NCBI GenBank assembly: GCA_051117335.1
Contig: JBNPEB010000035.1
Coordinates: forward strand, 67-64,066
Length of the DNA stretch: 64,000 nt
Direction of reading: 5' to 3'
Origin: Elainellaceae cyanobacterium
GTDB taxonomy: Bacteria > Cyanobacteriota > Cyanobacteriia > CAZCXK01
The first letter of the stretch is position 1, and every line of letters begins with the position of its first letter. Positions 1 through 64,000 of this stretch are shown piece after piece. A program made the position numbers and the translations under genes. Under the pieces are notes generated by a model. The model saw nothing but the letters and a program-made list of their open reading frames with translations. It was not told the DNA's origin and did not search any database.

Positions 1-104
1 CCGATCGCCCTGTCGCTCATGCTTAATGGCCAGAAAATACTTTTTCAGCAAGCCCTAATTAGATAGTTAGAGAGCCTCTTCCATTCCCCTTTATCTGTCG
101 GGCT

Positions 105-596
105 TTACCACCAGCGCAGCTCAAGATAGCTGTGCTTTTGAAGCTTTAACTCGTCGTCTGTGATCCACTCCACAGGCTTGTAGGTGCCGAAGACGTGATC
201 CCACCAATCAACCGCAAGCCCAAAATTGTGATACCACATGTTGTATTTGTGGTGGACATAGTGGACAGGCATCTTCATCCAAAAGCACTTGGTTGGGTTT
301 TCGTGCTGAAGCTGATGGGCATAGGCTGAAAACGCAGCAAATGCTGTCGCGCCCAGAAACCAACCAATTCCAGCTTCCCACGAAATGAAAAACGGAATCA
401 CCATGGCAACGAGTCCGCCTTTGATGTAATCAAAAAATTCCCAGATGACACCTTGCCCCTCGTTGCGCTTGTGGTGATCACGATGCCGTTGTCCTACGCG
501 GGCATTAGCGTGCATGAGGCGATGCATCCAATACTCCACCAAACTGGCAAAAACGAAGGCACCGATAAAACAAATGGCTCCAACAATCATGGACAA
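105..596 (-). CDS. sterol desaturase / fatty acid hydroxylase family membrane protein
   Basis: Four His boxes (HRLMH, HRDHH, HQLQH, HYVHH) with hydrophobic segments. Confidence 0.85.
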   Translation of the reverse strand: MSMIVGAICFIGAFVFASLVEYWMHRLMHANARVGQRHRDHHKRNEGQGVIWEFFDYIKGGLVAMVIPFFISWEAGIGWFLGATAFAAFSAYAHQLQHENPTKCFWMKMPVHYVHHKYNMWYHNFGLAVDWWDHVFGTYKPVEWITDDELKLQKHSYLELRWW

Positions 597-698
597 ATTC
601 TCCTAATCATCGACTCACACCAACACACGTCCTTATATTCTGCCATTTGTGTTCAAATTCGGAGCAGTTTCAGAAAAGATTCTGATTCGCTGAGTCAT

Positions 699-2039
699 TC
701 AGAGAGGAGACGTAACCGATTGACCGGAAACGGATGAGGGCACCAGCGAATATCCAAATGCTTCTGCATATTGATGAGCAATAATTTCAGGGGTAAAGTG
801 GGATTTTAAATAGTGACGTCCCGCTTGTCCTAGACGATGGGTTTGTTGGGGATGATGGCTTAGAAAGCGAATAAAGCTGGCTAGCCCTTGAGCGTCGCCA
901 TTTTGGAACGCTGCGCCACACTCGGCACTAGCAATCAGTTCTATCAGGTAAGAGTGAGATTCGCAAATTGCAGCAACTGGACGACCCGACGCCAAAGCCG
1001 CATAAAGTTTGCTAGGCGCAACTAAGCCTTCCATCCCCGGACTGACACTCACTAGGGCGAGGTCGCACGCGGTAAGAGAGTAGGGCAAGTCGTATTTTTC
1101 TTGGTAGGGTAAAAATCGAAAATTGTGTAGGCCCTGCTCCGCAACGGTTTCTTTCAAAATTTTATAGCGCGCTCCGCTGCCGATAATCACAAATTTAATG
1201 GGGTCATGTTTGAGTAGTTGAGCCGCTTGTAATAAGGTTTCAATATCGTGGCATCGCCCCATATTGCCTGAATAGAGAACCGTAAAGCTTTCAACTAGAT
1301 GATGTTTCCAGGCAAACCAGTTGCGATGTTTCTCAATCGGGATAATCCAATTGGGGTCAGCCCAGCTATGAATCACAGAGATTTTAGGTGCGAGGGTTGG
1401 GTGCTTTTCTAAAATGCGATCGCGCATGGTAGAACTCAAGACAATAATGCGCTCGGCATCCTTCCAAATATGATAGTTGACTGTGCTCCAGAGTCTTGCA
1501 ATCCAGTGATCCGGGTGAATGACTCCTAGATTAATTGCGATATCAGGATATAAGTCGTAGAGCAAACAGATATAAGGTTTTTTGAAAATGCGATAGATAA
1601 GATACCCCAACATTGGCAAGAATGGAGGAGCCGTTGTCACGAGAATCGTGTCGCTGCGTTTTGCCAGTTTGATCAGATGCAGCCCTGCTCGTAAGCAAAA
1701 CAGTATGCCGTTGATAGCCTTGCCTCGAATCCGTTGGGGCCAAATGCTCGCCGTGCGCGATCGCCGAATTGATCGGTGGTTGGTTTGCTCATGACGTGGA
1801 GCAGACTGATCTTGAAACGCATACCCCGGCTGACTCGTAAAAATCTCGATTTGAAAGCCTTGGGTTTCGAGTTGCTGAGAAAGTTCATCCAAAAGTTGCC
1901 CAGTGGGCGCGTAGTCGGGGGGAAAGAATTGAGTGATGATGCTTACTATAGGAGCCGCTATAGGTCGAACGCTAGCCTGTGGAGTTTGATGGGAATGGGT
2001 AGGTGTTGTTGAAAATCGAAACAGTTTGCTGACTTGCAC
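699..2039 (-). CDS. glycosyltransferase family 4 (WcaI-like)
   Basis: TQFFPPD..TG N-terminal motif, YSGNMGRCH and PSKLY..LASG motifs. The ORF track starts at 2159, inside a MITE; the in-frame GTG at 2039 is a more plausible start (uncertain). Confidence 0.85.
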   Translation of the reverse strand: MQVSKLFRFSTTPTHSHQTPQASVRPIAAPIVSIITQFFPPDYAPTGQLLDELSQQLETQGFQIEIFTSQPGYAFQDQSAPRHEQTNHRSIRRSRTASIWPQRIRGKAINGILFCLRAGLHLIKLAKRSDTILVTTAPPFLPMLGYLIYRIFKKPYICLLYDLYPDIAINLGVIHPDHWIARLWSTVNYHIWKDAERIIVLSSTMRDRILEKHPTLAPKISVIHSWADPNWIIPIEKHRNWFAWKHHLVESFTVLYSGNMGRCHDIETLLQAAQLLKHDPIKFVIIGSGARYKILKETVAEQGLHNFRFLPYQEKYDLPYSLTACDLALVSVSPGMEGLVAPSKLYAALASGRPVAAICESHSYLIELIASAECGAAFQNGDAQGLASFIRFLSHHPQQTHRLGQAGRHYLKSHFTPEIIAHQYAEAFGYSLVPSSVSGQSVTSPL

Positions 2040-2084
2040 AGGTATTTGCAACCTCCAGTGAATGATCTGCGATGAGGACGGCTT

Positions 2085-2187
2085 ATACCAATTCTCGATT
2101 TTAGATTTGCGATTTTGGATTGACGGCCACCAGTCTTGCAGGGGTTCTAGCCTGCTCATTTGTAGCCTTACTTCGAAGAATTGGTAT
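2085..2187. mobile_element. 103-bp MITE-like element, copy 1
   Basis: Perfect 11-bp terminal inverted repeats ATACCAATTCT/AGAATTGGTAT; related copies at 30840 and 34559. Confidence 0.75.
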
Positions 2188-2667
2188 TATTGATTGCCAC
2201 CGTCTGGAGATGCCCGTTGGTTAAGGTAGTGCGAGTGCTGATTTTTGAGAAGTAAACCCCGTATGACTGAGACGAGGCGATTTTTCGGCAGATGATGGTC
2301 TAGAGTAGGTCTAATGTGATAGGAACAAATCAAGGCACGAGACGGTCAAAAAGACTGACCTGAGATCGTGCAATACATTTGTTCACGATACATTTGCTCA
2401 CGGTTCTACTCCCTCCATTTACAGCGTTTAAATTAAGCAGTCCGGGAGAATAAAGGTGTTGGTTTGGAATTTAATGGGATATTGAGAAGTTTTTGAAGTG
2501 GTTAAAAACTTCTTCTCAAATACGTGTCGGTGAGTTAGCGAATTGGCCTTGTGGCAGTCAGTTGAAGTTATGTGACCGAGGAGACGATCCAAATCCTCGT
2601 TAAAATCGTATTAGGATTATCTCAACGTAATACTCTCTTTCCTGCCCCTTCGATGTGAATTAGTCTC

Positions 2668-3258
2668 ATGAGCCAAGCAATCTCACCGACGTCTAAATGG
2701 CTAACATTTGAGGACTATCTTGCCTATGATGATGGTACTGATACCCGGTATGAGTTGGTGGATGGAGAGTTAGTGGAAATGCCGCCGGAATCCGATGACA
2801 ACTCTGAACTGGCAAGATTCCTGTTTGTGCAACTCCTAAAGCATGTTCCCTTTCAACGGATTGCATATAAGGAGACGGAAATTGAAGTGAGCGGACGGCG
2901 AGCAACCTGTAGACTGCCGGATCTCATGGTTCATAGCGAAGAGTCAAAGGCTGCCTTAGTAGGAAAGCCCCGTGGCACCATCACACGAGATATGCCACCG
3001 CCTGCTCTGGTCATTGAGGTGGTGAGCCCTGGCGCTTATAATCGCGCCCGCGATTACCGGCATAAACATACCGAATATGCAGCACGATGCATCGGGGAGT
3101 ATTGGATTGTTGATCCTCAGGATCAGCATGTAACGCTATGCAAATGGGTTGATGGCGCTTACGAGGATACGGTGTTTAAGGGGGGCGATCGCCTCGATTC
3201 TGATGTACTTCCAAACTTTGATCTCACAGTCAAGCAACTATTTTCGCTCAAGCATTAG
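2668..3258 (+). CDS. Uma2 family (DUF820) PD-(D/E)XK endonuclease
   Basis: YELVDGELVEMPPES, PD, LVIEVVSPG, EYWIVDP motifs. Confidence 0.9.
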   Translation: MSQAISPTSKWLTFEDYLAYDDGTDTRYELVDGELVEMPPESDDNSELARFLFVQLLKHVPFQRIAYKETEIEVSGRRATCRLPDLMVHSEESKAALVGKPRGTITRDMPPPALVIEVVSPGAYNRARDYRHKHTEYAARCIGEYWIVDPQDQHVTLCKWVDGAYEDTVFKGGDRLDSDVLPNFDLTVKQLFSLKH

Positions 3259-3290
3259 CTGCTGATTTTATCTAGACGTGCGATCGCCCT

Positions 3291-3872
3291 TTATGACCTG
3301 AGATGCTCAGCCATGCTGCGTCCGGTGCGTCCAGTGACGATCCATAGAAGCGATCGCCCGATATCACGTGCGGTTTTAAGCCACGATTCATTGGGCTGGT
3401 CGGAAGGGACAGTTATAGACGTATAGGCGATGCCGTGACTGCCGAGCACAAAGAAGGCGATCGCCCGTGCTCTGGGCATGTGAAAGTCGGAGGTGATCAG
3501 ATAAAGATGCTGAATATTATGGTCTTGAAAGGTATGAACTAGGGTTGTGAAATTGGTCACGGTGTCGGTGGCGCGGCGATCGAGATAGAGGCAATCGAGA
3601 GGAATGCCTGCAGCTTGAAAGATAGTTTGAGCCTGGTAGTCATAGATGCCGCTGGAGATCCAGATGGGGAGAGTGGGATGATTTTTGGCAAACCGAGCGG
3701 TGAATTCTTCTCGACTCGCCCCTCCGCCAAGAGTGAAAATGGCTTGGGGTTGGGGAAATTGGGCATGAGCGATCGCCAGTCGGATGGAGATAAAGGGGAT
3801 GAGTAGAAGGGGAATGACGCTGATCAGCAGGAAGAGAATCCGACATTTATGCTTGCTTCGAGATCTCTTCAT
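3291..3872 (-). CDS. YdcF/DUF218 (ElyC/SanA-like) family protein, copy 1
   Basis: N-terminal TM helix, LGGG, DTVTNF, LITSDFHMPRA motifs. Confidence 0.85.
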   Translation of the reverse strand: MKRSRSKHKCRILFLLISVIPLLLIPFISIRLAIAHAQFPQPQAIFTLGGGASREEFTARFAKNHPTLPIWISSGIYDYQAQTIFQAAGIPLDCLYLDRRATDTVTNFTTLVHTFQDHNIQHLYLITSDFHMPRARAIAFFVLGSHGIAYTSITVPSDQPNESWLKTARDIGRSLLWIVTGRTGRSMAEHLRS

Positions 3873-4645
3873 ACGGTGGGACAGGTAGATGATTAGCCTC
3901 TACTAATCTAATCGAAAGTATGAGTTCTGCCAGCATACGTTGCAAGGCATAGTAGCTTCCATGCCAACCGTCGAGGATGCCGCCTTTGAGGATAAGGCAT
4001 TAGATAAGAATGATCAGAGGAGCGAGGGGCGTGTGTTTGCGGAGGCGATCGCTCCATCCCAATTCTGATGTGGGGGGTTTCCTGCAGCTTTTTGACTTCA
4101 AGGATGGCGTAGCGATCTTGTGCCCAGAGCCAGCGGGTCAGGGATTTGCGATCGTCGTGGTGGATGGGATGAGTCAACCGAGCTGATTGTCCTTTCACCG
4201 TTAGAAGCTGAGTATGTCCGTCGTCGATATAAATAGATTGATCTTTTCGGAATAAAGACTGACGGGGTGGCAGGATGGTGCCGCGCAGGGGTTTGCCAAA
4301 GACGCAATATTTGAAAGGTATGAAGTAGCCGTCGATTTCTGATGGTGGGAATAGTATTTTTAACTCGTGAATGAGTTCGTCGGTCAACACATAGTCTGTA
4401 TCGAGTGACAGTATCCATTCGGTTTGAATATGCTCAGTACCGTAGTTCCATTGATTGGCATGGGTATCAAAGGGACGTTGCAAGAGTTGAACCTGAGGAT
4501 AGCTCTTTAGAATATCGAGTGTTTCATCGGTACTGTCGCTATCGATGACGATGATTTGCGTTGCCCAGGTGAGTTTGTGCAGGGTGCGAGCAATGTTGGG
4601 GGCTTCATTGTAGGTGAGAATGAGCGGCGTGATGGCTTCCAGCAT
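3847..4645 (-). pseudogene. glycosyltransferase family 2 (WaaE/LgtF-like), frameshifted
   Basis: Paralog of 9541-10365. +1 shift at the G6 run 4072-4077; the shifted frame (SELGWSDRLRK..LAP..*CLILKGGILDGW) matches the paralog but has an in-frame TAA at 4000-4002. Confidence 0.8.
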
Positions 4646-4699
4646 GAGCTATGTTGAAGGTCTCCACTTGAGACGTTACTATCGAGTTGCATTGCCTTC

Positions 4700-4990
4700 T
4701 ATAGACGGTGATGAGCCATCTGTTCAACTTTCTGACCTTCGCGATCGCTCAGCAAAGTGTGTTGTGCTGAAGGATGTGAGCTAGCAGACCTATCAGGCGT
4801 TGCTGCGTGATTTAGGAAGTCATCGCTCGTCGCGGTTGACCTATGACCAAGGAGTTTTAGAGATCTTCATGCCGTCTGAACTGCATGAAATGATTAATCG
4901 GCTGTTGGCGTTGATGGCAACGGCATTGACCGATGAACTAGGCATGAAGATTAAGGGATATGGCTGTGGTTACGATATCGGTAGAATACC
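4700..4990 (+). pseudogene. truncated Uma2-family fragment
   Basis: VVLKDVS*QTYQALL..RLTYDQGVLEIFMPSELHE is a typical Uma2 N-terminus; in-frame TAG at 4782-4784 where W is expected; breaks off near 4968. Confidence 0.7.
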
Positions 4991-5049
4991 GTAGCAACCG
5001 TGCCATCTGTTGAGGATGTTATAGGTTCGAGTTTTGATTTGCTTGAGTA

Positions 5050-5292
5050 TTGATGGGGGGCACGATGACGGTTGAACAAACGATGATAGAGAAATTGAGG
5101 AGATTGCCGCCTGAACAACAACGGCAACTTCTGGACTTTGCTGAGTTTTTGTTGCAGAAGGTTGAACAAAAGGAGCTAAGCTCCAGAGTCGATTGGCGTA
5201 GTCCTTGCGTCGGTATGTGGCGCGATCGAGATGATCTAGAGGACAGTACTGCCTGGGTTCGACAATTACGACAGCAGGAGTGGAACAGGTAG
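5050..5292 (+). CDS. DUF2281-like putative antitoxin
   Basis: LRRLPPEQQRQLLDFAEFL helix plus GMWRDRDDL..WVRQLRQQEW tail typical of VapB-like partners; no intact toxin follows. Confidence 0.7.
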   Translation: MMGGTMTVEQTMIEKLRRLPPEQQRQLLDFAEFLLQKVEQKELSSRVDWRSPCVGMWRDRDDLEDSTAWVRQLRQQEWNR

Positions 5293-5394
5293 ATTGTCTC
5301 AATGCATTTTATCCCATTTGATAATTAACCTTGGTTGTAGATCAAATTCTAAGAAAAGCTTTTTTTATTGCAGCGGATGTCCTTTCAGTTCAAC

Positions 5395-5547
5395 CTACGC
5401 ATTAGAGCTTGACAGGGCTTGAAGCTTGCGATTCAAGATTGATTGGTAAACTTCGATCAGCTGAGATGCAATGTTGTCCCAGGTGTAGTTTTGCAGGATG
5501 AATTGACGGGCGTGTTCAGCACTGCTGTTCCGGCAGGAATCGCCCAT
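5395..5547 (-). pseudogene. 3' fragment of a GT4 glycosyltransferase (F1)
   Basis: MGD[SCRNSSAE]HARQFILQNYTWDNIASQLIEVYQSI aligns to the C-terminus of 11328-12518 (MGDRAHQFILEYYTWDKIASQLI). Confidence 0.75.
5515..5538. repeat. 24-nt HIP1-inserted element, family B, copy 1
   Basis: GTG[TTCAGCACTGCTGTTCCGGCAGGA]ATCGC; matching empty site GTGATCGC at 6412-6419. Confidence 0.85.
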
Positions 5548-5912
5548 TACCGATTCAGCCATGTTCCCAAAAATTCTACCTGGTTCATCATCTCTTCAGC
5601 GGACTTAATGGCTGCCAGTTTCAACACCCCTTTCATCTGATTGCCAACGGGTTCTGTTTGTTTGGCGAGTATGATTCCTGCATGAGTCTTTCCATTGGCT
5701 AACCAGGTGGAGTGTATTCGATAAAAATCTCGGACATTAAATGAGTAAATCACCCGTTGATTCTCCAGCGCCCACTCTAGTTGCTGTTCATCAGATCGTC
5801 CTTGCATATCCACTTCGAGCGTAGACGTAACATCAGCCCCCCGATTTCGCAAAGCTTGCAGGAGACGCTTACTAGTAGCATCCTCGTCTAAATAGAAGCG
5901 AATGACCGTCAT
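5547..5912 (-). CDS. DUF5615 family PIN-like toxin (VapC45-like)
   Basis: RFYLDED, SDEQQLEWA, RVIYSFNVRDF, HAGIIL motifs; ATGA overlap with the upstream DUF433 gene. Confidence 0.85.
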   Translation of the reverse strand: MTVIRFYLDEDATSKRLLQALRNRGADVTSTLEVDMQGRSDEQQLEWALENQRVIYSFNVRDFYRIHSTWLANGKTHAGIILAKQTEPVGNQMKGVLKLAAIKSAEEMMNQVEFLGTWLNR

Positions 5913-6202
5913 TGGACGGCAGAAGATGCTTGAGCTGAAAGCCTCTCATATTCTGCGGCTTCATTAGCCAAGTCCTGCTCAATGGCTTGCTGATTAGCGT
6001 AGTAATAGGCAAGAGCGGCATGAACTTGAGCCAGCGTTAAATGGCTTTTGTCTGACACAATATCGTCTGCGCTGTACCCCTGTTTATACAGAGCAACAAT
6101 TCGTCGTACAGATGTCCCAGTGCCTGCGACAATGGGTCGTCCATCTTGAATGTCGGAGGATGTTGTAATGAGACTGCCAATGTCAACAAAGGTTTGAGCC
6201 AT
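5909..6202 (-). CDS. DUF433 family antitoxin
   Basis: GRPIVAGTGTSV and LTLAQVHAALAYY motifs. Confidence 0.88.
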   Translation of the reverse strand: MAQTFVDIGSLITTSSDIQDGRPIVAGTGTSVRRIVALYKQGYSADDIVSDKSHLTLAQVHAALAYYYANQQAIEQDLANEAAEYERLSAQASSAVQ

Positions 6203-6294
6203 TGATTGATGCCGGAAAAACTCATCTCAAGTTTAGCGTTTGTTTGATGGCGCGATCGCCCTAAAAAGATCCCAGTCAATATCCCAGGTCAAAC

Positions 6295-6477
6295 TCAAGA
6301 TCCGACGGGTTTTGAAATAGTGGGCTGTTGCTTCAAGATGGATTGATAGACTTCGATGAGTTGGGCGGCGATTTTGTCCCAGGTGTAGTTTTCTAGGATG
6401 AATTGACGGGCGTGATCGCCCATTGCTTTTGCTTCTTCTGGATGTTTCTGGCAGTGGATTAATGCGTTGGCGATCGC
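6295..6477 (-). pseudogene. 3' fragment of a GT4 glycosyltransferase (F2)
   Basis: AIANALIHCQKHPEEAKAMGDHARQFILENYTWDKIAAQLIEVY aligns to the end of 11328-12518; homology starts at HIP1 6470-6477. Confidence 0.8.
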
Positions 6478-6496
6478 CCATGTGCTGATTAACTAA

Positions 6497-6922
6497 CTAT
6501 TTCGGAGGATGCCATCCCACTTCAGTCCAAAGTTTACGAGAGATCACCAACTCAGCACGATTCATCCGAAGTGTGATGATAGAGACTCGACCCACTGTTG
6601 TTTTTCCAAGCATAAGTGAACCGTCAGTACTCCATTCAAAATGGTCAACCCAGGCTTGCATCTGAGGATGAAACAGACGAACATCTTGCTGAGATTGGTC
6701 ATCAAATACAGAAATCCTAGCAGCCTTGTATAGGTTGCAATCCCAACAGGCCAAACACAGATTACGCTTCTCTGTTGTTCCTCCCAACAATTCCGGCACG
6801 ATATGGTCAACGGTCAGGCGAATACCTGAAATGTGTTGTTGAGTTTGGCAATACGCACAACGGGATCTAAACTGGGCGACAACTTCGGCACGAACTCCAT
6901 CTGGAATCCTGGATTTACTCAT
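6497..6922 (-). CDS. HNH endonuclease
   Basis: CAYC..DHIVP..GG..NLCLACWDCN motifs. Confidence 0.9.
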   Translation of the reverse strand: MSKSRIPDGVRAEVVAQFRSRCAYCQTQQHISGIRLTVDHIVPELLGGTTEKRNLCLACWDCNLYKAARISVFDDQSQQDVRLFHPQMQAWVDHFEWSTDGSLMLGKTTVGRVSIITLRMNRAELVISRKLWTEVGWHPPK

Positions 6923-7332
6923 GGAACATCAGCAAGTGAGGATATATCGTGACCTCGTTCAGCCAGAAAAGTCGCCGCCTTAGCCCGAACCATCATAATG
7001 TGGTTAAAATGCTTCGATAATATTTGCACTTGTTCAGATTCTTCTGGGGTCAACCCCTGGCGTTGCTGCTTTTCCAACAACTCCTGCATTAAATCATTTT
7101 CGTCTTCAGAAGCTTGGGATGTAGCCGCATTCCACAACTCTTCATCCGTGAGTAGTGTGAGTTGGTTTAAGCGATCGCCCATATCGGTAGCCAACTCTGC
7201 ATCCGTCATTAACGCAGTATTAATCAGACTAACCGTTTCTTCTTCCAACGGTCGATCCGATTTTTGGGCTAAATCAACCAGCCGTTGATAGATTGAATCA
7301 GGTAATCGTAACGTCAATGTTTGCCAAACCAT
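6919..7332 (-). CDS. RHH-like protein, putative partner/antitoxin of the HNH nuclease
   Basis: TLTLRLPDSIYQRL strand-helix N-terminus; ATGA overlap with the HNH gene. Confidence 0.6.
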   Translation of the reverse strand: MVWQTLTLRLPDSIYQRLVDLAQKSDRPLEEETVSLINTALMTDAELATDMGDRLNQLTLLTDEELWNAATSQASEDENDLMQELLEKQQRQGLTPEESEQVQILSKHFNHIMMVRAKAATFLAERGHDISSLADVP

Positions 7333-7399
7333 AGCCCTATATCTGCATCAATACTCAAATGAGTTTTATTATACCTTGACCCATTGCTGGGGTTTACGC

Positions 7400-7530
7400 C
7401 CTCGTTTTGCCTTCTAACGAACTCATCAAACATAGTAAAAAACTGAGTGGCGATCGCATCCCCAGGTGTAGTGTTCTAGAATGAACTGGCAGGCGCGTTC
7501 AGCACTGCTGTTCCGGTAGGAATCGCCCTC
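7400..7530 (-). pseudogene. 3' fragment of a GT4 glycosyltransferase (F3), frameshifted
   Basis: GD[SYRNSSAE]RACQFILEHYTW then +1 shift to DAIATQ; left boundary approximate. Confidence 0.7.
7498..7521. repeat. 24-nt HIP1-inserted element, family B, copy 2
   Basis: GCG[TTCAGCACTGCTGTTCCGGTAGGA]ATCGC; empty site GCGATCGC at 11439-11446 in the intact GT4. Confidence 0.85.
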
Positions 7531-7543
7531 TTCCCTCATCACT

Positions 7544-7830
7544 TCAGGTTCTAAACGATGCTCGCACCTGAGGATGAAGGCTCGCCCCGGTGCGCCCGGT
7601 CACGATCCACAACATCGATCGCCCGATGTCGCGGGAGACATGCCACAGGGTTTCGTTGGGTTGCTTGGAGGGAATGGGGACGGGGGTAGTGATGATGCCG
7701 CGACTGCCGAAGACAAAGGAAGCAATGGCCCCGTGCGCGACGCATATGAAAGTCGGAGGTGATGAGGTAGACGTGGTGGATGTGGCGATCGCCCAAGTCG
7801 CTGACGAGGGAGGTGAAGTTGGTGACGGTG
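7544..7830 (-). pseudogene. YdcF 3' half, copy 2, frameshifted
   Basis: TVTNFTSLVSDLGDRHIHHVYLITSDFHMRRAR, then an extra G and continuation FVFGSRGIITTPVPIPSKQPNETLW; closely similar to 8862-9488. Confidence 0.8.
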
Positions 7831-7835
7831 TTTTA

Positions 7836-8840
7836 TCAATTGTTGGGCGTACACAACTCCACAATTAGGCTATCAGAATCAATGCAGAGTGATTGGTCAA
7901 TAAGTTCTGCTACGGCCTTATTTCCTTCAATACTCAAATGGACACCATCATGAAAATAGCTTTCAACAACAGATGTTGGCAGATCTGACCAAGCGGCTTG
8001 AGTATCAATAATAGGAATGTTCAACTCTTCGAGAATGGATATAAACTCTTGTTTATATTCTGGAGTAGTTGTTTGAGGAATTAAATCTTCCCGATTAGGA
8101 GTAAAAAGAACGAGTATAGGCGTATTGTTATCAACCTGTGAAATAAGTTCTCTCAAATACTCCATATTTTTTGTAAATTTTGCATCGAGAGCAGAAGTAT
8201 TTAGAGTTTGTGGGGATGACTCAGTGGGTAAAAGTCTTGCCATTCTAGGTAACAGATAACGACTGATAACTTCCTGGGTTGCCAGCAATGGGCGAACATC
8301 TGGGTAGCCTGGATGCGTTCCTACGACTTCACTTGTACTCATCGGTTGATATAAGTCATGAGTCCCGATTTGGAGAATGATTGCATCGCTGTTAAATGTC
8401 CCAAATTTTTTGACATAGCCTAATTGATTACCAATGCCCCATGATCCCGCTGAGGCATTGAGTACTTCTGAGGAGTAATTCGAATCAGTAAAGTGCTCTT
8501 CTAAAACTTCTGAAATAGTGTGCTCATGACTGGTTAAGCTACCGCCATTGAGAACGGAATCACCGACCATCATTAATCGCAATGTCCCCTGTTGTTTGGC
8601 TTCAGTAATGGGTTCAGAGCGTTGAGAATATTGGTTATAGAGAATGCGACGGCCAAAACGTTTGAGATCTTGATTGGGCCGAAACCGATAACCTGTCTCT
8701 GAATCGGTTTGGCTTAACACGGGGTATCCAAATCCAAAGCCGAGTCTTAGAGCAATTTCACCAAATGCAGCAAAAAATATCACGGCAACAAGAACCCATT
8801 GCCAATGGTTGCGGGCAGTCTTCAATAATTTCATTATCAA
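7836..8840 (-). CDS. SGNH/GDSL hydrolase family protein
   Basis: GDS block I, NASAGSWG, GTHD and DGVH motifs; N-terminal TM helix. Confidence 0.88.
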   Translation of the reverse strand: MIMKLLKTARNHWQWVLVAVIFFAAFGEIALRLGFGFGYPVLSQTDSETGYRFRPNQDLKRFGRRILYNQYSQRSEPITEAKQQGTLRLMMVGDSVLNGGSLTSHEHTISEVLEEHFTDSNYSSEVLNASAGSWGIGNQLGYVKKFGTFNSDAIILQIGTHDLYQPMSTSEVVGTHPGYPDVRPLLATQEVISRYLLPRMARLLPTESSPQTLNTSALDAKFTKNMEYLRELISQVDNNTPILVLFTPNREDLIPQTTTPEYKQEFISILEELNIPIIDTQAAWSDLPTSVVESYFHDGVHLSIEGNKAVAELIDQSLCIDSDSLIVELCTPNN

Positions 8841-8861
8841 TCGTGTTAGAAGGTTATCGTG

Positions 8862-9488
8862 TCAGAGTTGAGGATGAAACCTGGCTCCAGTGCGCCCGGT
8901 GATGATCCACAGGATCGAGCGCCCAATGTCGCGTGAGATGTGCCAGAGGGTTTCGTTGGGGTGCTTGGAGGGAATGGCGACGGGGGTAGTGGTGATGCCG
9001 CGACTGCCGAAGACGAAGAAGGCGATCGCCCGTGCGCGTCGCATGTGAAAGTCGGAGGTGATGAGGTAGACGTGGTGAATGCGGCGATACGGGCTGCGCC
9101 CAGGCAAGCCAACGCGAAAGTCGCTGACGAGGGAGGTGAAGTTGGTGACGGTGTCGATGGCGCGACGATCGAGGTGGAGGCGACTTTCGGCAATGGCGGC
9201 GCGTTGAAAGATGGCTTTGGATTCTTGGGTGGGGGCACCGGAAGACACCCAAATGTCTAGATTGGGGTGTTGCTGTGCGAAGAGTGCAGTGAATCTTTCT
9301 CGTTCGGGAATTCCTCCAAGTGTAAGGATGGCTTGAGGAGTGGGGGGGTGGATCTGGGCGAGAATTAGGCGGACGGGAATGAAACTAATGAGAAGGACAA
9401 GGATGGTGATGGTAACGGCAACCCACATTTTGCGATAGATTTTTGGGCGGAGATACATCGAGATTCGGCTGATGAAAATGGTCAGCAT
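8862..9488 (-). CDS. YdcF/DUF218 family protein, copy 3, with an 8-aa insertion
   Basis: DTVTNF and LITSDFHMRRA motifs; VGLPGRSPY segment comes from the 24-nt element. Confidence 0.85.
   Translation of the reverse strand: MLTIFISRISMYLRPKIYRKMWVAVTITILVLLISFIPVRLILAQIHPPTPQAILTLGGIPERERFTALFAQQHPNLDIWVSSGAPTQESKAIFQRAAIAESRLHLDRRAIDTVTNFTSLVSDFRVGLPGRSPYRRIHHVYLITSDFHMRRARAIAFFVFGSRGITTTPVAIPSKHPNETLWHISRDIGRSILWIITGRTGARFHPQL
9089..9112. repeat. 24-nt HIP1-inserted element, family A, copy 1
   Basis: GCGAT[ACGGGCTGCGCCCAGGCAAGCCAA]CGC; empty GCGATCGC at the homologous position 7785-7792. Confidence 0.9.
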
Positions 9489-9540
9489 TCCGCTCTAGTC
9501 TATCTGTTGTGGGGGTTGAGTCACCAGGTATGGGTTTGGA

Positions 9541-10365
9541 TCAATGTTCCTTTGGGTGAGACTGAGAGGTATTAGAAAAATCAGACAGGTCAGCTTCGAT
9601 GAGCTTGATGGAGAGCAGTAGCTCAGCGAGCATTCGCTGAAATGCGTAATACCATCCGCGCCAGCCATCAAGAATGCCGCCCTTGAGGATGAGGCAGTAG
9701 AGCAAAATCACGAAGGGAGCCAGAATTTTTTGCTGTCGAATGCGATCGCCCCAACTCAATTCTTCTAAAGCTGTTTCTTGAAGCTTCTTCACTTCGAGCA
9801 CCATGTAGCGGTCTTGTGCCCAGAGCCAGCGAGAGAGGGGTTTGCGATCGTCGTGATGAATGGGGTTTGTTAAGGATGCTGATTGTCCTTTCACCACTAA
9901 AAGCTGGGTATGTCCGTCATCGATGTAGTGCGTTGGCTTGCCTGGGCGCAGCCCGTCTTGCCTTTTGCGGAAAAGGGCTTGGCGGGGGGGCAAAATGGTT
10001 CCACGAAGGGGTTTGCCAAAGACGCAGTATTTGAAGGGGATGAAGTAACCATCAACGTCTGGGGAGGGGGAGAGGGCTTTTAGTTCATTAATGAGAGCAT
10101 CGGTGAGGACATAATCGGCATCGAGGGAAAGCACCCACTCGGTTTGAACATGGTCAATGCCTGCGTTCCATTGGTTGGCGTGGGTGTCGAACTTTCGTTG
10201 AACGGTTTCGACTTGTGGATAGGTTTTGAGAATGTCGAGGGTGTTATCTGTGCTGAAGCTATCGATAACAACAATGCGATCAGCCCAGGAAATAGGTTCA
10301 AGAGTACGTCTAATGTTATGTGCTTCGTTATAGGTAAGAATTAAAGGTGTGATATTCTGGAGCAT
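9541..10365 (-). CDS. glycosyltransferase family 2 (WaaE/LgtF-like), with an 8-aa insertion
   Basis: ILTYNEA, VIDSFSTD, LSLDADY motifs; 8 extra residues relative to 3847-4645. Confidence 0.9.
   Translation of the reverse strand: MLQNITPLILTYNEAHNIRRTLEPISWADRIVVIDSFSTDNTLDILKTYPQVETVQRKFDTHANQWNAGIDHVQTEWVLSLDADYVLTDALINELKALSPSPDVDGYFIPFKYCVFGKPLRGTILPPRQALFRKRQDGLRPGKPTHYIDDGHTQLLVVKGQSASLTNPIHHDDRKPLSRWLWAQDRYMVLEVKKLQETALEELSWGDRIRQQKILAPFVILLYCLILKGGILDGWRGWYYAFQRMLAELLLSIKLIEADLSDFSNTSQSHPKEH
9933..9956. repeat. 24-nt element, family A, copy 2, in a degenerate HIP1
   Basis: GCG[TTGGCTTGCCTGGGCGCAGCCCGT]CTTGC inside the GT2 gene. Confidence 0.85.
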
Positions 10366-10391
10366 ATTTGATTCTGATATGAGCTGAAAGT

Positions 10392-11252
10392 TTATATATT
10401 CTCAGCAACCGCTAGTAACGAGAAGGTATTTCCATCAGTAGGAGCAAGGCTTCTACCATTTAAAAGGGTGAAATCATAAGATTTCAGAAAATCTAAAACC
10501 TTGTTCTTTTCAGAAAAACCATCTAAATAAACTGCTTTTATTCTTTTTTCATCAAAGAGAGATTTAGCTCCTCTTAACACATTAAGTTCTTGACCTTCAA
10601 CATCAATCTTCAGAATTAGAGAATCTCCATCAAAATTAAATTGATCGAGTCGTTTGCAAGAGACTCTTATGGATCGATCTTTATAATGGTATTTAGATGA
10701 GTTTTCCATAGTTGTGAAAACGTGAGAAGCTGTTCCATAAACAAATTCGAGTTCCCCTTCTTGATCTGATATGGCACAGTTGAAAGATTCGAATTCGTAT
10801 CTCTCTGCATTTCTATTCAATCTTTTATATGTATCTGGATTTGCTTCAAATGAATAAACTCTTAAGTTTTCAAATACTTTCTTATACCGGGAAAGTACTG
10901 ATGAGAATATACCTACATTTGCACCTATATCTACAAATGAGTCACCATCCTTTAGCAAAGCTGATAGATTTAGAAGGATAGAAACCTCATCGCGGAGAAG
11001 ACTACCCTTTCTACACATGTTTGACGCCCTTAAATATCCACTTTCTTTTATGGTGTGAATGTTAATCTTTAAGTCAAACAAATTTACTTTTGTATTCCTA
11101 TTGCCAAACATTATTCTTGATATCCACCATCTGACCGTTGGCTTTTTGTTATAAAACTTGTCAACAAACCACATTAAGCTCATAATCCTACCTCCATTGA
11201 TAATTGGAATTGTGACAACATTAAATAGTTGGTCAATAACCGACGAAATCAA
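10392..11252 (-). CDS. FkbM family methyltransferase
   Basis: FVDIGANVG, FEANP, LKIDVEGQE motifs; true start probably a downstream Met. Confidence 0.9.
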   Translation of the reverse strand: MISSVIDQLFNVVTIPIINGGRIMSLMWFVDKFYNKKPTVRWWISRIMFGNRNTKVNLFDLKINIHTIKESGYLRASNMCRKGSLLRDEVSILLNLSALLKDGDSFVDIGANVGIFSSVLSRYKKVFENLRVYSFEANPDTYKRLNRNAERYEFESFNCAISDQEGELEFVYGTASHVFTTMENSSKYHYKDRSIRVSCKRLDQFNFDGDSLILKIDVEGQELNVLRGAKSLFDEKRIKAVYLDGFSEKNKVLDFLKSYDFTLLNGRSLAPTDGNTFSLLAVAENI

Positions 11253-11327
11253 TGCTTTAGATCAGTGTTCCTAATAAGCAAATCGCTTGATTAAATATAA
11301 GTCCTAAAATGTCGGTTGTACTTTGAA

Positions 11328-12518
11328 TTAAATATAGAGATGAGGCAACTGTTTATTTTTGATAATAGCGTCGTAAGTTTTTATTAATTGAGATGCTATT
11401 TTGTCCCAGGTGTAGTATTCGAGTATGAACTGATGGGCGCGATCGCCCATTGCTTTAGCTTCGTCTGGAGTGCTGAGGCAATCAATCAGCGCTTTTGCAA
11501 TGGCGTCGGCATCGATATCGACAACGTGGGCAGCTTTCGCAAGCTTAGCTTCTGGGAAGTTGCATCCGGTAGTTATCACACAGGGAAGTCCTGAGGCCAT
11601 TCCTTCTAACATAGACATGCTAAACCCTTCAGAATAGGAGGGCGCGACGTAGAGATTTGCAGCGGCGAGGGCTGCATATTTGAGGTCTCCCGTGAGCATT
11701 CCGGTAAAGGTGACGGCATCCAGACAATTTGCTTTAGAAAAGTATTCTTTAGCTGTTGGGAGAAAGCCAATATTATCTTGTCCGGCAACGATGAGATGAG
11801 CCTTGGGAAACTGTTGATAAACAAGACCGAAGGCTTGAGCCAGGAGGTCAAGCCCTTTTTTGGGGTCAATGCGGCCTAAAAAGAGGATGAGCTGTTTACC
11901 TGATGTGGTTGGAAACCTCTGGAAGAAGAGATCGGGTGAGGGCAGAGTTTGAAAGTCTTCGGCGTGGATACCGTTTGGAATTTTGGTCAATGGGGGCTTC
12001 AGCTTAAGAGGTTGGATGCCTTCAGCTTCTTGAGTGGCAAGGACGTGGATGGTGCTGGCTGTTTGTAGGGTTGGCTGTTCGAGAAGTCGATAATAGAACT
12101 GCTTTTTCCAGGCTTTGTAGGATAAAGCCCAGGGTTCTAACATGCCACGGGGAGTAATGATGTAGGGGATATTTTGCCAGCGACAAAACCAGTGAGCAAG
12201 GGTGATGTTTAGGGAGAAGATAGCGTTGGTGTGAACCAGGTCGTAGTCTTTAATGTGATTCCAGAGCCAGGTCAGAAGGGATGGGCTAAGTTTATAGTCG
12301 CTGAAGGGCAGATAAGGAAAGTATTGGATTCGATACTGAGGGTAAGTAATCCATTGTTTGAGGGGAACGTTGAGAGCAACGGAGGTGTCGGCGTTGGTCG
12401 TTACGATATCGATGGAAATGCCGTGTTGTCCGGTGGCTTTTGCGAGTTCGAGGATGCTTTTGGAGGGGCCACCATAGCTAAGACCAACGGCTGGAAGAAT
12501 AATGAGTATTTTCATCAA
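11328..12518 (-). CDS. glycosyltransferase family 4
   Basis: FLGRIDPKKG and PSYSEGFSMSMLEGMASG motifs. Confidence 0.92.
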   Translation of the reverse strand: MMKILIILPAVGLSYGGPSKSILELAKATGQHGISIDIVTTNADTSVALNVPLKQWITYPQYRIQYFPYLPFSDYKLSPSLLTWLWNHIKDYDLVHTNAIFSLNITLAHWFCRWQNIPYIITPRGMLEPWALSYKAWKKQFYYRLLEQPTLQTASTIHVLATQEAEGIQPLKLKPPLTKIPNGIHAEDFQTLPSPDLFFQRFPTTSGKQLILFLGRIDPKKGLDLLAQAFGLVYQQFPKAHLIVAGQDNIGFLPTAKEYFSKANCLDAVTFTGMLTGDLKYAALAAANLYVAPSYSEGFSMSMLEGMASGLPCVITTGCNFPEAKLAKAAHVVDIDADAIAKALIDCLSTPDEAKAMGDRAHQFILEYYTWDKIASQLIKTYDAIIKNKQLPHLYI

Positions 12519-12529
12519 TAGAAAAGCAA

Positions 12530-13156
12530 TTACTGATGAGGCTTAAAGAAGAACGCGGTATCGGTTACGCCATTACTTGTCCAGATTCTTCGCCAACCCT
12601 GTGTTTTTTCTAAAAATACTTTCCAATGCTCTGATGCAGGTTCCATTTGATGGGTTCTCGAATTTGGCGAGTAAGAGTGACAAGGCAAGAACCAGTTTGC
12701 ATTATCCAGAACTATAAATCCTCCACTCTTGACCTTACTTATAGCTTTCAGAGCACATAAATCACGCTGAAAGTAACCATCTACTAATGCAAAATTAAAA
12801 CTTTCATCCTCAACACTATTGACTACATTGACGTATTCTTGAGGGTCAACTATCAAGTGGTAGTCTCAATTACTCAGTTTTACCTCTTTTGCCTTTTGCG
12901 TTACATGATTATACCAATCGGTGTTTGACTCAATGCTCATGAGATGGTGAATGCGTTGAGCGAACCAAATCGTGCTACGACCAGATCCCCACTCTAGACC
13001 GACATCATCTTTTTGAAGGTAAGTAGAGAGAATGCTAATAGCTTGCGATGTTAACCAAGGTTCATCAGGATGAGTGTTCTCATAAATTGCTAAAGCTATT
13101 CGATTATAAATATACTTAGGACTCCAGTGATTAATTTTTCGCATTCTTTCATTCAC
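12530..13156 (-). pseudogene. class I SAM-dependent methyltransferase split by an in-frame TGA
   Basis: LEWGSGRST motif in the 5' ORF, LVDG..R and LDNA in the 3' ORF; both in one frame across TGA at 12866-12868 (SN*DYHL). Confidence 0.8.
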
Positions 13157-13162
13157 CTATAT

Positions 13163-14359
13163 TTATCTTAGTGCTAGGAACTGTAATAAAGCTCTGTCGA
13201 AAATACCGACTTTAGGTAATGGTTTCTCCAAAGCAACTTCGACCGCTTTTGCTAAATTAGTAGCAAAAGTTTTAGGGGACCATCTACTGATGATTTCTCG
13301 ACTAGCTTGCCCCATAGCTGCCAAATCACATTGCCCGGAAGATATTTTGAACATCAGGTCGGTAAGCTGATTGATGTCATAAGGGTCGAAAGTATAGCCG
13401 TTACGGCCTTCTTCTACTAAGTTAGGAGTGCACCCACAATGGCTGGAAACTAATACAGGAAGCTCTGACGCCATGGCTTCATTGACGACTAAACCCCATT
13501 GTTCTGTAGTACTGGCATGGACGAAGCAGTTGGCAAGCCCATAGTAAGCAGGCAATTCATCATAATGTTTGAAACCAGGAAGATGAATAAACTCGCTTTG
13601 TTGTAGTTGATCAATTTGAGACTGTAGTGCAGGTCTTAATGCGCCATCACCTAGAAGCACCAGATGCCAGGGCTCAGTCTTGGTTTGGGCATGATACTGA
13701 GCGTAAGCTTGGACAAGCCGAAATAGATTTTTTTTGTCAACAAAGCGAGCTGAAGCGAGAAAGAAGTGCTCTGGTAACCTAAGTTGGCTTCGTAGCTTTT
13801 GAGATTGCTGACGAAATTGAGCAGCTCCCTGGGTAAAGTATGTATTATCTACAGCATCATAGCCTAAGAAAATATTTTCTTCCGAAACGCCAAGCTGCAT
13901 GAGATATTCTTTATGTGAATGCCCCCCAACTAGAGTGCTTGAGCATAATTTAAGAATTCTCCTCTTTAAGTACTCCTTTAAAGAGTTACGTTGCATGTCA
14001 TGCCTTGTACTCTCTGACATAACAACTAGAGGAATTCTCATCTTTCGGCCAACGGACAACGATGTGAGTGAGCCAAAATCATTCCAACCATTAACCACTA
14101 AGACATCAGGGTTATGGGTCTGAAGAGCATTGACAAGATGACTCTCCAATACTTTTGGTCTGTAAAATTGTTCATTAGGTCTGTCAAATAAAGACACTTT
14201 TTCATAAATGCAATGTCCACTGGCTGTACCCCAGGGATAAGATCCTTTAGCAAACCACTCTAGCCCCAAGACTCGAAGATCGTGCTCAGCAGCGCTCAAC
14301 CTTGCATGATGATATGGACCAATATGATGGAAAATAATTGCTACTTTAGAAGGCCGCAT
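13163..14359 (-). CDS. glycosyltransferase family 4
   Basis: ARFVDKKN and EQWGLVVNEAMAS motifs. Confidence 0.92.
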   Translation of the reverse strand: MRPSKVAIIFHHIGPYHHARLSAAEHDLRVLGLEWFAKGSYPWGTASGHCIYEKVSLFDRPNEQFYRPKVLESHLVNALQTHNPDVLVVNGWNDFGSLTSLSVGRKMRIPLVVMSESTRHDMQRNSLKEYLKRRILKLCSSTLVGGHSHKEYLMQLGVSEENIFLGYDAVDNTYFTQGAAQFRQQSQKLRSQLRLPEHFFLASARFVDKKNLFRLVQAYAQYHAQTKTEPWHLVLLGDGALRPALQSQIDQLQQSEFIHLPGFKHYDELPAYYGLANCFVHASTTEQWGLVVNEAMASELPVLVSSHCGCTPNLVEEGRNGYTFDPYDINQLTDLMFKISSGQCDLAAMGQASREIISRWSPKTFATNLAKAVEVALEKPLPKVGIFDRALLQFLALR

Positions 14360-14491
14360 GAAATACCAACTTTGACTTAGTTTATGCTGTTTAACGTGTT
14401 TTCTATTTAATGTGTTTTTGCTAGTTTTGAAATATCTATCATCAAAAGTTTAGAAGAAGTAGATGTAGATAAAAAAACAGAGTTCAACTCA

Positions 14492-15856
14492 TTAATTCCA
14501 AGTGCGTCGGTCAATCACCCATCGACGCTTACCTGCTCGATTAGTTTGCAGATCCGTTACATAATTAAAGGGTGCATCGGAGAAGAACGAATGAACTTGA
14601 CCTAACTTATGCCGAATATTTTGTTCTAAATCAGGATGTATTTCTTTATTTACAATCAATGAAAACTCGGGACCATCATCATTTAGTATGAGTTGTACAT
14701 TAAATACTGAAGGTTCATCCTTAAAACAATGTACAAGGGCAACACTATGAATACTAGTGCCATCAGATAAGGTAATCATGTCATTTACGCGCCCTTCTTG
14801 CTCATCAAAAGCAACTACTAGGCCAAACTCGTCATGCTCTATTCCCGTGATAATATCCCCCTGTTTGTAACGAATCAAAGGTACATAACGTTTATAGAGG
14901 GTAGTAACCAAAGCAGCGCCCCGATTTAGGGACTCAAGAGAACCTTCTGTTTCCAGAATATTTAATTCAGGAAACAACGTATAAGGTGAATCATCAATCT
15001 TAAAGCCGACATGCCCAAAATCTACACCACCAAATTCTTGCACAATTGGGCATCCAAACACGGAACGTAAGAGATTAAATGTATCTGAACGTGGCGGGGG
15101 TTCAGCACAAGGCATAACAAATTTTACTCCGGCTTGCCTTAATGCTTTATGAAAATCTGGAGTATACCGGCATAATAAATCTAAGAGAGCAGCATAGCCG
15201 ATTAATCCTGCCGGTCGAATACGGATAATCTCCTGAGCTATTTGAAGCGCCTTTTCAGGATCAAGAGTATAAGCATCAAAGCGATGATAACCAGCTATCC
15301 AGTCTTTGGCTTTCCTAAGCGTATGATTGTAATAACGTCGCCATCCAGAACCTAATAAATGAGCATGTCCCCAAACTAAAACGAGTTGATTGTCTAGTGT
15401 ATAGCCAAGACGAATCCAAGGTACTAGCTTTGCGATTCTAAGTAAGGCTGAATTATGTCGCCATTCCCCTATTTGCAAAGGTTGGCCTGTTGAACCAGCA
15501 GTTGAGGTGTAACAGTCTGGTGGACCTGAAAATCTATGAAATTGTGCCTGTTTTTCCTTTAGAGTTATCCTATCTAAAATTGGAATGTGATAAAAATCTT
15601 CCCAAGATTTGATCTCTTGTGGCGCTTTGCCTTGAGCAACTAGACTTTGATAGTAAGGTACATCTGTAATACAATCCTGCCAAATCCGACGCAGTTTTTT
15701 TAATTGATTTGAGCGTTCAATATTATCAATCTTTGGTTGAAGTTGCACATTCCATTTTTGAGCTGCATCTAATTGAGATCGGAGTGGTAGCAACCTAGTG
15801 TTTCGCAGAAACATAAATATTGAAAAAATTAACAACTCGAAGGCAAACACAAACAT
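14492..15856 (-). CDS. phenylacetate-CoA ligase family (CapK-like) protein
   Basis: TAGSTGQP P-loop-like motif, QEFGGVDFG, PLIRYKQGD, EGRVND. Confidence 0.8.
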   Translation of the reverse strand: MFVFAFELLIFSIFMFLRNTRLLPLRSQLDAAQKWNVQLQPKIDNIERSNQLKKLRRIWQDCITDVPYYQSLVAQGKAPQEIKSWEDFYHIPILDRITLKEKQAQFHRFSGPPDCYTSTAGSTGQPLQIGEWRHNSALLRIAKLVPWIRLGYTLDNQLVLVWGHAHLLGSGWRRYYNHTLRKAKDWIAGYHRFDAYTLDPEKALQIAQEIIRIRPAGLIGYAALLDLLCRYTPDFHKALRQAGVKFVMPCAEPPPRSDTFNLLRSVFGCPIVQEFGGVDFGHVGFKIDDSPYTLFPELNILETEGSLESLNRGAALVTTLYKRYVPLIRYKQGDIITGIEHDEFGLVVAFDEQEGRVNDMITLSDGTSIHSVALVHCFKDEPSVFNVQLILNDDGPEFSLIVNKEIHPDLEQNIRHKLGQVHSFFSDAPFNYVTDLQTNRAGKRRWVIDRRTWN

Positions 15857-15893
15857 TTTGACTTTATATCGCTATCAATTTAATAAAATGAAT

Positions 15894-17153
15894 TTACATA
15901 CTACGATAAAGTCCTAAAACCTTAGCCTTTTTAACTTTCGCATATAGAAGAGCTGGACCGAGGAAAGCTACGATCTTTGGCCAAGTCATAAAAAAGCGAT
16001 CAGTACTGTGGGTAATAGATTCTAATGCTCCAGCAAAAACTAGCATCAGTAAAACTTGTGCAATGAAATGCCCTTGATTTGCGGCCCTAGAGAAACTTCT
16101 CATGAGATAAGCAATCAACAAAAACTTAACTGCACCGAAATACCAAAAAGACTCAAATGCATCAGACATTCCTGTATGCGTTGTTCCCGTATGAGGTATA
16201 TGACCAAATTCAAGCAATGCTGCTGGGTCTTGAGGTAGCATCAGACCTTGTTTTGTATCTTCTCCAATCCATTGACCAGGCACATAGAGTCTTATAAAGG
16301 AATTCCAGTGGCTAAGTCCAAAATCAAAATTTCCGCGTCGATCAAATGCTTCGATATTGTATGTAGCGTTTCGAAGTTCCAGACCACCTTTCGTAAAGAT
16401 TTCACGCAGATTACCAACATAATCAATTTGCGTGGCAGCAGACAAACCAGAGAAATCTTCACCAATAACAACACTTCGATAGTCACCAATGCTATTAATC
16501 CACAACGTACCTATCACTAGAATGCCAGCAATAAAAGCTCTGGGGGGCAACTTTCGATAACGAAACCACAATGCCAGACCAATAATGATTAATAGTTCTA
16601 TAGCAGATCTACGACGCCCCTGCATGACGATGCGATCAAAATAGAAAATTAAGTTGTAGCCAATGATCATGAGTGACCATTGCGAAGGCTTATGGATATG
16701 GCTGACTATCGCAAGCACCAGGCCAAAAGTTAAAAGACTTGAAAAAAACGCAAATATTGTAATTGGGCCACTCCATCTAGTTCCCGCATCGGGACTGAGT
16801 AAGCTGACTTGATAGAAAAAATAACTCCCAGCCAGAGAACTTATGGCTGCTGCAATCAGTAAACGTCGATGACTAAAAGGCCAGTTTAGAGCATTGAAAG
16901 GACGTTTATTAAGTGAGTGACCTATCCAGCAAGACCAGACGCATAGTAGCGTCATGAAAAGAGCTTTGTTGATAGCACCTGGGGGTAAACTGAGTGAGTT
17001 TATACTCAAGCCAATGAACTGAGGAATTACCCAACCAGAAAAAACTGCTGCAGCCAAGAAGGGATATTGTAATAGGTTCTTTTTATCTTTAAAGCCCCAT
17101 AGTAGAAGTGTCAGGCAAGAACCAATTAGACCTAAAAGCAATATCAAAGTCAT
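15894..17153 (-). CDS. probable Wzy-type polysaccharide polymerase
   Basis: About ten hydrophobic segments, GRR and R..YN motifs, located in a polysaccharide cluster. Confidence 0.65.
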   Translation of the reverse strand: MTLILLLGLIGSCLTLLLWGFKDKKNLLQYPFLAAAVFSGWVIPQFIGLSINSLSLPPGAINKALFMTLLCVWSCWIGHSLNKRPFNALNWPFSHRRLLIAAAISSLAGSYFFYQVSLLSPDAGTRWSGPITIFAFFSSLLTFGLVLAIVSHIHKPSQWSLMIIGYNLIFYFDRIVMQGRRRSAIELLIIIGLALWFRYRKLPPRAFIAGILVIGTLWINSIGDYRSVVIGEDFSGLSAATQIDYVGNLREIFTKGGLELRNATYNIEAFDRRGNFDFGLSHWNSFIRLYVPGQWIGEDTKQGLMLPQDPAALLEFGHIPHTGTTHTGMSDAFESFWYFGAVKFLLIAYLMRSFSRAANQGHFIAQVLLMLVFAGALESITHSTDRFFMTWPKIVAFLGPALLYAKVKKAKVLGLYRSM

Positions 17154-17170
17154 AGTTGTGATGAGTATCT

Positions 17171-18421
17171 TTAGCTGGCAGAATACATGACTGCTTGTTT
17201 AAGGGTTTCCAAAGCAGTTTGCTGGCTTTGAACTAAACAGTTCTGTAAAAGATTAACTGTTTCCTCATCCAAAGCACTGTCATAAAAACAGAGCAAGGCA
17301 TCACGAAGAGCTGGGGAGTCGCGAATGGGGACTATCCATTTCCTTAAGCTCTCATAGTTAGAGATGATAGAACCTGCATGATCGGTAGTAATGACAGGTA
17401 AGCCATGTTGCAGCGCCTCATAAGTGACCATCGCCGATCCTTCACAAATCGAGGGAAGTACAAATACATCTGCCCATTGATAAAGTGCTGCCATGTCAGA
17501 GCGCGGTACACGACCTAAAAACTGGCATACATCAGAATATCTATGAGTATTTTCATGCTTTATTTCTATCGTTCCGGCCACTTTACAAATAAATGGTATT
17601 TGTCCTTTAAGTTTTTGGAGCGCTTCTAATAAATAAGGAATTCCCTTTCGTAAGCCCACAGAACCAGCAAATAGAATATGTAGTCCATCCTTTCGCTTTT
17701 TCCAAGGAGAGCCAAACTCTTTAATAAAAGAAGTTTCAGCTTTAAGTTTCCCTAAAGGAACAACAGAGATTTTTTCAGGTTTCACACCTCTAGCTCTTAA
17801 AGAATCCTTGACGAAATATGAACCACAGATAATATGGTCTGCCAAATCTTGTTCCTGCTGCTCTCGCTCAGCAATCTCTACGTCTGCTTCTGTCAAGCTA
17901 ATGTCGCGAGATGCCCAAACAGGCCAAAGAGCCATCTCTTCTTGCAGAAGTTGATAGTAATAGCTACGCTCTGCAAGGGTCTGGTCTAGGATGCATCGCA
18001 ATCCTTGTTCTTTTGCATAGCGAAATAGTTCCAGGCAAGCGCCATTAAAGCCATAGACTGTATTGGCTTCGCCTAACCCATGTTGGATAATTCGATGACA
18101 AAATGATTTCCCTGCTTTCAGACAAATAGATGATACATTATCACTTTTTGAAAATCTTAGATTCTTTGCATATTGGTAGCCAAGCCATGGAAATTGGATA
18201 ACTTTTGCAGTATCAAGTTTCGGTTCATATCGGTTACTAGCCTTCTTGAGAAAGGTTGGTAAGGAATCAATCCCGTCTAATTTTCTAAGTAATATAAATG
18301 GCCAACTATTACCTGCATAGAAGTCTGTATGGAGAGTGTCAAGAATTTCCCATTGATGGAATAAAGTCGGTTCTTGATAATGTTTTCTAGCGCCAAGCTG
18401 AGCAACTAGTATGTTGATCAT
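17171..18421 (-). CDS. glycosyltransferase family 4
   Basis: FAGSVGLRKG and LPSICEGSAMVTYEAL motifs. Confidence 0.9.
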   Translation of the reverse strand: MINILVAQLGARKHYQEPTLFHQWEILDTLHTDFYAGNSWPFILLRKLDGIDSLPTFLKKASNRYEPKLDTAKVIQFPWLGYQYAKNLRFSKSDNVSSICLKAGKSFCHRIIQHGLGEANTVYGFNGACLELFRYAKEQGLRCILDQTLAERSYYYQLLQEEMALWPVWASRDISLTEADVEIAEREQQEQDLADHIICGSYFVKDSLRARGVKPEKISVVPLGKLKAETSFIKEFGSPWKKRKDGLHILFAGSVGLRKGIPYLLEALQKLKGQIPFICKVAGTIEIKHENTHRYSDVCQFLGRVPRSDMAALYQWADVFVLPSICEGSAMVTYEALQHGLPVITTDHAGSIISNYESLRKWIVPIRDSPALRDALLCFYDSALDEETVNLLQNCLVQSQQTALETLKQAVMYSAS

Positions 18422-18507
18422 TTTTACTTTATCTCTTGGTTATAGAGTAATTTTGATAGAGCCTTAATCTCATGTTTAAGATATCTCTAAATCGGATATC
18501 TAGGAAT

Positions 18508-19746
18508 TTATTCAAGCTTATTGAAAAGAAAAATTCTTGTTAATAGCAACATAGTAGCTAGCATATAGCTTGCAGATAAAGCAATTCCAAGACCAATTAA
18601 AGGATTGCTATATAGTTTAAGAAAAACTAAAAGTGAACAAAATGCGAATCCAAAATATTGCCCACTGCGTCCTAGTAACATCAATATATGCATCTTCCCC
18701 TTAGCAATAAAATATGATTTAAGCAGATTAAACAGAGTAGCACTTAATATGTAGCCATTCATAGAGAAGAATATTGCTACCACTGGTCGCCATACTTCTC
18801 CAAATATCATAGGAACTAATAAAGGAATCCCAAGTGCCATCAATACTATTGCTAAAGTAAGGAATCCAAATATTACCTTCAAACTTTTAATCAAAAATGA
18901 TTTTTGCCCATCAGCAGGATTTCGATGGCTAAAATAATTAATAGCCATTCGTTGTGAAAATGGTTGTAAAAACTGATGAGGTAGGATTGCAAGACGTTGA
19001 GCTTGGAAAAAATAACCTGCTCCTGTCTCTCCTGAAAAAATCCCTACAGTTAATATTACAAGCCGTCCAAATGAGCTTTCTAAAAAACCATCGAGCCAAA
19101 ATGCTCGAACTTGCTTGAAAAGTTCTTGCCAATCCCTGAGTTTAAGCCATCGTAATGGAATAGGTTGTATTCCACGTATGTACTTCAATCCTAGGATCAA
19201 GCTTCCTTGACGGACAAGCTCACGTGCATACAAGACAATTGAGCCTATTCCAAGTAATGCCCCTATTACAGCGAATATATGACCTGAGGAATGTGCTATC
19301 GTTTCTAATAAACTTAAATTCTTATATCGAAAGTTACGTTCATATAAGTTGATTTGCATTGATATCCAGTTCGTGGACAACGAACTTACCAAAAGTAAGG
19401 AAGCTTTTATATCAAGTTTATTGATTAAATATAGGATAGTTGAAGCAGCTATCAAGCCAACAAGGTTTTGCACAACATTTGCAGCTGCATACAAACTCAA
19501 TTTATCTTTTAATTCATCTTTTGGGGTTCTTAAGACAACGGTTCCGATAGGGATACTAATTATTGATTGAGCTAAACCAATATTAGCCATAACAATTGCA
19601 AAGCGACCGAAATCCTCAGGTAAAAGTATTCTAACTAATACAAGATTAGCTAAAAATGCTGTTGCCGCCTGAAAAACTGCTCCGCTCATCATCCATGCTG
19701 CATGACGGGCAATACTGCTTTGAACGCCTTTGAATCGTTTTCTCAA
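18508..19746 (-). CDS. Wzx-type oligosaccharide flippase
   Basis: LVRILLPEDFG motif and multiple TM helices. Confidence 0.85.
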   Translation of the reverse strand: MRKRFKGVQSSIARHAAWMMSGAVFQAATAFLANLVLVRILLPEDFGRFAIVMANIGLAQSIISIPIGTVVLRTPKDELKDKLSLYAAANVVQNLVGLIAASTILYLINKLDIKASLLLVSSLSTNWISMQINLYERNFRYKNLSLLETIAHSSGHIFAVIGALLGIGSIVLYARELVRQGSLILGLKYIRGIQPIPLRWLKLRDWQELFKQVRAFWLDGFLESSFGRLVILTVGIFSGETGAGYFFQAQRLAILPHQFLQPFSQRMAINYFSHRNPADGQKSFLIKSLKVIFGFLTLAIVLMALGIPLLVPMIFGEVWRPVVAIFFSMNGYILSATLFNLLKSYFIAKGKMHILMLLGRSGQYFGFAFCSLLVFLKLYSNPLIGLGIALSASYMLATMLLLTRIFLFNKLE

Positions 19747-19804
19747 ATAATGTTACTCCCTTAAGTATATTTATATAAAATTTGCAATTCAAAAAAGAAG
19801 TAAT

Positions 19805-20929
19805 TCAGCTTAGATGTATCGCAACTATGCTATCGTTTTTATTCTTATCAACACTGATTAATTCCACAAGAGTTCTTTCAATCCATTTCCTGAATAAGTG
19901 AAACTCCGATTCAATCTTAGTTAAGTCAGCTACATAAGCACCAGTTCTGGGATCGCAAGATATTGGGGCACGCTCAAAAATCTGTGGTCGTCTGTCGTTA
20001 GACTTAATATAATTTGAATAAAAAACTACAGGTTTTCCTGCAGCTAAAGTCACAACACATGAATGAACTCTATCTGAAATGGTAAGAGAAGTTCCCTGAT
20101 ATAAGCTTAAGTACGACAATGGGTTGAATGAGAGATATGAATTAGGCTTTGAAAAATCAACATTTATAAAGCTCGTCCCTATTCCATGATTAGGTCTGAT
20201 TATTTCATAAGAATCATAGCTGGAAGGAACATTTCTTAAAAATTCAAAATGCCTTAAATATTTCCAAAATAAACTATATTTTTCAAGCCTATAAGGCTGA
20301 ATATTAATATTCACTATTTCTTCATTCTCGATTTTTATGTAAATGTTCGGTTCAAAGTTTTTGTAGAATGAGAGAGTGATATATTTGTTGCTGCTTTTCA
20401 ATTTTGGCAATGGGCATAAAATATATGAGTAAAAAGCGCAGCATAAGCCATCATAGCAATTCTTAATAAATGGATTTAGTAAATCAAAAGTGTACCTATC
20501 CCTGCTCGATAATCCTAGTGGAGGATATTCTTGAAGGAAAGAAATAATTTTACTTAACTCGTGAGAATTTTCTTCTAAGCTAGAGTGAGAACTAAGGATA
20601 AGATAATCTGCTCCTTTCCTTTTAATCTCCTCGATAAAACTAGCATAATTTTCTAGGAAGCCAGCCCTGAATATTGGGCCAGAAAAGATATATATGTTTC
20701 CATCATAAATTTTCGATATGTTAAAAGCATTGTTCTTAAAGCGTTTTTTAGACGGGCTATTCAAACGAAATGCACGATTGATAGGACCATCTATCATGGC
20801 TACATTCGAGACATTTCCATACATTGACTTAAGCAAGTAATATATGGGGAACTGATAAAACCCGTCTCCTACATTGTTCCAAGTTGAGTTTTCGATTAAG
20901 ATGCTCTTCTGCTCTACGCATTTAGGCAT
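19805..20929 (-). CDS. polysaccharide pyruvyltransferase family protein
   Basis: NVGDGF N-terminal motif, SSRDRYT, ISDRVHSCV. Confidence 0.7.
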   Translation of the reverse strand: MPKCVEQKSILIENSTWNNVGDGFYQFPIYYLLKSMYGNVSNVAMIDGPINRAFRLNSPSKKRFKNNAFNISKIYDGNIYIFSGPIFRAGFLENYASFIEEIKRKGADYLILSSHSSLEENSHELSKIISFLQEYPPLGLSSRDRYTFDLLNPFIKNCYDGLCCAFYSYILCPLPKLKSSNKYITLSFYKNFEPNIYIKIENEEIVNINIQPYRLEKYSLFWKYLRHFEFLRNVPSSYDSYEIIRPNHGIGTSFINVDFSKPNSYLSFNPLSYLSLYQGTSLTISDRVHSCVVTLAAGKPVVFYSNYIKSNDRRPQIFERAPISCDPRTGAYVADLTKIESEFHLFRKWIERTLVELISVDKNKNDSIVAIHLS

Positions 20930-21307
20930 TTTTAGTTCTCCTGATTTATAGCTCTTACCGAGTCAAAAACTTTTATCAAAAGTCTGTGAAATCCAAAAGG
21001 GCAATAGAAGCATTGCCTAGACTTTGATAAGAAATCAACATGACCTATTAGTGCAGTACTTAGTAGCAACATGTTTTATCCGCTCTGCTCCGCAGATAAG
21101 TATGATATGAACTTCACCCATACGGCCTTTCATCCCATACAGCAAAACGCCTCTCATCATCTCTGTTCAACCTTTTGAATCAGCCATCAGGACAATGGGC
21201 GATACGCACACAGCGCAGGTAAATTAACGCCACAATTCACCCGCAACATTCTTAGTTCTCATCCCAAAAATCTAAGGATGTCGCCATTCCGTCTCCATGA
21301 ACACGAC

Positions 21308-21334
21308 AAAAAAAGAGTGAGCACTGCTCACTCT
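21308..21334 (-). terminator. intrinsic terminator in R1
   Basis: AGAGTGAGC-agt-GCTCACTCT stem followed by a T-run on the minus strand, downstream of the PIN gene. Confidence 0.75.
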
Positions 21335-21499
21335 CTAATCAAGAGGTTTGATGATGACCCTAACCATGCTCCATCAGCGCATGACCCAAAATCTAGATTA
21401 AGAGCCATAGCGTTCCAAACAGAAAACGGACACCCGTCAACCGAGACAATAAACCTGTAGACAGTCCTGACCCCATCGAAACCGTGAAGATTCAGGGCG

Positions 21500-21523
21500 T
21501 TGGCTTGCCTGGGCGCAGCCCGT
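21500..21523. repeat. 24-nt HIP1-inserted element, family A, copy 3
   Basis: GCG[TTGGCTTGCCTGGGCGCAGCCCGT]ATCGC at the right edge of R1. Confidence 0.9.
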
Positions 21524-21546
21524 ATCGCCCCTTCAAAACCCACCTT

Positions 21547-21936
21547 TCACAGTAACTTTCCATCAAGCTCCTCATACTTGGAAAACTGACGATCAACTGA
21601 CATTAAATCGCAATCGTGAGCGATCGCCGTTGCAATAATCAATCGATCTTGTGGATCTCGGTGATGCTCTGGAAGGTCTACCGCAATACTTGCAATTTGT
21701 GGAGTGATAGACAGGAGAGTAACATCAGAACCCTCAAGTGCTCTTTCAAACCAGGTTATTCGATCAATCGACAACTCGATGCGCCCATGACCGTCTAGCC
21801 AAGCAACCTCAAAACAACTAATAGCAGACACTGCCACAGCATCGCTCGACTCAATCTGTTCCTTTCGCGCTGCTCCAAGCTTCGCAATGTCTTCGTTAAT
21901 CCACCACAGCCAGATGTGAGTATCCAAAACAATCAT
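21547..21936 (-). CDS. VapC-like PIN toxin (PIN1)
   Basis: MIVLDTHIWLW, SAISCFE, HRDPQDRLIIATA motifs; ATGA overlap with the upstream antitoxin. Confidence 0.9.
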   Translation of the reverse strand: MIVLDTHIWLWWINEDIAKLGAARKEQIESSDAVAVSAISCFEVAWLDGHGRIELSIDRITWFERALEGSDVTLLSITPQIASIAVDLPEHHRDPQDRLIIATAIAHDCDLMSVDRQFSKYEELDGKLL

Positions 21937-22214
21937 TGAGGAAGATTCCAATCACTTTCCGGAATCGTATCAATGATGTCGCCTAAAGTTGTCATCTTTC
22001 CCGCAATATCAGAGTGAGGAGCACGTCGCTTAGTTGTTGGGGCACTCACAGTGTCAATCACCAGAAAAATAGCCTCAAACTGCTTATTCGGTGGTAACTT
22101 AGGGACATGCTTTAAGTTCCCCGATGCATCTGTTTCCAGCATCAACCGTTCTGCATCCATTGCTGAGTCTCCCATTAACCTGGCTTCTCTACGCTTATAG
22201 CACAGTCCCAGCAA
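21933..22214 (-). CDS. putative VapB-like antitoxin AT1
   Basis: Small gene coupled to PIN1; true start probably MGDSA or MDAER. Confidence 0.7.
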   Translation of the reverse strand: MLGLCYKRREARLMGDSAMDAERLMLETDASGNLKHVPKLPPNKQFEAIFLVIDTVSAPTTKRRAPHSDIAGKMTTLGDIIDTIPESDWNLPQ

Positions 22215-22300
22215 TCATTCACACAGACGCAATACACACCACGTGTAGATAGGTCACGCCACGGATTACTCGCAACTTTCTTAGCTCTCATCATGCACAC

Positions 22301-22560
22301 CTGAGGATGCCGCCATTCCGTCTTCATGAACACGACGAAAAAAAAGAGTGAGCACTGCTCACTCCTTGATAAAGAGGTTTGATGATGACCCTAACCCTGC
22401 CCCATCAGCGCATGACCCAAACTCTAGATTAAGAGCCGTAGAGTTCCAAACAGAAAGCGTACACCACTCAACCTAGACAATAAACCTGTAGACAATCCTA
22501 ACCCCATCGAAACCATGAAGATTTAGGGACTTTTACTCGCCTGGGCATCACCCGTATCGC
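22301..22560. repeat. non-coding repeat R, copy 2, ending in a degenerate family A element
   Basis: Alignment to R1; GCCTGGGC..CCCGTATCGC at 22539-22560; terminator-like hairpin 22338-22364. Confidence 0.88.
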
Positions 22561-22604
22561 CCCTCTTGGCCTCCACTCACCCTACACACGACTTGGCAAA
22601 CTTT

Positions 22605-22661
22605 ACGAAGAAAAAAGGGTTGTGGGCGCGCAACGCGCGCCCACAACCCTTTTTTCTTCGT
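22605..22661. terminator. perfect 27-bp inverted repeat, probable bidirectional terminator / REP-like palindrome
   Basis: ACGAAGAAAAAAGGGTTGTGGGCGCGC-aac-GCGCGCCCACAACCCTTTTTTCTTCGT. Confidence 0.75.
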
Positions 22662-22742
22662 TGCAATTGGAGAAGTTTGCCAAGTCGTACCTACAAACTC
22701 TGAGGGTGAATCATCAGGATGGTGTTATCAGAAGAGAGGGCG

Positions 22743-22766
22743 TTGGCTTGCCTGGGCGCAGCCCGT
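22743..22766. repeat. 24-nt HIP1-inserted element, family A, copy 5
   Basis: GCG[TTGGCTTGCCTGGGCGCAGCCCGT]ATCGC. Confidence 0.9.
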
Positions 22767-22798
22767 ATCGCTCTATATCTTTCCTTGAATCCCACCAC

Positions 22799-23173
22799 CT
22801 ACAACCGTTCAAGCAGTGGATCAAAAAGCTTTAAATCAGGAATCCACCGGAAATCATCCGTATTGTGGGTCAGTAGCGTTAGGTCATACCGGAGAGCAGT
22901 TCCCGCAACCAATGAATCTCCTAGTGACAATTTACGCTGTTGTCTCAGTTCAATCGCTTGAGTCGCAACATCATGCGTAACGGGCAGAATATCCGTAACG
23001 TCAAAAAATTCCTCAAAAAATTGGCGATCGCAGTCACTCAGCTTGTGATATCCAAAGACCTCAACATAGCTGACTAGAGACACTGAAGGAGCATGCTCAG
23101 CAATAAAATCCCGTAACACTTCGTTTTGAGGCTGAGCCGCATAAATAATGAGATTACTATCCAGCAACATCAC
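22799..23173 (-). CDS. VapC-like PIN toxin (PIN2)
   Basis: LLDSNLIIY, SYVE, LGDSLVAGTAL, THNTDDF motifs; ATGA overlap with AT2. Confidence 0.9.
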   Translation of the reverse strand: MMLLDSNLIIYAAQPQNEVLRDFIAEHAPSVSLVSYVEVFGYHKLSDCDRQFFEEFFDVTDILPVTHDVATQAIELRQQRKLSLGDSLVAGTALRYDLTLLTHNTDDFRWIPDLKLFDPLLERL

Positions 23174-23505
23174 GATTCACGATCAGGTAGCCCTCGCTCC
23201 TGTCGGATATCCCGTTGCCACATGAATGGATCAACATCACTAAATGTTCCTCCCTCAGCAACTTTAGCCAGTGCAGCAGCCATTGCCTTGCCCCGGTTTA
23301 AGGATGAGATAGAACGCTCCTCAGGTTGCATGGCAGGCACATCACCAACAACCAGAAAAATAGCCTCCAATTGCTTATTCGGTGGCAACTTAGGAACATG
23401 CCTTAAATTTCCCGATGCATCTGTTTCCAGAATTAACCGTTCTGCATCCATTGCTGAGTTTCCCATCCACATGGCTTCTCTAATCTTATCGCACAATCCC
23501 AGCAA
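23170..23505 (-). CDS. putative VapB-like antitoxin AT2
   Basis: Shares the MDAER..EAIFLV segment with AT1/AT3 but has a DPFMWQRDIRQERGLP tail. Confidence 0.7.
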   Translation of the reverse strand: MLGLCDKIREAMWMGNSAMDAERLILETDASGNLRHVPKLPPNKQLEAIFLVVGDVPAMQPEERSISSLNRGKAMAAALAKVAEGGTFSDVDPFMWQRDIRQERGLPDRES

Positions 23506-23638
23506 TCATTCGCATAGACACAGTACACACAACGTGTGGATACATCATTACATCGCGAACACTACCACATAAATCAAAGCTTCTTTTTTCACCCCGTAAT
23601 TGGCAACTTACGAACCTGTACAGGTTTATCCTCTACCG

Positions 23639-23881
23639 TCAAAGCCTAACCGTCTTTGAGTTCCTGGTAACTCGATCTGAAACAGCCCAAGCCGCATAGT
23701 TGAGCGCTTGTTGAATATCCTCAGCTTCCAACTCTGGATACGCCTCAAGTATTTCTGAAATCGATAGACCGCTCGCAAGTAGCTTCAAAATAAAACCAAC
23801 AGTGATTCGCATTTCACGAATCGTTGGCTGTCCCAAGCAAACCATTGGATTGAGGGTAATTCTATCAAGTGGGTTCGTCAT
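23639..23881 (-). CDS. DUF433 domain protein (orphan)
   Basis: RITLNP..CLGQPTIR.MRITV..IL..LASG..YPELE.EDI..ALNYAA. Confidence 0.88.
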   Translation of the reverse strand: MTNPLDRITLNPMVCLGQPTIREMRITVGFILKLLASGLSISEILEAYPELEAEDIQQALNYAAWAVSDRVTRNSKTVRL

Positions 23882-23985
23882 TTGGAAACGAATATACAGT
23901 GCCTATTCGAAATGTTAGCTGATCTCAGAGCCTCCAATCGACTCCATAATGCACCCGCATTCGTCTTATGTCTCATCACGAACAC

Positions 23986-24163
23986 CTAAGGATGTCGCCA
24001 TTCCGTCTCCATAACCACGAAAAAAAAAGAGTGAGCACTGCTCACTCTTCAATCAAGAGGTTTGATGATGACCATGACCATGCTCCATCAGCGCATGACC
24101 CAAAATCTAGATTAAGAGCCGTAGAGTTCCGAACAGAAAACGTACAGCTCTCAACCTAGACAA
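23986..24163. repeat. non-coding repeat R, copy 3
   Basis: Alignment to R1/R2; hairpin 24027-24049 plus minus-strand T-run, directly downstream of 24170-24544. Confidence 0.88.
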
Positions 24164-24169
24164 AATTCA

Positions 24170-24544
24170 CTACGCCGCCGCAGCAGGTTGCGCCGCAGCA
24201 GGTTGCGATCGCACTGGGCGTTTCCGCTCACTCTTCCGCTTTCCTCCTGCCATCTCATACTCATTGCTATTCTTCCCATAGGTCGTCGCAATGCCCATCA
24301 GCATCAGCTCCGACATATCCTTCAGCTCCTTCTCCGCCGCCTCCACATCATTAATCAAACTATCAAGCTTCGAAAGCGCCATGTTATAGTCCGACAGAAG
24401 AGTTCTCAAATGCGAAATTTTCGAGTTGTAATTGTCCAGAGACAACCCATTTCCCATATCCAACTTGAGATCAATCGACTGGATTGCCACAGCTCGCAAC
24501 TCAGACTTATTCAAAACCGGAGACGTTCTTTTTTTTCTAGGCAT
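24170..24544 (-). CDS. hypothetical helical protein with basic termini
   Basis: 124-aa ORF, amphipathic helices, YEMAGGKRKSERKRP end; resembles an uncharacterised family I recall from cyanobacteria (not verified). Confidence 0.75.
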   Translation of the reverse strand: MPRKKRTSPVLNKSELRAVAIQSIDLKLDMGNGLSLDNYNSKISHLRTLLSDYNMALSKLDSLINDVEAAEKELKDMSELMLMGIATTYGKNSNEYEMAGGKRKSERKRPVRSQPAAAQPAAAA

Positions 24545-24944
24545 TGCCTTAAACTTCCTGATGTGTAGAATTACCCGTCTTTCAACCCGCAGTGATTACC
24601 GTGAGAACATCCTCAATAGAACTCCCTCAATAGAATCCACCCTGAAGAAATCCTCAATCCCATGTTTCGTAAAGACTCTTCTACTCTAATCAGACCCATA
24701 TCTTCCAGGGTTGAGCAAGAACACGGAAACGATTGCAAACCATGCTGCGATATTAAAAAAAAGTGTCGTATTGTTACGGAACCGATTTAAGAGGATATTG
24801 ACCTCGTTTTTTTACGCTACCCATCCATCCAATACGACGAGAGACAAACCCCATTCTCAAAAACTTCCATCACACTCGATTGCACGTTAATGAAATCGAT
24901 ATTTGCTTATATCTACGTTGATTAGACTTAAACGAAACTTATAT

Positions 24945-25457
24945 TCAGAACAACCAACTCGATTCAACTCCTATCGAATCGAGTTTGACTTCCATCAAAT
25001 CGAGTTTGACTCTTATTGAATCGAATTTGACTTCCATCAAACTCGATTCAACTCTTATCAAAGCGAGTGCCTCTGGTTCCTTTTCTCTAAATGGGAACCC
25101 CATAAGCATGTCAAAAAAATGGCGAAATGCTCTTAACGAATTGAGCAATCCATAACTCTCTGTTGAGATGACTGCAAGGCGAACCCCATCGATAGATTGA
25201 GTCATGCGCTGTAATAGCAAGCTGTGCCAGTGAGAAGTATTTGACACATTATTCTCGAAGTATGATGCAATAAGCTTTAGCAAGTCTTCGATTGCACTGT
25301 AACTGTTGTGCAACTGATAGGCCACGCCCTCCAACTTCTCAGGATTACCTGGAGCCAAACCTTTGGATCGCTCCTCCAGTAATGCAAACACTCGTTCAAT
25401 GGCTTGCCGCTGAGCCAAAATATCTGCCTTCAGGACAGCTAGCTCATTCTCCTGCAT
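24945..25457 (-). pseudogene. HepT-like HEPN RNase toxin, frameshifted
   Basis: LHNSYSAIE, WHSLLL; LRAFRHFF then -1 shift (adding one base restores RHFFRHAYG); the ORF tail runs into the 21-bp repeats. Confidence 0.75.
24956..25065. repeat. 21-bp periodic repeat array
   Basis: About five 21-nt units starting AACTCGATT or AATCGA(G/A)TT. Confidence 0.7.
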
Positions 25458-25526
25458 AGCAGACCCCGCTGACGAATCCGTTCAGCAAAATGACACTCAG
25501 GCCTGCAATCGTAAGATAGGCAGTCC

Positions 25527-25885
25527 TTACAGCTCATTCCCTTCTGAGAGAATCGTTTTCGCCAATTCCGGACGACATCGCTCCATCGCCACCAAATCGA
25601 CCTTAAATTCAGGCGACACATACTGTAAGCATGCGATTGCTATCAAATAATCATCTTGAGACAATCCCCAAACCGCTAAGTCAACATCAGACGAAAGCGA
25701 AAACCACTGCCGATGACTCAACGAACCAAACACCATCACCCGTGTTGCACCATACTCTTGTTTCAAGATACATGCCGCCTGCTAAGCAACCGTCATCGCC
25801 CGCTCAAGTCGCTGAGCCAGTTGATTGTTTCTTTCTTCCTGGCGTTGTCTTAACGTTTCTCGATAGTCAGCAAGATGATGCACAG
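25527..25885 (-). pseudogene. MNT nucleotidyltransferase antitoxin with premature stop
   Basis: VFGSL..SDVDLAVWG..KVDLV; N-terminal helix separated by in-frame TAG at 25782-25784; 5' boundary approximate. Confidence 0.75.
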
Positions 25886-25941
25886 CTCTAGAGTTTGATG
25901 AATAGTCTCAGAATACAGCCAGATGTGAGTATCCAAAACAA

Positions 25942-26247
25942 TCATTGAGGCAGATTCCAATCACTTTCCGGAATCGTATCAATGAGGTCGCCCAAAATTC
26001 TCATCTTTCCCGCAATATCAGGGTGAGGAGCACGGCGCTTGATAGTTGGGGCACTTACAGTGTCAATCACCAGAAAAATAGCCTCCAACTGCTTATTCGG
26101 TGGCAACTTAGGAACGTACCTTAAATTTCCCGGTGCATCTGTTTCCAGGATTAATCGTTCTGCATCCATTGCTGAGTTCCCCATCAACATGGTTTCTCTA
26201 CGCTTAATCCCAACGATCATTAGCACAGACGCGATGCACGCCAGCAA
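25942..26247 (-). CDS. putative antitoxin AT3 (near-identical to AT1), followed by a ~10-codon PIN1 remnant
   Basis: Sequence match to 21933-22214; MIVLDTHIWL remnant at ~25916-25945. Confidence 0.7.
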   Translation of the reverse strand: MLACIASVLMIVGIKRRETMLMGNSAMDAERLILETDAPGNLRYVPKLPPNKQLEAIFLVIDTVSAPTIKRRAPHPDIAGKMRILGDLIDTIPESDWNLPQ

Positions 26248-26269
26248 TCCTCATTTTGAAACGTTATTT

Positions 26270-26440
26270 TGAAACGTTAGACCAATAGCCTGAGCCGCAA
26301 CATCATTCATGATTGGCAGGACATCTGTAATCTCAAAAAATTCTTCAAGAAACGGGCGGCGATCGCTCAACGTGTGATGCCCTAAGCATCTCAATATAAC
26401 TAACCAAAGAAACAGAAGGAGCATGTTCAGCAATAAAGAT
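26270..26440 (-). pseudogene. internal fragment of a PIN2-like toxin
   Basis: FIAEHAPSVSLVSY and FLEEFFEITDVLP..DVAAQAI match 22799-23173 in shifted frames. Confidence 0.7.
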
Positions 26441-26508
26441 CTGCGAAGGGGCGTCCTATAACTAGATTGTCATTTTTCCAATGATCTGCCGGGGATGGTT
26501 CAATCGAT

Positions 26509-26570
26509 TACGATGCAGTACTCTCAAAACTCGATTTGGCGTCATTAAAACTCGATTCAACACCTCGTAT
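26509..26570. repeat. second 21-bp periodic array (AAACTCGATT units)
   Basis: AAACTCGATT twice at 21-nt spacing plus a degenerate unit; same core as 24956-25065. Confidence 0.55.
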
Positions 26571-26601
26571 TGGCCTCTAGCGAATTCTATACAATAACGG
26601 T

Positions 26602-27417
26602 ATGAGCCACGGTGTTTCATCTCAACATTCATCTCAATCCCAAGAAGCGCTCGAACAGCGACGACAAATCGCCCTACACGTCGCCGCCGAGAGCGATCGT
26701 CTGCTTCGCGATCAGTTCGGCGCAACCGGAGTGACGGTATTTGGTTCTCTAGCCGGACAAAGTCCCTGGCATTGGGATTCAGATATCGATTTGGCGGTCG
26801 AAGGGTTGGATTTTGAGCAGTGGTTAGCGGCAGTCGATGCAGTGCGGGCGATCGCTCCAGATTGGCTTTCCGTCGATGTCGTCCGTCTCGAAACCCTCAA
26901 TCCTGCCGTCCGCCATCGAGTATTACAGCAACATCAGATGACTCAAAACAAATTTCTCGCCTTAAAAGACCATCTCGATGACGAAGTTCGGGCACTGGAT
27001 CGGTGTGTTCAAGAACTTGTTCCAGCCATTGATCGAGCAAAAGAGCGACTAGAAAGCTACGATGTTTGGGCATTAGCGAGTTACATCAACGATTTTTATC
27101 GGCGCTGCGAACGCATGAGCGAACGGGTGGCGGTTGCCCTCGACGGACGCTTGCCCCAGGGAGCCAACTGGCACCAAGCCCTGTTGAGGCAGGTCGCAGA
27201 ACATGGAGGAAACGACCGTCCACCCGTGTGGTCGGGTGCGTTGTTGTTTGATTTAGATGAATATCGTCGGTTTCGGCACGTCGTGCATCACAAATATGGC
27301 GATGAGCTGCACCCCGACTATGTGCTCAAGCTAGCCGAACTTGCGCCCCAGATGGCCCCAAAAATCAAGGAGGCGATCGCGCACTTCAATGAGTGGCTTG
27401 TTGATCAGCCCTCCTAG
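26602..27417 (+). CDS. fused MNT nucleotidyltransferase - HepT-like HEPN protein
   Basis: N-terminal FGSL..SDID motif and C-terminal RHVVHHKY (RX4HXY) in one ORF. Confidence 0.85.
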   Translation: MSHGVSSQHSSQSQEALEQRRQIALHVAAESDRLLRDQFGATGVTVFGSLAGQSPWHWDSDIDLAVEGLDFEQWLAAVDAVRAIAPDWLSVDVVRLETLNPAVRHRVLQQHQMTQNKFLALKDHLDDEVRALDRCVQELVPAIDRAKERLESYDVWALASYINDFYRRCERMSERVAVALDGRLPQGANWHQALLRQVAEHGGNDRPPVWSGALLFDLDEYRRFRHVVHHKYGDELHPDYVLKLAELAPQMAPKIKEAIAHFNEWLVDQPS

Positions 27418-27419
27418 AC

Positions 27420-27720
27420 ATATCACGCTCTGCAACCCAGACTGCCTCTTGCATCAACGTCTGATAAAACCGGGATGGATTTGCCGCCATCTGCAGCCAC
27501 TCCGCCTGCGTATACACCACCGACTCGACTGGAACTGGAATCTCATTAAACTGCCAGCCCAGCGATCGCTGATGAAACAGGCGATCGCTCGCCTACACAA
27601 CGACAATCAAATCCAAATCACTGCCAACCCCTGCATCTCCCCTCGCAGCGGCAACACCGACGAAGGAAATTGTGTCGCCATCGCTACTGCTCCAACTCAC
27701 CCTATTTAGGGTAACAGCGG
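27420..27720 (-). pseudogene. degraded MNT nucleotidyltransferase
   Basis: ARGDAGVGSDLDLIVVV*ASDR..PVPVESVVYTQAEW on the minus strand; in-frame stop and scrambled 5' end. Confidence 0.65.
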
Positions 27721-27798
27721 CTTGATTCCTCCACGGTTGTTCTCCACTGCTGCTAAATATCCAGTTGATCCGTGGGATGGGTTAAACGAGGGCCTTTT

Positions 27799-28650
27799 CT
27801 AGTCTGCATCTGGATCAATTCCCATTTGCCGAAGACGTTCGGCTAAACGATCGGCCCGTTGACGTTCCCGTTCTGCGCGTTGGCGCTCCTGGTCTGCGCG
27901 TTGACGCTCCTGGTTTGCCCGCTGGCGCTCCTGTTCTACCCGTTGGCGCTCCTGTTCTACCCGTTGGCGCTCCTGCTCAACTCGCTGCTGTTCCTGTTCA
28001 ACAGGGGTCAAAATCCAGTTTTGGTCTTTGTCATACCACCTGAGCCAGAGTCGATTAATGCCTTCATAGTGTCCTTGCCAGAGTCCTAACCCAAGTTCTA
28101 AAGACTCCATCCAGATGCGCGGTTCATCAAGCTCTAGTTCCATATAGCGATCTGCTTGGAGCATGAAGCTTCGCAGCCGATCGGTGTATCGGTCGAAGAC
28201 GACATAATATGGAATTCGCAGAATTTGCTCATATACCTGCCATTTGCTAGGAGGTTGATCTACACGACGAAGAGAGCGCCCCAAATCGTCTGCCTCAGTT
28301 CCAGGGGACAAGAGCTCAACCACAACAAATGGATCTACTCCCTCCTGCCATACGACATAGCTCAGCCGCAAATCACGCTCTTCGTATAGTCGAGGAATGC
28401 CCACGACGGCAAACCAATCAGGACGCTTATGCCAAAGGGGATGGCGGGAGTCATAGTAAAGATTGAGATCGGTTGCAGCAAATCGTTCGTGCTCTGCAAA
28501 GGTGGGAGGGCAAAACGTGTCGCTCAACAGCCGGGGTTGATAGATATGAAAAACATCTGGCAAACCAGGCTCCTCCGGATCTTCACTCGGAAGATCATAC
28601 ATGGTGGGCAAGACGTCTTTGGGGGAACGAGGTGGATCAGTTTGAAACAT
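27799..28650 (-). CDS. Uma2 family endonuclease with C-terminal QERQR coiled-coil repeats
   Basis: LPTMYDLPSEDP, RPDWFAV, VVELLSPGT; 21-nt tandem repeats in the 3' end. Confidence 0.9.
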   Translation of the reverse strand: MFQTDPPRSPKDVLPTMYDLPSEDPEEPGLPDVFHIYQPRLLSDTFCPPTFAEHERFAATDLNLYYDSRHPLWHKRPDWFAVVGIPRLYEERDLRLSYVVWQEGVDPFVVVELLSPGTEADDLGRSLRRVDQPPSKWQVYEQILRIPYYVVFDRYTDRLRSFMLQADRYMELELDEPRIWMESLELGLGLWQGHYEGINRLWLRWYDKDQNWILTPVEQEQQRVEQERQRVEQERQRVEQERQRANQERQRADQERQRAERERQRADRLAERLRQMGIDPDAD

Positions 28651-28758
28651 ATCCCAGTAGGAACCTTAGAGGTTCAAGTATTAGCGAGTTTGCAGATGTT
28701 TGTAGGGCACGAGCATTGTAGAATTGCCCTTCATTCTTTCATATTATTCTCCTTATTT

Positions 28759-29175
28759 TTATGCCTGCTGTTCTAAATAGTGGCTGATATGGCTGAGCAA
28801 TGTTTGAGAGGAGGCGATCGCACTCTGAGCTTCCGTTTGGGTATAGGCTTCAGCAGGCGTCAAATCGGCGAGAGCATCTGGATATCGGGTCGGAATATAA
28901 AGTTTATCTAATCCCAACCCCGTGTCTAAAAGCGGCATGAAATCGTGGCTAAGCGATTCAGGCAAGTCGCGAATCAGCTTACCAATTGAACACCCCCACG
29001 GATCGAGGTCATGTGCCATCCAGACTGCCTTCATGGCTTTTTCTCCAGCTTGCTGGGCATAGAAACAGGCTTGAGGATATTTGTTTGCCATCAGCAATGC
29101 TCGTGCAGCATCGAGATCATCCATGGCCTGCTGATACCATCGCCTAGCGTTCTGTCGACGTTTTTCCTCGCTCAT
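28759..29175 (-). CDS. HEPN domain protein
   Basis: ACFYAQQAGEKAMKA and LYIPTRYPD motifs; start moved to MSEEK. Confidence 0.85.
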   Translation of the reverse strand: MSEEKRRQNARRWYQQAMDDLDAARALLMANKYPQACFYAQQAGEKAMKAVWMAHDLDPWGCSIGKLIRDLPESLSHDFMPLLDTGLGLDKLYIPTRYPDALADLTPAEAYTQTEAQSAIASSQTLLSHISHYLEQQA

Positions 29176-29236
29176 CCAGCACAATTCCTTCTTGGAGCAC
29201 CCGACGAATAAATTGTTGTGTTTATGCCGAAAACTA

Positions 29237-30004
29237 CTAGATAGAATCAGGCCGAGCGTCAGGGTCAACTCCCAAAGCTCTCAACTGGTCTGCTAGCCGT
29301 TCTGCCCGTTGGCGTTCCTGCTCTGCCCGTTGGCGTTCCTGCTCTACTCGCTCTTCAGCGTTCAAGATCCATTGATTCTCGGCATCATACCATCGCAACC
29401 ACAGCCGATTAATTCCTTGATAGGTGCCTTGCCAAAGTCCTACCCCTAAATTTAGAGTTGGCATCCAAATCCGAGGTTCAGAAAGGGATTGTTCGCTGTA
29501 GCGATCGGCTTGTAGCGTAAAGACTCGCAGCCTATCGGTATAACGGTCAAACACAATATAGTAAGGAACTCGGAGAATCTGTTCGTATACTCGCCACTTG
29601 GTTGGCGGTTGCTCAGTCGTTCGCAACGTTTGACCTAAATCGTCTTTTTCAGTGCCGGGAGATAAGAGTTCAACCACTACAAAGGGATCAGCGCCCTCTT
29701 GCCAGGTGACGTAGCTGAGTCGCAAATCTCGTTCTTCATAAAAGCGATCGATTCCCACGACAGCGAACCAGTCGGGTCGCTTATACCAATGGGGATGACG
29801 CACATCGTAGTAGAGATTGAGATCAGAGGCTACAAAGATTTGATCTGCAGAATAAGCAGGAGGACAAAACGTCTCCCGCAACAGTTGGGGTTGATAGATA
29901 TGAAATTCGTCCGGCACGCCCGGTTCGTTTGGATCTTCACTAGGAAGATCATACATCGTGGGCAGAGTTTCTTTTGCAGGTCGAGGCGGATCAGATTGGT
30001 ACAT
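29237..30004 (-). CDS. Uma2 family endonuclease
   Basis: Close paralog of 27799-28650. Confidence 0.9.
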   Translation of the reverse strand: MYQSDPPRPAKETLPTMYDLPSEDPNEPGVPDEFHIYQPQLLRETFCPPAYSADQIFVASDLNLYYDVRHPHWYKRPDWFAVVGIDRFYEERDLRLSYVTWQEGADPFVVVELLSPGTEKDDLGQTLRTTEQPPTKWRVYEQILRVPYYIVFDRYTDRLRVFTLQADRYSEQSLSEPRIWMPTLNLGVGLWQGTYQGINRLWLRWYDAENQWILNAEERVEQERQRAEQERQRAERLADQLRALGVDPDARPDSI

Positions 30005-30300
30005 GAGGAGAACCTTTGCCGTTACCTATTGCCGTTATTTGACGACATATCCTCGGGATAACCATTGCGATAATATGCGTCCACACGCCTTGTACCGACA
30101 CGGCTTGACATCTGTTAAAAGTTTAATCTACGTTGTCACCTTGTCACTCTATGTCGCAACTACACTGTTGTAATTACGCTGCGACGCGTTATCACTCTAT
30201 GGTTGTAATTCTTACAACATGTTGTAATCACACTACAATACATTGCTCACCAGCCTCAATGAATCAGTGAGCTGGTTTAGCGATCGCATAACCCAGGCCG

Positions 30301-30726
30301 TTAGCTCATAAATTTGAAGTCATTGAGATGACCATATTGATTGCGTCGGGCTTGGCGACGCGTAAACTCGCTAACCGACGTATTTCCATCGGGATGCATC
30401 ACCCGCACCTGTTGCCATAGCTCATGAGGCGCAATGTCTATCTCATAGGTGCGATCGCCCGTTTTGGTTACATGATACCAACGGGTTTCTTGGCACTGAT
30501 CGCACCAAAATGCTTCGAGCCATTCATGCTCCAAGGGAACAGTGGTTTTGCTAGCGACCAATAATCTGGCTGTGCGGCGTCCGACTCCTCGCTGCTGAAG
30601 TTGTGTCGGGCAATCGGCAAATAGCGGATATTTTTGACTGACGCTATCGAGATAGCACGCATGAATCAGGCAATAGATAGCCCGTCGTTTCGAGCGCTTC
30701 CGATTTCGGGCACACCTTCTCTGCAA
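30301..30726 (-). CDS. hypothetical protein, possibly metal-binding
   Basis: Basic N-terminus, CLIH and WCDQC motifs. Confidence 0.7.
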   Translation of the reverse strand: MQRRCARNRKRSKRRAIYCLIHACYLDSVSQKYPLFADCPTQLQQRGVGRRTARLLVASKTTVPLEHEWLEAFWCDQCQETRWYHVTKTGDRTYEIDIAPHELWQQVRVMHPDGNTSVSEFTRRQARRNQYGHLNDFKFMS

Positions 30727-30839
30727 ATCTGCCTCCTTGATTACGACACGGAACTAGAAGGCTAGGGTGGAGAGACTGAGATCGTAAAGACCGTCGAAGC
30801 CCGCTCCTTAACGCTGGGTTGAATTTAATGGTTTAGGTT

Positions 30840-30949
30840 ATACCAATTCTCGATTTTGGATTTTGGATTTTGGATTTTGGATGGACGAGCAAAAGCCCTG
30901 ATTGGATTCCAGCCTGTTCATCTATAGTCCTACTTTGAAGAATCGGTAT
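30840..30949. mobile_element. MITE-like element, copy 2 (diverged, expanded ATTTTGG heptamers)
   Basis: ATACCAATTCT..AGAATCGGTAT ends; internal GATTTTG tandem. Confidence 0.7.
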
Positions 30950-30963
30950 TAGACCTGTGTAGA

Positions 30964-31070
30964 TTGGGTTGAGGCCACGCTCACGTAGCGTCTCCGAAGG
31001 AGAAAACCCAACACCCGCATGGGTTACGCTATCGCTCTAGCGAAGCTATGCCCAAAGAGCTTTACCATCC
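30964..31070. repeat. two adjacent REP-like palindromic elements with internal inserts
   Basis: TTGGGTT..AACCCAA enclosing a TCTCC-gaa-GGAGA hairpin, then ATGGGTTACGC..ACCAT. Confidence 0.45.
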
Positions 31071-31156
31071 TTTTGATTTTGTCCGTCTCCAAAGTGTTTT
31101 ACAAAAATCGTTGGTGCTCATCCGGATCAGAGCCAAGGCTTTTAAAGCAATTTGAC

Positions 31157-31876
31157 CTAGTTGTGATGGCAGCTTAAAGCCACCCAGGTTCCTCCTGATG
31201 TGCTTCCTCCTGTGATTTCGATGCGGTTGTTGCGGGCGGTTGGGCACGCGAGGTGTCCCCCGGCGCGGACGGTAAAGTCGTCAAAGTCTCGATCTTGCTG
31301 ATCCGGGGGCACTAGGAGCGAACCAGTATCATCCCACCGGAGCAAGATTCCACCCTCAGCCAAATCAATGAAATCGCCGTCAAACATCAGTAATCGCTGA
31401 TTACCCGGATTGCGATCGCTCAGCGAGTAAATTGTTTGGGCAGGCTGGCCGTTATAGCGCGATTCTAGGTAGAAGGCATAGGGCGTATCGGCTTCAAATT
31501 CAAATTCTGCCAGTGGATTGGGAACCGTCATTCCCCTTGTCCGCGATCGCTCTTCTGCCATGAGCGGAATCTGTTCACCCGTCGTCAGATTCACAACCCC
31601 AAACGTAGACTGATAGACCCCATCCGACTGCACAAATTCAAATTCCACAATCGTGTCAACGTCAAAAATGATGCCTTGATTGCCAAACTGCTCCTGAGCC
31701 TGGGCAGGTAAGGCAACTAGATTTGCCGCAAGTCCGAGGAGTCCGGTGATGAACGATGCGGATACGAGCGATGCAAGTCTAGACGCCGGGGTGACGTTTA
31801 CCCGACGTCCAGCGAGCCAGGATGCGAGATAATCAGGCCATACTCCATTTAATCGATGTTGCATAGCACTTACCAC
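31157..31876 (-). CDS. exported hypothetical protein with DUF4114-like C-terminal domain
   Basis: Signal/TM segment ending AQAQE; WDD..DRDFDDFTV motif. Confidence 0.65.
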   Translation of the reverse strand: MVSAMQHRLNGVWPDYLASWLAGRRVNVTPASRLASLVSASFITGLLGLAANLVALPAQAQEQFGNQGIIFDVDTIVEFEFVQSDGVYQSTFGVVNLTTGEQIPLMAEERSRTRGMTVPNPLAEFEFEADTPYAFYLESRYNGQPAQTIYSLSDRNPGNQRLLMFDGDFIDLAEGGILLRWDDTGSLLVPPDQQDRDFDDFTVRAGGHLACPTARNNRIEITGGSTSGGTWVALSCHHN

Positions 31877-32283
31877 GGTCTTTCTCGAAGCGGATCAACG
31901 GTCACGGGCTGATCTTGAACGCGGGCTAAAAACCGCTGGGTGTCACCGAGCGAGCGGTTGTAATCTTCACACTCTGCTGTCGTTGTTTGAGACGGAGCTG
32001 GGCCTCGCGCAAACCGACGCGGGCCATCCTCTGAGCGTTCGATCGAGTCAACGCAGCTTGCGTATGCTTCGTCAAGTTGAGCAGCAAGCCGCCGTGCCTC
32101 TGCCAAAACGTCGGGATCGAGGCGATCGCCATAGTCATCAAAGAAATCAGGAGCCACGCTGTTAAAAACATTGGTTCCTGAGATATCAGACAGATTAGGA
32201 AACGGTTGAGCCGCAGCGGGACGGGCGATCGCGCTTCCCATGATGATGAGCCCTATTGACCCTATGTAATACCATTTGTTCAT
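31870..32283 (-). CDS. secreted hypothetical protein
   Basis: Signal peptide ending PAAAQ. Confidence 0.7.
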   Translation of the reverse strand: MNKWYYIGSIGLIIMGSAIARPAAAQPFPNLSDISGTNVFNSVAPDFFDDYGDRLDPDVLAEARRLAAQLDEAYASCVDSIERSEDGPRRFARGPAPSQTTTAECEDYNRSLGDTQRFLARVQDQPVTVDPLRERPW

Positions 32284-32307
32284 CCTGTGCCCTCCTGGTG
32301 AGTGTGG

Positions 32308-34542
32308 TTAAAAACTCGCGCCAAACCCTAAAACAAATCGTGCGCCATCACCCGCGCCTGCAATATCACGCACTGCGGGCGTGATCACGATATTGGCGTT
32401 GCGAAACGGAGCGATAGACAATCCCATGGCTAAATCTTGTCCAGTCCATTCGGTGATAAAACTCACAGGCTCAGCAATCCGCAGTGCGATGCTGCCAAAC
32501 GGACTGACGGTTGAATTGTCTTCGGCAATATCGCGCTCGTGGCGAAACTGCCCGGTGCCGGCTCCTCCAGTGACGGCGAGACGGCTAAAGGGTTGGCTCA
32601 GGCTGTCGCGAAGCCGGAAGATTTTGGTCATCGATCCGTAGATTGAATCTTCAAAATCGCCGTCTTCCTCGCCCGTAATCAAAAATCCATTCCAGCCGAC
32701 CGATGCCGATAGGCTATCTGAAAACCGTCGGTGAATGCGGGCATTGAAGCCGCCTGTACCAAAATTGCGGTTGCTGCCAAAGCTGGCGATCGTGTAAGAC
32801 AGCTCGACTCCAACGGCACGCCGAGCGTCGCCCAAGCCGATTCCAATGCCTACTGCGCCATCCGCTTCTTCGCTATAGCGTGTGTCTTCTTGAAACGTGC
32901 CGCTAATAAACACGGTGCCACCGTCTACGCCAAATCCAGCGGGGTTGGCGATCGTTAAGGCAGGGGCGCTGCGATCAAAGGGGCGGATGCTAGATGTGAG
33001 TTGTTCGAGGTCGTCGAGTTCTAAGAGGGTGCGTTCAAAAATGTCGGGATTCGGGGGTTCGAGACAGTCAGCAGCCGTCAAAATCGCTGCCGCTGATGAG
33101 GTCGACCTCGGAGATGAGGATTCTGATGGAGAAGGTAGCGAGGCAGACGATGATCGGGGAATCGTCTGAGGTGAACCCGATGTCACAACATACCGACTCA
33201 CGTTTGCAGTAGCAGGCAGGTCGGGAACCTGTCCAATCGTTGATAGTGCTTGATACAGGAAGGCTGCCGTATCTGCTCGGGTTGCCGATTGGTTTGGGTT
33301 TAGACGGGTAACGTCGGGATAGTTGACGATGATGTCGTGGTCAATTGCAGCGGCGATCGCCCCTCGACTATCGGCTGAAATTTGCTCAGCATCGTCAAAA
33401 AAATCAGGCAACGAGGCCGCACTCTCGTTGGTTGCCGTAAGCCGTAACCCTCTTACCAATGAGGCGATCGCCTCAGCACGTGAAATGGTTTGGTCGGGGG
33501 CAAATTGCTGGGCAGACGTCCCGTTGAGAAATCCGTTTTGATACGCAGACTGAATTGCAGTGGCGGCCCAATGATTAACGGGCACATCAACAAACGCAAA
33601 CGACGGACGCAGGGATTCAACGGTGGGAAACGCAGTTTGAATCATCGTGGCATATTGGGCACGGGTCACGGGTGCGTTTGGGCGAAAGGTGCCATCGTCA
33701 AATCCTTGGATGATGCCTTCTGCGACGAGGGCACGAATGGAGGATTCTGCCCACGTTCCCTCAACGTCTGCAAGTCCAGAAAAGCTGGTCGCCTGAGAGA
33801 GTTGCTGAGTCTGCCGACGCGCTGCCAGGTGCTCCATGATGTCGGCTTCGATGGCAGCTACCTGCCTTGCGATGTCTGACTCTGGAGCCGTATAGATGCG
33901 ATCGCCCATACGTTCGGGCTCTGCTATATCGAGGCGAGGGTTAGTCGCTGCTACGGAAGGGAGTTCGGTGGCTGAGGAGCGACTAGCTGAGGCGGTTGAA
34001 ATCGTCGATGCAGAATTAGTATCGGCATCACGAACGGGTTCGGCTGCTTCGTTCTTAGTTGCGCTAGAGCGAGTTGCATGAGCGCGATACGCGGCGCTAG
34101 TCGCCATCTGAAATTCATCTTGGATGATAACTCGATCAAAGACGATGCGTTCAGAGGACGCCGACACCAAATGTCCTGGTTGTGACGGATCTGGTTGTGA
34201 CAGGTCTAGCTGTGACGCATCAATCGAACCTTCTGCAACTAAATTCTCGTCTGCTGAAGGGGCTATTAGCGAGGCTGGGCTAGAAAAATCAGACGTGCTC
34301 AGCGTTTCGGGCGGTATAACCGGGTCAATTGCACCGGGCACGTCAGCTACATCGACCGCATCATTGTTTTCGGGGACATCGGGTAGGGGCTCAGGGGGTG
34401 GGCTGGCGATCGCCTGTTGGGTAAAATCCCGGACGGTGAAAGCAGCGAGTGTATAAATAGCAGCAGTGTAAAATCGCATAACCGGGCTCGATAAATCGTC
34501 ATAGCAGGGATGCCGTCGCGATGCTCTCACCATCAAAATCAA
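32308..34542 (-). CDS. S-layer homology (SLH) domain protein with probable C-terminal beta-barrel
   Basis: Three SLH repeats (GIIQGFDDGTFRPNAPVTRA; FVDVP..WA; NYPD..LNP..ATRA); alternating beta strands and terminal Phe; start may be 34479. Confidence 0.8.
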   Translation of the reverse strand: MILMVRASRRHPCYDDLSSPVMRFYTAAIYTLAAFTVRDFTQQAIASPPPEPLPDVPENNDAVDVADVPGAIDPVIPPETLSTSDFSSPASLIAPSADENLVAEGSIDASQLDLSQPDPSQPGHLVSASSERIVFDRVIIQDEFQMATSAAYRAHATRSSATKNEAAEPVRDADTNSASTISTASASRSSATELPSVAATNPRLDIAEPERMGDRIYTAPESDIARQVAAIEADIMEHLAARRQTQQLSQATSFSGLADVEGTWAESSIRALVAEGIIQGFDDGTFRPNAPVTRAQYATMIQTAFPTVESLRPSFAFVDVPVNHWAATAIQSAYQNGFLNGTSAQQFAPDQTISRAEAIASLVRGLRLTATNESAASLPDFFDDAEQISADSRGAIAAAIDHDIIVNYPDVTRLNPNQSATRADTAAFLYQALSTIGQVPDLPATANVSRYVVTSGSPQTIPRSSSASLPSPSESSSPRSTSSAAAILTAADCLEPPNPDIFERTLLELDDLEQLTSSIRPFDRSAPALTIANPAGFGVDGGTVFISGTFQEDTRYSEEADGAVGIGIGLGDARRAVGVELSYTIASFGSNRNFGTGGFNARIHRRFSDSLSASVGWNGFLITGEEDGDFEDSIYGSMTKIFRLRDSLSQPFSRLAVTGGAGTGQFRHERDIAEDNSTVSPFGSIALRIAEPVSFITEWTGQDLAMGLSIAPFRNANIVITPAVRDIAGAGDGARFVLGFGASF

Positions 34543-34558
34543 GGGCTAAGGGGATCTA

Positions 34559-34661
34559 AAACCAATTCTTCGAAGTAAGGCTACAAATGAACAGGCTAGA
34601 CCCCTTGCAAGGCTGGTGGCCGTCAATCCAAAATCGCAAATCTAAAATCGAGAATTGGGAT
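34559..34661. mobile_element. MITE-like element, copy 3 (inverted relative to copy 1)
   Basis: Reverse complement of 2085-2187 with about 6 mismatches in 103 bp by eye. Confidence 0.8.
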
Positions 34662-34770
34662 AAACCATTGATTTGAAAGGATGTGCAAGAGCTACCCACT
34701 GATACAAAGCCCAAATTTGCCCGTCAGGAAAATATATTGACACTTCACGAATTCCGCGAAGATTAAAGAT

Positions 34771-35553
34771 TTAGTGGGAATTCATCCAGGCTGAAAGGGG
34801 CTGGGCAAGCTGGTCGAGCGAGAGTCGCTGAATGCAGTCATCCTGTTCAGCCTGGGTGCGATCGCCCTGGGTGTTATAGCCCCAGTCGGCTAGAAAAAGC
34901 TTGACGGATTCAAGATCGGGCTGTGATTTGACGGATTGTAGGGTTTTGAGCCGATCTTCAACAAACCAAATCTCAGGAGAGGATGCAGTCGCCTGAAGCT
35001 GGCGCAGGGTTTGATGCTTGGGCTGCTTGATCTCTTTGCCATAAATCGCGTCAGCCGGAATTTCTACCGCTTGCTGATGCAGCAGTTGTTTCACAAATCG
35101 GCCTTCTTTGGTTGTGATAATCATGACCTGGGTTGAACTGGCGAGCAACTGCTGGAGCCGATCAAGGATGCCTGGATAAAATCGATGCTGAGCCAGCCAG
35201 TTGTCTACGTCGCGGGCAATCCACTCGTCGCGCCCTCCGTCTACGAGTGCAGCGAGCTGAGCCGGGTCTATTCCCTCGGTCTTGACTTGTTGATGAGCGA
35301 TCGCCTGCCAGTGATCCAAAATCTCTTCGTCTGACATGCCCATCAAGAGCGATCGCAACACCAGCGGCATTTCCCAGCCCGTTTCTACAACGGGACGCAA
35401 TCGATAAAACCGCTCGGCGAGTCCATCAGGCGGCGTGCTAGAGTCGGGTTTCCAAATGCGGCAATATGCGTTCCATGCCGTCTGGAAATATTCAATCAGT
35501 CCGTCACAAATCACGCCGTCAAAGTCGAATGCCAAAATGTCGGGGGCTGTCAT
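34771..35553 (-). CDS. HAD family hydrolase
   Basis: FDFDGV, TTK, K, VED motifs. Confidence 0.9.
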   Translation of the reverse strand: MTAPDILAFDFDGVICDGLIEYFQTAWNAYCRIWKPDSSTPPDGLAERFYRLRPVVETGWEMPLVLRSLLMGMSDEEILDHWQAIAHQQVKTEGIDPAQLAALVDGGRDEWIARDVDNWLAQHRFYPGILDRLQQLLASSTQVMIITTKEGRFVKQLLHQQAVEIPADAIYGKEIKQPKHQTLRQLQATASSPEIWFVEDRLKTLQSVKSQPDLESVKLFLADWGYNTQGDRTQAEQDDCIQRLSLDQLAQPLSAWMNSH

Positions 35554-35621
35554 GTTGACTATTGGATGGGGTTCACCGTGATTGTACGCGAAGCCTGTCA
35601 GATTTCAGCAGTGTTTGAGTG

Positions 35622-37004
35622 TCATCCCCAATCATCACGATGCAGCTCATCTAAAAATGCTGAGATTTCAGCCGCCAGCCACTCTTGCTCGATAGACGTT
35701 AGGGTTGAACCAAATCGGTGAGTTCTTACCCCTTCCTGCAATGCACATGAGCGGACGGGCATATTGTTGATTGAAAATCCTGTGTTGTCGTTAGCAGTAA
35801 TGCTGGAGAGATCGCGGGTGTTGCCCGTGACGGTGCGCTTCCAGAGCAAAATTTGGCGCACCAGGCGAAACCGATCAGGATACAGCTCGAAGTGAACACG
35901 GTTGGTTGCTCCTCCAATGGCTCGACTCATTAACCCCAATCCGACGAGCCAAAATGGGATCGAAAATAGGGCAAAAAATAGGGATGCACTGGCCGCGCCG
36001 ACCGTCCAAACGACAAGAAACGCATTCCAAAATAGGGCAAAAATGCCGAGTGATAGAGTGTGACTGTTAATTCCGGTGGGCGGAATTTGAATCGTCAACT
36101 GAGACGGATTGCGCTGGAGAGTGACCCGGCTGCGGGCAGGTTTTTGTAAGCGAACGGGCAGCGATCGCCCCTCGCTTTTCAGATCTACAGGTTCTCGCCG
36201 GAGCGCATCCAACGCCTCTTGAGCAGACTGGATGCGATCTTCTACAGCGGGTTCAAGCAAGCAATCGAGCCAGTTGGCGAATCGAGATGAAACCTGCACA
36301 TAGGGGCGAAAGTCTAGCTTTATCCGACGTTGGGGCAGATCGTCGGGCGATCGCCCCGTTAGCAAAAATACAATGGTCGCCCCTAGCGCATAGAGATCAG
36401 ATGCAGGAGTCACCTGTCCGCGAAACTGTTCAGGTGGCATGTAGCCAATCGTGCCGACGAAGGTGCCGCTTTTGCTGATGGTGTAACGGTAAATATCTTG
36501 AACGGCACCAAAGTCGACTAAAAAAATCGTGCCGTCTGGCTGGCGAATGATATTCTCAGGTTTGATGTCTCGGTGAATCACCGGGGGGCTGAGGCGATGA
36601 ATGTAGGTCAAAATATCCAAAATCTGAACCACAATTTCGGTGAGACTCGCTTCATCCAAATGCAAACCCTGTTTAATCAAATTGGCGAGCGAGTCACCCG
36701 GAATGAGGTCTCGAACCAGATAAAACTGGCGATCGCCTTCCGTATCAATGTGAAAGTAATCGACATAACGAGGAATGGCAGGGTGGTCGAGCGCTGACAG
36801 CACGTTTGCTTCTCGCTCGAGCAGCTCTAGCACCTTCCATTCACCCATTTGCCGAAGTGACACCGTTTTGATGGCAACCCGCTGCTGAGTGTGCAAATCA
36901 GTTGCTTCATAGGTGGTTCCCATGCCACCAACTCCCAATGGCGCAATGATTTGATAGCGATTGGCAATCGTGTCGTTGGTTTGATGTGAGGTTTCCACGC
37001 TCAT
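35622..37004 (-). CDS. serine/threonine protein kinase with C-terminal TM segments
   Basis: GVGGMG, VAIK, HRDIKPEN, DFG, YMPPE. Confidence 0.95.
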   Translation of the reverse strand: MSVETSHQTNDTIANRYQIIAPLGVGGMGTTYEATDLHTQQRVAIKTVSLRQMGEWKVLELLEREANVLSALDHPAIPRYVDYFHIDTEGDRQFYLVRDLIPGDSLANLIKQGLHLDEASLTEIVVQILDILTYIHRLSPPVIHRDIKPENIIRQPDGTIFLVDFGAVQDIYRYTISKSGTFVGTIGYMPPEQFRGQVTPASDLYALGATIVFLLTGRSPDDLPQRRIKLDFRPYVQVSSRFANWLDCLLEPAVEDRIQSAQEALDALRREPVDLKSEGRSLPVRLQKPARSRVTLQRNPSQLTIQIPPTGINSHTLSLGIFALFWNAFLVVWTVGAASASLFFALFSIPFWLVGLGLMSRAIGGATNRVHFELYPDRFRLVRQILLWKRTVTGNTRDLSSITANDNTGFSINNMPVRSCALQEGVRTHRFGSTLTSIEQEWLAAEISAFLDELHRDDWG

Positions 37005-37101
37005 TTCCCCAAACTGGTGAAAAGTACGAACGCTTATATACCTACTGTATCGAGAATCACCGTGCTAGACTAATCTAACCCAAGCCCTGTTACCCCGTGC
37101 T

Positions 37102-37338
37102 ATGACGACCAACCAACGGCTTGACCGCATTGATGAAAAGCTCGAAATCTTGATCGATCAGGTTGGCCGTCTCACCGAAGGGTTAACCGAGTTTAGATCT
37201 GACATGCGAGATATCAAAAATTCCATTCGTGAGCTGACCGAGACGAATCGTCAAGTCGCTGAAACCACACGCCAACAAGCTGAAACCACTGCAAATCTGG
37301 TACGCATCGTGGATCGACTCTTGGATGAGAGAAATTAA
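37102..37338 (+). CDS. small coiled-coil hypothetical protein
   Basis: Heptad pattern RLDRIDEKLE..; 78 aa. Confidence 0.65.
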   Translation: MTTNQRLDRIDEKLEILIDQVGRLTEGLTEFRSDMRDIKNSIRELTETNRQVAETTRQQAETTANLVRIVDRLLDERN

Positions 37339-38232
37339 TTAGGTTTTGATGCCTGTGGTTGCAATGCCGCGAATAAACTGACGTTGACCGATTAAAAATA
37401 GCCCAACCACTGGAACAGTCGCAATCACCACAGCCGCCATCAACAGTGACCAGCTATTGGTAAACTGCTCTTGGAATTCTGCTAGCGCAAGCTGTACCGT
37501 TCTCAGCTCAGGACGCGTCGTGAAAACGAGCGGCTTAAACAAGTCGTTCCACTCGCCAATGAACGTAAACAAAAATAAGGTGACGAGAGCAGGACGAGCC
37601 AGAGGAATTAAGACTCGAATCAAAATTTGCAGCCGAGTTGCGCCATCAACGGCAGCGGCTTCTTCTAACTCAACCGGAATCGTTGAAAAATATTGCCGCA
37701 TCAGAAAAATCCCGAAGCCGTTGGCAGCCGTTGGCAAAATGAGCGCGCCGTAGGTGTTAATCAGGTGTCCCCATTTCAGCACTAAAAAAATGGGGATGAC
37801 TAAAATTTGAAAGGGGATGACTAATGTGACGAGTACGACCAGCAAAACCGCCCGTCGCCCTCGAAAGGTGAGTCTCGCTAGCGCATATCCCGCTAGAGCA
37901 GATGTAACAATCTGACAGGCTGTAACGGCGATCGCTACCAGCGTCGAGTTTGCAAATGCGAGTAAAAAGTTAGCGCGTTCCCATGCGTCCTGATAGTTGG
38001 ACAATGACCACTGACGCAGAGATTCCAGACGAAGACTTGAGGCAGCTTCCGCTGGAACTAATGACATGAGCACAATCACCCCAATCGGGGATAAGACGAG
38101 TCCTGCGCCAATCACCAGCAACACTAGATTGAGCCATCGCATCAGACGATGAGGAAATGTTTGAGATGCTGAAAGCCGGACACCCTGAGAGTTAGTCATC
38201 GTAGTGAGAAGAAATAGCGGCAAAATTGCCAT
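37339..38232 (-). CDS. carbohydrate ABC transporter permease (MalG-like)
   Basis: ELEEAAAVDGA (EAA motif), FIGEWND. Confidence 0.92.
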   Translation of the reverse strand: MAILPLFLLTTMTNSQGVRLSASQTFPHRLMRWLNLVLLVIGAGLVLSPIGVIVLMSLVPAEAASSLRLESLRQWSLSNYQDAWERANFLLAFANSTLVAIAVTACQIVTSALAGYALARLTFRGRRAVLLVVLVTLVIPFQILVIPIFLVLKWGHLINTYGALILPTAANGFGIFLMRQYFSTIPVELEEAAAVDGATRLQILIRVLIPLARPALVTLFLFTFIGEWNDLFKPLVFTTRPELRTVQLALAEFQEQFTNSWSLLMAAVVIATVPVVGLFLIGQRQFIRGIATTGIKT

Positions 38233-38307
38233 TCACAAATCGATTGTGGATTTGTTTATTACTCTATCTCGACTTCTCACTGACTACTCATCCAATTGGA
38301 TGGCAAT

Positions 38308-38985
38308 CTATTCAGTAATATCTACAGGCGGATGATAGCCATGCTCAAACGCATAGCGGATTAATTGCGAGCGATTCTCTAACTGAAGTTTATTGAGAAT
38401 ATTGCTGAGATGGGTTTGCACCGTTCTCGGACTTAAGAACAGGCGATCGCCAATTTGCTTATTGGTAAAGCCCTGAATCACTTCTCCAAACACGCGTTTT
38501 TCTGCTGGAGTCAGTGGGAGTGGGTCAGGAGTCGGGGCAGGAGTTGGCTCGATTGCAGCGGGGGGCGTAGTTACGATAGATTGCTGCATGAGTTTGATAA
38601 TTTCAGAATTAAGTCGGCGCGATCGCTCCAGTTGGGACTCGATTTTGGCCACTAATTCTCTCGGTTCAAATGGTTTGACAAGATAATCATCAGCCCCCAT
38701 CTTATGTCCTTCGATGCGGTCGTCTACGTCTTTACGACTGGATAAAAAGATAAACGGCACCAACTGACCTGACCGCAACGCTCGTAGTCGGTGACAAAAC
38801 TCTAGCCCATTCATTTCGGGCATCAGCACATCAGACACGACAACATCAGGCACGTCCTGCTCGAACAGAGTGAGTCCTTCTATCCCAGAACAGGCATGAC
38901 GCACCGAGTACCCACGATTTGTGAGATAGCGATTAAGCGCAGTTGCGAGTGTGGTATCGTCATCAACGATTAGAATCTTCTTCAT
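38308..38985 (-). CDS. NarL/LuxR family response regulator
   Basis: Receiver domain plus LTPAE..SPRTVQTHLSNILNKL HTH. Confidence 0.93.
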   Translation of the reverse strand: MKKILIVDDDTTLATALNRYLTNRGYSVRHACSGIEGLTLFEQDVPDVVVSDVLMPEMNGLEFCHRLRALRSGQLVPFIFLSSRKDVDDRIEGHKMGADDYLVKPFEPRELVAKIESQLERSRRLNSEIIKLMQQSIVTTPPAAIEPTPAPTPDPLPLTPAEKRVFGEVIQGFTNKQIGDRLFLSPRTVQTHLSNILNKLQLENRSQLIRYAFEHGYHPPVDITE

Positions 38986-39308
38986 GGGGCGAGTCGATGA
39001 TCATTTTGCTATCCAGTGTTCCCGTTCGTGCAATTTGGTAAACATTGCATGTAGGCCCAAATCAAGTTCGAGACTAAAAATCTTCTATATCCGACCCGTT
39101 TCTGTAATACTGCTATCGGTTGCATCGTTTATGAATCTGATACGCTGCCCAAAAACTGGATAATCGTGTCTAATTTGCTGTGCAATCTAACTGTTCGACC
39201 TAAAATTAACACTGTTAAATCACACCCGTTTTTTAGGGTGTCCAGCAGCCACACAATCACCAGATTCTAAAAATTGTTGAGTTTGCGTACACGCTTAGAT
39301 CAGCCGCT

Positions 39309-40736
39309 ATGTATCAAAAAATCACCCCTCCCACGACTGGTTCTCGGATCACATTCAAGGATGGCGAACCCATTGTCCCAGACGATCCCATCATCCCGTT
39401 TATTCGAGGAGATGGAACGGGGGTAGACATTTGGCCTGCGACTCAGCACGTCTTAGATGCAGCAATTGAGACGGCTTATGGTGGCAAGCGCAATGTGAAC
39501 TGGTTCAAAATTTATGCTGGAGATGAAGCCTGCGACGTGTACGGCGACTTTCAGTATTTACCCGAAGATACGCTGCAAGCAATCCGAGACTACGGGGTTG
39601 CCATCAAAGGTCCGCTCACGACTCCGGTTGGTGGAGGCATTCGGTCTTTAAATGTGGCATTGCGACAGATTAATGCTCTCTATGCCTGCGTCCGCCCTTG
39701 CAAGTATTATCCAGGCACTCCCTCGCCTCATCGGAGCCCTCACAAATTAGATGTGATCGTCTATCGAGAGAATACAGAAGATATTTACCTCGGTATCGAA
39801 TGGAAACAGGGTAGTGACGTGGGCGATCGCCTCATTAAGCTCCTAAACGAAGACCTGATTCCAGCAACGCCTGAACACGGTAAAAAGCGAATTCCCCTTG
39901 ACTCTGGGATTGGGATCAAACCCATCAGCAAGACCGGCTCTCAACGACTCGTGCGACGAGCCATGAAGCATGCCCTTCGACTACCCAAGCCCAAGCAAAT
40001 GGTGACTTTGGTGCATAAGGGCAACATCATGAAATATACGGAAGGAGCATTTCGAGATTGGGGCTACGAACTGGCGATTACCGAGTTTCGTGCAGACTGT
40101 GTCACCGAGCGAGAATCCTGGATTCTTAGTAATAAGGAAAATAATCCCGACATTTCAATCGAAGCAAATGCCCAGCAGGTCGAACCTGGATATGCATCGT
40201 TGACAAAAGACAAAAAAGCAGAGATTTGCGAAGAAGTGAAAGCAACTCTCGATGCCATCTGGTCAACTCATGGAAACGGTCAATGGAAAGATAAAATCAT
40301 GGTCAATGACCGCATCGCTGACAGCATTTTTCAGCAAATTCAAACTCGCCCAGATGAGTACTCCATCCTTGCCACAATGAATTTAAACGGCGATTATCTC
40401 TCAGATGCAGCAGCGGCAATTGTCGGAGGGCTAGGAATGGGCCCAGGCGCAAATATTGGTGACACCTGCGCAATTTTCGAAGCCACCCACGGCACTGCGC
40501 CTAAGCATGCAGGGCTCGATCGAATTAATCCGGGTTCTCTGATCTTGTCGGGAGTCATGATGCTGGAATACTTAGGATGGCAAGATGCTGCTGATTTGGT
40601 GAGAAAAGGAGTTGGCGCAGCAATTTCTAGCCGAAATGTGACCTACGATCTGGCACGCATGATGGAACCCCCCGCTCAACCGCTAAAGTGTTCCGAGTTT
40701 GCAGACGCAATTATCAGTTACTTCGGTGATTCATAA
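39309..40736 (+). CDS. icd: NADP-dependent isocitrate dehydrogenase
   Basis: [41 protein letters not shown]. Confidence 0.97.
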
Positions 40737-40778
40737 GTGTTTTAATCAGGGTTTTGATTAATTGAGTGCCCCTCTGAA

Positions 40779-41984
40779 CTATTGAGGCGAAACGGTGAAT
40801 TGTCTAGCCCCAGGTAAGTAGTTAGGTCCGGTTCGACTAACGACTGCTGAAGTTGGAGAGGTTTGACTTGATTGAGGCTGTGGGTAACTTTGAGGCGGAG
40901 GTGTATATGCTGGGGCTCCGCCATTTGGGACACCTGTTCCAGGAAATTGGTTAGGAGATAACACCGTTCCGCTCTGATTCGGAGCCGTTGGTGGAACGAT
41001 GGATGGGGCCGTGAATGCTCCAGGCTGACGTTGCAGTGAGTTCGGTGTGCGTCCCGAGGTGCTCGGTGCTGACGTTGAAGGGACAGCCAACGTTGGCGGG
41101 AGTGTATACCCCGTTGTACCTGGAGCAGGTGATGTCTGAAAATACGGAGAACTGCTGGGAATCGTCTGATTCTGACCAGCCACTCCTGACGAAGATGGAT
41201 TGGGTGAGGTGGTGCTAGATGAGTTGGGGGAAAATTGTTGTGGTGTGGATGGGGCAGGCGAATTATATCGCTCTAGAGCAGATTGTAGAGGGTTGACAGG
41301 TGGCTGTACCGAACCTGGACTAGACGAGGCAGCCCCGTTTGCTGGCGATGAAAGGCTACCAAAGCTCGGTAATGCTAAGCTAGGGCTTGCCAAACTAGGA
41401 CTGCTATTCGACGGAACCGCACTAGAAAAATTAGCAGAACTCGGTAGATCATTACTTGCATCGTTTGACGCAAATGGATTCAGAAGTGAGCGATCGCCCT
41501 CCCTTGCACCTCCAGATTCAGCCTCTAACGAACCAGGCGCGGTCAAAAGCTGGTCAGACAACAAAGAACTCGGATCATCCGGGGCTTGAGTCAACGCGTC
41601 ATCGGATGTGCCATCCTGGCCAAATCCCTGGATTTCATCAAACAAGAGCGGCAAGCTGTCAATATCTGCTCCAATCGCGTTATCCTCTGCGGGGGGGAGC
41701 GCTTCAGACCCATTTTGATTGGCTGCTTCTTCTGAGGGGCCGTCATTGATGGGGGTGCGATCGCGCTGGTCAACCTGAAACCATTCAGGATGAGTCCAGT
41801 ACTCAACAATAAAAAATGTAGCCAGCACCAAAACAACACTGGCCCCCCAAAACATCGGACGTTTTACAAACTGGAGCCGAGCTTTGAGATAACGGAAAGA
41901 GGTTGGAAACTGATTTCGGAGTGGCATAGTTCTAAAATGCTCACGCATGCTTGCGAATGAACGAGTCTCGGCTAACCGAGCCAA
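40779..41984 (-). CDS. membrane-anchored Ser/Pro-rich hypothetical protein
   Basis: Single TM helix near the N-terminus, long low-complexity tail. Confidence 0.75.
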   Translation of the reverse strand: MARLAETRSFASMREHFRTMPLRNQFPTSFRYLKARLQFVKRPMFWGASVVLVLATFFIVEYWTHPEWFQVDQRDRTPINDGPSEEAANQNGSEALPPAEDNAIGADIDSLPLLFDEIQGFGQDGTSDDALTQAPDDPSSLLSDQLLTAPGSLEAESGGAREGDRSLLNPFASNDASNDLPSSANFSSAVPSNSSPSLASPSLALPSFGSLSSPANGAASSSPGSVQPPVNPLQSALERYNSPAPSTPQQFSPNSSSTTSPNPSSSGVAGQNQTIPSSSPYFQTSPAPGTTGYTLPPTLAVPSTSAPSTSGRTPNSLQRQPGAFTAPSIVPPTAPNQSGTVLSPNQFPGTGVPNGGAPAYTPPPQSYPQPQSSQTSPTSAVVSRTGPNYLPGARQFTVSPQ

Positions 41985-42169
41985 TCTATTGACTAATGAC
42001 GCTAAATTAGCCTATCGGTTTCTTGTTTGTCTTTATCCTAGTCTCTATTTCCGCAAGGACGCTGAATGAGTCAACAGTCTTCGCTAGGACTTAACATGCG
42101 AATCTGAGTCAGAAAAGTCAGTCTGTACAGACACGCATCAATCATCTTTCGTCCATGGGTATCCCTATT

Positions 42170-43369
42170 CTATTGAGAAGCCCTCACAAGGAGTAATGCT
42201 CCCATGCCAAATCCAAAAAGGTTAGGCAGCCAAGCGCTGACAATGGGTGTCAAAACGTCTGAGTGAGCGAGCGCGCTGCAAATCGAATAAAGCAAATAAT
42301 AGCTAAAAATAATAACGATACTAATAGCAAAGCTGGTCGCTCTACCAGTTCGACGTAGTCGACATCCTAAGGCAGATCCAACGATTCCAAAAACGACGCA
42401 TGCAAATGGAAGCGCATATTTTTCGTGGATTGTAATTAACAATCGTCTGAGTCTAGATTGACTCCCTCGTTGCCGCAGTAGTCTAACCCGTTCCCATGAT
42501 TCTGCCAGGTTCATTTCATTCGGATCTTGACGCTCGCTAGAGGCAATATCCAAGGGCGTCCGAGGAAGTTGGACCTGCTGATGTTGAAACTTCAGAATGT
42601 TGCTGTAAGAGCCATCTGCCGAAACTAAATAAATCGTGCCGTTAAAGAAGTCCCACGTCTTATCTGAAAAATTCCAGACGGCTGATTCTGCACTGATAAT
42701 CTGGTTCAGCTTTGCCTGAGTGAAATCTAGAACCGTCAGCCCGCGCATCTCTTTTCCGTCAAATCGACTGGCATAGAACAGGCGAGTGAGAACCTCGTCA
42801 CGACCATCTCCCTGAATTTCTTGATATTCCTGGTACAGAATATTTTCTTCTTGGAAATCGGGCCAGCGATCTTGTCCGAGTGCTCGTTCTAATGTCGTTG
42901 ACGCTCGATAATTAGCCGCTGGCACAATTAACTCATTAAATGTAAAGGCTAGACCCGTCACGGCAAAACTCAAAATAACTGCCGGAATGATCATCCGATA
43001 CACACTGATGCCACATCCCTTTAGAGCCGTTAGCTCACTATCGCTTGAAAGACGGCTATAGGTCATCAGCGTCGCTAGCAAGACAGACATCGGAAAGGCG
43101 TACGAAATAAATTCTGGAATTTTGAGCAACAGAATCTCAAGGGCTGTCTCAAGGGGTAATCCATATTCTGCAACCCGTCGAATCAGGTCAAATAGCGCCC
43201 CAACAGAAACTCCTAATGATGAAAATGCGCCGACCCCAAACAAGAATGGAAAAACCAGCTCGTTTGCTAAGTAGCGATCCATTACTGAAATTTGAGGAAT
43301 CCAGTTTTGGGGTTTGAGTCGATTATGTGGAAGTTTAGAAACGCCTGATGCCATATAGATAAGAGTCAA
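42170..43369 (-). CDS. LptF/LptG family permease
   Basis: MDRYL, SELTALKGCGIS, AWLPN motifs. Confidence 0.92.
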   Translation of the reverse strand: MTLIYMASGVSKLPHNRLKPQNWIPQISVMDRYLANELVFPFLFGVGAFSSLGVSVGALFDLIRRVAEYGLPLETALEILLLKIPEFISYAFPMSVLLATLMTYSRLSSDSELTALKGCGISVYRMIIPAVILSFAVTGLAFTFNELIVPAANYRASTTLERALGQDRWPDFQEENILYQEYQEIQGDGRDEVLTRLFYASRFDGKEMRGLTVLDFTQAKLNQIISAESAVWNFSDKTWDFFNGTIYLVSADGSYSNILKFQHQQVQLPRTPLDIASSERQDPNEMNLAESWERVRLLRQRGSQSRLRRLLITIHEKYALPFACVVFGIVGSALGCRLRRTGRATSFAISIVIIFSYYLLYSICSALAHSDVLTPIVSAWLPNLFGFGMGALLLVRASQ

Positions 43370-43601
43370 TTAGTTCGGCTGCGAATTAGATCATCATGAT
43401 GAACCCTGACTTATTATTTCGCAGATTGCGATGATTCTCATTGTACTGAGAGAAAAAAGATTGGGGATGTCGCACAATCGCCAGCAATTCTCAGTATGGA
43501 GAGGCGTTGCCAATGCGGGCAAGATTCCGCACTACGTTTCTATGCCCCTAGGGCTATACTTCTATGATATATCTTTACGCTCTCGCGTTAGGACGCTGAA
43601 C

Positions 43602-43638
43602 GTATGTAGAACCCGCGCGCCGCGCGGGTTCTACATAC
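43602..43638. repeat. REP-like perfect palindrome (18-bp arms)
   Basis: GTATGTAGAACCCGCGCG-c-CGCGCGGGTTCTACATAC with GTAG/CTAC feet. Confidence 0.7.
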
Positions 43639-43688
43639 AAACCTAAACTCGTAGGGCTATAAAAGGGACTGTTGAGCATGAGGTCGGC

Positions 43689-44531
43689 ATGGACTGGCAG
43701 GAAATTTCAGGCAATTGGGTATTAATTCCGCAACGCCCAACCGCAATCGTACATTTCTTAGGGGGAGCGTTTGTCGCAACGGCTCCTCAGGTTACCTATC
43801 GATGGCTGTTAGAGAACCTTGCCCAACAGGGCTATGCCATCATCGCCACGCCATTTGTGAACACCCTCGACCATGCAGTCATGGCCCGACAGGCGCTCAA
43901 TACCTTTGAGCAAGCGCTGGAGTACCTGCAAGGAACTGTGTTTAAGAAATATCTGCCAATCTATGGCGTCGGTCACAGTATGGGATGTAAGCTTCACGTG
44001 CTCATCTGTGCTGTGTTTGAGCAAGAACGAGCCGGCAATATCTTAATCTCGTTTAACAACTTTCCGGCAAAGCGATCGATTCCCTTCCTAGAGCAATTTT
44101 CTCAAGCCTCCTCGATAGTTGACACGATGCGTCAGTCATTTCCGATGGTGGCAGAATTTACTGACCAATTCATTAAAGTGTCGCCTGCTCGCGATGTCGA
44201 ATTCGTCCCCTCACCCAATGAAACCAATCAGATTATTGCAAACGAATATAACGTCTCTCGCAACTTGCTCATCAAGTTTAGAAAAGACGATATCGATCAA
44301 ACCCAATCATTAGCGGATATCATGCAGCAACGGTTTCCTGAGCTGACAACGCTACGTATCCTCAACGGCAATCACCTCACTCCCCTGGGTCAAGATATAA
44401 ACTGGCAGGCGGGCGAAACCTTCTCTCCAGTCGATGCGATCGCCCAAGCTGTTAAGCAAAACGTGTATCAAGATTTGAATGACCTCAAACGCAACCTGCT
44501 GATGTGGTTAAATCCCCTAGCGTCTGTGTAG
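43689..44531 (+). CDS. DUF1350 family alpha/beta hydrolase-like protein
   Basis: HFLGGAF, GHSMG, NILISFNN, GNHLTP. Confidence 0.88.
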   Translation: MDWQEISGNWVLIPQRPTAIVHFLGGAFVATAPQVTYRWLLENLAQQGYAIIATPFVNTLDHAVMARQALNTFEQALEYLQGTVFKKYLPIYGVGHSMGCKLHVLICAVFEQERAGNILISFNNFPAKRSIPFLEQFSQASSIVDTMRQSFPMVAEFTDQFIKVSPARDVEFVPSPNETNQIIANEYNVSRNLLIKFRKDDIDQTQSLADIMQQRFPELTTLRILNGNHLTPLGQDINWQAGETFSPVDAIAQAVKQNVYQDLNDLKRNLLMWLNPLASV

Positions 44532-44777
44532 CCAAGGGCGATCGCAAAACGCTAAACGCTAACTACTACCAATCAAACAGTTGCCTCAGCGACTAAAGTT
44601 CTCTTGACAGAGACGCTTTCCTTTTACTCTGCGAGAAGCTGCAAGCGTCTATAACCGCCGGACTAAAGTCTAAAGGAATCCCAGCAGAGACACCTACATA
44701 GACGCAAAAATTGGTACAGAATAGTGTTCGGGAGCGCTGCAAAAATCCGACCTTCGCTCACTTGCTCATGAACGCAA

Positions 44778-46478
44778 ATGGAGTCTAAGCCCATGATTCT
44801 CAAGAAAAAACCTGCCCTCGTGCTGACGTTGGGCGCTGCCGTTGCATTGATTGTGGGTGGGGGACTTGCCTACTGGTTTTTAACCAATCGTCGGTTATCA
44901 TCTGGCGATTTGCCCGTCGGGGTGACTGTTGTGCCCCAAAATGCTCTGATGACGCTTTCGTTTTCAACCGATGAAGCCAAGTGGGAACAGTTGCAGTCAC
45001 TAGGAACATCTGAAACGCAAACGACTCTCCAAGAAAATCTCAATAACCTGCGCGATCGCCTGCTGACCGAAAACGGCTATGACTATGCAGAAGACATTCA
45101 GCCTTGGGTCGGCGATGAAGTAACCGTTGCGTTTCTCTCCCCGTCCTCGAATCCGTCAGACGGCGACTCCGAGTCAAACGCGCAACCCGCTCCATCGGAC
45201 GAGCCGCAAGATGCCATTTGGATTTTGCCAATTACTGATCCCCTCCAGGCACAAGAATCATTAACAAAGTCTGAGGAGGCAGATGCCGAGGAAGCAACTA
45301 CGCGGGAGTATAACGGGCTTGATATCCGAGAATTTTCTGGCGAGTCTGGTCAAGGCTATGCGGCTACCGTGATCGATCGCCAGTTTCTCGTCGTCTCAGA
45401 TGCGCCCGCCGCTATCGAGCAAGTCATCGATACCTTCAAAGGGCAAGATTCTGTGGCCCAAATTCCGGGATACCGGCAAGCACTGCGCCAAGTTGCAGTT
45501 GCCGATCCGTTTCTTCAGACATATGTCAATGTGCCTGTCGCGAGTCAGATTGCCGCCAATAACAACCAACCTATTCCGTCTCAGGGCTTAGCTTCACTCC
45601 AAAATAATCAAGGATTTGCCGCAACAGTTATTTTAGGTGAGGAAGGCGTTGAGATTCAGGGCATCGCGTGGCTGAATCCAGATAGCGCGGCCACCTATGA
45701 GGCAAAAAATGCGGCTCGTCGAATGCCAGAATTCCTTCCTACCGAAACACTCACAATGGTATCGGGTGGTAATTTGCAGCAGCTATGGCAAAATTACAGC
45801 GAACGAGGAGACACCACGTCTGGGGGGCCATTTAGCCCTAATAATCTGCGAGCGGGGCTGCAGGCAACAACGGGCTTAAATATGGATGATGACCTGATAG
45901 CGTGGATGGATGGAGAGTTTGCGTTGGCGCTAGTCCCCACTGCTGAAGACACGGCAGAAGGGGGCGGGGTCGGTGTTTTATTTATGGTGCAAGCGAGCGA
46001 TCGCACTGCCGCTGAACAGACGCTAACCAAGCTTGATGAGGTTATGGAGAGCCGATATCGCTTTCAGGTTAATGAAACTGAAATCAGCGGTGCAAATGTC
46101 GTTCAATGGACGCAACCCCTAGCAGGACTGACGCTAACCCGGGGATGGCTAAACAATGACGTGACCTTCTTAGCCTTTGGTCCGATTGCAGACGGCTTCT
46201 TACCTAACCCCAACACGGCGCTAGATGAAAACAGTCTATTCCAGCAAGCAACCGCGTCTGGGCTAGAGCCAAACAACGGTCACTTTTTTGTCAATCTCGA
46301 AGCAATGAACAGTGCCGATGCTAATGTACCGCTTCCAAGTCTTCCCCCAAAGAATCAGGCATTTGTGAATGCAATTCGCGCCATTGGCGTCACCTCTGCC
46401 ATTGAAAATGAATACAGCACCCGATACGACATTTCCGTCTTACTTAAAACCAGCGCTGACTCTGAGCCGTCAGACTAG
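44778..46478 (+). CDS. DUF3352 domain protein
   Basis: N-terminal TM, DIQPWVGDE, WMDGEFALA. Confidence 0.82.
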   Translation: MESKPMILKKKPALVLTLGAAVALIVGGGLAYWFLTNRRLSSGDLPVGVTVVPQNALMTLSFSTDEAKWEQLQSLGTSETQTTLQENLNNLRDRLLTENGYDYAEDIQPWVGDEVTVAFLSPSSNPSDGDSESNAQPAPSDEPQDAIWILPITDPLQAQESLTKSEEADAEEATTREYNGLDIREFSGESGQGYAATVIDRQFLVVSDAPAAIEQVIDTFKGQDSVAQIPGYRQALRQVAVADPFLQTYVNVPVASQIAANNNQPIPSQGLASLQNNQGFAATVILGEEGVEIQGIAWLNPDSAATYEAKNAARRMPEFLPTETLTMVSGGNLQQLWQNYSERGDTTSGGPFSPNNLRAGLQATTGLNMDDDLIAWMDGEFALALVPTAEDTAEGGGVGVLFMVQASDRTAAEQTLTKLDEVMESRYRFQVNETEISGANVVQWTQPLAGLTLTRGWLNNDVTFLAFGPIADGFLPNPNTALDENSLFQQATASGLEPNNGHFFVNLEAMNSADANVPLPSLPPKNQAFVNAIRAIGVTSAIENEYSTRYDISVLLKTSADSEPSD

Positions 46479-46593
46479 CTGACTCGATTCGTTTCTATTT
46501 CTCATGAGGAGCAAGACTCGATAGGATAGAGAGAGATACTAAACGAATCTGCTTAATATTCAATTTTTGACAGACCTACGGGGAGATATCTGG

Positions 46594-47667
46594 ATGGATC
46601 TGGTCACGCTGCAAAACTGGCTCGACAACACATCATTTGCACTGTTATTTGCCACGATGTTGGCATATTGGGGAGGCGCAGCATTTCCTCGAATTCCGTA
46701 CCTCTCAACTTTGGGGACGACCGGAATGGCGATCGCCAACTTGTGCATTGCAGCGCTCTTAGGTGCGCGATGGCTTGAGGCAGGCTATTTCCCGCTCAGC
46801 AACCTATACGAATCACTGTTTTTTGTCGCATGGGGCATTACAACCCTGCATCTGGTTGCAGAAAATATGAGCCAGAGTCGCTTGGTCGGCGTCGTCACGG
46901 CTCCCGTTGCGATGGCAATTACGGCATTTGCAGCCTTGTCGTTGCCCGCTCAGATGCAGGCTTCCGAGCCCCTCGTGCCTGCCCTCAAATCTAACTGGTT
47001 GATGATGCACGTCAGCATCATGTTGATTAGCTACGCCGCCCTCATGGTGGGGTCGCTGCTGTCTGTGGCGTTTCTAGTTGCCACGCGCGGACAATCGGTT
47101 GAGTTGCGTGGCAGCTCGGTTGGAACGGGGGCATTTCGCGATCGTCGATATCGAGTGTTGCAGTCTAATGAACCCGCTGCTATCTCCTCAACAGATTCCC
47201 TGTCTTCATCATTGGCATCTGATCCCCAGGTTCTAAACGCACCACCACAGCCCAATGGAGCCACAGCCGTCCTAGAAGCAACTCATCCGGTTGCCGTAGC
47301 GCATTCGTCAGTTTCTGCCTCTACCGAGATCCTATCGCCGCAACGTTTAACCCTTGCTGACACGTTGGATAATGTCAGCTATCGAATTATTGGACTTGGA
47401 TTTCCGTTGTTAACGATTGGTATCATTGCCGGAGCCGTGTGGGCCAATGAAGCCTGGGGATCTTACTGGAGTTGGGATCCCAAGGAAACTTGGGCACTGA
47501 TTACGTGGTTGGTGTTTGCCGCTTATCTGCACGCTCGCATCACTCGCGGCTGGCAGGGTCGACGCCCTGCAATACTCGCTGCCTCTGGCTTTGTGGTCAT
47601 TTGGGTGTGCTATTTAGGGGTCAATCTCTTAGGGAAAGGGCTGCATAGCTATGGGTGGTTTTTCTAA
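46594..47667 (+). CDS. ccsA: cytochrome c biogenesis protein CcsA (also annotated CcsB), system II
   Basis: [37 protein letters not shown]. Confidence 0.95.
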
Positions 47668-47704
47668 CATCCCGCGACATGTTTGTGACGGTTGAGCAAT
47701 CGCC

Positions 47705-48778
47705 ATGCCCCATCTAGCCAAATGGACTGATTTGCACGCGCGACTGCATCGGGCTATTCGGCAACGTCATCTTCTAGAACCGCGTCAGTGCCTTTTAATA
47801 GCGGTATCAGGGGGGCAAGATTCGCTCTGCTTAATGCAGCTTTTAATAGACCTCCAGCCCAAATGGAACTGGCATTTGGCGATCGCCCACTGCAATCATC
47901 GCTGGCATCCTGAGGAGGATCACGTTGCCGAGTATGTGGCAACCCTAGCTCAACAACGACATCTTCCCTTCTACAGCTCAACATCGGCCCAGATTGACCG
48001 GCGTGAGGCCGCAGCGCGGCAGTGGCGCTATCAAGAATTAACTCAAATCGCCCAGAATCACGGCTATACGGCGGTTGTTACCGCTCACACCATGAGCGAT
48101 CGCGCTGAAACAGTCCTCCACAACCTGATCCGTGGAAGCGGAACAGACGGCTTGCAGGCGCTAGACTGGCAACGAAATTTAGCTCCCCGTGTGATGCTGG
48201 TGCGACCGTTGCTAGACATCACGCGGGCTGAAACGGAAAGATTTTGCCAATCTCGACACCTTGCTATTTGCGTTGATCCATTCAATCAAGATCCGCGCTA
48301 TACCCGAAGTCGAATTCGCCACGATCTGATCCCTCATTTGAAAGCGCAGTTTAATCCTCAAATTGAGTTAGCGCTTCACCAAACTGCGGAAATATTACGG
48401 GCGGAGGCTGATTATCTTTCGACTCAAGCCGATGCCGTATTTCAGCGAGCGATCGCGCCTAGAGAGCCGCCCCTATTTGAGCCCCAAGAATCATCAGATG
48501 AACCGCTCAATCATAAATTAACTCCGCCGTTGCAGATCAACCGCATCGTGCTGCAAACGGTTCCACTTGCGCTTCAACGACGCGTCATGCGCCGATGTCT
48601 GCACGCTATTCTGCCTAGCGCTCCCAACTTCGACCACATCGAAAAACTGACCGCGCTCATCTCTGCCCCCCATCGCACTCAGAGCGATCCATTCCCAGGA
48701 GGAGCGATCGCCCGAGTCGATCAGGATTGGATCATCTTTGAAGACTTGCAGCAGACCGATATCAACCGTCGTTCTTAA
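47705..48778 (+). CDS. tilS: tRNA(Ile)-lysidine synthetase
   Basis: AVSGGQDS PP-loop, AH..SDRAET, RPLL, R..IRH. Confidence 0.95.
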   Translation: MPHLAKWTDLHARLHRAIRQRHLLEPRQCLLIAVSGGQDSLCLMQLLIDLQPKWNWHLAIAHCNHRWHPEEDHVAEYVATLAQQRHLPFYSSTSAQIDRREAAARQWRYQELTQIAQNHGYTAVVTAHTMSDRAETVLHNLIRGSGTDGLQALDWQRNLAPRVMLVRPLLDITRAETERFCQSRHLAICVDPFNQDPRYTRSRIRHDLIPHLKAQFNPQIELALHQTAEILRAEADYLSTQADAVFQRAIAPREPPLFEPQESSDEPLNHKLTPPLQINRIVLQTVPLALQRRVMRRCLHAILPSAPNFDHIEKLTALISAPHRTQSDPFPGGAIARVDQDWIIFEDLQQTDINRRS

Positions 48779-48810
48779 TACGGCCAAATACGGCTAACGC
48801 GCTCCATGCC

Positions 48811-50565
48811 TCAGGATGCTGCTAGTTCAGGAGACGGGTTGTCAGTCAACTGCTGGACTTGCTGCTGCATTTCATGGATGGCCTGCAGCTGGTAATCTCC
48901 TGACTCCTGAAACTGAGCAATCAAGTTGGCGATCGCCTCTAGTTTTTCCTTGAGACCGTTTAGATTATCCTGAATCGGTTGCAAGACATCTCGATACGCA
49001 TTGACCTTGCCCCATAATTCAGCCAGCGCCGCGCTCTTCGACTTCCACTCCTGCTCAAACTGCTTGAGCTCGGCCAAAACCGACTCTTGAGCAGTCGCTT
49101 TCTGCTGGACTTGCTCTTCCGTCTCAACGACCGATCCCTGCATCTGCTGGACCTGTTCTTCAAGCTTTTGCAATTCTTGAGACTGATGCTGTCGAATCGA
49201 ATCAATTTGGCGCAGAAGGGGTTCCATGTTGATATCGCTTTGCTGACCATCGTCTAGAGGTAGGCCCTGACGACGAGCCAAAATAATCTTGTGCTGCTTG
49301 AGAACCGCCTCACGCTCTTGGAGGTTTCGACGTTGTCCTACTAACGTCTCGTTCAGCATCCGATAGCTCTCTTGCTCATCTGCAAGCTGAGTTTCCAAGC
49401 TTAGACGATCATATTCACTAGCCTGCTGGATCTGAGCGCGGAGTTTTTCAATTTCCTCTTGCTGTAGATTTAGCTCTTCTTCTTGACTGCTGACAAAGCG
49501 AGAATTTTTCTCAAGCTCTTGCTGCAATTCAGTGACGGTTGTTTGCAGAGTTTCTAGCTGCATTTGCTCTAAGGCATTCACGTCAACTTTTGCAACAGGT
49601 CCTGTGCCTGATGTCTCTGCAAGATAGCGGGCCTGTTCGTATAAATCGGTCTGTTGCTGAACGTGAGATGACAGTGCCCGAATCGCATCTTGCTTCGCCT
49701 CAAGCGCGCTCTTTTGTCGACTCAATTCAGCCTGCGTGTGTTCCAAAATCTCTTGATCCTGGTGCCATTGATGCCAACGATCTTGCAAATCTTGGGATTG
49801 CCCGTCGACCTCACCTTGCATCTGTTGAGCAGACGATTGCTGCTCTTCGAGATTTTGCCAGTGTTGATTAAGCGCCTCTTGTTGCTGAGAGACGATCTCA
49901 AACGATGTATTAAGCTGTTCTCGAATTGAATCAGTGGGGGCAACGGTGCTGGAAATTCGGTGGAGCAATTCTTGAATATGTTGGGCTTGGGAATCATCTA
50001 GGCCAGCAGCGTGCTGTATCTGGTCTTGTTGCTCTTCAAAGCGGCGTTTTTCGCCCTCAAGATGTGCCCAAGCGCCTTCAAGTTCTTGCGTCTTACGGGT
50101 AAATTCCTCTTGCAAACGATTGACTTGTTCTTGCGCTACGTCAATTTCTTGGCGCTGCTGCTCCAATCGTTCAAAATCTTCCTCCATTTGTTGAAGCTGC
50201 TCTTGCCGAGCTTCCATCTCCATTTCCCGACGATTTAATTCTTGGCTTTGATACGTCAGAGATTGCTTCCACTGTTCAATTTCTTCTTCTTGAGTTTTAA
50301 ATTTTTCCTGCAATCGGGAGAAATTTTGCAAGATGCTGACGAGTTGACGTCCCGCCTCCGAGTGTCGTTGAACCTGCCTATTGGAAGACAGATCGACCAT
50401 AACTAAGGTGCCGGAGTTGTAGTTCACATCATCGGGGGCCGGAATGCTCTCTTCGCCAACAGCACTCCACGTATTCTCAGCTCGCTGACAAGCTAGGAGT
50501 TTAAATTCGACTTTACTGCTGCCAATAACCCTGCTCTTCTTCTGTACTTCCGCTAAATACAGCAC
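48811..50565 (-). CDS. hmpF: pilus motility taxis protein HmpF (coiled coil)
   Basis: MLYLAEVQK..KLLACQR N-terminus, long coiled coil, divergent from the che cluster. Confidence 0.88.
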   Translation of the reverse strand: MLYLAEVQKKSRVIGSSKVEFKLLACQRAENTWSAVGEESIPAPDDVNYNSGTLVMVDLSSNRQVQRHSEAGRQLVSILQNFSRLQEKFKTQEEEIEQWKQSLTYQSQELNRREMEMEARQEQLQQMEEDFERLEQQRQEIDVAQEQVNRLQEEFTRKTQELEGAWAHLEGEKRRFEEQQDQIQHAAGLDDSQAQHIQELLHRISSTVAPTDSIREQLNTSFEIVSQQQEALNQHWQNLEEQQSSAQQMQGEVDGQSQDLQDRWHQWHQDQEILEHTQAELSRQKSALEAKQDAIRALSSHVQQQTDLYEQARYLAETSGTGPVAKVDVNALEQMQLETLQTTVTELQQELEKNSRFVSSQEEELNLQQEEIEKLRAQIQQASEYDRLSLETQLADEQESYRMLNETLVGQRRNLQEREAVLKQHKIILARRQGLPLDDGQQSDINMEPLLRQIDSIRQHQSQELQKLEEQVQQMQGSVVETEEQVQQKATAQESVLAELKQFEQEWKSKSAALAELWGKVNAYRDVLQPIQDNLNGLKEKLEAIANLIAQFQESGDYQLQAIHEMQQQVQQLTDNPSPELAAS

Positions 50566-51643
50566 GCTGATGTTCCTCTTTCGTGTCTATGCCTGATATC
50601 AAGATAAGCTTTTTGTCATTGAGTTCGTCGTCTGCATCCAGTTTAAGGAGACAATGCTCAACTAGACAATATTCGTAGAGAGGGTCTACCCAGAGCTGAT
50701 CGAAAATCAACCGGCTGTGGTCAATCATATCTTTACATTAAAGAAACCCTCGATATCGATGACAAGACTCATCGACGAAACCCCGGTTCGCTCTATTCAC
50801 TCATAGATCACCATCCTTCAAGATCGTTAAGCTAGTTAAGCTGAATCACACATGAGTCGCGCCTTTATCCTTCAGAGCTGACAGCCTGACATCATTTTCT
50901 ATCCATTAAGATTCTGACGAAAAACGACTCAATCAAGTTCATTGCGTTTTATTAGCGATGACCCTCGTTTAGGCGATTCTCAAAATTTTTCAAAATTTGT
51001 AGATGTTTATTCTGATGGCGATCGCCCAAAACTTCATCTGGGCATCATTATACGAACAAAGCGCTGCTTGGCAGGCAAATATTCGATTGGTTCACCAGTA
51101 GGGACCTCTAAGTTTTGCTAACACATCGTGTAAACATCGTGTAAGCACCGAGTCTGCACATTAACCACCTGAGGCTAATGGTGATACTCACTCTGTTCTA
51201 AATTCCCAGGATAATCCAGTGGGTGAGTGAATCGGTGCCTTGATGCGAAATTATTCGGAATTATACGGTGAAATCATGAAACCTGTTGCTCCTGATCGAT
51301 GCAAAACAATGTTTGATTCAATTAAAACTAACTCGATTTATCGATTCAAATTGCGCAAATTGAACTTATAGGTTCATCTATTGGAAAAGAAGATATGTTA
51401 AGCAATCCGGGATGGAGCTATCACCAATTCAGATTCACCGTAGATTGGTAGTGATAAAAGCTGTTTTACTGAGGCGGCTTCAAGAGAGTTATAGTGTATG
51501 ACATGTCAGTGAATTCTTGCTAATTGAAGTGTTTGAATTGAACGCTAATATCCACAGCCATGGGTGCATCCACGTCATAATTTAACTGTAATTTTAGACA
51601 ATCGGGCAGATGTCTAAGTAATTAGAGAGAGTGATTTAACTAC

Positions 51644-52945
51644 ATGCAGGGCGAGCTGAACGAAATAGACATTCGCAGTATTTTGCAGCTCATTGAGTTA
51701 GGACAACGTACCGGTGAGCTATTTGTCGAAGCCTACAGCCCTCCTAGAAGGCTCCTGGGTGGCGATCGCTCATCTAATTTGCCGCTGACTCGCTCTTCGT
51801 GGTTCGTTTTCTTCCTCAACGGAAAAATCATTTATGCGGGCGAAAACAGCGGTAATCTAGCTCGATTAAACGATTATTTACGCCGCTATCAGGTTCAAAA
51901 TGACTTAAGTGAGATTAACGTCTCATCCATCGCTACGGTCAACGCCCCCGAATACGGACATTTGTGGGCATTGTTAGAAAATCATGTGCTGACGCCGGCT
52001 CAAGGACGAACTATCATCCAAAGCATGGTTCACGAGACGCTATTTGACTTGCTGAGTCTGCACCAAGGCTCGTTTATTTTTGAAATTAGCCCGCCGCTGA
52101 CGCCTCAGCTCACCACGCTAGAAATCAGCTCGTTGGTGGGCACAATTATGACGCAAATCCAAGCATGGAAACAGCTTCATCCCCTCATTAAATCTCCAGA
52201 CCAATGTCCGGCGATCGCCCATGCAGAGCGGTTACGGGAAAATTTGAAAGAGAGCACCTTCAACGCTCTAGATCGTTGGGTCGATGGAAAAACGTCGATT
52301 CGGCAAATGGCCCGCTATCTCAATCGCGACATTCTGGCGATCGCAAAAGCTCTATATCCTTACGTTCAGCGAGGGTATGTCCACATTCACTATCCCCTCT
52401 CCGAAACCGCAATTCCGTCACCATCAGCGCTAGAGCATTCGAATTCGCCCAACCCCCCCCAGATTGTCTGCGTTGACGATGGAGCAACCATTCGCAAAGG
52501 CGTGGAATACATCCTAAATCAGCGAGGCTACCGCGCCACCGCAATTGGCAACCCATTAGATGCCTTCAGCCTCGTTTTCCATCTCAAGCCCGACCTGATT
52601 TTTTGCGATATTGCGATGCCCGAGCTTGACGGATACGAAATTTGTGCTATGCTCCGCCAATCCAAGGCATTTCGACAGACTCCAATTATCATGTTGACGG
52701 GGAAAGACGGATTTATAGATCGGCTTAAAGCTCGTATTGTTGGCGCAACTGACTATCTCACTAAACCCTTTGGAGAACAAGAACTGCTTACACTAGTTGA
52801 GAAATATGCGGGGCGAGGCAGCCTCGATAGGTCTCAAATACCGTCTAAAACTGACAAACTACTAGCAGAACCCCTAGAAGATGAGTTAGAAATTGATATT
52901 CCTGAATCTGTTAAGCCGTCTGAGTCTTACAGCAGTGCGCCATAA
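51644..52945 (+). CDS. PatA-type response regulator (DUF4388/PATAN plus receiver; HmpA/PilG-like)
   Basis: MQGELNEIDIRSILQLIELGQRTG N-terminus and C-terminal REC. Confidence 0.9.
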   Translation: MQGELNEIDIRSILQLIELGQRTGELFVEAYSPPRRLLGGDRSSNLPLTRSSWFVFFLNGKIIYAGENSGNLARLNDYLRRYQVQNDLSEINVSSIATVNAPEYGHLWALLENHVLTPAQGRTIIQSMVHETLFDLLSLHQGSFIFEISPPLTPQLTTLEISSLVGTIMTQIQAWKQLHPLIKSPDQCPAIAHAERLRENLKESTFNALDRWVDGKTSIRQMARYLNRDILAIAKALYPYVQRGYVHIHYPLSETAIPSPSALEHSNSPNPPQIVCVDDGATIRKGVEYILNQRGYRATAIGNPLDAFSLVFHLKPDLIFCDIAMPELDGYEICAMLRQSKAFRQTPIIMLTGKDGFIDRLKARIVGATDYLTKPFGEQELLTLVEKYAGRGSLDRSQIPSKTDKLLAEPLEDELEIDIPESVKPSESYSSAP

Positions 52946-53035
52946 ATTCCTTTATCCTAGTCCTACACGATCATATAGAGAATGAATTGTTAAACATCTT
53001 TCCCGTTCGCATATGCGGTTAACAGGCAGGCAGTT

Positions 53036-53401
53036 ATGAGTACAGTTCTTGTTGTGGAAGATAGCATGACCCAACGGGAGATGATTACCGACCTTCTCAA
53101 GGGAAGTGGTCTTAACGTAACCGTGGCTAGTGACGGCATTGAGGCATTAGAGTACATCAAGGGGCACTGTCCCGATTTAGTCGTATTAGATATTGTCATG
53201 CCTCGAATGAACGGATATGAAGTGTGTCGTCGCTTGAAGGCTGACCCCAAAACCCAAAACGTACCGGTTGTAATGTGTTCGTCAAAGGGAGAAGAGTTCG
53301 ATCGCTACTGGGGAATGAAGCAAGGCGCAGATGCCTACATTGCTAAACCCTTTCAACCTACTGAATTGGTGGGCACGGTCAAACAACTTTTGAGAGGATG
53401 A
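53036..53401 (+). CDS. hmpB: CheY-like response regulator (HmpB/PilH-like)
   Basis: Single receiver domain with DIVMP and KPF. Confidence 0.85.
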   Translation: MSTVLVVEDSMTQREMITDLLKGSGLNVTVASDGIEALEYIKGHCPDLVVLDIVMPRMNGYEVCRRLKADPKTQNVPVVMCSSKGEEFDRYWGMKQGADAYIAKPFQPTELVGTVKQLLRG

Positions 53402-53422
53402 GTTTTGTGAAAAAGGTTAGGC

Positions 53423-53956
53423 GTGATGGTCGGTAATCCAGATTTCTTAACAAATAAAGGGCAAGAGCAGGTTCCGGAATTTCAAGAATTAGAAAGTCCG
53501 GAAGGTGAATTGCACCTTAGATTTTTTACCTCCTCCGGGGATGAATTTGCTCTGCCCGCAACCGGGATTCGTGAAGTGATTTCGCCATCCCCCGAACGGG
53601 TCACACCGATCCCGAACATTTCTCCTCTGCTTTTGGGTACCCTCAACGTGCGAGGACGGGTGATTTGGGTCGCTGACCTCGGTCAGTTTCTCGGAGACGC
53701 GACCCCGTTAGGAACCGATCGCTCAGAGATTCCGGTCATCGCTGTCGAAGACCAAGATATGATGCTGGGTTTAGCGGTCGATCGCATTATCGGAATGGAT
53801 TGGCTTGATATTGATGAGGTGCAAATGCCAACAAATGTACCCGATGGAATGGCTCCTTTTCTAAGAGGAGAATGGATATCTGAAGAGCCTTCAGATCGCT
53901 ACCTTCGCTTGCTAGACCAAGTCGCAATTCTTCGGTCGGCACGGTGGGCGGCATAG
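53423..53956 (+). CDS. hmpC: CheW-like adaptor (HmpC/PilI-like)
   Basis: GTLNVRGRVIWVADL, GLAVDRI. Confidence 0.88.
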   Translation: MMVGNPDFLTNKGQEQVPEFQELESPEGELHLRFFTSSGDEFALPATGIREVISPSPERVTPIPNISPLLLGTLNVRGRVIWVADLGQFLGDATPLGTDRSEIPVIAVEDQDMMLGLAVDRIIGMDWLDIDEVQMPTNVPDGMAPFLRGEWISEEPSDRYLRLLDQVAILRSARWAA

Positions 53957-53999
53957 ATGTATAACTCGATAGAATACTCGCACAGGCGGGAGAGAGCAA

Positions 54000-56858
54000 A
54001 TGGGACCAGGCACTGACTACGCACAAGAATATCAACAGGCTGAACGCGCCTACATGTTGGGCAACTACGAGGAGGCAGCTCAAATCGTTGATCGATTATT
54101 AGAGAGTCATTCTGATGATCTAAACGTGCAGCTGTTGAGAGGACATATCTATTGTTACGGGTTGCAGCGATACGATATTGCCCGTGATCAATATCAGTCA
54201 GTATTGGATATGACCTCAGAACCCGAGTATGTAGACTATGCCAACAATGGGTTAGCCTATGCCAGCCAGTTTGGTGTCGATAATGGAGGGTTTGAGGAGT
54301 CCCATGAATTCTCCGAGGAGTCAGATGGCGAATGGCAGGATTTAGCGAATGCTGATTTAGGAGACGATGCTAATTTTTCAGGGTCTAATTTAGAATCAGC
54401 GAGTGAGCCTGCACTTGAGCAGTCCTCAAATCAAATGCGATCTACGCTTGACCAAAATGATTTCTTTATTGATGGCAACGAGGCATTTGCCGACGATCCG
54501 TTTGCTCTTGATGAAGACGCATCTGATCCGTCAGAATCCACACCATCCGCCGAACCCCTTGACGATCCGTTTTCATTTGATCAGTCATTTGAGGACGATC
54601 AACCCGAGGCCTCTGCTGACGACTCCCCATTTAATGCCGATTTAAATTTTGATCAGTCTCTTTTCTCAGAGTCTCTAGAGGATCTCGACGAGTCTTCCTA
54701 TTCATCTCCATCTGAAACGCGAGATGCGACCTTAGCAGATGAGATGTTTGCCTATGGTTCTGACAGCGCATCGACAGCTCCGCATGAAGCTCAGCGCGAC
54801 AATGACGAAGAAACTCTCTTTATGGGCGGTGTCGATGAGTTTGACATAGCAGCAGACGATTTTGATGCCAATCTCGATTCGTCACCCGACTACTACGCCT
54901 CCGATTATTCTGATGCTGAGTCAAATTATTCGGATTCCGCATCGAACTATGATGAATCCGAAATGCAATCCTCCTACGGAGATCAAGGCGAGCAGACATT
55001 CGTCTCTGAAAGTGGATCAGAATTTGACTTCGATAGCCTTGATGATATCGACCATGATGGTCTTTCGACGAGCGATGAACCTGCATTTCAACAATCATCA
55101 AATGCGCCTAGTCATGATCGAAGTAGCAGTGTCGATTTCTTAGATGAGTTCGATGAGTTTGACGATCTAGGAAGCTTGCCTGATTTTGATTTGTCAGATA
55201 ACTCGGCTGGTTTTACAAGTCCAACGGTGGGTTCAGGGTTTGGGCCGTCTAGCGATGATTCTATCCCTGATGATGAGGTCGGATTTGACACAGATGAATT
55301 TGTAGATCAGTCTATTATTCGGGAAGAAGAAATTTTTAGCATTTCAGGGACGGCCGATCAACTGCCAACGTTTGCTCAGTCGGGCACCCGGAGTGGCGAA
55401 CAGCCAGAGGTCATGGTTGAGCAAGGATGGCTTGCGCCTCTTGAAAATGCATCGATGACTGCCAAACGAGTGATCATCGCCGGAGTGACAGGCGTTGTCT
55501 CTGCGATCGCGGTTGCCGTGGTGAGCTACGGTGCGGCTAGCGTCTTTGCCGATCAACAACAAAAGAGCGCTGTTGCCAGAACAGGGGGCATCATGGCGGT
55601 TGCTGCCGGGTTAACGAGTTTTGGGGCGGCATTCGCCCTCGGTCAGGCCGCCTTTCGACCGATGCAAAAAACGACAGATGATTTGCATTCGCAATTTGAA
55701 GCAGTGTCACGTGGGAATCTCAACGCTCAGGCTACCGTCTATTCAGAAGATGAGTTTGGTAAGCTCGCCAACGAGTTTAATCAGATGGCGCGCATCATTC
55801 TGACAACCACGAGTGAGGCACAGCGCAAAGCAGAAGAGCAAGAGCAGGCGAAGGAAGACCTACAGCGTCAAGTGATTCGACTGCTAGACGATGTAGAAGG
55901 AGCTGCTCGTGGTGATTTGACGGTGCAGGCCGAAGTCACGGCGGACGTGCTTGGAGCCGTCGCAGACTCATTCAACCTGACGATTCAAAACCTGCGGGAA
56001 ATCGTGTTGCAAGTTAAACAAGCGGCGCGGCAAGTGAGTAAGGGATCAGCAGAAAATGAAATCTTTGCGCGATCGCTCTCATCGGATGCGCTTCGCCAAG
56101 CGGAGGAGCTAGCCGTCACACTCAATTCGGTGCAGGTGATGACCAACTCGATTCAACGAGTCGCAGAGAGCGCTCGTGAGGCAGAAGAGGTGGCTCGCTC
56201 GGCATCTGCAACGGCTCTTAAAGGGGGTGAGGCGGTAGAACGCACCGTATCGGGCATCTTGGAGATTCGCGAAACGGTGGCAGAAACCACGCGTAAAGTA
56301 AAACGCCTAGCCGAATCGTCCCAAGAAATCTCCAAGATTGTCGCATTAATTTCGCAGATTGCATCTCGAACCAACCTGCTTGCCTTAAACGCCAGTATCG
56401 AGGCTGCCCGAGCCGGAGAAGCGGGTCGTGGTTTTGCGATCGTCGCCGATGAAGTGCGCCAGCTCGCCGATCGAGCGGCAAAAGCATCGAAGGAAATTGA
56501 GCAAATTGTGTTGCAGATTCAGAGTGAGACGGGGTCTGTGATGACTGCGATGGAAGAAGGCACCCAGCAGGTGATTGAAGGGACTCGACTTGCAGAACAG
56601 GCGAAGCGATCGCTTGAAGATATCATTCAGGTTTCTAATCGAATTGACGTGCTAGTACGCTCAATTACCGCTGATACCGTCGAACAAACCGAGACCTCTC
56701 GCGCCGTTGCCCAGGTTATGCAATCGGTTGAGCTGACAGCTCAAGAGACCTCTCAAGAAGCCCAACGAGTATCCGGTTCACTCCAAAGTTTGGTGGGCGT
56801 TGCGCGCGATTTGCTTAACTCTGTCGAACGATTCAAAGTGGAGCCCGATACCAAATGA
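54000..56858 (+). CDS. hmpD: methyl-accepting chemotaxis protein with TPR and acidic linker (HmpD/PilJ-like)
   Basis: TPR N-terminus, two TM helices, [34 protein letters not shown]. Confidence 0.92.
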
Positions 56859-57068
56859 CCTTTGATGGGTTCTAATGATGGTTGCTAAATAGAGCGATGA
56901 GTTAGGAGGATTTTGCCAAAATAGAGGATGATAGTTTCCAAATTACTCAGCACGTTAGTCGTTATGATGACCCTGCTCTACTCGCGATCGCAGGTTCAGT
57001 TCTTAAAGGTTTCATGAGCGTTATAGTAGATGGGCGAATCGCCCGCAGTATGCAGAAGGGGTACCGCG

Positions 57069-60000
57069 ATGCAGTCAGAACAACAACAGCGGATAATGGG
57101 CTACTTTATTGAGGAGGCTAAAGACCACCTCAATACAATCGAGCAAGGATTGCTGAACCTGCAAAGCACTATTGGCGACTCAGAAATGGCCAGTGAGGTT
57201 TTTCGTGCTGCTCACTCTGTTAAAGGTGGGGCTGCGATGTTGGGACTCGACAGCATTCAGAAAACCTCTCACCGCTTAGAAGACTACTTCAAAGTCTTAA
57301 AAGAATGTCCGATTCAAGTTGACCAAAAGCTCGAAACGCTTCTACTTCGAGTGTTTGATACTCTACAAGATCTTTTAGAACAGCTACAGGGACCGTTTGG
57401 CCTGCCTGCGGACAAAGCTCGCGAGATGATAGAAGATGTAGAGCCAGTTTTCGACGAGCTTAACCAACATCTCAGCGGACTTGTCGAAAAAGCAGGGGTA
57501 AGTCCTCCAGCGGATGTTGATCTCAGTACTCGCCATGCCGTTGCATCTGTAGAGTCTCCTGCATCCACAGTCGCATCATCAAGCCAAGACAATTCATTAA
57601 AGCATTTCTTCCATCATGAGGTGCCGATTAAGCTCCGCGAAATGTTGCAGGTTTTCAAAAATGCTGAACCATCTGCGGGGCGTCAAACTCTAGATTCAAT
57701 GTGCCAACGCTTGAATCAGGCGGGGGCCGACTTTGATCTGCCAGAGTGGAGCAGCTTAATCGATACGACGCGACGGGCGATCGCTCATCCCGATAATAGC
57801 TTCCGCACGCTTGCGCCCATTGTCATCAAAGACTTAAAGCAGGCTCAAGAACTTGTCCTGGCTGATCGAGCTGATACCATTCGCGCAAGTGAGGCGCTGC
57901 TGGAGCTAGCTCCGGCTGCATCTGAGCCCATGTTAGATGATGAGATCGACGAGTTTGATATTGATGCGCTGATGGCTGATGCAGGCGTTGAGTTAGCAAG
58001 CGATGCGCCCGAATTTCTAGATCTTGACTTCACCTCAATTGATCTATCGGATGATCTATCGGATGATCTATCGGATTCGGAAGACTTTAATCTCGCCGCT
58101 GGATCTTCACCTGCATTAGAGGATGATGACTGGTTCACAGAGATCAGCGCTACTCACGATGATGACAACTCTGAAGGCAGTGATTTGCTTGACGAACTAA
58201 ATCCCTCCGACCCTGATGAATCCTCATCGTCTGGGGCTGAGGCAGAGGCATCTGCGGTTTCGTCAACCGGCCAGTCAGACTATCTAGATCCATCTCATCC
58301 CGTTAGCCCGAATGGTCCCGAAGTCGGGATGGCCGAACTCAACAGTCTTGCCGATTTGTTTGAGAATGAAGTTCCTGAACTAGAGATGACATGGCAGGAA
58401 GATGAGTCAACCAGTCGATTTTCAGATGGCTTGTCTGATTCTCTCGAATTTGATGAATCTAACGATTTTTCCGATCTGCTCTTTGATCAAGTCGAGGATG
58501 AGAGCGATCAATCCAATCCGGCAGACGTTCCCGGCGACGATGATATCTCGGATCTGCTCAATCGTTCAGACATCGAAACAAACGACTCCCTTGATACGTC
58601 TGAAGACCTCATCGACCTGTCTGCACTCGATGAGTTGGCAGACTCGCTAGACGCTGTCTTAGAGGTATCAGACTCTGAGCACCCTGATCTGCTAAATTCT
58701 CCAGACGGGGATACATCTCGCCACGATGATAGTGGAGTTCAGCCAGAATCGGCGGAGCCGGTAGTCGATGAATTCAATGCAGACTTTGACAATCTAGGCG
58801 AATTTTTTGACGAACTAGACGCCAATGAACTAGATGCTGATATCGCCTTTGATGAAGATTCGACCTCAAGTGCTGAGCTAGATGATTTAGATGCGTTATT
58901 TGATGAAATCTCTGACGACACTGATTCCCCTCCCTCAGAACCATTCGATCTGCCATCGAGCGAAGCAGACAGTCTTGATTTACCGGATTTAGATTCGAGT
59001 GATTGGGATGTTTTGGGCATAACAGATGACGCTGCATCTCCAGTCGAAGCACCTGATACTCAATCCGATGCAGATTTACTTGATTCTGAGACGGCTCTCG
59101 ATTTCGAATCCGCGCTTTCAGAGGATACGACCGATATTGAAAATCCATTTGAGGCGATCGCCGCTGAAGAGGCACTTGCTCCTTCAGATTCAGCGGCTGA
59201 AGAGTCAGCCAATGATACCGATTTGACATCAGATCTATGGGGCGATCGCCTTGAGGAAGACCCTCATCCAGACAGTAATGGGCCGGGTGACGTTTGGGAA
59301 TCCGGCACCGACTCAGCGGATACCAGCATGGCGGAAGTAGACCATGCGGCTGAGCTTGTGAGTGAGTCTGCGGTGTCAGAGACCGAGGCGACAAGCTTCG
59401 AAGCGGCTGAAGAAGGCCGTGAGGAGATGGCAGAATCAGCAATCTCGCCGGATCATGACATCACTGACGCACTCGATCTCGGTGGATTAGACATCTCAGA
59501 TGACTTCTCACCTGATTCAGATGACCTCTCCGGTGAAGAATTTGCCAATCTCTTTGGCGAGACGGACGCTGATTCAGCGTCAGACACCGCAGCCAGCGCG
59601 GACCATGCGCCCGAATCAGCGTCTGAAGACCTAGACCTAGACGATCTGTTTAGTTCGGATCCATCTGACGCGGATCGCTCCTATGACGGTGACGATTTAG
59701 ATCTGGGTGACAATTTGTTTGACGACAACGATGCACTCGCCTTAGATTTCAATCCAGATCTCGAAAATGTATCGGAGGTTGATGAGGCGATCGCCGGGTT
59801 AGATTCGGATACGACAGGCGATCCCAATCCATTTGATTTAGACGATGTATCGGCTGCGCCTGAGGCAATAGATCCTGAGTTAATTGATGATCCTGAGTTA
59901 ATTGATACAGAACAGCCTGAAGACGCTGACTCCCTCGATGTTGCTGCCGATGAGCTCGATGCCTCACTGTCAATGGCCCCTGAAGCCGGTGATTCTGATC

Positions 60001-62462
60001 GCGACGTTTCAGAGTTGGGCGCATTCTTCGATGACGAGGCTGACACGTCAGACCCTGGTTTAGATACTAGCTCAGACGCTGATGAATTGAGTCAGCAAGA
60101 CCTCTCGTCTCAAGAGGACAACTTCGATGCTCTTGAAGCATTACTAGACAATGAGGATGAAGATTTAGACGCTCCTGCACCGCCAGGCAGTAGCTTTTTT
60201 GAGGCTGACCAAGCGGATGATGAAGCCGCCGTAGATCCTAACGATGATTTTGCCGACCTAGAAGCACTCTTAGATGACGAGCGTCCGTTTGGCGACGAAG
60301 ACACATCGGAAGATTCTGAGAATACTATCGCGGATGCCGAGGCTGATTTGATGCCTTCCCTGATGAATCCGGTTGACGATTTTGATGATCTCGAACGGCT
60401 TCTGGCTGATGCCGATCAGACATTGGGAGGCCCCCCAACCAGCATTACAACTAGGCGCACATCTCCTGCAACTGCGCGCCGAACTGGGCGACGGGGGATG
60501 TTGAGCGATCAAACCATGAGGGTTTCGGTTAAACATCTCGATAATCTCAATAACTTAGTCGGTGAACTCGTCGTCAATCGAAACAGTCTGGAGCAAACCC
60601 AAGAAAGACTCCGACAGTTTCTAGATAATTTGCTGTATCAGGTGCAGCAGCTCGGTGATGTTGGTCAGCGAATGAGAGACTTATACGAGCGATCGCTCCT
60701 CGAAAGCTCTCTCCTATCGAGCCGACGACACTATCAAATTTCTCAAGGCTCTAGTTCTCCAAGCAGCCCTATCCATTCGACAGGGGCAAGTTTTGACGCT
60801 CTTGAGATGGATCGATTTACCGGCTTCCATACGCTCTCTCAAGAAATGATTGAGCTAATCGTACGGGTGCGTGAATCAGCATCTGATATCGACTTTGTCG
60901 TAGATGAAAGCGATCAGATTACTCGAATGTTTCGCCAGGTTACCACCCAGCTGCAAGAAGGTCTGACGCGATCGCGGATGGTGCCCTTTGCGCAGGCGGC
61001 TGATCGTCTTCCGCGAGCAGTTCGAGACATTTCTATCAAATGCGGCAAACAAGCCGAACTGATGATCGAAGGGCGCGACACACTCATCGATAAGATGATT
61101 TTGGAACAGCTTTATGATCCGATGACGCACCTGGTTAACAACGCAATCACCCATGGCATCGAACCCCCCAACGAGCGAATTAACGCGGGTAAGCCCCCTA
61201 TTGGTCGGATCACTGTTCGGACATTTCACCAAGGCAACCAAACAGTGATTTCTGTGACCGACGACGGTGCCGGAATCGATCCGGAGAAAGTCAGTCAAAA
61301 AGCGGTCGAGCGCCGGTTAATTACCGCCGAGGAAGCGAGATCCATGTCTCGACTGGATATTTACGATCTGCTATTCCATCATGGATTTAGCACCAAGGAT
61401 AAAGCCGATGACTTCTCCGGACGAGGCGTTGGCATGGATGTGGTTCGCACAAGCTTAAATGAGATTCGAGGTGTTATCAACATCGACTCTACGGTTGGCA
61501 AAGGAACAACGTTTACGATTCGGTTGCCGTTAACGCTGAGTATTTCCAAAGCACTGCTGTGTGTCAGCAATCGTGCCCGGATCGCATTCCCGATGGATGG
61601 GGTAGAGGATATGCTCGATGTTCCCCAAGATCGCATTCAAACGGATGATCAGGGACGTTCTTGCATTCTATGGAGAGATATTCTGCTCCCCTTTAATCCG
61701 CTTTCTGATTTGCTGCGATACAACCGAACGCTAGGGAGAGGCAGCGTTTACGGCGGGAATCAGGAAGAAGATATTGTTTCTGTGGTGGTGTTGAGAAGTG
61801 CCGGAAATTTCTTGGCATTACAGGTGGATCAAGTCTTAGGGGAGCAGGAAATTGTTATTAAGCAGCTTGAGCCTCCAGTGCCTAAGCCCATCGGCATTGC
61901 CGGAGCAACCGTGCTCGGTGATGGGCGTATCATGCCGATTGCCGACGTTTTAGAGCTCATCGATCTATCCCTAGGGCGAATCCGTCGCGAAGCTGGTAGT
62001 TCTTTATGGGAGCGAGATAGCGCCCAACCGCCCGCTGAAATGCCGCCCGCGAAGAGCGAACCGACGGTGCTGATTGTTGACGACTCGATTACGGTGCGCG
62101 AATTGTTATCGATGACCTTCAGTAAGGTGGGGTATCGAGTCGAACAGGCTCGTGATGGGCAAGAAGCATGGGAGAAGCTCCGGTCAGGGTTGCCCTGCCA
62201 GCTCGTATTCTGCGATATTGAGATGCCACGGATGGATGGCCTAGAACTCTTATCACGGATTCAGAAAGACCCTCATCTTAACCCCCTCCCCGTTGCCATG
62301 TTGACCTCGCGCGGTGCCGATCGCCACCGCCAAATGGCGGTTCAGCTTGGTGCAAAAGGATATTTCACTAAGCCCTATTTAGAAGAGGCGCTGCTCGATG
62401 CAGCTCAACGCATGTTAAAAGGAGAAGTGCTCGTCACGAGCGTGGACGAAGACCCAGCATAG
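57069..62462 (+). CDS. hmpE: CheA-like hybrid histidine kinase (Hpt, acidic linker, HATPase, CheW, REC; HmpE/PilL-like)
   Basis: FRAAHSVKG, HLVNNAITHG, DDGAG, GRGVGMD, C-terminal REC; start taken as MQSEQ. Confidence 0.92.
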   Translation: MQSEQQQRIMGYFIEEAKDHLNTIEQGLLNLQSTIGDSEMASEVFRAAHSVKGGAAMLGLDSIQKTSHRLEDYFKVLKECPIQVDQKLETLLLRVFDTLQDLLEQLQGPFGLPADKAREMIEDVEPVFDELNQHLSGLVEKAGVSPPADVDLSTRHAVASVESPASTVASSSQDNSLKHFFHHEVPIKLREMLQVFKNAEPSAGRQTLDSMCQRLNQAGADFDLPEWSSLIDTTRRAIAHPDNSFRTLAPIVIKDLKQAQELVLADRADTIRASEALLELAPAASEPMLDDEIDEFDIDALMADAGVELASDAPEFLDLDFTSIDLSDDLSDDLSDSEDFNLAAGSSPALEDDDWFTEISATHDDDNSEGSDLLDELNPSDPDESSSSGAEAEASAVSSTGQSDYLDPSHPVSPNGPEVGMAELNSLADLFENEVPELEMTWQEDESTSRFSDGLSDSLEFDESNDFSDLLFDQVEDESDQSNPADVPGDDDISDLLNRSDIETNDSLDTSEDLIDLSALDELADSLDAVLEVSDSEHPDLLNSPDGDTSRHDDSGVQPESAEPVVDEFNADFDNLGEFFDELDANELDADIAFDEDSTSSAELDDLDALFDEISDDTDSPPSEPFDLPSSEADSLDLPDLDSSDWDVLGITDDAASPVEAPDTQSDADLLDSETALDFESALSEDTTDIENPFEAIAAEEALAPSDSAAEESANDTDLTSDLWGDRLEEDPHPDSNGPGDVWESGTDSADTSMAEVDHAAELVSESAVSETEATSFEAAEEGREEMAESAISPDHDITDALDLGGLDISDDFSPDSDDLSGEEFANLFGETDADSASDTAASADHAPESASEDLDLDDLFSSDPSDADRSYDGDDLDLGDNLFDDNDALALDFNPDLENVSEVDEAIAGLDSDTTGDPNPFDLDDVSAAPEAIDPELIDDPELIDTEQPEDADSLDVAADELDASLSMAPEAGDSDRDVSELGAFFDDEADTSDPGLDTSSDADELSQQDLSSQEDNFDALEALLDNEDEDLDAPAPPGSSFFEADQADDEAAVDPNDDFADLEALLDDERPFGDEDTSEDSENTIADAEADLMPSLMNPVDDFDDLERLLADADQTLGGPPTSITTRRTSPATARRTGRRGMLSDQTMRVSVKHLDNLNNLVGELVVNRNSLEQTQERLRQFLDNLLYQVQQLGDVGQRMRDLYERSLLESSLLSSRRHYQISQGSSSPSSPIHSTGASFDALEMDRFTGFHTLSQEMIELIVRVRESASDIDFVVDESDQITRMFRQVTTQLQEGLTRSRMVPFAQAADRLPRAVRDISIKCGKQAELMIEGRDTLIDKMILEQLYDPMTHLVNNAITHGIEPPNERINAGKPPIGRITVRTFHQGNQTVISVTDDGAGIDPEKVSQKAVERRLITAEEARSMSRLDIYDLLFHHGFSTKDKADDFSGRGVGMDVVRTSLNEIRGVINIDSTVGKGTTFTIRLPLTLSISKALLCVSNRARIAFPMDGVEDMLDVPQDRIQTDDQGRSCILWRDILLPFNPLSDLLRYNRTLGRGSVYGGNQEEDIVSVVVLRSAGNFLALQVDQVLGEQEIVIKQLEPPVPKPIGIAGATVLGDGRIMPIADVLELIDLSLGRIRREAGSSLWERDSAQPPAEMPPAKSEPTVLIVDDSITVRELLSMTFSKVGYRVEQARDGQEAWEKLRSGLPCQLVFCDIEMPRMDGLELLSRIQKDPHLNPLPVAMLTSRGADRHRQMAVQLGAKGYFTKPYLEEALLDAAQRMLKGEVLVTSVDEDPA

Positions 62463-62738
62463 AACCCAATTCGTTGGGAGGATGTTTTAAGGCTCTTGTT
62501 CTGTAGGTCTTAGAATTTCCATCCTGCGGTACATGCGATCGCTCAATCATTTGAACGATTCTGGAAGTAATCGCAGTACTCTGCGCAATGGCGAATATAT
62601 CTTCACTCCATGCCGCTTTGATAGGCTGTTTTAATAGGCTGCTCTAATCAGGGTCACACTGTCGGTCGACGATGCTATTTTACTGAATATCATGTCATTG
62701 AAGCTATTTGTCTAGTTTGCTATAAAGCGGGAACTTTC

Positions 62739-63362
62739 ATGTCTGACCAAACTGTCTCAACCCAAACCCCAACGTCACAACCTCCATCACCGCCGTCATC
62801 CCAACTGTCTCAATCGCCTCCTATGCCAGAGATTCAGCAGGCTGCGTCAGCATTGCGCGTAGCGGGATGGACGAGTTTTTGGGTGCAGTTGGCGATCGCC
62901 CTTGTGTCTGGCGTGATTCTAGTTGTGGCTTTATTTAGCCGCAATATCGAAGATGGTTCTCAAACTCCGACAACCGGCTTTTCGTTATTTTTGGCCGTGT
63001 GCGGCATCATCATATTGCTGTTTACGCTAGTGACCTCATTTCGCTGCACTCGCTTTGCGCGACAGTTTCGCCGCCGACCTCCAGAAGAATATCCCGACAA
63101 GAGTGCGATTGTTCGCGTCTTAGTGGTGGGGTTGGTTGCTAGCCTGATTGGTCTGCTTGTGAGTTTGGTAGGCGCAGAAACAGGGCTAGGCATCTTGTTA
63201 GCTAAGTCCTTCTCACAACCTCAAGGCGCTGCCGTTTATACTCCCGACAAGATCATTCGAGTCCTTGATATTTTGGTTCCTCTCATCAACACCAACTTAA
63301 TCGCAGCGCATTTTGTCAGCAATGTGACCTCGCTGTGGATGATTCGCCAAGTAAGAGGATAG
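62739..63362 (+). CDS. DUF3611 family membrane protein
   Basis: GW.SFWVQL, LLAK..SQPQG, N.IAAHF. Confidence 0.8.
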   Translation: MSDQTVSTQTPTSQPPSPPSSQLSQSPPMPEIQQAASALRVAGWTSFWVQLAIALVSGVILVVALFSRNIEDGSQTPTTGFSLFLAVCGIIILLFTLVTSFRCTRFARQFRRRPPEEYPDKSAIVRVLVVGLVASLIGLLVSLVGAETGLGILLAKSFSQPQGAAVYTPDKIIRVLDILVPLINTNLIAAHFVSNVTSLWMIRQVRG

Positions 63363-63392
63363 CAAGAGGGTAGCCCTATTTCTGCAACATCC

Positions 63393-63998
63393 CTATTCGT
63401 TTTGCAAATGCCCTGCGGCGATCGCCTCATTCAAAATCGTTTCGACCAGCGACCACAGTTCGGGCGACACGTCTTTCACAGGCTGCATCCGACCGAGCAC
63501 CTGAGAGCGGGTAATCGTGTGAATTCTCCAGGTGCCGCCATCCGTTTGCCAGTTGTGTAAGAGGGGCTGCAAACAGTCGAGCGCCCGAGCAAACCGAGCT
63601 TCTGGGGTGATCTTCGCTTCAAATTCATCCCAAAGAGCGCGCAGCTTGGTGCCTTGGTCGGTGGGAAGCAGCCCAAATAGGCGATCGGCAGCGGCAATTT
63701 CGCGGTCGGCTTTGTCTTGATTGCCCTGAGCGTCGTAGCAGAAGGTGTCTCCCGCATCGATTTCAACCAAATCGTGAATGAGCAGCAGCTTGATGACCCG
63801 GAGCGTATCAACCGGGACAGGCGAATATTCACAAAGGGCGATCGCCATCATTGCCAAATGCCATGAATGTTCGGCGCTGTTTTCTCGCCGAGACGAATCA
63901 GTCAACAGAGTTTGGCGCAAGATGCCTTTTAGCTTGTCAATCTCAATCACAAATTGTATTTGCTGAGCAAGACGCGCTGATTCAATTTGAACGTTCAT
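63393..63998 (-). CDS. HD domain-containing hydrolase
   Basis: RENSAEHSW, IHDLVEI.AGD, D.LQP. Confidence 0.9.
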   Translation of the reverse strand: MNVQIESARLAQQIQFVIEIDKLKGILRQTLLTDSSRRENSAEHSWHLAMMAIALCEYSPVPVDTLRVIKLLLIHDLVEIDAGDTFCYDAQGNQDKADREIAAADRLFGLLPTDQGTKLRALWDEFEAKITPEARFARALDCLQPLLHNWQTDGGTWRIHTITRSQVLGRMQPVKDVSPELWSLVETILNEAIAAGHLQNE

Positions 63999-64000
63999 AG

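Follow-up and report, generated by a model that had tools for sequence, protein, structure and literature searches.

The non-coding repeat R, which stands three times in the window (the whole 64,000-nucleotide stretch of DNA that was analysed), was found to be a composite of separable parts, a mosaic rather than one functional unit, and the toxin-antitoxin (TA) block to which it belongs was quite probably acquired horizontally and then duplicated in place. Neither an RNA nor a recombination system of a new kind is revealed here; what looks like conserved non-coding DNA that travels with exchangeable cargo can arise from ordinary parts, namely a MITE relic, a terminator and a putative promoter region, duplicated along with TA cassettes.

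Organisation of the repeat array

The array was found to contain three direct copies of R on the minus strand with pairwise identities of 86-88%, as the preliminary description had stated, the alignment giving 86.2% for R1/R2 (311 nt), 87.7% for R1/R3 and 88.1% for R2/R3. The gene order was also found to be as described there, the gene at 24170-24544 being followed by R3, the DUF433 gene, antitoxin2 and PIN2, a palindrome, R2, antitoxin1 and PIN1, R1 and the pyruvyl transferase gene. The features were as follows.

24170-24544, minus strand: gene of 124 amino acids, function unassigned, directly 5′ of R3
23944-24163, minus strand: R3, whole repeat unit (self-BLAST and alignment), beginning at the stop codon of the gene at 24170-24544
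24092-24171, minus strand: H in R3, a palindromic MITE-like repeat (covariance model R2, 83.8 bits), best-preserved hairpin, -29.9 kcal/mol, z = -6.9
24055-24101, minus strand: middle stretch of R3 with GGGTCATGCGCTGATGG, CATGGT-like hexamers and TCATCATCAAACCTCTT
24022-24050, minus strand: intrinsic terminator of R3, in which a T-run follows a hairpin with an 11-bp stem and a 3-nt loop
23944-24021, minus strand: post-terminator part of R3, with homology to the sequence that lies upstream of the antitoxin operon
23639-23881, minus strand: DUF433 gene (Pfam DUF433, E = 2.2e-23)
22799-23451, minus strand: antitoxin2 (23170-23451) and PIN2 toxin (22799-23173; Pfam PIN, E = 5.5e-11)
22587-22689, no strand assigned: 103-nt palindromic MITE (the 27-bp palindrome of the preliminary description), with the target duplication TGTAGG at 22581-22586 and 22690-22695
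22256-22564, minus strand: R2, whole repeat unit (self-BLAST and alignment), directly continuous with the antitoxin1 leader
22409-22487, minus strand: H in R2 (covariance model and fold), hairpin partly decayed, -19.5 kcal/mol, z = -2.7
22372-22418, minus strand: middle stretch of R2
22339-22367, minus strand: intrinsic terminator of R2
22256-22338, minus strand: post-terminator part of R2, continuous with the antitoxin1 leader
21547-22160, minus strand: antitoxin1 (21933-22160) and PIN1 toxin (21547-21936; ORFs; Pfam PIN, E = 1.4e-17)
21227-21535, minus strand: R1, whole repeat unit (self-BLAST and alignment), 3′ of PIN1, followed by a decayed antitoxin leader and then the polysaccharide genes
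21500-21523, minus strand: 24-nt insert in a HIP1 site (ACGGGCTGCGCCCAGGCAAGCCAA), upstream edge of R1
21378-21456, minus strand: H in R1 (covariance model and fold), hairpin decayed, -14 kcal/mol, z = -0.7
21341-21387, minus strand: middle stretch of R1
21308-21336, minus strand: intrinsic terminator of R1
21227-21307, minus strand: post-terminator part of R1

The 5.9-Mb genome was found to contain these three copies of R only, and R3 was found to lack the upstream 85 nt present in R1 and R2. The motifs that had been quoted for R were each found at the expected place, with exactly three occurrences of GGGTCATGCGCTGATGG at 0 mismatches (four matches at up to 3 mismatches, against 0.13 expected by chance) and three of the GAGTGAGC-agt-GCTCACTC hairpin (0.01 expected).

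The two antitoxins were found to have the leader and the N-terminus in common at 88%, followed by unrelated C-termini and unrelated toxins. The N-terminal domain of such antitoxins is usually the DNA-binding, autoregulatory part. The DUF433 gene was found to sit in an insert of about 389 nt (23548-23943) reaching from R3 to the antitoxin2 leader, as placed by homology breakpoints. The divergence of R (12-16%) was lower than the synonymous difference between the antitoxin paralogues of the window (0.20-0.29). This faintly suggests constraint or gene conversion and so counts against the favoured explanation, but it was not significant because of the few synonymous sites (about 52, and about 24 for the 35-codon comparisons).

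Separable parts of R and two palindromic repeat families

R was regarded as a mosaic because in a genome of a different family (G060) the post-terminator part was found to precede an antitoxin without the core, whereas the core was found to follow PIN without that part. The filled HIP1 site noted for R1 and R2 was confirmed and lies where these two copies start, the filling being the 24-nt insert, of which a degenerate copy was found at about 22532-22555 at the R2 edge; a further copy, past PIN2 at 22743-22766, is exact. The TGATGG/TCATCA stem was present, but what had been called its variable interior is more aptly seen as a CATGGT-like hexamer that varies in copy number, and the fold predictions for the middle stretch disagreed from copy to copy. 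The GAGTGAGC hairpin was found to have the build of a Rho-independent terminator, a GC-rich stem-loop on the gene strand, 3′ of the stop codon and followed by a T-run. All three copies contained the 11-bp stem, the 3-nt loop and 7-9 T nucleotides and were called by the terminator scan, and this was the best-conserved block of R (93-100% identity among all copies). Conservation was found to continue beyond the terminator in the alignment, again as first noticed.

The H element inside R is an old, decaying copy of a dispersed MITE-like family. Its hairpin energy was found to weaken across the R copies from -29.9 kcal/mol in R3 to -19.5, -14 and -14.6 kcal/mol, and none of the 47 predicted pairs was compensatory among the R copies, with a covariation term of +0.94 (four sequences only, hence low power). 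The near-perfect hairpin of R3 could reflect maintenance at that site, a point that counts against the favoured explanation.

In two genomes of genus g44, G135 and G060, the covariance model of H, built on the first hairpin, was found to give 135 and 62 matches respectively, whereas the own genome gave seven, including the three R copies, the remainder being weak relatives; the counts cover both strands, and 52 copies were inspected. The family was reached through a full-length R covariance model run on 400 genomes of the class, whose matches were for the most part generic hairpins with a terminator. The 52 copies were found to have a mean fold of -40 kcal/mol. Across the family, whose element is about 79 nt long, 85.6% of cells were paired and compensatory change was seen in 12 pairs, whereas shuffles gave 7.4 +/- 1.5 and none of 500 reached 12; the signal collapsed in slide controls. 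The copies were intergenic, with few long-ORF overlaps, and were co-directional with neighbouring genes in 11 cases and anti-directional in 12. H is thus MITE-like in its many dispersed non-coding copies, its stable hairpin and its intergenic placement without orientation bias. The termini of H, TA-AACC...GGTT-TA, would fit a TA target duplication, but no empty H site was found. One G135 copy (C55) was found to resemble R beyond H; the resemblance includes a second stem, in which two changes are paired (UGACGU/ACGUCA against UGAUGG/UCAUCA), and therefore part of the middle stretch of R may be older and structured, again a point against the favoured explanation.

The 103-nt MITE was found to have CACGACTTGGCAAA ends and to be flanked by a 6-bp target duplication, with a filled-versus-empty site pair, the empty site being seen in R1/R2. 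Three g44 genomes gave 77, 54 and 24 matches to it, the own genome one locus, and G002 and G003 none. A match of this palindrome to Rfam (E <= 1 search) was rejected as a chance match.

H and the 103-nt element apparently constitute two previously undescribed families of small palindromic repeats. Bacterial MITEs and MITE-like palindromic repeats include Nezha and MaeMITE of cyanobacteria, Correia of Neisseria, ERIC and RUP, the reviewed cyanobacterial MITEs being 130-435 bp long (PMC3184786). Both elements resemble these in being short, non-coding, intergenic and highly stable hairpins with tens to more than 100 copies per genome in either orientation, and the 103-nt element also in its target duplication and filled/empty pair. 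H differs from the cyanobacterial MITEs in being shorter, its TA duplication is suggested by the TAAACC...GGTTTA ends alone, and R holds a decayed MITE-like copy and is not itself a MITE. The REP/BIME and SPRITE-type repeats are palindromic extragenic repeats; lying in 3′ untranslated regions, they can stabilise transcripts or bring about their termination (PMC3733652, PMC3184786). H resembles them in being palindromic and in an inner stem that is often GTAG...CTAC around a small hairpin, but H is longer than REPs, and GTAG is not conserved in H, where it varies together with its pairing partner.

Distribution and probable origin of the block

The distribution of R was found to be restricted. 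Among 60 relatives searched by BLAST, R was found in G060 only; when 185,579 species genomes were scanned for the exact pattern, G060 was found again, together with one chimeric contig that contains the own sequence of this strain, and a metagenome scan for R gave one match, by chance. The proposal that R travels with cargo was supported, since G060, although of a different family, was found to carry R joined to the same antitoxin-PIN cassette.

The antitoxin1-PIN1 block was found to have 90.5-91.8% nucleotide identity to G060 and the R core 84%, far above the housekeeping gene icd, with 72.5% identity to G060 against 91.5% to the same-genus G002. The antitoxin-PIN-R block was probably gained by horizontal transfer from another cyanobacterial lineage, followed by local duplication, because it is 84-92% identical to G060 as compared with 72% for the housekeeping gene. 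The genes flanking the block in G060, which is a fragmented metagenome bin, had no nucleotide match in the own genome. R was absent from G002, which was found to contain antitoxin2-PIN2 on a contig that ends inside PIN2, the remainder not being found. We infer the direction of transfer from repeat abundance in a few genomes only.

The contig JAAUQO010000007 of a near-identical strain was found to contain the R3 flanks with an R2-type core at low coverage. Gene conversion was considered from this R3/R2 hybrid and set aside as unreliable, the contig being chimeric with Chloroflexi DNA.

On the minus strand R has five parts, in this order: the HIP1-site insert (R1 and R2 only), the H relic, the CATGGT stretch, the terminator and, last, the stretch upstream of the antitoxin-PIN pair that comes next. 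In the explanation preferred here, the copy number of the CATGGT hexamer would vary by slippage, the strong intrinsic terminator would end the upstream gene or TA operon, and the fifth part would be the putative promoter/operator region of the next antitoxin-PIN operon. A block composed of leader, antitoxin, PIN, HIP1 insert, H and terminator would have been gained from a lineage rich in H and in the second MITE, followed by segmental duplication in place, so that the junction of core, terminator and leader would come to stand three times. The terminator and the leader would be the sole working parts of R, whereas the repeats and the common antitoxin leader and N-terminus may now be passive homology for duplication, deletion and module swapping. 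The movement of a TA block between cyanobacterial families, with the repeats of the donor as its fingerprint, is a well-supported example, and the ~79-nt and ~103-nt families are usable as markers of such transfers.

Alternative readings and known systems

The preliminary description had taken R to be more than a terminator, possibly a structured RNA or a recombination element. The first part stands in that a structured palindrome of a covarying family was found inside R, but the view of R as a whole as one structured RNA or a dedicated recombination site is not supported, given its mosaic parts, the lack of compensatory pairs among its copies, the decay of the hairpin from R3 to R1, the absence of R from G002 and the lack of attC-like features. 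Roles as a homology landing pad or as a small RNA appear less likely. For the former, R and the common antitoxin leader and N-terminus would be portable homology arms, and cassettes would be swapped, gained and lost by homologous recombination within and between cyanobacterial families, e.g. after natural transformation and possibly helped by the HIP1-site inserts at the edges, much as in an integron cassette array but with no recombinase involved. The different cargo between the R copies (DUF433, antitoxin2-PIN2, antitoxin1-PIN1), the antitoxins alike in their first part only, the presence of R with its cassette in another family and the hybrid R of the near-identical strain would suit such arms, and, if they are real, unrelated toxin modules and small genes are exchanged by homologous recombination alone. 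The reading is nevertheless unlikely, as the hybrid R, which comes from a low-coverage chimeric contig, may be an assembly artefact, R is carried by two genomes only, no repeat, of R type or otherwise, borders the DUF433 insert, and a passive recombination substrate is a property of any repeat, with no sign of selection for the role. It is rather improbable that the R core encodes a small RNA or a structured 3′-UTR element by which TA transcripts are regulated or made more stable. The G-U pairs of the R hairpins, functional on the gene strand only, the strong terminator about 75 nt past the first hairpin, a TAATCT -10-like box read from the sequence upstream of GGGTCATG and the paired changes in the second stem of the G135 copy point to it, but no promoter was called inside R by the scan, and the -10-like box is GAATCT in G060. 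The folds of the 80-90-nt stretch are inconsistent across copies, the terminator alone being constant, while the first hairpin is decaying with no compensatory pairs among the R copies, the H family occurs in both orientations relative to genes, and an Rfam search of 19000-28000 (E <= 1) gave nothing in R. A coding role was rejected as well, the plus-strand ORFs of 42-63 amino acids through R being broken by a 7-nt indel in G060 and no minus-strand ORF being common to the copies.

A plain tandem duplication in place of a native TA operon with its flanks, without horizontal origin and with function limited to the terminator and promoter, would agree with the near-equal distances among the three copies (86-88%), which match the distance between the duplicated antitoxin leaders, and with the lack of compensatory change in R. 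It is very unlikely, since PIN1 and PIN2 as well as the antitoxin C-termini are unrelated, so the array units are not simple duplicates; both MITE types of the array are abundant in another genus only, and the similarity of the block to G060 far exceeds that of the housekeeping gene. Close to refuted is the reading in which the array is a cassette array of integron type, R is its attC-like site and the integron integrases of the genome act on it. The array resembles integron arrays in its small, mostly TA-type cassettes and in a repeated separator with an imperfect palindrome, long in R3, and in the own genome two homologues of integron integrases were found to score above the curated cut-off of TIGR02249; a VapBC-like pair and an attC-like hairpin come after one of the two. 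However, the homologues lie on contigs C66 and C13 whereas the array lies on C64, with no intI or attI adjacent to it on that contig, and the integrase loci use sites of a different sequence, CCAGCTAAC...GTTAGC/GTTATGC, none of which was found on C64 by the attC scan. The R hairpin contains a GTT-like box before an AAC-like box, the reverse of the attC order, and lacks the AAC/GTT triplets; in R3, a GTTGAGA-like box precedes a TCTTAAT-like box on either strand. R, at 220-310 nt, is also much longer than attC sites and includes the terminator and the putative promoter region.

The composite module that we favour differs from the spacers of tandem type II VapBC-like TA operons in that it also bears mobile-element relics. 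It resembles them in the strong intrinsic terminator 3′ of each toxin gene, followed by a conserved post-terminator stretch that is the upstream region of the next antitoxin gene, with the N-terminal domain conserved along with it.

Arrangement of the array and composition of R

On the minus strand, the repeat R was found in three copies in the order previously described, with pairwise identities of 86-88% and with all the motifs previously listed for R present far above chance.

Features of the array, in minus-strand order
24170-24544, minus strand: gene of 124 aa, first in order
24163-23944, minus strand: R3
Between R3 and antitoxin2, minus strand: 389-nt insert with a DUF433 gene
After the DUF433 insert, minus strand: antitoxin2 and PIN2, then a HIP1-site insert and a 103-nt palindromic element
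22564-22256, minus strand: R2
Between R2 and R1, minus strand: antitoxin1 and PIN1
21535-21227, minus strand: R1, then pyruvyl transferase and other polysaccharide genes

The gene preceding R3 (124 aa) was without a Pfam match and belonged to a multi-copy family, with 5 matches in the same genome, up to 12 in one relative and matches in 14 of the 61 genomes searched.

No further R copy was found in the 5.9-Mb genome besides the three. Every copy contained a terminator on the gene strand (11-bp stem, 3-nt loop and T-run), which was the most conserved block (93-100%), followed by the hairpin H with the middle stretch (83-93%) and the post-terminator part (73-81% among the copies of the window). 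The antitoxin-PIN1 cassette was also found in G060, a genome of genus g44 from another family (contig CAYXJG010000463, 3.9 kb), with 90.5% identity over 671 nt and 91.8% in the PIN 3′ end with its HIP1 insert. The stretch GTTCATGGAGACGGAATGGCG...GATGAGAGCTAAGAAAGTTGCGAG, which in R comes after the terminator, was found in G060 upstream of the antitoxin with no R core beside it, and the R core with its terminator was found downstream of PIN without that stretch. Since G060 contains the two apart, the sequence conservation beyond the terminator, which was confirmed, is explained as the region upstream of the antitoxin operon. From the post-terminator part, homology between antitoxin1 and antitoxin2 was found to continue for 190 nt (22251-22060 against 23542-23351, 88% identical) and to extend about 35 codons into the genes, beyond which the antitoxin C-termini were unrelated, as were the PIN1 and PIN2 toxins. 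R thus combines, as a mosaic, the relic of a MITE with a terminator and a promoter region. The earlier proposal stands in that R exceeds a plain terminator and moved with its cargo, and falls in that R as a novel structured RNA or a recombination site is not supported; its role as a homology arm, if any, is probably passive.

Structured RNA, constraint and attC readings of R

As a conserved structured RNA, R was not supported: among the predicted pairs of four R-type copies no compensatory changes were found and the covariation term was unfavourable. Of these hairpins, that of R3 was close to perfect (-29.9 kcal/mol, z = -6.9), but the hairpin was eroded in R2 (z = -2.7), R1 (z = -0.7) and G060 (z = +0.4), and it is not maintained inside R. 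The predicted fold between H and the terminator differed from copy to copy. The variable interior reported for the stem was indeed variable, and is better read as one CATGGT-like hexamer more or fewer. R had no match in Rfam, and the plus-strand ORFs running through R were without conservation. The divergence of the R copies (12-16%) was lower than the synonymous divergence of the adjacent antitoxin paralogues between window copies (0.20-0.29, from about 52 sites, and from about 24 where 35 codons were compared). Mild constraint on R, or gene conversion, may account for this. In a near-identical strain, flanks as at gene X and R3 were found around an R2-type core; this hybrid is weak evidence for gene conversion because its contig looks like a low-coverage assembly chimera with Chloroflexi DNA in a public MAG. 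This contig (JAAUQO010000007.1, labelled Oscillochloris MAG) was 62 kb long and began with 310 nt of cyanobacterial sequence (L010 1-310), namely the gene-X 3′ end and R3 flanks around the R2-type core, followed by GC-rich unrelated sequence.

R was also considered as an integron attC site and rejected, as the hairpin boxes were in the wrong order and the AAC/GTT triplets of attC were missing; R is not attC. The genome itself contained two integron-integrase homologues above the curated TIGR02249 cut-off, one with an in-frame TAG.

Integron-integrase loci
C66:1252-3400: attI-like direct repeats ATATGYGGAAAG...
C13:168021-169480: attI-like direct repeats ATATGYGGAAAG...

At C66, a VapBC-like first cassette and an attC-like hairpin of type CCAGCTAAC...GTTATGCTG were also present, and no attC-like site of this type was found on the contig of the window.

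Repeat elements within the array

Both R1 and R2 began, as had been noted, at a filled HIP1 site, the filling being a 24-nt insert (ACGGGCTGCGCCCAGGCAAGCCAA) with about 12 copies in the genome (window 21500-21523, 22743-22766, 9089-9112 and 9933-9956, and other contigs). Its first mini-hairpin varied by paired changes (GGGC/GCCC, GTGC/GCAC and GCGC/GCGC), and several copies were also found in the same-genus genomes G001 and G002.

The 27-bp palindrome of the preliminary description was present and was found to be the centre of a 103-nt perfect-palindrome MITE with ends CACGACTTGGCAAA.

Copies of the 103-nt MITE
Window 22581-22695: 6-bp target duplication TGTAGG
L008 1980-2092 (locus of G060): 6-bp target duplication TATAGG

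In G060 this MITE was inserted inside R, and R1 and R2 showed the empty site GTCTACAGGTTTATTG. Three genomes of g44 gave at least 77, 54 and 24 matches to it and the genome of the window one locus, with none in the relatives G002, G003, G013 and G039.

When 400 genomes of the class were searched with a covariance model built on the R core, the matches were chiefly generic hairpin-plus-terminator structures; several matches in genus g44 (G135 and G060) had sequence in common with H, the first R hairpin. H was found to be about 79 nt long with consensus TAAACCTCGTCTAGGTTGGGAACTGTAGTTTTCCCGCAGGGAAAACTACAGTTCCCAACTTGGTTTGGGTTTA, and the structure alignment of ten sequences gave a 31-pair hairpin with 85.6% paired cells. 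Compensatory change was found at 12 pairs against 7.4 ± 1.5 in shuffles, none of 500 shuffles reaching 12, and the signal collapsed when the 3′ partners were slid by one to three columns. The H model matched 135 times in G135 and 62 times in G060 (loci L071-L140), 3 to 7 times in three other relatives and once in G001. The genome of the window contained 7 matches, comprising the three R copies and weak, diverged relatives. In one G135 copy the likeness to R extended past H, and the second stem showed two paired changes. H in the R copies was without a match in Rfam.

The 52 H copies inspected were intergenic with unique flanks, and their orientation to neighbouring genes was either way (11 against 12), so H behaves as a MITE-like element; such elements are common in cyanobacteria (review PMC3184786). 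A TA target duplication would fit the ends TA-AACC...GGTT-TA. One strand folded more stably in 44 of the 52 copies owing to G-U pairs; given the random orientation of the copies to genes, the strand bias looks like a legacy of the founder copy and not like the result of selection on transcripts.

Origin of the array

H and the 103-nt MITE are abundant in g44 and scarce in the genome of the window, so both families are at home in g44 and not in the genus of the window. In agreement with this, the toxin-antitoxin block was 84-92% identical to G060 at the nucleotide level, whereas the housekeeping gene icd was 72.5% identical to G060 and 91.5% to the same-genus G002; the genes flanking the G060 block (ABC-2 permease and Uma2-like) had no nucleotide match in the genome of the window, and G002 contained the antitoxin2-PIN2 pair in a syntenic toxin-antitoxin island without R. 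The simplest reading is that a toxin-antitoxin block with g44-type repeats would have entered the lineage horizontally, and would then have been duplicated and rearranged locally.

The syntenic island was rearranged differently in each genome. The G002 antitoxin2-PIN2 pair (L019, G002:C70, 2632-3267) directly abutted a truncated MNT gene, in the syntenic island beside the MNT-HEPN fusion and Uma2 genes. In the window, a third antitoxin copy at 25942-26247 (within 25915-26247) was followed by only about 30 nt of PIN1 and then an MNT-HepT pair (24945-25766), and the same kind of module was found to break PIN1 after codon 88 in G060 (L008 2258-3255). A PIN2-like fragment was found at 26283-26398 of the window.
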